Source: Candidatus Altimarinota bacterium (lineage in GTDB: Bacteria; Patescibacteriota; Gracilibacteria; UBA1369). Taken from it: a DNA stretch of 32,000 bases. How positions within the stretch are numbered: position 1 is the first letter of the stretch; each line of letters begins with the position of its first letter. Position numbers and translations under genes: made by a program. This document shows positions 1 to 32,000 of the stretch, piece by piece. The notes beneath the pieces are model-generated. The model was not told the origin of the DNA, made no database searches, and was given only the letters and a program-made list of their open reading frames with translations. The stretch covers positions 30,001-62,000 of the forward strand of contig JBAZYK010000011.1 in NCBI GenBank assembly GCA_041659405.1, given 5' to 3'.

Positions 1-537
<537 letters not shown>

Positions 538-554
538 TTATGGAAATCAAAACA

Positions 555-986
555 TCATCCCTTTGCGAGCACTCTTCTGATCCACGCCGCCGCCTCAGCT
601 GCTAGTCTATCCACTTTCGCAGCCTGCGCCGCAACTTCATCCGCACTCAACGTAGCTTTCACATTTGAAGGTTCTGAAGGAAATGGAACTTCTCCAAGTT
701 TTATCGCAGCTGGATCATGAACAATCAAGTGTTCACCTAAAGCATCATCAAGAGAAAACCCAAACAATCTTTGAGCATCACCAACCTCATCCGACGTAAA
801 AGTATATGAATCCCTATCGCCTTCCCAATCATCAACATAATCCTTTGCAGGACAACCGGGCCCTTCCCCATCCCACAAATCCCCACTCACATCTCTAACA
901 AAAGAATCCCCATCTCTACCCCTACCAAGACTTTCAACGTCCATATCAACAATTTCATTTGGATCAACAACCTTATTTACACTCAT
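555..986 (-). CDS. hypothetical acidic protein (143 aa)
   Basis: ORF track. D/E-rich with no motif I recognise. Its start overlaps the upstream pabC-like stop by 14 nt, which suggests translational coupling within the folate operon. Confidence 0.5.
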   Translation of the reverse strand: MSVNKVVDPNEIVDMDVESLGRGRDGDSFVRDVSGDLWDGEGPGCPAKDYVDDWEGDRDSYTFTSDEVGDAQRLFGFSLDDALGEHLIVHDPAAIKLGEVPFPSEPSNVKATLSADEVAAQAAKVDRLAAEAAAWIRRVLAKG

Positions 987-1830
987 TGCGATGAAAATTT
1001 AACAAATTCAGAGTAACTGCACCCGGCCTCCCGTTGCCAATTTTCCTTCCATCAATTTTAACCACCGGAATTATACCACGCGGCGCATTGGTTATAAAGA
1101 CCTCATCAGCCGCATACAAATCCTTCAATTTAAAATCCGCCAACAAAGCCTTTATTCCATTTTTTTTGGCGATCTTCATTAAAAAATCACGCGTTGTTCC
1201 GGCCAAAACATTTTTCTTTGGCGAGAGCAAAACGCCATTTTCCACCATGAAAATATTTGTAATTGTTCCTTCCAAAACATAATCGGCGGCATCCACAAAC
1301 ACAGCCTCGTAAACTTTTTTTTGTTGAGCAAGACGCGATCCCATAACCATTGGCAACAAACTAATCGACTTCACCTCGGGCAAATATCGCTGAGCTTTAA
1401 AAGTCACCACCGCCACGCCTTTTTCATAAAACTTTTCCGGTTGAGGCACCAATCTCTGCACCTGAACAAAAATCGTTGGCTTTTCCCCGGGCCCAAAATC
1501 AAATCCATTTTCTCCACGGGTAACGGTAATACGAATACGCGCTTCAGAATCCGCTTCAGCCTTTTCCGATTCACGACCATTTCCAAATCCATTCAATTGC
1601 ACAGTCTTTTCAACCCACTCTCCAATTTGTTTAAAACTCCACGGCAAACGAATTCCCACCAATTTACAGGATTTCCCCAGACGCTTTAAATGCTCATCTA
1701 TCTGCCAAATTCGACCATCATAAGTTCGCAAAGTTTCATAAACGCCGTCTCCATACAAAAAACCATTATCAAAAACGGACACTTTTGCCTGCGCCGCCTT
1801 CAAAAACTTACCATTCAAAAAGACAATCAT
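973..1830 (-). CDS. pabC: class IV (fold-type IV) PLP aminotransferase family, probably 4-amino-4-deoxychorismate lyase
   Basis: 285 aa with MIVFLNGKF..FDNGFLYGDGVYETLRTY..EGTITNIF, typical of the IlvE/PabC/Dat family. The PabC call rests on context between pabB and folP. IlvE or Dat cannot be excluded. Confidence 0.65.
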   Translation of the reverse strand: MIVFLNGKFLKAAQAKVSVFDNGFLYGDGVYETLRTYDGRIWQIDEHLKRLGKSCKLVGIRLPWSFKQIGEWVEKTVQLNGFGNGRESEKAEADSEARIRITVTRGENGFDFGPGEKPTIFVQVQRLVPQPEKFYEKGVAVVTFKAQRYLPEVKSISLLPMVMGSRLAQQKKVYEAVFVDAADYVLEGTITNIFMVENGVLLSPKKNVLAGTTRDFLMKIAKKNGIKALLADFKLKDLYAADEVFITNAPRGIIPVVKIDGRKIGNGRPGAVTLNLLNFHRNECK

Positions 1831-1883
1831 TCCAAAACTTTAAATCCGCATCCATTCTACAACAACCAATCGCAAAAGAAATG

Positions 1884-2429
1884 CTATTCTTCTTCGGCTT
1901 CTCCCGCTTCCACAGATATATCAAATCCACCAATAGCTGGAGATGCAATCGGAGTAAAAAATTCCGCACTAACTCCCGCAAAACCAGCAAAAGTCAGCAA
2001 TGGGCCCCCAATTGAAACGCCCTTATAAGCCTCACGAATTAAATCAACTTCCGCACCGGCAGGCGTTGGCGTAAATTCATTTCTTCCTGGAATATAAGTA
2101 CTACTTCCATCAACAAAAACCGGCACCGCATCAACCGGAGTAGAAACTTGATCAACACTTGCGCGCATTAGACCACGAATACCATCGATTTTTATCCCGG
2201 CATAACCAAGAAATTCCGGAGTTTCAAAACCTCCCGATTGATGTATTCTGTTAGGATAACCGGCAGGGGCACGCTTTGTATCAGATTCCGATCTGGGCAC
2301 ATTGATGACCTTTCCCAATTCCGGCGTAAGCACCTCTATTCCTTCTGCTCCTAGCTTAGGATTTCTTTTTTCATCTTCCAGTAATCCCGGATCAAACGCA
2401 CCATCCGGATCTTTATTTGTTTCACTCAT
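1884..2429 (-). CDS. hypothetical protein (181 aa)
   Basis: ORF track. Same strand and tight spacing inside the pabB-folP operon. No recognisable motif. Confidence 0.45.
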   Translation of the reverse strand: MSETNKDPDGAFDPGLLEDEKRNPKLGAEGIEVLTPELGKVINVPRSESDTKRAPAGYPNRIHQSGGFETPEFLGYAGIKIDGIRGLMRASVDQVSTPVDAVPVFVDGSSTYIPGRNEFTPTPAGAEVDLIREAYKGVSIGGPLLTFAGFAGVSAEFFTPIASPAIGGFDISVEAGEAEEE

Positions 2430-2469
2430 AAAAAATTAGTAAAAAATACAAAGCGTAAATTATTCAATT

Positions 2470-3165
2470 TCAATCAACACGCGCCCCTACAAAACTGTTA
2501 TACAAAGTATCTTCCGCAGGCGGAATGATGACCGGCTTGCGCTTAGCAACAGGCTTTAACGCAGAAAGAGGAGGCGCATCAACAACTTCAACGGGAGCAT
2601 GAACCGGTCTTTTATATACACCCGAGTTTGGCAAAGTTGGCGCCGCAGATGGAACGGAAGAGTTAACTTCCGCAGAAACACCAACTTCTGGCAGAACATC
2701 AACCTCATCAAAAGTCACCCAATTTCCACTATCTTTTGGAGCCCTAGAAGCAGCGACCTCACTCAAAACACGTTGGCATTGTCCACTAACTTCTCCAACA
2801 CTATCCACAACCGGATTACGACAAACCTCAACCAGTGCCCTTTCCAAGGATCCATATGAAAGGGTAAAAGCCGACTCTTTAGGATCATCAACATCAGTTT
2901 TTGGCCCACTGTCTGCTACATCCGCCAAATCACTGGAAAGTGGCCCCCAATTATCAAAGCCTCCCCTCGCATGTACTTCTGCCAATCCTGCAGCTACCTC
3001 ATGACCTTCCGGCCTTTGTCCATAAGCTTTCGCCTGCTCTCCTACATGTTCTCGTATTTTGGCCAATGTCCTCATTCTTGTCTTTTCATTAGCAGCCCTC
3101 ACAGCCTCCATAGCAGCAAGATCAACAGGCCATTCGCCTACATCACTTTCTTCCATATCCATCAT
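2470..3165 (-). CDS. hypothetical acidic protein (231 aa)
   Basis: ORF track. Same strand as the operon. No recognisable motif. Confidence 0.45.
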   Translation of the reverse strand: MMDMEESDVGEWPVDLAAMEAVRAANEKTRMRTLAKIREHVGEQAKAYGQRPEGHEVAAGLAEVHARGGFDNWGPLSSDLADVADSGPKTDVDDPKESAFTLSYGSLERALVEVCRNPVVDSVGEVSGQCQRVLSEVAASRAPKDSGNWVTFDEVDVLPEVGVSAEVNSSVPSAAPTLPNSGVYKRPVHAPVEVVDAPPLSALKPVAKRKPVIIPPAEDTLYNSFVGARVD

Positions 3166-3293
3166 TATATTGAAATTAGTTTCTAAAAAAAACCACGAAG
3201 TTCAACATACACACACAAATTCAAAAAGTCAACCACTCGCTCCAGGCACTTTTGAAAACAAAATCCCATTTCCTGTCTAAAAAATCACACACA

Positions 3294-4733
3294 CTACTTT
3301 AAAGCCTCATTCAAAGCCTCCGCCTTCATTAAAGTTTCCTCATATTCTTTTGTAGGATCAGAATCAGCCACAATTCCGCCGCCAACCTGCGCATAAATTT
3401 TCCCGTTTTTCTGCAAAATCGTCCGAATCAAAATATTTAGATCGGAGTCGCCCAAAAGGTTCACAAAACCTGCAGAACCGGTGTAAATCCCTCGCTTAAA
3501 ATCCTCCAAACCATCAATAATCTGCATGGTCCGCTTTTTAGGACAGCCGGTAATTGACCCACCCGGAAACACCGCCCGCAGCGCATCCCAAAAATCCTTT
3601 CCATAAGCCAATTTTCCTTCAACTTTCGCAATTGTATGAATCACATGTGAATATTTTTCGATTTTCTGAAAATCAGTAACCTTTACACTGCCCGCCTCGC
3701 AAACTTTTCCAAGATCATTTCGCTCCAAATCGGTAATCATAGCGAGCTCCGCTTTTTCCTTTTCCGAAGCCAAAAGTTCCGCCTCATGCGCCGCATCTTC
3801 TTCCGCATTTTTTCCACGAGCCACCGTGCCTTTAATCGGCCAGGTTTCAACTTTCGTTCCTCTTTTTCTAAGCAACAATTCCGGCGAAGAACTCATAATT
3901 TTGAACTCCGGGAACTCAAAATAACAGCTAAACGGTGAAGGATTAAGGCTTGAAAGTTTTTGATAGATTTTCCAGCCATCAACCGTACAATCCGCCGCAA
4001 ATCTCTGTGAAAAATTAACCTGATAAGTTTCTCCATCCTTCAAATATTGTTTTACCGCCGCGATTTTCTCTTGATATTGAGCAAAACTCACATTCGATTT
4101 TAAAGCTCCCATTTCGCCGACAGACCGTGGTCTAACCGGCTTCTGCAAATCCTCTTTCATGGTTTCAATTTTTTTACGCGCCTGCAAATCCGTCTCGGCC
4201 AAAGCCAAAAAATACAATTCATTTTCCTGATGATCAAACGCAAAAACCTTATCCACAAAAGCAAAAACAAAATCAGGCAGAACCACATCATCAAAAACTT
4301 TCTGTTCAACTTCCATCAAATTCGCGCCAAAATCATAACTGAAATAACCCGCCGCTCCACCAAAAAACGGCACCGGCGCCGCCCCATGATAATGAATGAA
4401 TTTAAAAATATTTTGCAAAACGTCCAAAGGCTCCCCTTCCACAATTTGACCGGTATTTTTCTTCTCAAAATCCAAAAAATCACGACGCTTTAAAAGCTGC
4501 GTCACCCCTTTGGTGGAACCTGCCCCACTTGCCTCACGCATACTGGAACAAACCATGTATGGATCATAACCAATATAAGAATAGCGCTCGGACAAGCCAC
4601 TTTTCTTCCCCGCAAAATCTCCGCCACTTTGCAGCAAAAACGCGTAATCTCCGCGAACATGATCAAAAAAACTGGCCGGATTTTCATCCTTGGCCAGTTT
4701 CCTTTTCTCGAAAAAAAGTTTTACGTATTTCAT
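3294..4733 (-). CDS. pabB: chorismate-binding enzyme, aminodeoxychorismate synthase component I (PabB/TrpE family)
   Basis: 479 aa. The C-terminal core ..SPELLLR..WPIKGT..RG..DLERNDLGKVC..VFPGGSITGCPKKRTMQII..RGIYTGSAGF.. is the chorismate-utilising enzyme signature. PabB is favoured by the pabC/folP neighbours. Confidence 0.8.
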   Translation of the reverse strand: MKYVKLFFEKRKLAKDENPASFFDHVRGDYAFLLQSGGDFAGKKSGLSERYSYIGYDPYMVCSSMREASGAGSTKGVTQLLKRRDFLDFEKKNTGQIVEGEPLDVLQNIFKFIHYHGAAPVPFFGGAAGYFSYDFGANLMEVEQKVFDDVVLPDFVFAFVDKVFAFDHQENELYFLALAETDLQARKKIETMKEDLQKPVRPRSVGEMGALKSNVSFAQYQEKIAAVKQYLKDGETYQVNFSQRFAADCTVDGWKIYQKLSSLNPSPFSCYFEFPEFKIMSSSPELLLRKRGTKVETWPIKGTVARGKNAEEDAAHEAELLASEKEKAELAMITDLERNDLGKVCEAGSVKVTDFQKIEKYSHVIHTIAKVEGKLAYGKDFWDALRAVFPGGSITGCPKKRTMQIIDGLEDFKRGIYTGSAGFVNLLGDSDLNILIRTILQKNGKIYAQVGGGIVADSDPTKEYEETLMKAEALNEALK

Positions 4734-4807
4734 ACAAATTGTTCACAAGCGACAAAAGTTCAACAGAACAATTTTTAACTCAATTCCACAAAAAACAAAT
4801 CCACCAA

Positions 4808-5296
4808 TTAAACCCGTTCGTCTTCCCCGTAAACATGTTCATACTCGCTCTTAGCGTAGTCAAAAAGTTCATCTGGATTGAAAAATCTTGGAACTTCTTT
4901 CATGGCAGTTTCAACGGAATCGGAAGCGTGAACAACGTTACAAGCCACGCTCATAGCCAAATCACCGCGGATAGATCCGGCTTCGGCACTGCGAGCCTTG
5001 GTAATTCCACATAAAATGCGAATAGCTTGAACAACTTCCAAGCCCTCCAAACAAATCGCAACCACCGGCGAACTTTGCATAAACCTTGTTACACCGGGGA
5101 AAAATGGCTTATCGGCAATATGCGCGTAATGTTCACGCAAAACAGCTTCACTCAAACTCATCATTTTAATACCAACAACTTTTAGACCTTTCTTTTCAAA
5201 ACGGTTCAAAACTTCTCCAATAAGCCCTCTTTGAACTCCATCCGGTTTAATTAAAACGAGTGTTTTTTCTTTGATACCTTTAAATTCCATTGCCAT
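4808..5296 (-). CDS. ndk: nucleoside diphosphate kinase
   Basis: 162 aa. TLVLIKPDGVQRGLIGEVLNRFEKKGLKVVGIKM and NVVHASDS (active-site His region) are NDK hallmarks. Confidence 0.9.
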   Translation of the reverse strand: MAMEFKGIKEKTLVLIKPDGVQRGLIGEVLNRFEKKGLKVVGIKMMSLSEAVLREHYAHIADKPFFPGVTRFMQSSPVVAICLEGLEVVQAIRILCGITKARSAEAGSIRGDLAMSVACNVVHASDSVETAMKEVPRFFNPDELFDYAKSEYEHVYGEDERV

Positions 5297-5487
5297 AATT
5301 TTAGATCAGTTAGCGAATAAATCGAAAACATATTACCGAGAATAGGAAATTTGGCAAGTGGAGTTCGCTCCGCGGCTACTTATAAGCTCAGTCCATGACC
5401 TCATAAAAATAGGTACTTCGTGCGTGGCCATCATTTAAAAAAATCACGATAAGCTATATAATCATCACCGCATAACAATAAAACCGC

Positions 5488-5982
5488 ATGAAAGCCGTAC
5501 GAATAATTCAAACCGTATTTACCGCAATCGGGGCAATATTTTTACTTGTAGCCGCCGGAATTTTTCTAAACTCCCAAGCATCTCTTGCAAACGGCACCAT
5601 CACTTCCAGCCTTGTCGATTTATGGCTTTTGCCAATGCTTTTTGGCCTAATCGGGGTCGTATTTTTCGCCGTTGGTTTTGGAATGATAATGTGGGGAGTT
5701 AAAAAAGCTGCCACTATTAAAAAACTCCAGGAATCCGGCCGCAGAATTGAAACCGAAATTAAAGGTGTTGAATTAAATACCCACTATAGAGTCAACGGAC
5801 GTCACCCCTATCGCATTATTTCAGAGTTCACCGAAGGCAATAATATTTACATTTTTAAAAGCGATAATATCTGGTTCGACCCCACAAACTACATCAAAAC
5901 AAAAACCATCAGCGTCCTGGTCGACCCCAACAATATGAAAAAATATTACACAGACATTTCATTTCTGCCGAAGGTGAATTAA
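5488..5982 (+). CDS. membrane protein, two N-terminal TM helices plus a soluble domain (possibly DUF3592-like)
   Basis: 164 aa. Hydrophobic stretches AIGAIFLLVAAGIFL and LLPMLFGLIGVVFFAVGFGMIMW. The family assignment is from memory only. Confidence 0.5.
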   Translation: MKAVRIIQTVFTAIGAIFLLVAAGIFLNSQASLANGTITSSLVDLWLLPMLFGLIGVVFFAVGFGMIMWGVKKAATIKKLQESGRRIETEIKGVELNTHYRVNGRHPYRIISEFTEGNNIYIFKSDNIWFDPTNYIKTKTISVLVDPNNMKKYYTDISFLPKVN

Positions 5983-5998
5983 GTTCGCATCACCCACA

Positions 5999-6361
5999 TC
6001 ATTTTTCAAACTCTACAAGAATTTTATTGATTATTACCTCTGCTTTATCAATATCTTCCTGCGTTGTAAGCCTATCTTTAAATTCGGTGTCGTTTACTAA
6101 AGCTTCATGATAAGCAAAAACTTCAGCGCATAATTCTTCAGGAATTTGAAGTTCTTCATTCAAGACATTCCTTATGATGTCTGCCAAATTGCCGGCCACC
6201 AGAGCAAACCAAGCTTTTCGAACTTTATATTTGGAATTCGGCGAAGTCGAATACAAAACCTCTTTTGGTATACCATTTTTCCAACCGGTCATTGCCGCCC
6301 TTAAACCACCAACAATCTCTTGCTTTAAAGCCTCTTGCCCCATTGGTTCACCCTCTCCCAT
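5999..6361 (-). CDS. hypothetical protein (120 aa)
   Basis: ORF track. Plausible amino-acid composition. No known motif. Confidence 0.45.
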   Translation of the reverse strand: MGEGEPMGQEALKQEIVGGLRAAMTGWKNGIPKEVLYSTSPNSKYKVRKAWFALVAGNLADIIRNVLNEELQIPEELCAEVFAYHEALVNDTEFKDRLTTQEDIDKAEVIINKILVEFEK

Positions 6362-6392
6362 ATAATTTATTGAAAATAAGTTTCATCTCCCT

Positions 6393-6476
6393 CCCCGGCC
6401 CCCCGTGGCATGTTTCCTGAGCACATTCGGGGTAGGGGCCCCATGTGCGAAGGGAATATGCCGCGGGGGGCTGGGG
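6393..6476 (+). other. 84-nt GC-rich nested hairpin (possible small structured RNA or palindromic element)
   Basis: The 19-nt arm 6393-6411 (ccccggccccccgtggcat) pairs with 6458-6476 (atgccgcggggggctgggg). Both imperfections are G-T/T-G pairs only when read on the + strand. An inner stem gcacat/atgtgc lies at 6421-6426/6443-6448. Confidence 0.4.
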
Positions 6477-6487
6477 TTAAGAGTTCC

Positions 6488-7753
6488 CTAAAACTTTAGT
6501 AGCTTCAAGAATCGTTCCTCATCATCATACGGCCCAATTATCGCAATTCGCAAATTTTCTTCTTTGAACAAATCACGCGCCACGCGACCAAGATCCTCTA
6601 CAGTTACAGCATCAACCATTTTCATAATTTCTTCCGGTGTCTCTACATTTCCATACAAAAGTTCAAATTTACCAAGCAAATGCGCGTATTCTTCCGAATC
6701 TTCCAGACGCAAAACCATTTTTCCTTTCAAAAATTCCTTTGATTTCAGCAACTCCGCTTCCGGCACGGGTTCGGTTAAAACTTTTTTATACTCTTCCACA
6801 ATTGCGGTAATTGCCTTGTCTATGCCGTCTAAAGAAACTCCGGCATTCGTGGAAAAAGTTCCGGTATCGGTATAATCGTCAGTTGAAGTGTTGATGTAAT
6901 AAGCCAATCCCTGCTTTTCACGAACCGACAAAAACATTCTGGAACTCATATTCCCACCCAAAACAATTCCCAATAATTTTGCGGCATAGTGATCTTTATG
7001 CTGTTCCGAATAACCCGGAAAACCCAAAATCACATGAGCCTGTTCGGTTTTTTTATTGCGAAGATAAATCTTTTTTTCAACCTTAACATCTTTTACCTCA
7101 TTAAAATTGTAGGCTTTTTCGGCATCCTCAAACGTAAACAATTTTGAAACAGCCTTCACCATTTCATCATGATCAACATTTCCGGAAACGGCAATTACCG
7201 TATTCCCAGGCACATAAAGCTCTTTCTTGTACTTAATGAAATCCGCCTGTTTTATGCCCATGATCACCTCTTTAGTCCCCACCTGATCCCAACCAATCGG
7301 CTGATCACCATAAATCAAACGCTCAAAATCCCAACCAATCTGGTACATTGGCGTATCCTGATACATATTATATTCTTCCATAATTACCCCACGCTCTTTG
7401 TCGATCTCCGCCGGATCAAACTTGGAATGAATCAACATATCCGCCAAAACATCCAAAGCCAAATCCACATGCCTGTCCGCAACCTTTATATAATAGCCGG
7501 CATATTCTTTGCCTGTGAAAGCGTTAAAATCGCCACCAACCGAATCAATTGCCTCCGAAACCTCTTTAGTATTCGTATATTTTTCAGCGCCCTTAAAAAA
7601 CATGTGCTCCAAAAAATGCGAAATTCCATTAAGTTCTTTTATTTCATAACGCGATCCCGCTCCCACTAAAATCAAAACCGTTACCGATTTTGTATTATCG
7701 AGTTTTTTAGTCACAATTCTAAGTCCATTTTGTAAAGCTGTTTTCTTTAACAT
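6488..7753 (-). CDS. M16 family zinc peptidase (insulinase/pitrilysin-like)
   Basis: 421 aa with the inverted zinc motif HFLEHMFFKG (HxxEH) near the N-terminus and the typical M16 two-domain length. Confidence 0.85.
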   Translation of the reverse strand: MLKKTALQNGLRIVTKKLDNTKSVTVLILVGAGSRYEIKELNGISHFLEHMFFKGAEKYTNTKEVSEAIDSVGGDFNAFTGKEYAGYYIKVADRHVDLALDVLADMLIHSKFDPAEIDKERGVIMEEYNMYQDTPMYQIGWDFERLIYGDQPIGWDQVGTKEVIMGIKQADFIKYKKELYVPGNTVIAVSGNVDHDEMVKAVSKLFTFEDAEKAYNFNEVKDVKVEKKIYLRNKKTEQAHVILGFPGYSEQHKDHYAAKLLGIVLGGNMSSRMFLSVREKQGLAYYINTSTDDYTDTGTFSTNAGVSLDGIDKAITAIVEEYKKVLTEPVPEAELLKSKEFLKGKMVLRLEDSEEYAHLLGKFELLYGNVETPEEIMKMVDAVTVEDLGRVARDLFKEENLRIAIIGPYDDEERFLKLLKF

Positions 7754-7838
7754 AGATTCAAAATCAAAAAGAGTAGCTGGTTTATTATAAAGAATCTGCT
7801 ATATAATACAATCCCGATTATCCGGAAGACTTCAACTT

Positions 7839-10145
7839 ATGAAAAACCGTGCTTTTGGCAAAAGAAAACCTATAAATCGTCTTTCAATTCTGCTGATTGC
7901 AGCCTTTTTTATGACCGGCGTGATTGCCGTACGATTATTTTATTTGCAAGTGATTAAGGGCGATTATTACAGCAAAAAAGCCGATGCCGAACATTTTGGA
8001 GAAAGCACACTTTCCGCTCGCCGTGGTGAAATTTACATTAAGGATTATGCCTCAAACGACATGGTTAGGGTCGCCACCAACACCACTCTTGACCTTTTGT
8101 TTGCGGATCCCACCCAAATTGCCGACAAAAAACTGGTCGCGGACAGAATTTCACCAATGATTTTCAACCTGGATCAAGCCAAAAAAGATGACACAACCAG
8201 AATCAAAAACGAAACAATTCATGCCAAAACCGCCGAAGATCTGGCTAAAGTGGCCCCACTAAACGACCAGGAACTTTATCAAAAATTTTATACCGATCTT
8301 TTGGATAAAATCAGCCAGGAAAAGCGCTTACAAATCACCCTGCGTGACGATCTTCCCAAAGAAACCCTGGATCAAATTAAGGCCTTAAATTTAACCGGAA
8401 TAGATGCGGTTGAAGGTGCTTTAATTGCCTACCCTGCGCAAATAGTTGATCGTGATAAGGTTGCCCTGGCCCTGACTCCATATATGGAAATGCCACCAAC
8501 CGAACTTGCCAATATTTTAAAAGGAAGAAACCGCTACGTTATCCTTCAACGTAAAATCAAACCGGAAATTGCCGCCCAAATCAAAAAACTGATTGATGAA
8601 GATAAAACCAAAAACTTCACAGGGCTTGGCCTAAAAGAAGAATACTTCCGTTATTACCCGGAAGGTACTTTGGCATCCAACATTTTAGGTTTTGTTGTTG
8701 ATAGCGGTGCAAGCCAACTTGGCCAATATGGAATTGAAAGTAAATTCAACAGCCAACTTCAAGGAAAAAAGGGTATCTTTAAAACTCAAAAAGACGGACT
8801 CAATCGTCAAATCACTGTTGGCAACAGCGAAATCATTCCTGCTGTAGATGGCGACAACGTAGTCTTAACTATTGATCGTTCCATCCAAATGGCAGCAGAA
8901 AAATATTTGGCCCAGGCTGTCCGCGACTTTAATGCCGATAACGGACAAGTAATCGTAATGGATCCAAAAACCGGCAAAATTATGGCCATGGCCAGTTACC
9001 CGACTTTTAATCCCAACAGTTTTGGTGACATTTATCAAACCGAAGATGTCAGCCTAAGCCCCGAAAATATTAAAAACCTCGTTCCAATTGAAAACGTCCC
9101 AAATGCTTTTTGGTTCTACAGAAATTTTATAACCAAAGACCGTATCCAAATTTTCAAAGTGCAAAAAGATGATGGGACCGTTATTTATCAAAGATACGCA
9201 AATCTTGTCGGACCCGAGGCATATCAAAATAAACCTGTTTCCCAGGCTTATGAACCGGGATCCATTTTCAAAATTGTCACCATGGCAGCTGCAATTGATG
9301 ACGGCGACGTAAAGCCAACAACAGCCATTAACGATCCGGGCATTTTGTATCTTGATAAAAACAAAAATGGCGGAAAATTTAAAGGCCCCGATGGGCTTGG
9401 TTATGATGCCATCATCCATAATGTTTCTGAAAAATGCACGAATTCACATTCCACCATGACCTGGATCATCCAAAATTCATGTAACACCGGAATGACCTGG
9501 GTGGCACAAAAAATCGGCAGAAATCTGTTCTATAATTACATGCTAAAATTCGGATTCAACGAAAGAACCGATATTGAATTCGATAACGAAAGTCCGGGCA
9601 GAATCGCCAACTTTGATCAATGGACCGATTCCGAACTTGCCAACCATGCCTTTGGACAAGGTATTCTTGCCACTCCCCTGCAAATGATTTCGGCCTATGC
9701 CACCGTTGCCAACAAGGGCATTTATATGCAACCGCACATTGTGGAAAGTGTTCAGCAACAGGACGGGAAAATAATCACCTATGACCCAAAACCAATCCAG
9801 CGCGTAATTTCGGAACAGGCTGCGGAAACTATGAAGGCCATGCTGGTCAATAACGTTGAAAATGGCGACAGTTACGGCAGAATCCGCATGCCGGACCATT
9901 ACATCGGCGCTAAAACCGGTACAGCTCAAACTTATATGAACGGTGAAGCCTTAAAAGGCGCAGGTACAACCATTGCCACCATCATCGGCTTTGCTCCAAA
10001 AGATAATCCACGCTTTGTGATTTTAGCCAAATTGGATCACCCGCGCGCCAGCGAATGGGCCGACGCAACTTCCGCCGTCCTCTTCCAAAAAATGGCCGCT
10101 TACCTGTTTGACTACTTCAGCCTCCCACCGGATAAAAAAGGCTAA
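7839..10145 (+). CDS. class B penicillin-binding protein (PBP2/FtsI-type transpeptidase)
   Basis: 768 aa with an N-terminal TM anchor (LSILLIAAFFMTGVIAV). Transpeptidase motifs are SIFK (SxxK), SCN (SxN) and KTGT. Confidence 0.85.
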   Translation: MKNRAFGKRKPINRLSILLIAAFFMTGVIAVRLFYLQVIKGDYYSKKADAEHFGESTLSARRGEIYIKDYASNDMVRVATNTTLDLLFADPTQIADKKLVADRISPMIFNLDQAKKDDTTRIKNETIHAKTAEDLAKVAPLNDQELYQKFYTDLLDKISQEKRLQITLRDDLPKETLDQIKALNLTGIDAVEGALIAYPAQIVDRDKVALALTPYMEMPPTELANILKGRNRYVILQRKIKPEIAAQIKKLIDEDKTKNFTGLGLKEEYFRYYPEGTLASNILGFVVDSGASQLGQYGIESKFNSQLQGKKGIFKTQKDGLNRQITVGNSEIIPAVDGDNVVLTIDRSIQMAAEKYLAQAVRDFNADNGQVIVMDPKTGKIMAMASYPTFNPNSFGDIYQTEDVSLSPENIKNLVPIENVPNAFWFYRNFITKDRIQIFKVQKDDGTVIYQRYANLVGPEAYQNKPVSQAYEPGSIFKIVTMAAAIDDGDVKPTTAINDPGILYLDKNKNGGKFKGPDGLGYDAIIHNVSEKCTNSHSTMTWIIQNSCNTGMTWVAQKIGRNLFYNYMLKFGFNERTDIEFDNESPGRIANFDQWTDSELANHAFGQGILATPLQMISAYATVANKGIYMQPHIVESVQQQDGKIITYDPKPIQRVISEQAAETMKAMLVNNVENGDSYGRIRMPDHYIGAKTGTAQTYMNGEALKGAGTTIATIIGFAPKDNPRFVILAKLDHPRASEWADATSAVLFQKMAAYLFDYFSLPPDKKG

Positions 10146-10170
10146 TAGCCAAGTTTTGCTGTTTTAAGGA

Positions 10171-11562
10171 TTGGTGTTAAACTTCCCACCAACTCATCCA
10201 AACGTAAAAAAACCTAAAAAACACCTTATGGCCATCAAAAATTTAGAAGAAAGCCAGCATAACATTCTGGAAATTATGAAGCGCGAACCGGAAGGCTTGA
10301 TAACAAAGCTAACTACTGTTGTCGATGAAGCCTTAAAGAAAAGATCAGCGGTTCTAAAGCTCGCCGCAAAAAAGCAAACCCCCTTTTATCTTTTGGATGA
10401 GAAAGCGCTGGATAAAAGCATTGATGAGTTCATGACCGGATTTTCGAAACACCTAAGTGGACGGCCTTACTATGCCATAAAATCCAATTATCATCCCCTC
10501 ATTTTAAAAAGAGTGGTCCAAAAAGGCATGGGGCTGGACGTTAGTAGCGGAAGAGAGCTGAAATTCGCAATTAAAGCAAAAGCCAAATACATCGTTTTTT
10601 CGGGACCGGGCAAAACCGATGAAGAGCTTCGTTTGGCCCTAAAATACCATAAAAGAGTGATCGTGCACGTGGACAGCTTTAATGAACTTAAACGTCTGGG
10701 AAACTTAAGCCAAAAATCCCACAAAAAAATTACAATTGGAGTCCGCTTTTTCACCAACTATCACTTGGGAAACAAATTCGGAATCCCCCTGGATGACCTG
10801 CGAGAATTCTGGACCGAAGCCAAAAAATACCCATATCTTGAACTAAGAGGACTACAATCTCATTTCAGCTGGAACAAAGACTCCGAAAAATATAGCAAAA
10901 TGCTCAAATTGCTCGCAGACCACTTAAAGAAATATTTTAAGCCCGAAGAGTTGGATGAAATTCATTTTATTGATCTGGGCGGCGGATTCTACCCAAAACA
11001 AATCGATGGATTTTACCCCTGGACAGGCCGCTATCCAAGCCATATGCATGCCGGCGCTCTTGCCAAGTTGGCAAACGCTGAATTCGGCGTAAAAACCGAA
11101 TTTATAGACCCATACTACATTGTGGATTCAAAAACCCCTGAAGAATATGCGGAATTGATCGGAACCGTGGTCAAAGAAAACTTAAGCTTCCTAAAAAACT
11201 GCATCTATTACGCAGAACCGGGACGAATGATCTCCTACAGTTCCATGCACATTGTTGTGAAGCTTATCGACATCAAAAAATCCTCCGTTGGCATCACGGA
11301 CGGAGGAATCAACGCTATCGGTTGGGAATTTGGCGAACATTTCTACATGCCCATCATTAATTTAACTCATCCTTCAAAAGAAGAAATCCCCTTCACATTA
11401 TACGGATCACTCTGCACACCAAGAGACGTCTGGGGCTACTATTGTTTTGCCAGCGAAATGCAAAGCGGCGATGTCCTGATCATCCCAAATCAAGGGGCCT
11501 ATCGCTACACTCTCGCCCAGGAATTTATCAAAGCCATTCCGCCAGTCTACGTTCTAAAATAA
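10171..11562 (+). CDS. fold-type III PLP-dependent decarboxylase (Orn/DAP/Arg decarboxylase family, LysA-like)
   Basis: YYAIKSNY (PLP lysine), GMGLDVSSGRE, HVDS, DLGGGF, EPGR and CTPRD motifs. The track start at 10171 is a TTG; an ATG at 10228 (MAIKNLEE) is an alternative start. Confidence 0.8.
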   Translation: MVLNFPPTHPNVKKPKKHLMAIKNLEESQHNILEIMKREPEGLITKLTTVVDEALKKRSAVLKLAAKKQTPFYLLDEKALDKSIDEFMTGFSKHLSGRPYYAIKSNYHPLILKRVVQKGMGLDVSSGRELKFAIKAKAKYIVFSGPGKTDEELRLALKYHKRVIVHVDSFNELKRLGNLSQKSHKKITIGVRFFTNYHLGNKFGIPLDDLREFWTEAKKYPYLELRGLQSHFSWNKDSEKYSKMLKLLADHLKKYFKPEELDEIHFIDLGGGFYPKQIDGFYPWTGRYPSHMHAGALAKLANAEFGVKTEFIDPYYIVDSKTPEEYAELIGTVVKENLSFLKNCIYYAEPGRMISYSSMHIVVKLIDIKKSSVGITDGGINAIGWEFGEHFYMPIINLTHPSKEEIPFTLYGSLCTPRDVWGYYCFASEMQSGDVLIIPNQGAYRYTLAQEFIKAIPPVYVLK

Positions 11563-11612
11563 GCCCGCTCCGGGCGCGGTAGCGATAGACATTTCATGCG
11601 TGAACATTCAAG

Positions 11613-12935
11613 CTAAGAACAAATACAGGTCAAAGTTAAACTTTGCACGCCGCGATCCATCAACGCCTTTGCAACCTTTTCTCTTGGAGTATTTTCATCA
11701 AAAACAAGCGCTCCATTAAAACGGAAAGTCTCGTTTTCATAAGACAAAGAAGCAATATTCAAAAGCTGTTCAGATGTTCCAAGTTTGGCAATTGGCAGAA
11801 TTTTTTCTCTAAATTCAGCTTCGGTTCCTTTAAAAGTTCCGGTAAAACCAAGCAAAGATTTTTTGATCTGCTGATTTCTAACCTGACACACAAACACAAA
11901 AGTCGCGGTCATGCGGAAATTAGGATCAATGAAATAGTACTCCCCTTTCTCCGTAATCAGCACATCCAAACCACCAACGCCATACCAGCCTTTTGCTCGC
12001 ACCTTAGGCAAAATATCGTCCTTGATCAAAGCAAAAAGATCCTGTAATTCCGACCTGTCAAAATCCGGAGTTACCATTCCACCCAAAAACTCTCCACATT
12101 TCCCGATCACCTGTTCATTAAAACCAATAATGTCGATTTCCTTTTTCGGATCAGCCGGAATCCCAAACTGAATGCACAGATTTCTTAAAGAATGAATAAA
12201 TTGATAAATAATGACATGCCCATCCAAATCCTTAAACACCTCTTTGGCACTCTTAAGATCCTCAGACGTATGACAAATTCGCACACCATCACCCGCGCTG
12301 GAAGAACTCATTTTAACGACACAGGGAAAAGGATATTCCTGAATACTTGCCGCAAAATCCTTTCCGCTAAAAAAGTGGTTATATTCAGCAGGTAAATTAT
12401 GAGCGGGAATATAATAACTAAGATTTTCTTTATCATTCAGCCACACCGTAACTTCCGGCGGAATTTGGTAAAAACTTTTCAGGTCCTTATCCAAAAAAGG
12501 CTGGGCCATCATCAATTTACCTTCACATTTCAGATTCTTAATTGCTGATTTAACCGCACGATTTCTGTCCTTACCCACAAGATCAAAATTGATCACCTCG
12601 GGCAAAACAATCACCTCGGAAGGATCAAGAGGTTCTGCACCCATTTCGGACAATAACCCTAAAATATTTGGAGAATAAACAGCAGAAAATGTCATTACTT
12701 TCACATCAGGACCGGCGCAAAGCAAAGGACGCCCGGCAACCAGCTCCTCCACCCATGGCGGAATATTATTAAAAAAGCCCGATTCTTCTCCGGCAGGGAA
12801 AGAGTAAAAATACAAAGTATCTGCAGGAAAGTAACGGGACAGAGTATACGTTTTGTGGCTTAACGCCGGTAAAGGATCTTCTTCTTTATTCTTTCTCAAT
12901 AAACTATTAGCTACGGTTTTATGACTTTTAGTCAT
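11613..12935 (-). CDS. ATP-grasp domain protein, unknown substrate
   Basis: CVVKMSSSSAGDGVRIC..IIYQFI..GGLDVLITEKGEYYFIDPNFRMTA resembles the ATP-grasp nucleotide-binding core. The track ORF starts at a TTG (12968). I prefer the ATG at 12935 (MTKSHKTV). Confidence 0.6.
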   Translation of the reverse strand: MTKSHKTVANSLLRKNKEEDPLPALSHKTYTLSRYFPADTLYFYSFPAGEESGFFNNIPPWVEELVAGRPLLCAGPDVKVMTFSAVYSPNILGLLSEMGAEPLDPSEVIVLPEVINFDLVGKDRNRAVKSAIKNLKCEGKLMMAQPFLDKDLKSFYQIPPEVTVWLNDKENLSYYIPAHNLPAEYNHFFSGKDFAASIQEYPFPCVVKMSSSSAGDGVRICHTSEDLKSAKEVFKDLDGHVIIYQFIHSLRNLCIQFGIPADPKKEIDIIGFNEQVIGKCGEFLGGMVTPDFDRSELQDLFALIKDDILPKVRAKGWYGVGGLDVLITEKGEYYFIDPNFRMTATFVFVCQVRNQQIKKSLLGFTGTFKGTEAEFREKILPIAKLGTSEQLLNIASLSYENETFRFNGALVFDENTPREKVAKALMDRGVQSLTLTCICS

Positions 12936-13100
12936 ATAATCGACGTAAAAAAAATTTAAGTACAACAAGGTTACTCTTTTTACCCTAAAAAAACAAGCCT
13001 CAGGCCTTCTAAAACGACGGCCATCTCATCCAAGGCTTGCCAGAAAGCTCAATGCCATATACCATGCGTTTAGTTAAAAATTAGAAAAAAATCACCTCAT

Positions 13101-13175
13101 AGGCCCTTCGTATAACGGCTAGTACAAAGGTTTCCAAAACCTTTAGCGCGGGTTCGACTCCTGCAGGGCCTGCCA
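13101..13175 (+). tRNA. tRNA-Trp (anticodon CCA), CCA-3' encoded
   Basis: Manual cloverleaf. Acceptor aggccct/agggcct, anticodon stem aaggt/acctt with loop ttCCAaa, T arm gcggg-ttcgact-cctgc, discriminator g followed by cca. Confidence 0.9.
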
Positions 13176-13184
13176 TTGAGTTTT

Positions 13185-13207
13185 ACAGCTTGTTTAAGCT
13201 GTTTTTC
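13185..13207 (+). terminator. intrinsic terminator after tRNA-Trp
   Basis: Stem acagctt / aagctgt with a 4-nt loop gttt, followed by a T-run (ttttt). Confidence 0.5.
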
Positions 13208-13212
13208 CAGTG

Positions 13213-13221
13213 TGCTATACT
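13213..13221 (+). promoter_or_regulatory. extended -10-like promoter element for the Cys-rich gene
   Basis: tgcTATACT matches the TGnTATAAT pattern and ends 26 nt before the ATG at 13248. Confidence 0.35.
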
Positions 13222-13247
13222 GAAGAAAACAATTTTCTATTTTATAA

Positions 13248-15011
13248 ATGGTTGATCAATTCTGTCAAAATTGTAAAGGTAAATTTCACATAGAGGATGC
13301 TGATATTGAATTTTACAAAAAAATGGATGTTCCATTACCGACCTTTTGCCCAGATTGTCGTTTTCAAAGAAGATTAAGTTATCTCAATATCAGAAATTTA
13401 TATTCAAGAAAGCTGAGTTATTCAGAAAAAAGCGTTATTTCGATATATTCGCCAGATAAAAACTTTAACATAGTTGAAGACAAAGATTGGTACTCGGATA
13501 AATACGATTTTACCAACTTTGGAAAGGATTATGATTTTCATAAGCCCTTTTTTTTACAATTTCGCGAGTTGATGGAGCAGGTTCCTTTGCCTCATTTACA
13601 GAGACAATATTCAACTTTTGAGAATAGTGATTATTGCAATGCAGCTTCAGGATTAAAAAATTGTTACCTCGTTTTTAGTGCTGATTTGGATCAGGATTGT
13701 TATTATGGATATTCGCTTGAAGAGGCTAAAGATTGCATGGACGTTATTTTTACCAATAAAAGTGAGCTTTGTTATGAAGGAGTTAATCTAAAGAACTGTT
13801 ACAATTGTCTTTTTTGTGAAGACTTGGAAGGGTCAAATGGGATGATATTTTGTCGTGATTGTGTAGGTTGCAATGATTGTTTTGGAAGTATTGGCTTGCG
13901 TCAAAAATCGTATTACATTTTCAATAAACCGTATTCCAAAGAAGAGTATCAAAAGAAAATTGCTGAATTCAAGATGAGTTCTTGGAGTTCATACCAAAAA
14001 ATAAAAAAAGAGGTGGAAGAGTTTTTCCTCTCCGTTCCACGAAAATTTATTCATGGCAGAAATAATCTTAACGTTGAAGGTGATTATGTATATCAGTCTA
14101 AAAACGTGCAAGAGTCTTTTATGGTGGAAAAAGCGGAAGACTGTAAATTTACGCATTTGCTTAGATATTTAACTACCGGCACCAATAATTCTTATGATTA
14201 TACAATGTATGGTTGTGGAGCTGAGCTTATTTATGAGTCTGCCTGGTGTGGCTTAAACATTCACAATCTTAAGTTTTCTTTATGGAATTATGGGAGTTCG
14301 GATCTGGAGTATTGTTTTGGATGTCATTATTCTACAAATCTTTTTGGTTGCATTGGCTTGCAGCATAAAAAATATTGCATTTTAAACAAGCAATATACCG
14401 AAGACGAATACAAAGCGTTATTACCGAAAATAAAAGAGCAGATGAAAAATATTCCGTATAAAGATAAAAAGGGGAATATTTACCGCTATGGTGAGTTTTT
14501 CCCAAATGAATTAAGTCCTTTCGATTATAACCAAACTCTTGCTCAAGAATTTTGCCCCATCACCAAAGAAGAAAGTTTAAATCAAAATTATGGCTGGTAC
14601 GAAAATAAAGAACGAGTAATAGGTGATTTTACTCATTGGAAAGACCTGGCTGACGATATTGAATCTGTTGATGACAGGGTATTAACCAAACCAATTCTGT
14701 GTAAAGCTTACGAAGAGAATTCGGCCGTGGCTTTAAGACATAACTGTAGCCAAATTTTTAAGATTATCCCTCAAGAATTGGGACTCTATCGAAAAATGGG
14801 AGTGCCTCTTCCCAGATACTGCCCTAATACACGTTGCTACCAAAAATTAAAACAATTGAATCCTTTTAAATTGTGGCAACGTGAATGCACATGTAAAGCG
14901 ACAACGCATGGACACCCGGATATGTGCGACAAGATTTTTGAAACCAGTTATAAACCCGATCGCAAAGAGATGGTCCATTGTGAAGAATGTTACTTAAAAG
15001 AAGTGTATTAG
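13248..15011 (+). CDS. cysteine-rich repeat protein with terminal zinc-ribbon-like CxxC motifs, unknown function
   Basis: 587 aa. N-terminus FCQNCKGKF..VPLPTFCPDCRFQRRL, echoed near the C-terminus as VPLPRYCPNTRCYQKL. The middle has short Cys-containing repeats (NCYLVF, DCYYGY, LCYEGV, NCYNCLFC, DCVGCNDCFG). There is an internal duplication, LRQKSYYIFNKPYSKEEYQKKI versus LQHKKYCILNKQYTEDEYKALL. Confidence 0.7.
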   Translation: MVDQFCQNCKGKFHIEDADIEFYKKMDVPLPTFCPDCRFQRRLSYLNIRNLYSRKLSYSEKSVISIYSPDKNFNIVEDKDWYSDKYDFTNFGKDYDFHKPFFLQFRELMEQVPLPHLQRQYSTFENSDYCNAASGLKNCYLVFSADLDQDCYYGYSLEEAKDCMDVIFTNKSELCYEGVNLKNCYNCLFCEDLEGSNGMIFCRDCVGCNDCFGSIGLRQKSYYIFNKPYSKEEYQKKIAEFKMSSWSSYQKIKKEVEEFFLSVPRKFIHGRNNLNVEGDYVYQSKNVQESFMVEKAEDCKFTHLLRYLTTGTNNSYDYTMYGCGAELIYESAWCGLNIHNLKFSLWNYGSSDLEYCFGCHYSTNLFGCIGLQHKKYCILNKQYTEDEYKALLPKIKEQMKNIPYKDKKGNIYRYGEFFPNELSPFDYNQTLAQEFCPITKEESLNQNYGWYENKERVIGDFTHWKDLADDIESVDDRVLTKPILCKAYEENSAVALRHNCSQIFKIIPQELGLYRKMGVPLPRYCPNTRCYQKLKQLNPFKLWQRECTCKATTHGHPDMCDKIFETSYKPDRKEMVHCEECYLKEVY

Positions 15012-15027
15012 CAGCTTATTCAAGCCA

Positions 15028-15216
15028 TCAATCCTCTTCACCAGACTTTGTAACACCTTCTCCTGAAATAAAATTTCCCGCCAGGGCTTGTTTGATTTGG
15101 CGATCCACTTCTATAAGAGCCGCCTTAACTTCTAAACCACTAGCTGCCAAAGCACAGACCATTGCTCTTTTTCCAAGCAAAAGATCTAAAAATGATGTAT
15201 CCTGATATCCTTCCAT
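15028..15216 (-). CDS. small hypothetical protein (62 aa)
   Basis: ORF track. It follows the cupin gene on the same strand after a 14-nt gap, and its composition is more protein-like than the overlapping + strand ORF. Confidence 0.35.
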   Translation of the reverse strand: MEGYQDTSFLDLLLGKRAMVCALAASGLEVKAALIEVDRQIKQALAGNFISGEGVTKSGEED

Positions 15217-15230
15217 TTAATTATAAATTA

Positions 15231-15644
15231 TTAACGAACCGCCTGTCCAAAAGCTTCGTCCTCTACATCAGCTTTTTCGTCAGCTATAGTGTGTTGAACG
15301 CGACCATCAATATGATTTGGTGGAGCGTACGTCGTGAAGATTTGCAAAGGAACGGTTCCGGTATTTACAAAATTATGCAAAGTCCCCGGAGTCACCACGA
15401 CCACATCCCCCGGACCAACCGGAGATTTTTTCCCATCCAAACTTGCTTCCCCTGTCCCCGATTGAAAGTACAATGTTTGTTCAACGTGCTGATGGGTTTC
15501 TTCACCAACTTCCCCACCCACAGGAATACTCATCACAACCAACTGGGATTTTGCCCCTGTAAATAAAACATGACGAAAATCCTGGTTATCTGCTGTCGCT
15601 TTTACAATGTTTGTCTGAAATGACGCAATATGTGGAGTTTCCAT
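15231..15644 (-). CDS. cupin domain protein
   Basis: GEVGEETHQHVEQTLYFQSGTGE..PGDVVVVTPGTLHNFVNTG fits the two cupin motifs. I moved the start to the internal METPH (15644), because the track ORF would otherwise overlap the sortase gene by 68 nt. Confidence 0.7.
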   Translation of the reverse strand: METPHIASFQTNIVKATADNQDFRHVLFTGAKSQLVVMSIPVGGEVGEETHQHVEQTLYFQSGTGEASLDGKKSPVGPGDVVVVTPGTLHNFVNTGTVPLQIFTTYAPPNHIDGRVQHTIADEKADVEDEAFGQAVR

Positions 15645-15669
15645 TTTTGGAAAGATTAAAAAATAAATT

Positions 15670-16314
15670 TCATTCTTTATCGGCAAAGATAACCAACCGT
15701 TTGGAATATTGTTTGGCATTTTTATCCCACACCCCATCGCAAGTAATCAGATTTAGATGAGCTTTTCCATCGCTTGATTTAAAGACATCGGTCGCATCCG
15801 CCGCAGCGGCATACATGCGGCTTCCACGAACCACAAAAGAAATGATCGCTCCTTTGTCATCCTGAACCGTAATCTTATCGCCCGGCTTAACCTTGCGCAG
15901 ATCGGCAAACACGCCGGTAGCGCCATAATACCAGTTAACATGACCATCAATGGCCGCGCTGCCAATTTCCCCCGGACGAGGCCCCAATTCATACCAGCCG
16001 GCATCAAGAGGCTGTTTGGGCACACCCATCGATCCGTCAGTCTTCAAACCCACTTTTTCGATCACGGCATCCACCTTAATGCTTGGAATCTTAATATTCA
16101 CCGGAACGCCAATACTTTCCCCAATGGCAAGAAGGTGATTGGAAACAACCGAATCAGTCTTCAAACCAACATTCATATTCACGGATGCGCCAACATTCCC
16201 CAACAAAGGACGCAAAGGCACGTTGTACCAAAACACAACTACGCATATCACCAATATTATAACTACCACGGAAAATATCCGGATTTTAATTTGATTTGAT
16301 AATTTCTTAGGCAT
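15670..16314 (-). CDS. sortase family transpeptidase (class E/F-like)
   Basis: N-terminal TM anchor, catalytic His region AAIDGHVNWY, LNLITCDG (TLxTC-type catalytic Cys) and the C-terminal Arg region KRLVIF. Confidence 0.8.
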   Translation of the reverse strand: MPKKLSNQIKIRIFSVVVIILVICVVVFWYNVPLRPLLGNVGASVNMNVGLKTDSVVSNHLLAIGESIGVPVNIKIPSIKVDAVIEKVGLKTDGSMGVPKQPLDAGWYELGPRPGEIGSAAIDGHVNWYYGATGVFADLRKVKPGDKITVQDDKGAIISFVVRGSRMYAAAADATDVFKSSDGKAHLNLITCDGVWDKNAKQYSKRLVIFADKE

Positions 16315-16350
16315 AAATCCTCCTGTTAAGGAAATTGCTCATGAAGTCTA

Positions 16351-16779
16351 TTAAGCCGCGCGCTTTTTCTCCTCCCTGCCGTTCAAATAAACCCGCATTT
16401 CCGGCTGAATCTGGACGCGAACCGGGCCTTCTTCCGTTTCCATATTCATCTGGAAAAATTTAGGTGGAAGTTCCGAAATAAGTTCAAAAAGCTTTTTATT
16501 CATGTGAGCCACCTCTTCTTCTTTTCTAACCTTCATTTCCTGCAATTTCATATATTGTTCCTCTTTCAAAAGATCCTGCATCCATTTATCCTCAACATCT
16601 TTAACCTGAGCCTTTAAATCTTTATAGGCTTTTTTAAGATCAACATAGTCTTCAGTATCGATTTTCTCGTCAAACTTCATATCTTTTCTGATGTCCTTCA
16701 GTTCATCCTTCAACTTTTTAAGCTCCTTCAGAGCCAGAGAAATTTTATCTTCAATCATAGTAAAAAATAAATGAGCCAC
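16351..16779 (-). CDS. coiled-coil hypothetical protein (142 aa)
   Basis: ORF track. K/E/D-rich heptad-like sequence with no enzymatic motif. Confidence 0.5.
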   Translation of the reverse strand: MAHLFFTMIEDKISLALKELKKLKDELKDIRKDMKFDEKIDTEDYVDLKKAYKDLKAQVKDVEDKWMQDLLKEEQYMKLQEMKVRKEEEVAHMNKKLFELISELPPKFFQMNMETEEGPVRVQIQPEMRVYLNGREEKKRAA

Positions 16780-16851
16780 GACAGTCTAGCAGTTTCCCAC
16801 GGTCTATCAATTACAATCCCTTGCTAAAACTGACAATAATCTTTTTCGATC

Positions 16852-16938
16852 GTTTCAAAAATCCGAACTTCGGCTGAGAGCACCTCGCAGGCGTGAGCCG
16901 AGAACTGTGCTCGAAGACGAAGTTTGGATTTTTGAAAC
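16852..16938 (+). other. 87-nt long hairpin element (21-bp outer stem)
   Basis: gtttcaaaaatccgaacttcg (16852-16872) pairs with cgaagtttggatttttgaaac (16918-16938). The single imperfection is a G-T pair only on the + strand. An inner stem gagcac/gtgctc is present. No flanking T-run on either strand. Confidence 0.4.
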
Positions 16939-16996
16939 CCTTAGTTGAAAAAGATTAAAGAATCTTTAGAAAGATTAAGGAATTTTTTCATTAAGA

Positions 16997-18907
16997 TTAT
17001 TGGCTCTTCACCAAAACATACCCGCTGAAGTCGATTTCACTTTCCGAAACCGCCTTGGAATTGAAAATTATGCCCTTAAAAGGTTTGAAATAGGATTCAA
17101 GTACAAGCTGATCGGCTTTAACTTGTGCCGAATTGGCAGCGCCAATAGAAGGATCGGAAGATGCAGTTCCCATGATCGCGCCAATATCTCCAAAATGACT
17201 AATATATTGAGCAACAACCTTCGGTGAAAAATAAACAAAATTCGACAAAGACTTTCCCATAGCCGTCTGCGTATCTTTAAAATCAGCATCATTCGCCAAC
17301 GTCTTGGCATTCACCTCAAAATCCTGATCAAAATGTGGATAAAAAGCCACAAAAGCCAGATTATCTTTGCTAACTCCGTACCACAATTCCAAAGGCGTAT
17401 TCAACAAAAGCTGCGTTAACGGCGACGAAGATTTGGATTCAAGCCCCTCCGACTTAAAGCGCAAAACATGAACCTTACTTCCATCTGCCAAAATGCCATC
17501 TTCAAACACAAACCCTTGCACAATATTTTTATATTTTTGGCCAAGTTGAGTAATCACCTCTTGCAAAAAAATATGCAGAGCGTCCACCGTTTTTTGCGCG
17601 CCCGCAGGATTGGAAGAAGCATCAACATAAAAGGCCAAATTTGGCATAAAATTGCCACTATCCCGCCAAACAAAGCTGTTACCTTTATCCAAAAATGAAA
17701 GAACATCTTTTTCAAAATCAAGCCCTTTAGAAGCAAAAAATTGCTGTATTTTACCTTTAAGATCAGCCACTTTATACATTTTCTCAAAAACAGCCAACTC
17801 AATATTCAAAAGCGATTTCAAGTCACTGTTTTCAACATACATCAAAGCCTTATCAACCGGAATTTTTTTATAAAGATAAGGATCGGAATGAGGCAAAGTC
17901 AAAAAATTGATCTTATTATTTTTCAAAACCTGCGCATCACCAAATTCCCGGCCCAAAATGCGTAAACCATTAGGCTCAGCGGAAAAAGCATAATACATTC
18001 CCTGCAAAGCCTGAAAATATTTTTCTTCATCCAAATAAGAAGTGGAAGCCTGTGTCGCCGCCTGCCCGCCCACCTGCGAACCGCCATACATTGCCGGACT
18101 AACACCTTTTGGATCCACAAACATAAATCCCACATTCGCCGGCATTTGCGCTAAACTTTTTTGATAAAATTCATTATCCAACAAAGAGGCGGAAACATCC
18201 TGATAACGGTCAATTGTCGACTTTAATCCTTCCAGCGAATTTGTCACAACCAAAGCATCACCAAGTCTGGTAATAAATATTTTGGTCCCGCCTTTTTGGA
18301 AAAAAGTTACACCACGATAATTATCCTGCAAAGCACCATTATTATTCGCCAACTTCCGGGCAACCTGATCAACTTTTTCAACATCCAAAATTGGCATTAC
18401 CAATTCCATATCCATCACCCCCTGCCCGCCCGAACTCGGCTGAGGAAAACTTCTCATCCCAACCATAAAATGGACCTTATCACCTAAAATCGGCTTTAAA
18501 TCGGCAGCATAAGTCACGCCATAAGCACTTAAAGCTTGATCCAATCCCTTATAAAACTGATCCTGAACATTTTGAATAATAGATGCGCCTCCGGTTGAGG
18601 TCGTCCCGCCGGGCACTTCATTCATAAAAGGCAAATTTCGGAAAATTAAACCCAAATTATTAAGCTGAGTTGCGTCATTTGTGCCAACCTTAATCACCAA
18701 ACCGGAATCTTTTGAAAGAAGCATTTCCAGCGGAATTCCCTGCGTTGTTTTTAAAGCGGAAGGCTTATTCGGAAGAGCTTTTTGGCAACCGGACATCAAA
18801 AAAAACATTGCCCCAAGCACCAAAAACAAAAAAACACCTTTAAATAAAAGGAGAAACTCACGAATAACAACATTGAAGTTCGCTTTACTCGCAGTAGAAA
18901 TAAGCAC
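16997..18907 (-). CDS. large putative lipoprotein, unknown function
   Basis: Lipobox FFLMSGC follows a hydrophobic stretch. The track ORF (to 19021) overlaps the L33 gene by 95 nt. An in-frame GTG at 18907 gives M-LISTASKANFNVVIREFLLLFKGVFLFLVLGAMFFLMSGC and removes the overlap. The start is uncertain. Confidence 0.55.
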   Translation of the reverse strand: MLISTASKANFNVVIREFLLLFKGVFLFLVLGAMFFLMSGCQKALPNKPSALKTTQGIPLEMLLSKDSGLVIKVGTNDATQLNNLGLIFRNLPFMNEVPGGTTSTGGASIIQNVQDQFYKGLDQALSAYGVTYAADLKPILGDKVHFMVGMRSFPQPSSGGQGVMDMELVMPILDVEKVDQVARKLANNNGALQDNYRGVTFFQKGGTKIFITRLGDALVVTNSLEGLKSTIDRYQDVSASLLDNEFYQKSLAQMPANVGFMFVDPKGVSPAMYGGSQVGGQAATQASTSYLDEEKYFQALQGMYYAFSAEPNGLRILGREFGDAQVLKNNKINFLTLPHSDPYLYKKIPVDKALMYVENSDLKSLLNIELAVFEKMYKVADLKGKIQQFFASKGLDFEKDVLSFLDKGNSFVWRDSGNFMPNLAFYVDASSNPAGAQKTVDALHIFLQEVITQLGQKYKNIVQGFVFEDGILADGSKVHVLRFKSEGLESKSSSPLTQLLLNTPLELWYGVSKDNLAFVAFYPHFDQDFEVNAKTLANDADFKDTQTAMGKSLSNFVYFSPKVVAQYISHFGDIGAIMGTASSDPSIGAANSAQVKADQLVLESYFKPFKGIIFNSKAVSESEIDFSGYVLVKSQ

Positions 18908-18926
18908 TTCGTGCGTGGGGGTTAGA

Positions 18927-19109
18927 TTACTTAGCCGCTTTCTTAAGATCTTTCCTTTTGTGAACTGTACGAGTTTTACTCTGCTTGCAGAACTTGCTGA
19001 GCTCCTTCTTGATTTTGTCATTGCTCTTTTTGTTGTAAGCAGTCACATAATTCGCTCTGCCACATTCGGAACAATACCACGCAGTATATTGACTTTTTCC
19101 TTTTGCCAT
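18927..19109 (-). CDS. rpmG: 50S ribosomal protein L33
   Basis: MAKGKSQYTAWYCSECGRANYVTAYNKK..KFCKQSKTRTVHKRKD shows the L33 zinc-ribbon pattern. The start is taken at the internal ATG (19109) rather than the track start at 19139. Confidence 0.8.
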   Translation of the reverse strand: MAKGKSQYTAWYCSECGRANYVTAYNKKSNDKIKKELSKFCKQSKTRTVHKRKDLKKAAK

Positions 19110-19162
19110 AAAAATAAACGAAAAATAAAAGCAGAGCAATCATAGCCAATTTTGGCTTTAAG

Positions 19163-20059
19163 TCAATCTTTTTTTACGTGATTTTTGATTAATGCAAGAA
19201 TATTTGGCAATTTTTGTTGAAAAAACAGGCCAAACAACACCAGCAGCAACACAATCAAAATAGTCAAAACAAGGCTGTAAGAAGGGATAAACGCCGGATC
19301 AAAAAGATTCGTGGAAAGATCATGGCTCGTAAGACCTGCCTGGATTCCATCCGTTGGACCGACCACAGCCAACGTAGCCAATGGATCAGAGACATCCGTT
19401 CCCGCCGGCTCAGCCACAACCGAACCATCACCCGCCGGAGCCTCAACCGCAATTTTGGACTGGACATCTTTAGACGGGGAATCCTGCAATTTCTGAGGTT
19501 GAACCACTTGCGCCCCCAACAAAGACACCAAATCAAATTGCCCATCCTGCCAGGAAACCGCACTTAGATCTTTTCTTCCAGCGTCAAAAACACTCAAAAC
19601 CTTACGATCAAAATGGAATAATAGATTTTGATTAAGATCAGACTTGGGCAAACTCAAATAAAAAGAGACAATTTTACCATCCTTAAAAGTTATTACTGAA
19701 CCCTGCTTAAAAGTTAACCCAAAAACAACACGCGCCGGATTTGTTTTAAAAGTTGCCAAACTCAAAACTTTTTCCGGATTATTTAAATCCGCGCTCAATT
19801 CAAACTTTTGATATGCCCAATTTTTCAGAAAGTTAGTAGATTCGCCCGTAAACTCACTCGGATTTTTCGCAGAGAAACCGGTAGTCACAGGCACTTTGTA
19901 CGCAATGGAAATTTCAAACGCAGTTCCAAGGAAATTTTTGGGCAAATCTTTTCCCATGACATCCAAGCGAAAAGGAACCGACTGGGTATCCAAATGACTA
20001 GTCGCCCCGGATTGATTTAATGGCACCAAATCAACATACAAAACAGTGGAGGTATTCAT
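19163..20059 (-). CDS. hypothetical protein with a C-terminal TM anchor and a beta-rich N-terminal domain
   Basis: The start is moved to MNTSTVLYV (20059), because the track N-terminus runs through the structured intergenic element. The C-terminus has SYSLVLTILIVLLLVLFGLFF. No N-terminal signal peptide is evident. Confidence 0.5.
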   Translation of the reverse strand: MNTSTVLYVDLVPLNQSGATSHLDTQSVPFRLDVMGKDLPKNFLGTAFEISIAYKVPVTTGFSAKNPSEFTGESTNFLKNWAYQKFELSADLNNPEKVLSLATFKTNPARVVFGLTFKQGSVITFKDGKIVSFYLSLPKSDLNQNLLFHFDRKVLSVFDAGRKDLSAVSWQDGQFDLVSLLGAQVVQPQKLQDSPSKDVQSKIAVEAPAGDGSVVAEPAGTDVSDPLATLAVVGPTDGIQAGLTSHDLSTNLFDPAFIPSYSLVLTILIVLLLVLFGLFFQQKLPNILALIKNHVKKD

Positions 20060-20153
20060 AAATAATGATTTAAATTTATAATTTTTCAGAAATTTGACCT
20101 TAAACTTATTCGACCACAAAGGTCGGACCACCAACCAATCCCCGCCCCCAAGA

Positions 20154-20226
20154 GGACTTCCCTGCCCGCGCATTCTTGAGTCCGCGCTCTACCGCGCTTT
20201 GACTCACGCACAAAACAGGGAAGTCC
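20154..20226. other. 73-nt nested hairpin element
   Basis: A perfect 11-bp outer stem, ggacttccctg (20154-20164) / cagggaagtcc (20216-20226). Inner pairs are tgagtc/gactca and cgcg/cgcg. Confidence 0.35.
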
Positions 20227-20235
20227 AATCAAGCA

Positions 20236-21813
20236 TCAAGGTTTATACGTTTTAGCGAATTGCGCGCCAATATCGATCAAATCACTTCCATCAATTTGAC
20301 CATCATAAGTTGTGTCCGTAAGGGCATCAAAAGTTTGGTCCGCATCCACTTCACCAAAATGCTTCGCCAGCTTCTCTAAATCACGTCCATCAACCCGATC
20401 AGAACGATCATTGTCACCCGCCAAACCTCTGGTATCTTTTTGGACAATTTCAACCGGCAAACTCACAATTTGGCCATTCAAAGCCAAAACCTGATAATAA
20501 TATTCATGATTTGGCACAATCGAGCCACCCTTTACCACTCCATCCTTATCCACAAAAGTGGTTTGCGCGATTTCACCCAAACTTATCCACTGACTATGCG
20601 CATCTTTTCTCAACACGCGATAACCGGTAGCGCCAACAACCGCATCCCAATTTAATTGCAAACTATATCTGTCTGTCCCTTCAGCCGCTTTCAAATTGGC
20701 AATTGCAGCAATCTGTTTGTCCTTAGGCGTAAAAGTCTGATCGGTAAATTGCGCAGCAGTATCCTGAGTCGGATTTGCCACAAAACTTTTCGCATCAAAA
20801 TGCAAAGTACTCGCAACCCCATTGCCACCTACCACATCAAATTGAACAGTCAAAAGATCGCCACTTCCGGAAACCCCGGTTTTTACCGCATTAGTTCGAG
20901 CTTCCGCCAAAACCAACTTTCCTTCGATTCCATTTTCAAGCGCCGACTGAAATGAAGTTTGAACCTGTCCATTTTGGCTCAAGAAAGGTTTAATCGCCGC
21001 ACTCTTAAAATGCAAAACTGCCGGATCGTAAGTCAAATCAAAACCATAAGCAAAAAGATCCTGCGCATTGGTAATTTTGAAGGTAACATTAAGCAGATCC
21101 CCCACATAAGGAGTTTGTGAATCCAAACTCAATTCTATTTTCTGACCGGAAACCGGATCAATTTTCTGCGCACTATTCACTCTTTTAGGAGTACCAATAA
21201 TTGCGGATCCGGCAGAAGAAGTGTCCCCTGCTCCGGTTGAACTTGCCCAATTGGAAGCCAGATCGCCATTCGTTGCAGAATCAATACGTTCCATGGAAGC
21301 TTTAGTTACCGCACTACCCGCAAACCAGGCTCCGGCAGAACTATTCACCACATCAATTGAACTATCACCGGAATCAAAAAGTTCCAAACTTTGCCCGCTA
21401 TTGGCCAAGGTAATATTAATAATCGCATCCGCCGTAACAGTATTCACAGCCACTTCACGATCTTCAATCAAAAAATATCCATGCGCCGCAATTGTTCCAC
21501 TCAAAATCGTATAGATATAAGCTCCGTGATTATCGTTGATAGACCAGTTTGTAAGATCAACCACCTGATCCGAATTATTATAGAGCTCAATCCACTCATC
21601 CGTAGAAGAATCCGCAGATCCAGCCCAAGCCACTTCATTGATCACAACCGAACCCGGAGTTGCAGCTTTAGCCCTTAACAAAGAGCCCAACCAGCCATCA
21701 GCAAATCCTAAAGAAAAAACAAAAGTCGCTAAAACGGTAATCGCCAATCCTCGCCAAAATCTTCGCGGAGACGCCTCCGCCCGCAATAAACACTTCATGT
21801 GTTTTTGTTTCAT
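20236..21813 (-). CDS. secreted multidomain surface protein: lamin-tail domain, cohesin-like domain, FN3 and dockerin-like C-terminus
   Basis: Signal-like N-terminus. LTD: VVINEVAWAGS..DEWIELYNNSDQVVDLTNWSI. Cohesin-like: LLNVTFKITNAQDLFAYGFDLTYDPAVLHF. FN3: GATGYRVLRK..YYYQVLALN. Two dockerin-type calcium-loop repeats: DNDRSDRVDGRDL and DTTYDGQIDGSDL. Confidence 0.7.
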   Translation of the reverse strand: MKQKHMKCLLRAEASPRRFWRGLAITVLATFVFSLGFADGWLGSLLRAKAATPGSVVINEVAWAGSADSSTDEWIELYNNSDQVVDLTNWSINDNHGAYIYTILSGTIAAHGYFLIEDREVAVNTVTADAIINITLANSGQSLELFDSGDSSIDVVNSSAGAWFAGSAVTKASMERIDSATNGDLASNWASSTGAGDTSSAGSAIIGTPKRVNSAQKIDPVSGQKIELSLDSQTPYVGDLLNVTFKITNAQDLFAYGFDLTYDPAVLHFKSAAIKPFLSQNGQVQTSFQSALENGIEGKLVLAEARTNAVKTGVSGSGDLLTVQFDVVGGNGVASTLHFDAKSFVANPTQDTAAQFTDQTFTPKDKQIAAIANLKAAEGTDRYSLQLNWDAVVGATGYRVLRKDAHSQWISLGEIAQTTFVDKDGVVKGGSIVPNHEYYYQVLALNGQIVSLPVEIVQKDTRGLAGDNDRSDRVDGRDLEKLAKHFGEVDADQTFDALTDTTYDGQIDGSDLIDIGAQFAKTYKP

Positions 21814-21910
21814 AATTTGTTTTTAAGAAATACAAGAAATACTTTCAGCTAAAAGTATCGCCAAAATATCACCATCAAATTAAAAAAATCTAAACCCAAA
21901 GTGAAATAAA

Positions 21911-21951
21911 CTTAAAAACGCGGGACGCCAATGTTATTCAGCAATCCCGCG
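21911..21951 (-). terminator. intrinsic terminator of the 21992..23488 gene
   Basis: On the minus strand, CGCGGGA..(19-nt loop)..TCCCGCG is followed by a T-rich run GTTTTTAAGTTTATTT. Confidence 0.45.
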
Positions 21952-21991
21952 CATTAATTTAAAGCCTGCTTTCAACTATGAGACTCCGGAT

Positions 21992-23488
21992 TTATATTTT
22001 CTTAAAAAACTTTTTAACCTTACCTGCGGCCGCATTTACTTTATCGGCAGCACGCTGGGCTTCCGCCTTGATTCTGCTTGCTTCCGCCTTTACTTTATCG
22101 GCAGCACGTTTAAGTTCAGCCTCAACTTTATTCTTAAAACTTTGCGCCTGACCAGCCACAGTTTTAACCTGTTTTTTAAGCTGATTTTTAGTATTACTCA
22201 CATATCGATTCAATTCATTTTTTGCGCTGTTAATTTCACGTCGCAATTCCGCAACATATCTTTTCGCAACACGCTCTCCTTCGGCTGCAACATCTTCATA
22301 TTCACGCTGCATCTCTTGACCGAATCTATCAATGGTTCCTCCAACTGTTTCATAATAATCGGTAAGTTCCCTTTCAATTTCCTTGCCAATTTTTGAGTCC
22401 TGAGCGCGCTTTAGTTCAGCATTAAAATGTTCATTAGCCCTATTAGCTTCCGCAACAACCTGTTTCTTTTCACGACCAAGTTCCGCGGAAACACGTCCCT
22501 TTAATCGATTAAACTCTTCTTTAACCTGGTTTCCAATACGCTTGGATTCCGCCTTTAAAACATCTTCAAAGCGATCATATTCATTGGCAATTTTTCCGGT
22601 AACAGGTTGAAGATAATTTTTATCAAAACGCTTCAACTCAGCCTGGGTTTTTACCATACAAGAAGGACAAGCGATTGAAACAACCGTATATAACGCAACA
22701 TATTGCGGACCAAGATAACTTTGAGCCATGGCATTTATGATCATACTGCGCAAAGTTGCTTTAATAGTTTTTGAATTTACAGGCTTGGTAAAATCAAATT
22801 CGACGCCCGCAAACGCCGGAACCAATTTAGCAAGCGCCTGATTTGCAAGCTTATTCGCTTCCTGCTTGGCATAATTTTTGAATTCATTTTCAACAGCCGC
22901 TTTAATCGCTTTGGTATTTTTTGGATCCTTAATTAATATTTCGGCAAAATTTCTTACACTTTCCTTACCCAACATATTGATGGCAAATTCTCCGGTATCG
23001 GTGACAGCAGTACTAAAAACTTCACGCATAACTTCCTCCACTTTTATGCCGGAAATGCTGCCGGACAAAACGAATTTACCAAGTTTTTCCGTAGATTTTT
23101 TAACGGTATTGGCGATATCTGTTTCCGGATAAAGTTTCAACAAAGCTTCAGGGACTTCCCGTGACGCATACTCAGCCAATATTTTAGATACGACATCATC
23201 TTTGGATTCTTTGTTTTTCTGAACTTCCAGAGACTTTTTTTCTTCTAAAGATTTCACATTGTCTTCAGGAGCGGACCCTTTTAAAGGCGCTTCCGAAGTT
23301 AAAGGATTATTCGCAATAAGAACATTATGTGAAATTCCGGAAGTTTGAACAGCCGCTTTTGGATAAAACGAACTAAAGAATGAACCAAAAACAGACGCTT
23401 CCAAACTGGAAGCATTTGAGTAAGTGACAAATCCAAACATCGTTAGAGCCGCCACCAAAGTAACCATTTGTTTTTTATGTGTATTCAT
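21992..23488 (-). CDS. secreted coiled-coil / amphipathic-repeat protein
   Basis: 498 aa. Signal peptide MVTLVAALTMFGFVTYSNASS. The C-terminal half has repeated helical K/E/A-rich segments (AELKRA.., KVKAEASRIKAEAQRAADKV). Confidence 0.55.
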   Translation of the reverse strand: MNTHKKQMVTLVAALTMFGFVTYSNASSLEASVFGSFFSSFYPKAAVQTSGISHNVLIANNPLTSEAPLKGSAPEDNVKSLEEKKSLEVQKNKESKDDVVSKILAEYASREVPEALLKLYPETDIANTVKKSTEKLGKFVLSGSISGIKVEEVMREVFSTAVTDTGEFAINMLGKESVRNFAEILIKDPKNTKAIKAAVENEFKNYAKQEANKLANQALAKLVPAFAGVEFDFTKPVNSKTIKATLRSMIINAMAQSYLGPQYVALYTVVSIACPSCMVKTQAELKRFDKNYLQPVTGKIANEYDRFEDVLKAESKRIGNQVKEEFNRLKGRVSAELGREKKQVVAEANRANEHFNAELKRAQDSKIGKEIERELTDYYETVGGTIDRFGQEMQREYEDVAAEGERVAKRYVAELRREINSAKNELNRYVSNTKNQLKKQVKTVAGQAQSFKNKVEAELKRAADKVKAEASRIKAEAQRAADKVNAAAGKVKKFFKKI

Positions 23489-23644
23489 ATGATTTTTGTT
23501 TTAAAAAATAAACACTTCGACATATTATGACACATATCCAGACTTAATGCAAGTGCCAATTCGCAAAAATTAAAAAGCAAAGCCGTAAGACTTAAATGAA
23601 ATTTGCTTTTTGCAATCGCTATGCTAAAATTCGCACACAATTAA

Positions 23645-23919
23645 GCCGCAGTAGCTCAGCCGGTAGAGCGCATCCATGGTAAGAAATTTGCCCATCCCCA
23701 GAGAAATCTCCGGATGAATCCCGAATAACGGTTAAAGGCCTTAAGCAAAAACAAGGTTAAGACCGTGGCCCGCCAAGGCGGGCCCGAACGACTGACAAGG
23801 GTAGCTAAATCCAGAATAGCTGGATATGCTAAAGATACAGTCTAATCCTCAGCAATACATAAAACTGAGGTAACAAATGAAGGATGAGGTCTCGGGTTCG
23901 ATTCCCGACTGTGGCTCCA
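23645..23919 (+). tRNA. tRNA-Thr (anticodon GGU) interrupted by a 199-nt intron; exons 23645-23680 and 23880-23919, CCA encoded
   Basis: The joined exons give gccgcag-ta-gctc-agccggta-gagc-g-catcc-auGGUaa-ggatg-aggtc-tcggg-ttcgatt-cccga-ctgtggc-t-cca. This is a complete cloverleaf and closely resembles E. coli tRNA-Thr(GGU) as I recall it. Confidence 0.85.
23681..23879 (+). ncRNA. group-I-like self-splicing intron inserted between anticodon-loop positions 36 and 37
   Basis: The 5' exon ends in U and the intron ends in G. P1 can form (AUGGU|AA-GAAAU-UUG(C)CCAU) with a U-G pair at the splice site. ACAGUCUAA resembles the conserved P7/R segment (ACAGACUAA). There is a P9-like hairpin cctcag..ctgagg just before the terminal G, and an 8-bp GC hairpin ggcccgcc/ggcgggcc. 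Confidence 0.7.
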
Positions 23920-23923
23920 GAAA

Positions 23924-24505
23924 TTACAAATCAGTTTTAAACCCTATGCTCTGAGAAGATTTGTTTTCGATAGGCTTCGTCAAAGCTTCAATAGTTTTCC
24001 AGACCTTTTTAAATTCGCGATCTGTTTTATTGGCCTGTTTTAACATAAAACTACGTACCTCAGAAAGCTGATCAACTAAGTTTTCATGAGAGGCAAGCGC
24101 ATGACGAAGTCTGACAAAAGCCTTAACAACTTCTATGCTCATTTGAATAGCTCGTTTACTTCTAAGCACGCTGGCTAGCATGACGGTACCGTGTTCAGTG
24201 AACGCAAATGGCATCTTTCTACGGCCTCCACGGTTTGATGTCACAAATTGTGATATCAAATTATCAAACTCTTTGACTGACAGTTGAAACATAAAGTCTT
24301 CGGGGAATCGATCCATGTTTCTATGAACAGCCTGATTGAGAACTCGAGTTTCAACATCGTATAGTTTTGCCAAATCTTCATCCAACATTATTTTCCGCCC
24401 TCGAATCACATAAATTGAATCATCAATAAGCTGAACCGGAATAAGGGCACCAATTTTACTATTTTTCGATTGTTTTTTAATCATGAAATAATTTATAGCA
24501 AACAA
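23924..24505 (-). CDS. ORF6N domain protein (phage/mobile-element associated DNA-binding family)
   Basis: IYVIRGRKIMLDEDLAKLYDVETRVLNQAVHRNMDRFPEDFMFQL..RGGRRKMPFAFTEHGTVMLASVLRSKRAIQMSIEVVKAFVRLR is the typical ORF6N signature. Confidence 0.85.
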   Translation of the reverse strand: MFAINYFMIKKQSKNSKIGALIPVQLIDDSIYVIRGRKIMLDEDLAKLYDVETRVLNQAVHRNMDRFPEDFMFQLSVKEFDNLISQFVTSNRGGRRKMPFAFTEHGTVMLASVLRSKRAIQMSIEVVKAFVRLRHALASHENLVDQLSEVRSFMLKQANKTDREFKKVWKTIEALTKPIENKSSQSIGFKTDL

Positions 24506-24550
24506 ACATTAAATTTTTATAAAAAAAACTTAAAATTTCCCCTCAAATAA

Positions 24551-24586
24551 GTTCAATTCCCATCCAAGATGTGGCTCCAGAAATTA
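24551..24586 (+). repeat. degenerate duplicate of the tRNA-Thr 3' end (att-like direct repeat)
   Basis: tgtggctccagaaatta at 24570-24586 is identical to 23910-23926. gttcaattccc at 24551-24561 matches the T-loop gttcgattccc at 23896-23906. Confidence 0.7.
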
Positions 24587-24589
24587 AAA

Positions 24590-25069
24590 CTACTTCCTCT
24601 TTTCCAAAAGATCCCGGATTTCCGTTAGAAGATGAACCTCTTTGGTTTCCATTGTAAGCATAGGACCAATTTCTTCCGTTTGCTGAACCCCGGATTGAAC
24701 ACTTTGACCAGCTTTTTTGTCTTTTTTCTCCTGCATTTCTTTTAGAGTGTTGAGAATTTTAACCGCAACAAACATTGAAAGCGCGACCAGCACAAAATTA
24801 AAAAGAACCTGAATAAAATTCCCATAATTAACAGAAACCGCACCGGCAAGGACTTTCCCTGCGCTATCCGTTACCTCCGGTTTAAGAATAAATTTAAAAC
24901 TATCAAATTTGATCCCGCCGGTTACATAACCAATTGGCGGCATAATCATGTCGTTCACAAGCGACGAAACAATGCCATTGAAGGCCGTTCCAATCATAAT
25001 ACCAATGGCCATATCAATCACATTGCCCTTGATCGCAAACTTTTTAAATTCGTCCAAAAACTTAAACAT
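24590..25069 (-). CDS. mscL: large-conductance mechanosensitive channel
   Basis: MFKFLDEFKKFAIKGNVIDMAIGIMIGTAFNGIVSSLVNDMIMPPIG is the MscL N-terminal signature, and a second TM helix is present. Confidence 0.9.
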   Translation of the reverse strand: MFKFLDEFKKFAIKGNVIDMAIGIMIGTAFNGIVSSLVNDMIMPPIGYVTGGIKFDSFKFILKPEVTDSAGKVLAGAVSVNYGNFIQVLFNFVLVALSMFVAVKILNTLKEMQEKKDKKAGQSVQSGVQQTEEIGPMLTMETKEVHLLTEIRDLLEKRK

Positions 25070-25120
25070 GCCCCCAGTTTACCCCAACTTCCCATTTTAA
25101 CAATCCCCACAAACTCTAAA

Positions 25121-25294
25121 AAACAGCATGAGCGGAGGAAAGTTTGAGCAAAATACAAAAAGATGAGCGAAAAATTCGAAGCAAAGCGTGGATTTTTGAG
25201 GATTGGGTCTCGTGGGCCCCAACTACAAACAGCATTCGCGGAGGAAAGTTTGAGCAAATTGAGGATTTTTGAATGATGGGTCTCGTGGGCCCCA
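25121..25294. repeat. two-unit tandem repeat in a 580-bp ORF-poor region
   Basis: Unit 1 (25121-25221) and unit 2 (25227-25294) share aaacagcat..gcggaggaaagtttgagcaaa and gatttttga..gggtctcgtgggcccca. Unit 1 carries an extra internal segment of about 35 nt. Confidence 0.7.
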
Positions 25295-25649
25295 GCATGA
25301 AAAAATCCGAATAGTGCGAAAACTTTTCGTAGCGAATACCCTGCCCTTTTGGAAAATACTAAAAAACTTTTCAGGGAAAAGGTTTTTAGATTTAAAAAAA
25401 CTCCATCATGCCGTTGAACCTCAAGGATACTAAACCCCCAGTACCCAGTATGGGTGCCCGCAAACCAACCGCACACGGTTGGATATATTGAGCCCCCTTA
25501 AACAATGCGAAGAGAGAGTATATGGGGTCCTGACGTGCAAAATAGAGTAACCAAAATGTAACAAAAATCAGCCAAAATATCAAGGACTTCCCGGCTTAAA
25601 AAATAGTCAACTAGCCATTGTATCTGGTCAGTCGACAACGCCCCTATTG

Positions 25650-26294
25650 CTAGGTACCCAAAAAAATCACCGATTTAATGAAAATGGCCATAGTGCTGAT
25701 CAAGTACTGCAAAATCGAATATCCTAAATAATGAGCCAACACATATTGGTCAAAAAGCAAAAAAATGATGAAATATAGCATACTCTTCTGTAAATATCGA
25801 TCATACGCAAGCCGGAATCGCTTAGGAATAAGTATTCCGATCATTTTCGAACCATCCAAAGGCGCAAACGGGAAAAAATTAAACACGCACAGGAAAATAT
25901 TCACATCCAAAATAGTAAATAAAAGACGATCCAGCCACATCGGCATCAAAAATGGCAAATATTTTAAAGGCAGCGCCAATACAAACGCTAAAATCAGATT
26001 CGATACAGGGCCGGCAAAAGCCGTTAAAGACGAATCACGCACCGGACGCCGAAAATAATTTAGATTCACCGGAACCGGTTTTCCCCAGCCAAAATGAATC
26101 AAAAAAAGCATGATCGTGCCCATTGGATCCAGGTGCGCCAAAGGGTTTAAAGAAATGCGCCCGGCCAGTTTTGCGGTTGGATCACCCAGATAATAAGCGA
26201 CCATGGCATGTGAACATTCATGGATTGTAACCGCTACCAGAAGCGCAATAATTACATAAGGATCAAACATATTCGGAACAAAATTAAACTTCAA
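25650..26294 (-). CDS. M50 family (site-2 protease-like) membrane metalloprotease
   Basis: HECSHAMVAYYLGD (HExxH inside a TM helix), multiple TM segments, and the second motif region FNFFPFAPLDGSK. Confidence 0.8.
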   Translation of the reverse strand: MKFNFVPNMFDPYVIIALLVAVTIHECSHAMVAYYLGDPTAKLAGRISLNPLAHLDPMGTIMLFLIHFGWGKPVPVNLNYFRRPVRDSSLTAFAGPVSNLILAFVLALPLKYLPFLMPMWLDRLLFTILDVNIFLCVFNFFPFAPLDGSKMIGILIPKRFRLAYDRYLQKSMLYFIIFLLFDQYVLAHYLGYSILQYLISTMAIFIKSVIFLGT

Positions 26295-26416
26295 ACGGGG
26301 TTATCATATCATTAAAATACTGCACTTAACCTTGAAAAAACAATAAATCATGTTAAACTTACGAAGCTCGCGCCAAAAAGCGCTACTTAATCACACCAAT
26401 TACTAATTTAATAATT

Positions 26417-26680
26417 ATGTCTAAAGTTTGCCAACTATCCGGAAAAAGACCACAAACCGGTCACAATGTGAGTCATTCCAACCGCAAGACAATGCGCCGT
26501 TTTCTACCTAACCTGGTCACCAAAAGAATCGTTGACCCGGTAACCAAGAAAACAATTAAAGTTAAAATGTCCGTTCGCGCACAAAGAACATTGTTGAAAA
26601 ATCCAGCTAAATTCAAGAAACAACTCGCAAAATTGGTAGAGAAAAAAGCGATCAGAGCAGCCGGAAAATCATTGGCGTAA
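26417..26680 (+). CDS. rpmB: 50S ribosomal protein L28
   Basis: [33 protein letters not shown] is the L28 N-terminal signature. Confidence 0.9.
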
Positions 26681-26695
26681 GCGAATCTTTAATTA

Positions 26696-26785
26696 GGAGA
26701 GATCGCATAGTGGCCGAGTGCGCATGCTTGGAAAGCATGTAACGTCGCAAGGCGTTCGAGGGTTCGAATCCCTCTCTCTCCGCCA
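26696..26785 (+). tRNA. tRNA-Ser (anticodon GGA), long variable arm, CCA encoded
   Basis: Acceptor ggagaga/tctctcc, anticodon stem catgc/gcatg with loop ttGGAaa, long variable arm taacgtcgcaaggcgttc, T arm gaggg-ttcgaat-ccctc. Confidence 0.9.
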
Positions 26786-26964
26786 GACAACATGCGAGAA
26801 ATGCGGTCCGAAATGGAGCGCATCCGAGCTCCGCGAGGATAAGCGTAATGCAGGACTCCGAGTCAAAAATAGCGTGAGTTATTTTTGAACGAGGAGAGCA
26901 TTTCCCTTGTGCAAGAATTGCGAGGTTTGCGTTCCGAACCAAAGATTTAGTACAATCAAGCCAC

Positions 26965-27510
26965 ATGAAAAAAATTTTATTACCACTGCTACTCATTGTT
27001 TTCATTCAAACGGGTTGTGGTAACGGCGGAATTAAAGAAGAAGCCCACACCCAACGACCGGGTGAGTTTAAAAATGGGCAACTGTATGCCACTTTTAAGA
27101 TAGATAATTTCCAGATGAACTATCCCAATTGGCCGAATTTTGATACAAGCAAAGCGGCCGACGCGGACAAATACAAGCTTGCAGTAGCCAATGAAGGCTG
27201 CAGTTTTATTATTAAAGTCTCACCGGTTCCCTCAAACATTTCCTTTAAAGATTATGCCGAGAATGCGCTTCAAGAAGGGACAAAACTATATCCAACAAAG
27301 ATTTTGATCAAAGACGTTAAGGACACTTTTGCCCATTTTGAAGGCGAAATATCAATGAGCAACGTTATCATGAAAAGTGTTACCTACGCCTATTTCACCG
27401 GCAAAAAAGAATCTGTCAGTGTCGGTTTGGTTGCCCGAAAAGACCAATTTGACCAAGGCTGCACGCCAATAATGGATGAAGCGATCAGCAGCGTTAAAGT
27501 GGACTTCTAA
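26965..27510 (+). CDS. putative lipoprotein (181 aa)
   Basis: Signal peptide with lipobox LLLIVFIQTGCGNG. No other motif. Confidence 0.6.
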   Translation: MKKILLPLLLIVFIQTGCGNGGIKEEAHTQRPGEFKNGQLYATFKIDNFQMNYPNWPNFDTSKAADADKYKLAVANEGCSFIIKVSPVPSNISFKDYAENALQEGTKLYPTKILIKDVKDTFAHFEGEISMSNVIMKSVTYAYFTGKKESVSVGLVARKDQFDQGCTPIMDEAISSVKVDF

Positions 27511-28366
27511 TTCTGGCCAAAGCCACACTTGTAAGTCTGGTATAAATTTGAGTTGTGCGGATACTGCTGTGCCCCAAAAGCTCCTGCAAATAACGAATAT
27601 CCACACCATTTTCCAGCAAATGAGTCGCAAAACTGTGCCGCAACGCATGAAATCCGGCAATTTTATTGATCCCCGCTTTTTGCATAGCCTGCAAAAAAAC
27701 TTTCTGAGCCGTTCGCGAATGCAACTTCCCTCCCCTCTGGCTTTCAAAAACAAAATCGCCCAAACTCTTACCAAAAATAAACGCCTTCAATTCATCTTTT
27801 ATTTTACCCGGCATCACCGAAAGACGATCCTTGCCACCTTTTCCTTTTCGCACACAAACAAGCACACGCTCAAAATCCAAATCAGCCACCTTCAAATTAA
27901 CAACCTCACTCACCCGCAAACCAGATCCATAAGCCAAAGAAAGCATTAACCGATGTTTCTGATTTTTAAGAGCTGCCAGTAGTGCCAAAATCTCTTCCTT
28001 CAAGAAAACAACAGGCAAACGCCGAGATCTTTTCGCAAACTTTAAAGGAATTTGTGTTTGATTCTTCAGCACCTCCCGATAAAAAAATTTAATCGAATTC
28101 AAATAAAGATTCACCGTTTGCGGAGCAAAGCCCTTATCGTGCTTCCACAAAAGAAAAGTCCGAATTTTCTCGACATCCAAAATTTCAATATTAGAGCCCG
28201 CTTCGCAAGCAGTAGCAATAGTCATATCCTGCGGCCCCAAAGCTCTGGAATCATTTTTCAAAAATGCCAAAAACACACTCAAACATGACCGATAAGCCTT
28301 AGCCGTCCGCTGACTATGCCCACGAAGCTTCACTTCCTCCACCAAACGATCCAAATAATATTTCAT
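27494..28366 (-). CDS. tyrosine recombinase, integron-integrase-like but lacking the IntI-specific insertion
   Basis: 290 aa. The catalytic set lies in ..GLRVSE.. (R), GKGGKDR (K), HALRHSFATHLL (H-x-x-R), LLGHSS (H) and IYTRL (Y). It shares RRLPVV, KVADLDF, GKGxKDR and the C-terminal (I/V)RSPL with IntI1 as I recall that sequence. The spacing from KDR to LRH is 60 aa here, against roughly 100 aa in IntI1. Confidence 0.85.
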   Translation of the reverse strand: MKYYLDRLVEEVKLRGHSQRTAKAYRSCLSVFLAFLKNDSRALGPQDMTIATACEAGSNIEILDVEKIRTFLLWKHDKGFAPQTVNLYLNSIKFFYREVLKNQTQIPLKFAKRSRRLPVVFLKEEILALLAALKNQKHRLMLSLAYGSGLRVSEVVNLKVADLDFERVLVCVRKGKGGKDRLSVMPGKIKDELKAFIFGKSLGDFVFESQRGGKLHSRTAQKVFLQAMQKAGINKIAGFHALRHSFATHLLENGVDIRYLQELLGHSSIRTTQIYTRLTSVALARIRSPL

Positions 28367-28508
28367 AACTTTTTTATTATAAAACTAAAGACCCCCAAAG
28401 AAGACTCAATGGAGGTCGGTAGCAAGATGCTACGGAAGAAGAATTGCCAATAACATTGTAGTATTTTTCATTGTTCATGGTCAATTTAAAATTTTTAGTG
28501 CTAGCCCG

Positions 28509-28577
28509 TGGTGGAGATAAGGGGAATTGAACCCCTGGAAGATGAATGGCAATTCCTCCTCCGCGCCTGCTATCCCC
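28509..28577 (-). ncRNA. 69-nt tRNA-Ala-like minihelix (acceptor plus T arm, non-tRNA core), CCA encoded
   Basis: Minus strand: GGGGAUA-GCAGGCGC-GGAGGA-AUUGCCAUUCA-UCUUCC-AGGGG-UUCAAUU-CCCCU-UAUCUCC-A-CCA. The acceptor has a G3-U70 pair and the T arm is canonical, but there are no D or anticodon arms. It could be a functional tRNA-like RNA, a tmRNA-TLD-like relic or an att remnant. Confidence 0.4.
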
Positions 28578-28717
28578 GCCCAAGGCCAGCTGAGAACAAA
28601 ATACACAAAAAACATTAAAAAATTCTAAACCCAAAATGAAAAAAACTTAAAAAACATCACTTCCCAAAACCCACCATTCTCTGCTACTATCGCGCCATAA
28701 AGCACCGCAAGACACTA

Positions 28718-28913
28718 GTTGTGCAACAAGTTGCTCACGCGTTTATTAATCAATCTTCCTAAAACTCAAAAAAACCTGGAAAAGTAAGAAGCTCCCGGTC
28801 TGTTCGCAACTCATCGCACAACAGCACACATGCGGTTCGCTGGCTTTCGGCTAATCCAAGGCACAAACTGCTCTTCAAAAAGGTTTAAGAAACCTATAAA
28901 TCTCAAGAAAACT
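28718..28913 (+). repeat. 196-bp perfect direct repeat, copy 1 (start of cassette 1)
   Basis: Identical base for base to 31805-32000 (offset 3087 bp). Identity begins exactly at the GTT of the junction and is cut only by the window end. Confidence 0.95.
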
Positions 28914-29002
28914 CTCACGCTCTCCCAACTTATTTGCAGCAGTCGCCCTTCGGGCATATTATACCGCTGCCAATAAGTTCGCATGGCGTGCGAACGTTAG
29001 CT
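28816..29002 (+). repeat. attC-like site 1 (long variant)
   Basis: Inverse core GCACAAC (28816-28822) is the exact complement of cassette-1 start GTTGTGC (28718-28724). Then A, then L-stem GCACACATGC (28824-33) pairing with GCATGGCGTGC (28981-91). GGTTCGC lies at 28834-40, GAAC at 28992-95 and G|TT at 28996. Confidence 0.65.
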
Positions 29003-29044
29003 GCCATACTCCCTGCGTGAAATTTTAATCTTAATAAAAAAACT

Positions 29045-29350
29045 ATGAAATTATCCACAATTTACAACGCAGCTCTGGAAAAAGCCGACGCAGATGCGGC
29101 AGAAGTCATGATGCGCATGAGTCCAAAGTTAGGTTTAAGTAATCTTGACGACCTTCAAGGTAAAAAAAATCGACAAGAAGCCTTAGAAAGAGTTAATTTT
29201 GTTTATAATTTATCTGGTCCCATTGGAAAAATTGGATTTAGAGTCATAGAAGAAATAAGGGCAATAGATTGGGGTGATCGAATGGAAGAATTTCATGGAA
29301 TAAACCAACAGGAATGGTATAAAGAACTTGGCAATTTCCAAAAAAATTAA
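29045..29350 (+). CDS. hypothetical protein (101 aa), cassette 2
   Basis: ORF track. It starts 48 nt after the cassette boundary and ends 20 nt before attC-like site 2. No recognisable motif. Confidence 0.55.
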   Translation: MKLSTIYNAALEKADADAAEVMMRMSPKLGLSNLDDLQGKKNRQEALERVNFVYNLSGPIGKIGFRVIEEIRAIDWGDRMEEFHGINQQEWYKELGNFQKN

Positions 29351-29370
29351 AATTTCCCTCCGGTCGTACA

Positions 29371-29487
29371 GCAGCTAACAGCGCCCAACCGGTTCGCCCT
29401 GCGGGGCTCTCCCAAATTTTGTGGCGGTGAGTCGCTCCGCTCCCAATTATACCGCCACAAAACTTCGGTTAGGCGCGGACGTTATAT
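29371..29487 (+). repeat. attC-like site 2
   Basis: Inverse core GCAGCTAAC (29371-79) is the exact complement of cassette-2 start GTTAGCTGC (28996-29004). Then A, then L-stem GCGCCCAACC (29381-90) pairing with GGTTAGGCGC (29467-76). GGTTCGC lies at 29391-97, GGAC at 29477-80 and G|TT at 29481. Confidence 0.65.
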
Positions 29488-29627
29488 GAAATATGCTTTT
29501 CTTTTTACGGCTAACGCCTTACACTTTTCTATAATGAACAAATTTTATTTTTAATTTTTTAGAGGGGGTATATGGTATTTTTTCCGCTACGCTCCGAAAA
29601 TGATTTATTAAATATAATTAAAAACAT

Positions 29628-30593
29628 ATGAAAAACGAAGTAGAAATTTTTGATGAAGAAAATACAATCGTCATTGACGATGAATATACAACTAATACTT
29701 TTGAATTTTTTCCTGACGAGAAAAAATTCAAGATCGATGTGAGTATCAAAGATGATTTTCATCATAATTATTCAACAATTGAATATAAAATTTCAGATGA
29801 TCCTATTAATTTAAAAATGCGTACGATAGAGCTTTTTCATGAATTTATAGGCGGGAAAAGTGATTCAATAAAAGACGGGGTTGTCTTGGAATCGGAACTC
29901 AGAAAAGATAAATTTAATAACCAAGAAAGAATAGACGATTTGAAAAAAGAAGTAGAGTGGTCAAATGTTGTCATATTCGGCAACCCCGAAGTCAATCTTT
30001 ATATTCTATCTAAACACCCAGAGATAATCTCAAAAGATGATTATAGGAAATTTTTGCGTCAGTCTATAGAGAGAATTAGAGATGGCGTTGCTAAAGTAAA
30101 AGAAATAGTAAAAACTGATTTTCATGGATTGGAAATCCATACGGGCGACCATGGAATGAGTATTTGGTATCCAGACAATGAATCGGAAAAGAAAGAAAGT
30201 GAGGCATATTGGGATTTACCGAAAGATAAGCGTGATAATTCTGCCTATGGTAAGAAGCTAAAATATGTCGAGGATTTTAATAAATCGCTTTTTGATGAAA
30301 AATCTTCAAGTTATGTTGGCATTTCTGAAATTGAGTTTAGAAGTAGTGATGAAATAGTTGAATATGTCCAAAAACTACTTGATAAAAAAGACGAGCCCGC
30401 TAAAAAAGAAGTTAAACCTAAAATTTCAAAAACAAAAGGATTTATTATTTCTCTGTTTATAACACTTATTCTTTCATGGGTTGTAAGCTGGTTTGTGGAT
30501 ATACACCCATTTTTGATTTTTATAATCGTGCAAGTTATCGCATTTGCACAAAGCATAATTGGTGGTTGGCTAGAAAAAATATTAGAAAAATAA
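29628..30593 (+). CDS. hypothetical protein with two C-terminal TM helices (321 aa), cassette 3 gene 1
   Basis: ORF track. Acidic, K/E/D-rich soluble part, then GFIISLFITLILSWVVSWFV and PFLIFIIVQVIAFAQSIIGGWL. AT-rich codon usage unlike the flanking chromosome. Confidence 0.65.
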   Translation: MKNEVEIFDEENTIVIDDEYTTNTFEFFPDEKKFKIDVSIKDDFHHNYSTIEYKISDDPINLKMRTIELFHEFIGGKSDSIKDGVVLESELRKDKFNNQERIDDLKKEVEWSNVVIFGNPEVNLYILSKHPEIISKDDYRKFLRQSIERIRDGVAKVKEIVKTDFHGLEIHTGDHGMSIWYPDNESEKKESEAYWDLPKDKRDNSAYGKKLKYVEDFNKSLFDEKSSSYVGISEIEFRSSDEIVEYVQKLLDKKDEPAKKEVKPKISKTKGFIISLFITLILSWVVSWFVDIHPFLIFIIVQVIAFAQSIIGGWLEKILEK

Positions 30594-30606
30594 AATAGGT
30601 AATCGC

Positions 30607-31593
30607 ATGAATCAAAACGATTTGAAAATCATAGAAATTGGTCATCAAATCAGGGATCTCTTTAATAATTCCACAATAAAAAAGACACAGGTTTATTCAA
30701 GAAAACAAAGTGGCGATTGGAATCAATTTTGTGCAGCATTAGATACACTTGAAGATACCTGCTTAGCGATAGAGAATTTTCAAAAAGATTCGAATAATTT
30801 ATTTATAAAAAATCCATATTTAGCAACTTACGGACTTTTGCAGGCTCTTTTTATCCAACAAGACGCTGTAAATTTTTTAAAAATATCCTTATTTGGTATA
30901 AGCAATAAAATTGATTGGAAGGACAAAAAATATTCAGAACTTTTTAAAATTAGGCAAGTCAGAAACGAAACCATAGGACACCCCGTAAAAAAGGAGAACA
31001 AAGGCAATAAATCAAAGTATGAAAATGACGAAATCACCTCTTGCACCATTGATCGCTCATCTTTGAGCAAAGACGGTTTTAGATACATGTTATGGATGCA
31101 CTCAAAAACAGAAAGCAAAACGATAAAATTTACGGACATCATCAGTCAACAAGATAAATATCTCGGAAATGAATTAGAAATTGTTATGAAAGAAATTCAA
31201 AAAGAAGAGAATCAACATAAAACAAAATTTAAAAATGAAAAATTGGCCGATTTGTTAAATAAACCTTCTCTGTACCAGATAAATCATATTTATGGCGTTC
31301 AATGGAATGACCATTTAGCATGGCCTAGTTTTAATCATTATCACGAATTATACAAAAAAATAAGAAAGAGTTTAGAAGATCGCTATGGTAAATTTGGCGA
31401 AACTTTGAGGATTCCTGGAACGGAAGAAGTAATCAAAAAATTAGATTATGTATTTGGCAAAATTGAAACATTTCAAAAAACTGGTAATTTTGAAAATTAC
31501 GAACTTGAGGTTTATATTGACGCTCTTGACGCTGGAATTAACGAGTTAAAAACTCATTTAGTAGAAGTTGATCAAGAATTTGAAATACAATAA
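30607..31593 (+). CDS. hypothetical protein with an RNxxxxH (HEPN-like) motif (328 aa), cassette 3 gene 2
   Basis: ORF track. AGGTAA sits 8 nt upstream of the ATG, and the gene begins 13 nt after gene 1. FKIRQVRNETIGHPVK fits the HEPN Rx4-6H pattern with the polar residue after R. This is a motif-level call only. Confidence 0.6.
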   Translation: MNQNDLKIIEIGHQIRDLFNNSTIKKTQVYSRKQSGDWNQFCAALDTLEDTCLAIENFQKDSNNLFIKNPYLATYGLLQALFIQQDAVNFLKISLFGISNKIDWKDKKYSELFKIRQVRNETIGHPVKKENKGNKSKYENDEITSCTIDRSSLSKDGFRYMLWMHSKTESKTIKFTDIISQQDKYLGNELEIVMKEIQKEENQHKTKFKNEKLADLLNKPSLYQINHIYGVQWNDHLAWPSFNHYHELYKKIRKSLEDRYGKFGETLRIPGTEEVIKKLDYVFGKIETFQKTGNFENYELEVYIDALDAGINELKTHLVEVDQEFEIQ

Positions 31594-31596
31594 GGA

Positions 31597-31648
31597 GTCT
31601 TGGCTTCGGGGCATTCACCCCCCAGCCCCTCTGCCCCTACGCCAAGAC
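31597..31648 (+). other. GC-rich hairpin immediately after the cassette-3 ORFs
   Basis: gtcttggc (31597-31604) pairs with gccaagac (31641-31648), with an inner gggg-cattca-cccc. It is followed by an A-rich rather than a T-rich tract, so it is not a canonical terminator. Confidence 0.35.
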
Positions 31649-31711
31649 AAAAATAAAATTTGTTAATTACAAAAAAGTGCCGACTATCGTCGGAAAAAAG
31701 AAAAGCATACA

Positions 31712-31811
31712 TCATATAGCAGCGTATATCTGGTTCGCGCTTGGCTAACGCCAAATGCTCACCCATATTGCTCCCTACGGTCGCAACATCAGATATGCGC
31801 GAACGTTGTGC
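31712..31811 (+). repeat. attC-like site 3
   Basis: Inverse core TCATATAGC (31712-20) complements cassette-3 start GTTATATGA (29481-89) with one G-T pair. The extended match is GCATACATCATATAGC against the complement of GTTATATGAAATATGC, 13 of 16. Then A, then L-stem GCGTATATCT (31722-31) pairing with AGATATGCGC (31791-800). GGTTCGC lies at 31732-38, GAAC at 31801-04 and G|TT at 31805. Confidence 0.65.
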
Positions 31812-32000
31812 AACAAGTTGCTCACGCGTTTATTAATCAATCTTCCTAAAACTCAAAAAAACCTGGAAAAGTAAGAAGCTCCCGGTCTGTTCGCAACTCA
31901 TCGCACAACAGCACACATGCGGTTCGCTGGCTTTCGGCTAATCCAAGGCACAAACTGCTCTTCAAAAAGGTTTAAGAAACCTATAAATCTCAAGAAAACT
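31805..32000 (+). repeat. 196-bp perfect direct repeat, copy 2 (start of cassette 4, a duplicate of cassette 1)
   Basis: Identical to 28718-28913. Truncated by the window end. Confidence 0.95.

Follow-up and report, generated by a model that had tools for sequence, protein, structure and literature searches.

A probable gene-cassette platform built on a Xer-type recombinase in Patescibacteria

Integrons are defined by the recombinase IntI together with attC sites that a single covariance model can detect. A 32,000-nucleotide stretch of DNA from a Candidatus Altimarinota bacterium (GCA_041659405.1, JBAZYK010000011.1:30001-62000; hereafter the window) raises the question of whether a locus that is laid out like an integron and lies outside this definition also works like one. 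Our answer is that it probably does: we read the locus with good confidence as a platform for capturing gene cassettes that functions much as a chromosomal integron does, using a Xer-type recombinase and not IntI.

In the window, a minus-strand recombinase gene comes first, then a 352-bp spacer (28367-28718), and after it three units on the plus strand with lengths of 278, 485, and 2324 bp. This layout had been proposed from the sequence alone, and its coordinates and arithmetic were confirmed. The unit lengths sum to 3087 bp, which is the period of an exact direct repeat, and the units share one junction, all three terminating in ...GCG(A/G)ACG↓TT (arrow, junction), with the junction G at positions 28718 (attI-like), 28996, 29481, and 31805. 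The features are as follows, where R2 is the covariance model described below.

27494..28366, minus strand: tyrosine recombinase, 290 aa (PF00589 match, Xer-type motifs)
About 28395-28450, minus strand: structured 5' leader of the recombinase gene (hairpins with compensatory changes)
28455..28484, minus strand: promoter-like TTGACC-18-TACAAT, 5' of the recombinase gene (consensus scan)
28701..28729, plus strand: attI-like core (exact repeat start at G28718, dyad symmetry)
28719..28996, plus strand: unit 1, ORF-less cassette, 278 bp (R2 match)
About 28810-28996, plus strand: putative recombination site of unit 1 (R2 match 28810-29008, 31.3 bits, E 9e-6)
28997..29481, plus strand: cassette 2, 485 bp, with an ORF of 101 aa at 29045-29350 (R2 match)
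29367-29481, plus strand: site 2 (R2 match 29367-29493, 68.1 bits, E 3e-15)
29482..31805, plus strand: cassette 3, 2324 bp (R2 match)
29628-30593 and 30607-31593, plus strand: ORFs of cassette 3, 321 aa and 328 aa
29481-29607 and 31597-31718: conserved 5' leader of cassette 3 and mirrored 3' arm (nhmmer)
31708-31805, plus strand: site 3 (R2 match 31708-31817, 75.8 bits, E 3e-17)
31806..32000, plus strand: unit 1, second copy, cut by the window end (identical to 28719-28913)

The ORFs of 101, 321, and 328 aa are all on the plus strand and point away from the recombinase, as the sequence-only reading had it. Unit 1 contains nothing but short overlapping ORFs, and about 75 nt are inserted in the interior of its site. 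Family searches with the 101-aa protein of cassette 2 returned no match. Cassette 3 is indeed AT-richer than its surroundings (GC, 0.33 versus about 0.42 in the flanking chromosome) and carries the inverted repeats I4 and I2; its leader gave a sense nhmmer match (E 4e-20) and an antisense match at the 3' end (3e-5). A conserved leader, about 125 nt long, is present in many cassettes, and the suggestion that they are promoterless is therefore not established.

After cassette 3, unit 1 begins again. Positions 28718-28913 and 31805-32000 are identical over 196 nt (direct repeat D1, 100% identity, reaching the window end), and the identity starts from the G of the third junction, as had been claimed. 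The array in the window reads attI, ORF-less unit 1, cassette 2, cassette 3, and unit 1 again. The repeat junction is present beyond this one assembly: ENA contig L001 (3077 nt) covers 28861-31937 and passes unbroken through the 31805 junction into unit 1, and Logan contig L003 stops 29 nt into the repeat, where an end is expected at a branch point with k = 31. We favor the view that unit 1 was duplicated as a whole cassette, its second copy having arisen when the cassette was inserted again at the first position.

The recombinase has readable catalytic motifs (LRVSE, GKGGKDR, HALRH, GHSS, and IYT) and matches PF00589 at 5.5e-41. Its score against the XerA_Arch model NF040815 is 210.6, just short of the cut-off of 220; it remains below the cut-offs of the curated IntI models (TIGR02249, 197.2 versus 265; NF011946, 137.4 versus 435) and far under those of the XerC and XerD models. 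The protein is colinear end to end with XerA 4a8e (residues 71-281), and it aligns to VchIntIA 2a3v in two pieces, with query residues 197-213 (17 aa) opposite IntI residues 181-240 (60 aa). In this alignment, the IntI-specific additional domain around patch III, which in IntI contacts the extrahelical bases of attC, is absent from the recombinase. The recombinase, described earlier as Xer-sized, is by its sequence a Xer-type enzyme of the "Cand" Xer group of CPR. Because it lacks the IntI domain and is colinear with XerA, the locus is best described as a Xer-based analogue of integrons and not as a canonical one. No paralogue of the recombinase was found in the 32-kb window. The family is nearly universal in Patescibacteria (CPR), with 5814 relatives at an E of ≤1e-20, and Smyshlyaev et al. 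treated it as the CPR substitute for Xer (PMC8138268); the recombinase may be no more than the CPR housekeeping Xer. The promoter-like hexamers upstream of the gene are also kept in two related loci (L087 and L004), and together with the structured leader they probably function in the expression of the recombinase gene.

We compared the window with 80 genome loci carrying a homologous recombinase (955 kb), almost all from Patescibacteria. The insertion junction was conserved in about 35 of 41 loci, where it lies 60-300 nt upstream, and its consensus is ACTTCGCATAAAAACGAG↓TTATNTGAAAT. The window core has a similar left half, CACCGCAAGACACTAG; its left arm is followed by the centre ...ACACTAG↓ and then by the right arm TTGTGCAACAA, with which unit 1 begins. 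Exchange is placed directly after G28718, where the exact repeat begins. The core lies 60-350 bp from the recombinase gene, on its divergent upstream side, and its general plan is an 11-nt arm, a 7-nt centre ending in ...AG, and then ↓TT plus an 11-nt arm. Complementarity between the arms peaks sharply at the 7-nt centre, with 6.3 of 11 positions paired compared to 2.1-4.4 in the other registers tested. With this 11-7-11 dyad symmetry, the insertion core does look dif-like. The sequence-only reading had set a housekeeping-type Xer with an ordinary dif against its own proposal, and half of that combination, the dif-like insertion site, is found here; the comparison with integrons needs qualifying but still stands.

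The sites that end the units form a family of their own. R2 was trained on 18 sites, all from genomes other than that of the window, and when run on the whole 32-kb window it found the three sites alone, at scores well outside chance expectation, the next-best match having an E of ≥1. A scan of the region against Rfam, a collection without an attC family, gave no match at the sites at an E of ≤1. Each site opens with AAC and 1 nt (A), continues into a covarying stem of ∼12 bp that may enclose a Y-shaped interior, and closes with the returning stem and AAAC-G↓TT; the outer AAC and GTT were invariant in all 48 aligned sites. The sites are not canonical attC, as the earlier reading held: outer and inner boxes are separated by 1 nt on one side and 4 nt on the other, and the 11-bp inner stem (98.5% paired), the sole paired part examined, has no extrahelical (bulged) bases next to the spacers. 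Compensatory changes occur in the 12-bp stem, for which the count is partly circular because the counted sites had been selected for pairing, and in the inner hairpin, which was not used for selection. The sites fold stably just downstream of ORFs, and a conserved G-T pair closes the stem on the top strand, which would fit an RNA-level function.

Sequence to the right of G↓TT had been described as unrelated among units. Instead, we found a conserved arm there (family consensus, GTT-NNNN-GAAAT...) that is complementary to the 3' arm of the same cassette; these outer arms are conserved and long, from 11 to about 85 nt. In the window, unit starts inversely repeat the sequence immediately 5' of their own sites, over 37 nt and over 24 plus 31 nt, the first being the start of cassette 2, GTTAGCTGC..., which is complementary to ...GCAGCTAAC of its own site (inverted repeat I1). 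Across the family, the NNNN at the cassette start pairs with the NNNN preceding AAC in the site of that same cassette. Complementarity was perfect for 28 of 56 sites when the start of the own cassette was used, compared to 3 of 56 when the adjacent cassette start was used (Fisher P = 1e-7). Since the NNNN pairs with the own site, one continuous hairpin would form only in a circular cassette, and this own-cassette rule is, as a sequence pattern, the expected signature of a circular intermediate.

In the 80 loci, all 92 R2 matches lay upstream of the recombinase gene on the opposite (divergent) strand, and none was found in 616 kb of downstream flanks. Matches were present in 21 of the 24 loci having at least 5 kb of upstream sequence and in 36 of the 45 having at least 1 kb; in these same 36 of 45, recombinase, insertion site, and co-oriented array recur together. 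An independent pairing scanner found 44 such upstream sites versus 1 elsewhere, with an expectation of 1.8 from shuffles. The cassettes are co-oriented with a median spacing of ∼830 bp, and 124 ORFs in the arrays are on the cassette strand versus 29 on the opposite strand.

Array contents vary among relatives. Two loci, L046 and L060, have in common a 2085-nt block (90% identity) at different array positions, with homology starting from G↓TT, and further cassette-sized blocks common to otherwise different arrays also have their boundaries at G↓TT. Exact duplicates of one cassette, from G↓TT to G↓TT, are found in L060 and in L047, a single-cell genome; in both, the first copy is at the attI junction, and the window starts likewise, its copy being cut at 32000. 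Contigs ended within 500 bp of the recombinase on the upstream side in 28 loci versus 3 on the downstream side (P = 5e-6), and 13 sites were within 100 nt of a contig end. The cargo is diverse: 127 ORFs span 110 different Pfam families, including Fic/DOC, AbiEii, restriction-modification, NUDIX, and methyltransferases, and no replication or transfer family is among the 25 most frequent cargo families listed. At least 120 metagenome contigs matched an 18-base site pattern, and 80 of these gave 151 model matches, always on one strand per contig. A recombinase was within reach in just 3 of these 80 site-anchored loci, most such contigs being short. Further copies of the site family, which the sequence-only reading had proposed looking for, are found in related loci and metagenomes. 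The recurrence of the locus, its variable content, the shared blocks bounded by G↓TT, and the abundance in metagenomes support an integron-like, non-canonical reading.

A first alternative, to which we give a real but minor chance, is that CPR resolve chromosome dimers with this recombinase and that the core beside its gene serves as dif, as in XerS/difSL. The "cassettes" would then be IMEX-like elements that accumulated at dif through mimicry, and the array would be a by-product and not a system dedicated to capture. This account overlaps with ours in mechanism, and what differs is the purpose of the system. It is favored by the colinearity with XerA and the score near the XerA_Arch cut-off, by the spread of the family throughout CPR and its place in the literature as a Xer substitute, and by the symmetry of the core. 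The core is also kept in L017 and L024, where no array was detectable, and therefore its primary role may be unrelated to cassettes. However, GC skew has the same sign on both sides in L004, L051, L072, and L080, changes in an origin-like sense at other loci, and tracks gene strand; there is no consistent switch at the locus, so a terminus position is not supported. Moreover, the units are single accessory genes of integron-cassette size, without replication or transfer families among the 25 most frequent listed, and the arrays are long, uniform in orientation, and present in most genomes sampled.

It is very unlikely that the sites are merely structured repeats of intergenic DNA (a family of REP/BIME-like elements, terminators, or RNA elements) lying between accessory genes with no role in recombination. 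Their stable folding downstream of ORFs, the top-strand G-T pair, and the conserved leader hairpin would fit such roles, but the confinement of all 92 matches to one side and one strand of the recombinase gene, with none in the downstream 616 kb, the own-cassette complementarity rule, the homology boundaries at G↓TT, and the duplicates bounded by cassette junctions argue against it. It is hardly credible that the 196-bp repeat arose as an artefact of assembly, or through a plain 3087-bp tandem duplication that has nothing to do with the sites: the window does stop inside the repeat, leaving its far end out of view, and the 3077 nt of L001 are near the period, but the identity begins exactly at the junction G, the junction is found in two other assemblies, one of which (L001) continues past it unbroken, and L047 and L060 duplicate exactly one cassette.

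For the preferred reading, a cassette-capture platform, we propose the following mechanism. Cassettes would leave as circles via recombination between two sites and enter at the gene-proximal core; both the circles and the choice of strand are postulated here. The folded single strand of a site would imitate the dif-like core: of the two recombinase-binding arms, one would be formed by the outer arms and one by the inner stem, and the 1-by-4-nt internal loop would stand in for the core centre. Exchange would take place inside GTT, and the product would be resolved by replication, as in integron attC and CTX-phi attP.

Among known systems, chromosomal integrons (the Vibrio superintegron; archaeal integrons, PMC9668308) are similar in having a recombinase gene divergent from the array and adjoining the insertion site, co-oriented and mostly single-gene cassettes of about 0.5-1 kb with very diverse accessory cargo, and cassette ends formed by an imperfect palindrome with outer AAC...GTT and exchange in GTT. 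They also share R''-R' complementarity that is continuous through the circular form, ORF-less cassettes, cassette duplicates, and assembly breaks in arrays. In contrast to integrons, the CPR recombinase is without the IntI-specific domain and under IntI cut-offs, the site spacers are 1 and 4 nt compared to about 5 and 6 in attC, no extrahelical bases like those in attC are seen in the inner stem (the sole paired part examined), the outer arms are long and conserved, attI is a symmetric dif-like core, and the host range is Patescibacteria.

CTX-phi and IMEX, which use host XerCD at dif, likewise rely on a Xer-type recombinase and on a folded single-stranded hairpin with a partly unpaired centre that mimics the core, with a proposed single-strand exchange resolved by replication; the CTX-phi half of this comparison is established knowledge, and the CPR half would follow from our model. 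IMEX are, however, phages or genomic islands with their own replication or transfer genes that usually integrate once or a few times, whereas the CPR units are small, gene-sized, and numerous and lie in ordered arrays. XerS/difSL of streptococci and XerA/dif of archaea resemble the CPR system in that both appear to use a single Xer-like recombinase (colinear in the case of XerA), and in XerS/difSL the core site directly adjoins the recombinase gene, but their sites are at the replication terminus without cassette arrays, a location not supported in CPR. The pdif modules of Acinetobacter plasmids are also discrete gene modules bounded by Xer-type sites, but on those plasmids the XerC/XerD sites alternate in inverted orientation and no recombinase gene adjoins them, whereas the CPR sites share one orientation, are of the hairpin type, and lie beside the recombinase gene.

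Judged from these sequences, a Xer-based integron analogue appears to be widespread in CPR, and we found no published description of a CPR cassette system. We lean, with some reserve, toward a phylum-wide cassette system of Patescibacteria that runs on a Xer-type recombinase and dif-mimicking hairpin sites, without the IntI domain that has been thought essential. In RefSeq surveys based on the IntI/attC definition, Gammaproteobacteria accounted for 93% of complete integrons (IntegronFinder 2.0, PMC9024848), and a Xer-type cassette platform across CPR lineages would extend the known range of the integron mechanism. Most metagenome contigs with an "integron-type" recombinase have no recognisable attC sites (PMC13323075), which the CPR system could help to explain. 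The locus is a hypervariable, assembly-breaking spot in CPR genomes, and the covariance model and site rules offer a way to annotate it and to mine its diverse cargo of toxin, defence, and modification genes. It would also offer a concrete system for asking how integrons came from Xer recombinases: if our reading is true, it would either survive from the Xer-to-integron transition or represent a separate invention of the integron principle, and bacteria that are genome-reduced and host-dependent would have in it a general means of gaining genes.

A 352-bp spacer and then three plus-strand units lie to the right of the recombinase ORF, and the last bases of the units are G28996, G29481, and G31805, each within the motif ...GCG(A/G)ACG|TT, in which G|TT is the cassette junction. 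The unit lengths of 278, 485, and 2324 bp add up to 3087 bp. A 196-nt sequence that starts at the junction G is repeated directly and exactly at this same spacing (28718-28913 and 31805-32000), and the repeat reaches the end of the window. The unit sizes, the junctions, and the exact restart of unit 1 at the third junction, all proposed in the sequence-only reading, were thereby confirmed, as were its statements that the ORFs point away from the recombinase (main ORFs of 101, 321, and 328 aa) and that the third unit, cassette 3, is AT-rich (GC of 0.33 versus ∼0.42). An ENA contig (L001) spans 28861-31937 and crosses junction 3 into unit 1, and a Logan contig (L003) ends 29 nt inside the repeat, as a de Bruijn branch would give. 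Because both reach into the repeat, its junction is not peculiar to the window's own assembly and is present in others. The recombinase and the sites that end the three units are listed here, with sites scored by R2, a covariance model built from 18 sites (none from the window) and run with filters off:

27494-28366, minus strand: tyrosine recombinase ORF, 290 aa (PF00589, 5.5e-41, plus an N-terminal SAM-like domain)
28810-29008, plus strand: site 1 (R2, 31.3 bits, E of 9e-6)
29367-29493, plus strand: site 2 (R2, 68.1 bits, E of 3e-15)
31708-31817, plus strand: site 3 (R2, 75.8 bits, E of 3e-17)

Over the 32-kb window, R2 returned these three sites only, the next candidate having an E value of at least 1. 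Aligned with each other, the window sites have the blocks CAGC, GGTTCGC, CTC(A/T)CCCA, and GCG(C/T)G(A/G)ACGTT in common. An exact-motif scan of the loci for GCGAACGTT or GGTTCGC used a motif too narrow to serve, and an alternative model (R1), made from sites with the center removed, was dropped after giving weak partial matches and proving unable to span real sites. In cassette orientation, the 5′ part of a site reads (C/G)RTC-NNNN-AAC, then A, then a stem of ∼12 bp and the interior; the 3′ part consists of the return strand of the stem followed by (A/G)AAC-G|TT-NNNN-GAAAT. At its simplest, in sites of 44 to 47 nt, the interior is a plain loop, and at the other extreme it is a conserved Y shape composed of GGTTC, a hairpin, C(A/C)CCCA(T/A)AT, a second hairpin, and AACATC. 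Across 48 sites, 9 of the 11 stem pairs had changes on both sides, a count that is partly circular, the sites having otherwise been chosen for pairing. The two innermost stem pairs, which lay outside the selection criterion, were paired in 47 and 48 of the 48 sequences, and RNAalifold on full sites found compensatory changes also in an inner hairpin, which had no role in selection. This covariation argues for a stem that is conserved as a structure.

A second, symmetric site type (AAC-N2-stem...stem-N2-GTT, ∼120 to 140 nt) makes up the ORF-less first unit beside the recombinase, and in two arrays it is found again farther in. It was located in the following retrieved loci:

L046, 9731-9856: symmetric-type site
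L047, 9685-9821 and 6399-6535: symmetric-type sites
L060, 9217-9336 and 8153-8272: symmetric-type sites
L077, 2438-2573: symmetric-type site

We compared 80 genome loci encoding relatives of the recombinase (41 to 59% identity by best segment), nearly all of them from MAGs of Patescibacteria, the candidate phyla radiation (CPR); two were labeled Margulisbacteria, and several carried other, apparently wrong, taxon labels. Site arrays stood directly upstream of the recombinase gene in relatives, numbering 8 or more sites in L039 and 7 or more in each of L046 and L047. At an E value of ≤0.01, R2 gave 92 matches in 955 kb (both strands) from the 80 loci, and all 92 lay upstream of the recombinase on the opposite strand, as against none in 616 kb of downstream flank. 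Of the 45 loci whose upstream sequence reached 1 kb or more, 36 had one or more sites, as had 21 of the 24 that reached 5 kb or more. An independent pairing-based scanner returned 44 sites upstream on the opposite strand and 1 elsewhere; shuffles gave an expectation of 1.8. Contig ends within 500 bp of the recombinase were upstream in 28 loci versus downstream in 3 (binomial P = 5e-6), and no more than 100 nt separated 13 sites from a contig end. Breaks of this kind are typical of repeat-rich or population-variable arrays in assemblies, as has also been noted for integrons (IntegronFinder 2.0; PMC9024848).

The arrays were also present in metagenomes. An 18-base site pattern matched at least 120 metagenome contigs, 80 of which held 151 R2 matches, on one strand per contig throughout; three of the 80 included the recombinase, with a divergent layout in all three. 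A metagenome search with the start of unit 1 gave no match. Among viral contigs, the number of exact matches to a 16-base pattern (28) was about the chance estimate, and a single one, L115 (IMG/VR contig 3300000568_000548), carries real sites. This contig, filed as viral, has five weaker family sites between 554 and 7435 and a 38%-identical recombinase, in a layout inverted relative to all genome loci: the sites are co-oriented with and downstream of the recombinase.

In about 35 of 41 loci, a conserved junction with the consensus ACTTCGCATAAAAACGAG|TTATNTGAAAT stands 60 to 300 nt upstream of the recombinase start. Its arms were complementary in one register only, with an 11-nt arm, a 7-nt center, and an 11-nt arm (6.3 of 11 Watson-Crick pairs, versus 2.1 to 4.4 in the other registers tested), which is the architecture of a simple tyrosine recombinase core such as dif. 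Whichever cassette stands first supplies the right arm, and arms from the same locus paired no better than arms of different loci. In the window, where exchange would follow G28718, the junction CACCGCAAGACACTAG|TTGTGCAACAA is a CTAG variant, as in loci L071, L074, and L081. Some loci have such a core but no array that could be detected: L017 and L024, for example, have ACTTCG(T/G)ATA...ACGAG|TT(A)NNTGAAAT 100 to 160 nt upstream of the recombinase, and no cassette site was detected in 10 kb upstream. GC skew at the loci tracked the gene strand and gave no consistent terminus signal.

The end of a cassette is complementary to its own start. The 4 variable bases after G|TT were a perfect complement of the 4 bases before the AAC of the cassette's own site in 28 of 56 cassettes, compared with 3 of 56 when the adjacent downstream start was used (Fisher P = 1e-7). 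Some cassette starts are misassigned owing to undetected sites, so 28 of 56 is a lower bound. In the window, the first 37 nt of cassette 2 are complementary to the 37 nt ending in its own AAC, and the first ∼70 nt of cassette 3 pair with 31649-31718. This rule of circular continuity, in which end-to-start complementarity follows the cassette itself, suggests from base pairing that the units pass through a circle.

A conserved leader of ∼125 nt starts many cassettes in distant CPR lineages (loci L004, L006, L013, L026, L056, L070, L082, L136, and others), and in the window it stands at 29481-29640, with its mirrored counterpart at 31597-31718. Within the leader, the arm GTTNNNNGAAATATTCCTTTTCTTTT is accompanied by a small hairpin (GGGCTATCGCCC), a block rich in A/T, AGAGGGG, and a hairpin with covariation, GTTTTC-TCCGCTCCGCTAC-GAAAAC. 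The first ∼85 nt of the leader return in mirrored form at the cassette 3′ end, so that the cassette has long terminal inverted repeats. In the window's leader region is a 19-codon ORF (29572-29631) that shares an ATGA overlap with the start of the 321-aa gene.

Cassettes were shared and duplicated between exact junctions. A 2085-nt block at 90% identity is common to L046 (6.3 kb from the recombinase) and L060 (4.5 kb), whose arrays are otherwise unrelated; the homology begins at ...AACG|TTAGCTGA, and the preceding sites differ. Other cassette-sized blocks are common to L060 and L082 and to L052 and L067. In the nearest relatives with usable flanks (65 to 66% identity), the first cassettes differ, with a 113-aa ORF in L084 and a VanW gene in L085, so that cassette content varies among relatives, as the integron-like reading expected. 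Three independent loci have a second copy of the first unit after the gene-proximal junction, located deeper in the array and 98 to 100% identical: the window, the single-cell genome L047 (copies 3.3 kb apart), and L060 (copies 1.06 kb apart). The duplicates in L047 and L060 run exactly from G|TT to the next G|TT; the window's second copy of unit 1 is cut at the window end. Such a pattern is predicted if a copied cassette inserts at the first position, but not by random tandem duplication.

In the mechanism that we propose, cassettes would leave as circles and enter at the gene-proximal core. The substrate would be the folded single strand of a site, in which the outer arms, a 1x4 internal loop, and the inner stem may replace the two arms and the center of the dif-like core, by analogy with the integron attC and CTX-phi attP.

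The cargo was diverse. Successive sites were a median of 829 nt apart, and 124 non-overlapping ORFs were on the cassette strand versus 29 on the other. Pfam assigned 110 different families in 127 ORFs, the commonest being Fic/DOC (5 ORFs); AbiEii, parts of type I restriction-modification systems, NUDIX, methyltransferases, SET, isochorismatase, and queuosine salvage were also represented. The three window cargo proteins had no credible match in Pfam, NCBIfam, or PADLOC. The 328-aa protein (30607-31593, plus strand) has an R-x5-H motif (VRNETIGH) resembling that of HEPN nucleases, and it is preceded by the 321-aa protein, which has a hydrophobic C terminus; no profile supported an assignment.

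The best NCBIfam models for the window recombinase were XerA_Arch (210.6 bits; cutoff, 220) and the integron integrase TIGR02249 (197.2 bits; cutoff, 265), with lower scores for XerC and XerD. Against solved structures, it aligned without a break to Pyrococcus XerA; the alignment to Vibrio IntIA was in two pieces, with 17 residues opposite 60 of IntIA that include the integron-specific domain. The enzyme is Xer-like, in line with the caveat in the sequence-only reading that it is Xer-sized, and its C-terminal tail (...RSPL) is similar to that of IntIA. The family is very large, with 5814 proteins at an E value of ≤1e-20 among 8000 candidates scored; those source names that identify an organism, few in number, point to Patescibacteria. 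It is probably the subgroup called "Cand" in a published classification, Xer-related recombinases of candidate phyla listed among the groups possibly replacing Xer, with no cassette link mentioned (PMC8138268).

Upstream of the recombinase gene, the region 28395-28484 (minus strand) has a promoter-like TTGACC-18-TACAAT, kept in L087 (an 88% identical relative) and in L004. Two leader hairpins come next, in which the window and L004 differ by compensatory changes; this mRNA leader may be a regulated 5′ UTR. In a 69-nt tRNA-like element (28509-28577, minus strand), the acceptor stem is 7 bp long and includes G3:U70, the T-arm is GGGGTTCAATTCCCC, and the 3′ end reads ...CCACCA; the element scored 33 bits with the Rfam tmRNA model (gathering score, 47), gave no ARAGORN call, and is kept in L087, with a short hairpin instead in L004. 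We rejected a genomic island integrated in ssrA, an idea raised by this match, because the 69-nt insert is below the Rfam threshold, missing from L004, and outside the junctions. The 3′ ends of the recombinase ORF and of a convergent 181-aa ORF (26965-27510), which has a lipoprotein-like N terminus, share 17 nt (27494-27510); just past the latter ORF are a tRNA-Ser (26696-26785) and an L28-like ORF. A 6S RNA gene lies at 25396-25551 on the minus strand (Rfam RF00013, 50 bits; gathering score, 46.4).

For archaeal integrons, the presence of the IntI domain in the integrases has been emphasized (PMC9668308). In a 2026 permafrost study, 97% of contigs with "integron-type" recombinases had no detectable attC sites, for which "novel attC" was named as one explanation (PMC13323075). 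In the freely accessible full-text literature, we found no description of the arrays and no paper tying CPR bacteria to them or to any integron-like system, in agreement with the suspicion voiced from the sequence. The arrays are therefore probably a new version of the integron principle, with another recombinase subtype and another site geometry.

Follow-up and report, generated by a model that had tools for sequence, protein, structure and literature searches.

A tyrosine recombinase gene and a one-way array of small cassettes, each closed by an imperfectly palindromic site, together form what we regard, at a probability of roughly 80%, as an integron-like gene-capture platform with its cassette array in a CPR/Patescibacteria-type bacterium. 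They lie side by side near the end of the window, by which we mean the whole 32,000-nt stretch of DNA analyzed here (Table 1). The recombinase gene is transcribed away from an attI-like site, to the right of which cassettes of about 0.8 kb follow. In single-stranded form, a site would fold into two arms with the geometry of a tyrosine-recombinase core. With strands exchanged at ..AAC|GTT (or G|TT), the cassette would leave as a circle, and circular cassettes could be inserted at attI or at another site. Such excision and insertion of circles would explain why each inverse core matches the beginning of the cassette to which it belongs. We found no description of such a system in the searchable literature.

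The recombinase gene and its cassettes

The recombinase ORF is divergent from the array, which begins at G 28718. Its database twin (P0001) starts 11 codons downstream of the start of the 290-aa ORF, the typical length in the family is 270 aa, and source annotations call the protein XerD. It matches the Pfam families Phage_integrase (5.5e-41) and Phage_int_SAM_4, and the catalytic residues R151, K176, H240, R243, H266 and Y275 show no variation among the homologues. The best-scoring sequence matches are NCBIfam XerA_Arch (210.6 bits; cut-off 220) and PDB 4a8e, the latter with a contiguous alignment; the match to the integron integrase profile TIGR02249 reaches 197 bits (cut-off 265) and is split into two stretches. 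Split as well is the alignment to VchIntIA (2a3v), in which 17 query residues (197-213) stand opposite 60 residues of IntI4 (181-240), and the I2 insertion, which in IntI is a helix around patch III, is absent at that position from the recombinase and from the 11 homologues compared. Judged by its sequence, the protein is a close relative of XerA and IntI that lacks the IntI-specific I2 insertion. Tied to the array as it is, it presumably catalyzes cassette recombination.

Sites W1 to W3, with a fourth copy that is truncated by the end of the window, close three cassettes. Cassette 1 contains no co-oriented ORF of at least 50 aa. No family match was obtained for the 101-aa ORF of cassette 2, and neither Pfam nor PADLOC gave a match for the two ORFs of cassette 3, whose GC content (33%) lies below that of the backbone (42%). 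The motif RCAGC-N8-GGTTCGC occurs four times in the window, on the plus strand only, where 100 shuffles gave an expectation of 0.00; the fourth match, at 31908, falls within the second copy of cassette 1.

Table 1. Positions of the platform, cassettes and sites in the window
Feature	Position	Strand	Remarks
Tyrosine recombinase (integrase)	27494..28366	minus	290 aa as longest ORF; Pfam and NCBIfam profiles
attI-like junction	28660..28720	+	platform ends ...GACACTA; first cassette from G 28718 (GTTGTGCAAC)
Cassette 1	28718..28996	+	GTT junctions at both ends; mostly the long site W1; repeated at 31805-32000
Site W1	28814..29010	+	197 nt; ~85-nt insertion 3' of GGTTCGC; covariance-model match 47.6 bits, E 8e-9
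W1, 5' half		+	inverse core GCACAAC 28816-28822; A 28823; L strand 28824-28833; GGTTCGC 28834-28840
W1, 3' half		+	L partner 28981-28991; GAAC 28992-28995; GTT 28996-28998
Cassette 2	28996..29481	+	one ORF, 29045-29350 (101 aa)
Site W2	29371..29495	+	covariance-model match 95.3 bits
W2, 5' half		+	inverse core 29371-29379; A 29380; L strand 29381-29390; GGTTCGC 29391-29397
W2, 3' half		+	L partner 29467-29476; GGAC 29477-29480; GTT 29481-29483
Cassette 3	29481..31805	+	ORFs 29628-30593 (321 aa) and 30607-31593 (328 aa)
Accessory hairpin	31596..31649	+	conserved loop ATTCACCCC..CCCCTCT; 60 nt 5' of W3
Site W3	31712..31819	+	covariance-model match 82.8 bits
W3, 5' half		+	inverse core 31712-31720; A 31721; L strand 31722-31731; GGTTCGC 31732-31738
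W3, 3' half		+	L partner 31791-31800; GAAC 31801-31804; GTT 31805-31807
Second copy of cassette 1	31805..32000	+	cut by window end; 100% identical to 28718-28913

Using a covariance model built from such sites, we searched both strands of 987 kb of sequence and obtained 109 matches, 106 of them beyond the three in the window, beside homologous recombinases in CPR assemblies. Every one of the 109 is located 5' of the recombinase gene, on the opposite strand; none was found downstream in the same search. Sites are present in 29 of the 31 loci having at least 2 kb of upstream sequence, and the architecture recurs in more than 40 independent assemblies, complete chromosomes among them. The comparison loci all come from metagenome or single-cell assemblies, and the lineages among them include Peregrinibacteria, Saccharibacteria, Kerfeldbacteria, Falkowbacteria, Berkelbacteria, Microgenomates and WWE3. 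Up to nine sites follow one another in an array. As in integrons, the arrays run one way and consist of short, mostly single-ORF cassettes that each end in a site: the 64 cassettes measure 822 bp at the median and usually hold one ORF, and the longest ORF is co-oriented in 58 of 62. They carry a TOTE/NERD helicase, restriction-modification subunits, AbiEii, Fic, transporters, toxin/defence genes and genes of unknown function, and the GC content of the arrays is usually below that of their flanks. A point against the platform reading is that in locus L001 the second site flanks housekeeping-looking genes, e.g., murB. The accessory hairpin listed in Table 1 occurs in 21 copies in 18 loci, always on the array strand, and its stems covary.

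The attI-like site, at which the first cassette is inserted, likewise recurs beside the divergent integrase gene. A sequence reverse-complementary to the inverse core of the first site, preceded by TTCGnATAA ... TTCGnATAAaAACnA|GTT, is present in 27 other loci at a distance of 60-170 nt 5' of the integrase start. The attI-like site contains TTCGnATAA twice as a direct repeat, and its core, TTCGnATAA-AAACnAG-TTATnTGAAAT, is dif-like. The junction in the window is an ACACTA|GTT variant that is found in loci L049 and L075 as well, and L076 has TCACTA|GTT.

Two comparisons bear on mobility. An ENA contig (L081) has a backbone that is 100% identical to that of the window over 11.5 kb and carries after cassette 1 another cassette, of 409 bp, the junctions of which fall at GAAC|GTT. 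L043 and L057 have in common a two-gene AbiE cassette, with 90% identity over 2085 nt counted from cassette position 1. The integrase genes of these two loci are just 71% alike over 283 nt, and the remainder of the two backbones gave no long match and three short ones of at most 108 nt. These data demonstrate cassette polymorphism on an identical backbone and the presence of one cassette in divergent genomes.

Architecture and pairing of the sites

The sequence-only reading from which we started had described three attC-like sites of circularizing cassettes that share one architecture, and on about 100 independent sites all testable parts of this proposal were upheld. In the window itself every element of W1 to W3 was found in place, far above chance. 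The sites are imperfect palindromes of 60-200 nt. In the R arm, TC-NNNN-AAC pairs with GTT-NNNN-GA, and the AAC and GTT are conserved to 97-100%; the R' consensus is not GTTR only, as had been supposed, but a longer GTT-NNNN-GAAAT paired with TC-NNNN-AAC. Between the arms lies the asymmetric unpaired spacer that had been described, a single A opposite xRAC (1 vs. 4 nt). The L arm is a continuous helix of 12-13 bp that nearly repeats the R arm in degenerate form (consensus GTATATG); it has no conserved extrahelical bases, and one extra G is present in about 9 of the 109 sites. The sites thus have neither the extrahelical L-box bases nor the near-symmetric 5/6-nt spacer of integron attC sites. 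The terminal module usually consists of GGTTC, a hairpin, CTCNCCCAWATT and a further hairpin. Of the GGTTCGC motif, present in all three window sites, only GGTTC is conserved in relatives, and the GGTTC...CTCNCCCA module is dispensable because short forms of 62-73 nt exist.

Compensatory change in the stems, first noticed in the window, extends to the whole collection. In the alignment, 92.1% of the stem cells are paired, whereas shuffling leaves 65.3% and slid controls give 34-47%; doubly changed stem cells number 498 where 146 are expected, and compensatory changes occur in 19 of 19 pairs (15 of 19 in an unfitted MAFFT alignment). The L stems of W1 to W3 are complementary as claimed, but not perfectly so: each contains one mismatch, and that of W1 a bulge in addition.

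The inverse core of each site had also been said to be complementary to the first bases of its own cassette. This holds for W1 to W3, with one mismatch in the TCATATAGC/GTTATATGA pair, which had been listed as complementary; in W1, TCGCACAAC is the reverse complement of the cassette start GTTGTGCAA in 8 of 9 positions. In cassettes 2 and 3 the complementarity goes well past 9 nt. Cassette 2 has a 37-nt inverted repeat between its start and the region ending in the inverse core, and cassette 3 has inverted repeats of 24 and 31 nt between its start and the region 5' of the inverse core. Across the loci, the inverse core agrees perfectly at its four variable bases with the cassette's own start in 40 of 63 cases and with that of the next cassette in 5 of 60, with a mean of 4.8 and a maximum of 12 own-cassette matches in shuffles. 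One third of the cassettes show own-start complementarity 14-40 nt long. The rule is broken in 23 of the 63 consecutive pairs, which may stem from missed or decayed sites. The sites hence combine ..AAC and GTT.. with own-start complementarity in the manner of integrons and follow the RYYY/RRRY consensus loosely.

Folded in circular-cassette form, the sites reach z-scores of -3 to -7, in line with the proposed folding; W2 forms a single long hairpin (top strand, z -5.6; bottom strand, z -7.1). The pairing pattern suggests that a folded single strand is the substrate of recombination. The bottom strand is predicted to be the more stable one in 92 of 104 sites, an excess that could be an effect of composition, the top strand being C-rich, and G.T and A.C mismatches stand at 41:41, i.e., without any strand preference. 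Tyrosine recombinases cleave 5' of the central region; since the cassette boundary lies on the R' side, it would be the bottom strand that is cut. By analogy to integrons and to CTX-phi integration, the bottom strand is probably used and resolved without second-strand exchange.

Alternative explanations

The same loci could be read as a Xer/dif system, in which the recombinase resolves the cell's chromosome dimers, the attI-like site serves as the chromosomal dif, and what look like "cassettes" are elements of the CTX-phi-hairpin type (IMEX) that exploit Xer and have piled up at dif. The attI arms (CGCATAA ... TTATnTGAAAT) resemble those of E. coli dif, GGTGCGCATAA-TGTATA-TTATGTTAAAT, and in single-Xer systems such as XerS the gene adjoins its own site. 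An I2-less, Xer-type recombinase that scores highest with XerA and is named XerD in the sources occurs here together with a 28-30-bp two-arm site having a 6-8-bp center, as it would in a Xer/dif system, and the folded pair of inverted half-sites has the geometry of CTX-phi attP(+) (PMC7790495). We nevertheless consider this reading unlikely. Sequence from both flanks is available for about 11 loci (L001, L037, L044, L048, L052, L060, L067, L069 and L077 among them); there, GC skew has the same sign, and mostly a similar size, on either side, and these loci are therefore not at a replication terminus, where dif would lie. Moreover, the units are single-ORF segments of about 0.8 kb that carry neither replication nor phage genes, they stand in rows of up to nine sites, and the attI-like site possesses two accessory direct repeats, like attI1.

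Slightly less probable still is double-strand recombination at directly repeated, dif-like duplex sites (L'-spacer-R') in the style of pdif/Xer-cise, the hairpin potential being incidental. The 3' half of the sites is indeed collinear with attI (TC-GCATATAC-nG-AAAC-G-TTATATGAAAT compared to TTC-GCATAA-AAACGA-G-TTATATGAAAT), and the recombinase lacks the domain by which integron integrases handle folded sites. As both the 3' half and attI are dif-like duplex sequences, some conventional double-strand recombination of the Xer type may take place. Recombination between duplex sites alone leaves unexplained, however, why the 5' half (R'' and L) covaries with L' and with the cassette's own R' at non-conserved positions, and why the circular form folds better.

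The repeats are very improbable as transcribed RNA structures (3'-UTR stabilizers, terminators or non-coding RNA) that play no role in recombination. They are strongly structured and sit 3' of ORFs on the sense strand, but RNA helices favor G.U, whereas G.U-type and A.C-type mismatches are equally frequent here (41:41), and the inverse core pairs with a cassette start up to about 8 kb upstream. Cassette boundaries and polymorphisms fall on GAAC|GTT, no T-run follows the stems on their 3' side, and Rfam 15, a comparison that the sequence-only reading had proposed, gave no match on the sites even at E-values up to 5. RNA repeats unlinked to recombination are not supported, given the mismatch ratio and the cassette-spanning pairing of core and start.

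An assembly artefact or a simple tandem duplication, suggested by cassette 1 coming back at the window end and again where the ENA contig stops (after 133 nt of the repeat, in a k=141 assembly), is scarcely credible for an architecture seen in so many independent assemblies, complete chromosomes included, and for a repeat whose boundary is exactly the G of GTT (G 28718 and G 31805), although the repeat at these two ends could partly reflect the assembler's route through the assembly graph.

Relation to known systems and significance

With integrons, and especially with sedentary chromosomal ones, the proposed capture platform shares a divergent integrase gene beside an attI with accessory direct repeats, a unidirectional array of cassettes of about 0.5-1 kb with mostly one co-oriented ORF, and a cassette end that is an imperfect palindrome, bounded by an ..AAC inverse core on one side and a GTT.. 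core on the other. It also shares R and L arms, an unpaired spacer, a variable terminal structure and accessory/defence cargo of lower GC. In both, a crossover at or beside G|TT would account for the agreement between each inverse core and the beginning of the same cassette. The CPR integrase differs in lacking I2 and in scoring below the integron-integrase cut-off, and the CPR sites in lacking conserved extrahelical L-arm bases and in their 1 vs. 4 nt spacer. They further differ in an R box of at least 9 bp with conserved outer bases (TC..GA), in the internal module GGTTC...CTCNCCCAWATT of most sites, in the dif-like attI core and in their CPR/Patescibacteria hosts. In integrons, the I2 helix and the extrahelical bases enforce single-strand exchange; that both are missing here counts against the proposed reaction, which would have to avoid a lethal second exchange.

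Small gene modules bounded by Xer-type sites are also known as pdif modules, which lie on Acinetobacter plasmids. Their sites, in contrast, are plain duplexes of alternating orientation that are served by the host XerC/XerD, and they are not known to have a hairpin site, covariation, a dedicated platform or a unidirectional array. The CTX-phi IMEX, which use XerCD at dif, share with the CPR arrays an I2-less Xer-type recombinase, a hairpin with a bulged center in which two imperfect dif-like half-sites stand in inverted orientation, and a duplex dif-like partner (PMC7790495). The CPR units, unlike them, are small, lack phage functions, form long stacks and have the recombinase gene within the platform; their locus lies off the GC-skew switch, and the own-cassette rule would imply reversible excision as circles. 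Archaeal XerA and other single-recombinase Xer proteins provide the top sequence matches and are equal in size and domain set. A "Cand" subgroup of Xer-related recombinases from candidate phyla has been defined on such proteins (Smyshlyaev et al., 2021; PMC8138268). XerA/Cand proteins, by contrast with the reading given here, are understood to resolve chromosome dimers at a single duplex dif site, and we found no cassette array or folded site linked to them in the searchable literature.

In the integron field, the gain of the I2 helix is held to have made a Xer-like recombinase able to use folded attC sites, and a "lack of intermediates" has been noted (Escudero et al., 2020; PMC7790495). What we describe is the association, across dozens of CPR lineages, of an I2-less, XerA/IntI-like recombinase with arrays of folded-type sites. 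It is somewhat better than an even bet that CPR bacteria harbor a widespread, unrecognized integron-like lineage, with an I2-less integrase and a dif-like attI, that is either a living intermediate on the way from Xer/dif to integrons or an independent parallel. Since integron detection tools define integrons by the I2 domain, an I2-less system is invisible to them. Many CPR contigs break just 5' of this "XerD" gene because of the cassette arrays located there; a contig end lies less than 700 bp from the recombinase in about 35 of 80 loci. If the lineage reading is true, folded-site cassette capture is possible without the I2 innovation. If the system is active, integron-type gene capture would reach a major genome-reduced radiation that stockpiles defence and toxin genes, a natural test system would be at hand for the control of single-strand exchange without I2 and extrahelical bases, and the origin of integrons from Xer/dif would be open to experiment.

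The cassette array and its attC-like sites

The three attC-like sites of the window (W1 to W3) lie exactly where the sequence-only reading had placed them. Each runs from an inverse core (R'') ending in AAC (AGC in W3) through a single A, a 10-nt strand, GGTTCGC and a variable region, which contains CTC(T/A)CCCA and a hairpin, to the strand that pairs with the 10-nt one, G(A/G)AC and GTT. RCAGC-N8-GGTTCGC occurs four times in the window, always on the + strand, with 0 occurrences expected (100 shuffles); the fourth match falls in a second, 100% identical copy of cassette 1, and the start of this repeat coincides exactly with the G of GTT. Each inverse core is indeed complementary to the first bases of its own cassette, over as much as 24-37 nt for cassettes 2 and 3, except that the pair TCATATAGC/GTTATATGA contains one mismatch. 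Likewise, the L stems (the inner stem strands) stay complementary as had been noted, with one mismatch or bulge in each rather than perfect pairing, and the R' (core) consensus GTTR proved too short, the conserved R' being GTT-NNNN-GAAAT. Folding as ssDNA in the circular-cassette form, the check suggested at the time, gave one long hairpin for the window sites (z -3 to -7), and this form folded better than the array form. A GGTTCGC-GCGAAC pairing predicted for W3 was dropped because it is not conserved in relatives (such as L001a and sites ending TGAAAC).

Features of the window and of related loci
Feature	Position	Strand	Remarks
Tyrosine recombinase, 290 aa	27494-28366	-	Pfam Phage_integrase and SAM_4 N-terminal domain; directly left of array
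Array start (G)	28718	+	preceded by ...GACACTA
Cassette 1	28718-28996	+	no ORF
Cassette 2	28996-29481		one ORF, co-oriented with array; no family match
Cassette 3	29481-31805		two ORFs, co-oriented with array; no family match
Cassette 1, second copy	31805-32000		equals 28718-28913; cut by window end
Cassette 1 in L081 (ENA contig)	1-133, 541-821		
Site W1	28814-29010	+	
Site W2	29371-29495	+	
Site W3	31712-31819	+	
Promoter-like TTTGCA-18-TATTAT	28933-28962	+	in cassette 1 site, directed into next cassette
Second cassette-associated hairpin	31596-31649	+	
Cassette 3, segments resembling L001	29482-29552 with 31649-31718		
First L001 cassette, matching segments	L001 9719-9690 with 4300-4340		
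tmRNA-like tRNA-like domain	28509-28577	-	flanks 28377-28640
Same, in L001	L001 10863-11059 (+), 9780-9990		
6S RNA	25396-25551	-	50 bits, above gathering score
tRNA-Ser(GGA)	26696-26785	+	
tRNA-Trp(CCA)	13101-13175	+	

The GC content of the cassettes is 33%, compared to 42% for the backbone. GC skew (+ strand) is unusually strongly negative in the backbone (-0.1 to -0.4 across 1-28000) and turns slightly positive in the cassette region. Pfam and PADLOC gave no match for the three ORFs of the window's cassettes, and a scan of the JGI metagenome collection with a 32-mer of cassette 1 gave none either. In two assemblies the array contains two or more copies of cassette 1, whose site carries an insertion of about 85 nt and a promoter-like element. 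Many sites elsewhere have TATAAT-like boxes in their terminal loops; some of these boxes lie on the top strand, with AAGG after them, and others read TGGTATAAT on the bottom strand.

Cassette 3 and the first cassette of L001, a locus around a recombinase homologue in another assembly, carry different genes and have a common leader (GTTNNNNGAAATAnnnTTTTCTTTT), a common trailer (CCGACTATCGTCGG hairpin and AAAAGAAAAG..ATACAT) and AGGGG.ATATGG-type boxes, which suggests a common cassette 'chassis'. A second cassette-associated hairpin, without a match in Rfam, has 20 further copies at such loci (L001, L011, L018, L023, L028, L046, L049, L053, L055, L057, L060, L068, L069, L072, L075, L076, L079). 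Its long stem varies in sequence between copies yet stays complementary and closes a conserved loop, ATTCACCCC-N(2-14)-CCCCTCT; every copy has the array's strand orientation, and most precede an attC-like site by 60-150 nt.

Sites and cassettes among the recombinase relatives

We collected homologues of the window recombinase (41-59% identity) from 80 genome assemblies. Taking record titles as given, most belong to CPR/Patescibacteria lineages, more than 20 are titled 'uncultured Gammaproteobacteria' or 'Pseudomonadales', and 2 Margulisbacteria. Since the exact window motif GGTTCG...CGRACGTT recovered a single further site among the 80 loci, we used a looser pattern, which yielded about 24 sites of the same architecture, and built a covariance model (R1) from their alignment (A1). 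At E values up to 1, R1 gave 109 matches in 987 kb searched on both strands, three of them the window sites. The association with the recombinase is exclusive and oriented: the other 106 matches all lie upstream of the recombinase gene and on the opposite strand, and none was found downstream. Where the upstream sequence is 2 kb or longer (31 loci), a site is present in 29, and the longest arrays hold 7-9 sites. As expected if arrays break assemblies, the contig ends within 700 bp upstream of the gene in about 35 of the 80 loci. Between the two sites of L001 lies a stretch (2601-4226, array orientation) of opposite-strand, housekeeping-looking genes (murB-like, judged by eye), whose start does not match the inverse core of the second site; it is either a decayed array end or marks a missed site.

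The stems covary, as had been claimed. Compensatory changes were seen in 15 of the 19 pairs of A1 (RNAalifold) and in every one of the 19 in the 109-site alignment, which was fitted to R1; the unfitted A1 gives the same picture. Standard pairs fill 92.1% of the cells of the 109-site alignment, compared to 65.3% after shuffling and 34-47% with partners slid, and both sides have changed in 498 cells where 146 were expected. The consensus reads TC-NNNN-AAC / A / SSGNRTATSYGG / (Y)TC ... hairpin ... YTCNCCCAWATT - hairpin - AACWTC / RSATAYNCSS / AAAC / GTT-RKNY-GAAAT. Among the 90 best matches, about 10% are shortened to 62-73 nt and consist solely of R'', A, a 13-bp stem, a loop, AAAC and R', which makes the GGTTC...CCCA module dispensable; L036:3770-3836 is one such short form. 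The L arm (GTATATG) closely repeats the R arm (GTTATATG), so that the folded site presents two inverted arms around an asymmetric spacer (1 versus 4 nt), as in a tyrosine-recombinase core site.

The own-cassette rule also extends to the relatives. Judged by the four variable bases of the inverse core in 63 consecutive site pairs, the core is the reverse complement of its own cassette start 40 times out of 63, compared to 5 of 60 for the start of the following cassette; shuffling gave a mean of 4.8 own-cassette matches and a maximum of 12. In a third of the cassettes this complementarity continues for 14-40 nt.

The cassettes (n = 64) have a median length of 822 bp, and the longest ORF is co-oriented with the array in 58 of 62. 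Their cargo includes defense and toxin-type genes (TOTE/NERD helicase, type I/III restriction subunits, AbiEii, Fic), MFS and Na/Ca transporters, lactate/malate dehydrogenase, a queuosine salvage protein and many unknowns. Cassettes are polymorphic and shared at the predicted junctions. L081, an ENA contig, is 100% identical to the window across 11.5 kb of backbone, attI and cassette 1; a different cassette of 409 bp follows, with an inverse core (TCCAACAAC) that fits the beginning of this same cassette (GTTGTTGGA), and then cassette 1 again, the junctions lying at GAAC|GTT. Two further loci (L043 and L057) have in common a two-gene AbiE cassette, 90% identical across 2085 nt from cassette position 1 onward, whereas their integrase genes share only 71% identity across 283 nt and the remaining backbones only short matches of up to 108 nt.

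The recombinase and its attI-like site

The window recombinase scores just below the cut-off of NCBIfam XerA_Arch (210.6 versus 220) and well below that of the integron integrase (197 versus 265), which it matches in two stretches. Among solved structures it aligns best, and without interruption, with P. abyssi XerA. Against V. cholerae IntI4 the alignment breaks in two, 17 query residues standing for IntI4 residues 181-240; this is where IntI proteins have their specific insertion (I2), which the window recombinase lacks, and none of the homologues compared has an insertion there. The homologues end in SPL and retain the catalytic R-K-H-R-H-Y. The family comprises more than 5800 members of about 270 aa, named XerD or 'tyrosine recombinase/integron integrase' at source, and the SAM_4 N-terminal domain is of the kind typical of IntI-like proteins. 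Compared to most homologues of about 270 aa, the window integrase has an N-terminal-domain insertion of about 20 residues (~38-62); at that position, other homologues carry longer ones.

At 60-170 nt upstream of the integrase start, 27 loci carry the reverse complement of the inverse core of their first site, and a conserved sequence, TTCGnATAA...(about 30 nt)...TTCGnATAAaAACnA|GTTAtnTGAAAT, precedes this attI-like junction. The attI-like site thus comprises two direct repeats plus a core, with which the 3' half of each cassette site is collinear. In E. coli dif (GGTGCGCATAA-TGTATA-TTATGTTAAAT), the XerC and XerD arms are similar to those of this core. That attI is the terminus dif site is unlikely, as a GC-skew switch is absent from the loci compared (about 11).

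A tmRNA-like piece lies near the integrase start in the window. Its tRNA-like domain has a 7-bp acceptor stem with G3.U70, ACCA and a T arm, is enclosed by an outer stem and contains only about 28 nt in place of the ~310 nt of tmRNA; Rfam tmRNA scores it at 33 bits, below the gathering score, and ARAGORN is silent. Downstream follow a promoter-like TTGACC-18-TACAAT, a segment complementary to an arm of the piece (17 bp, covarying in L001) and, directly before the integrase ATG, a terminator-like hairpin. L001 has a full copy downstream of its integrase and an upstream copy without the tRNA-like domain; the remaining 78 loci are without the piece. It may serve as a leader or regulator of the integrase, or be left over from an integration targeted at tmRNA. 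A tmRNA-integrated genomic island was rejected, since the piece is limited to the window lineage and L001, and in L001 is found on the integrase's opposite side; it therefore stands outside the general platform. The 6S RNA, tRNA-Ser and tRNA-Trp are ordinary housekeeping RNA genes near the platform.

Proposed mechanism and comparison with known systems

We infer that the adjacent recombinase would excise cassettes as circles and insert circles at attI or another site, the cassette site acting as a folded strand. As tyrosine recombinases cleave on the 5' side of the central region and the cassette boundary is at the R' side, the reactive strand would be the bottom strand. This strand is predicted to be the more stable in 92 of 104 sites, for which composition may account.

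The most serious rival is a Xer/dif system with piled-up IMEX elements, since attI is dif-like and the enzyme Xer-like; in about 11 loci, however, the GC skew has one sign to both sides of the locus, and the units are cassettes with a single ORF. Recombination of the site purely as a duplex would leave the covariation of its 5' half with its 3' half unexplained. Selection on a transcribed RNA structure is argued against by the equal numbers of G.T-type and A.C-type mismatches (41:41), a count that is neutral as to strand, and the idea that the array is an assembly artefact is not supported.

We found no description of this system in the searchable literature on integrons, attC, and tyrosine recombinases in CPR/Patescibacteria, subscription journals lying outside its coverage; this falls short of proof of novelty. 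A Cand subgroup of Xer-related recombinases has been mentioned, without arrays being attached to it (PMC8138268). With attI, cassettes and attC-like sites, the system would work like an integron, but it departs from one in two defining features: the recombinase is without the I2 domain, and the sites are without conserved extrahelical bases and a near-symmetric spacer. There is also a resemblance to CTX-phi integration by XerCD. In the integron field, I2 is regarded as the key innovation, and intermediates are lacking (PMC7790495). We speculate that the asymmetric spacer may here replace I2 and the extrahelical bases in blocking a second exchange.
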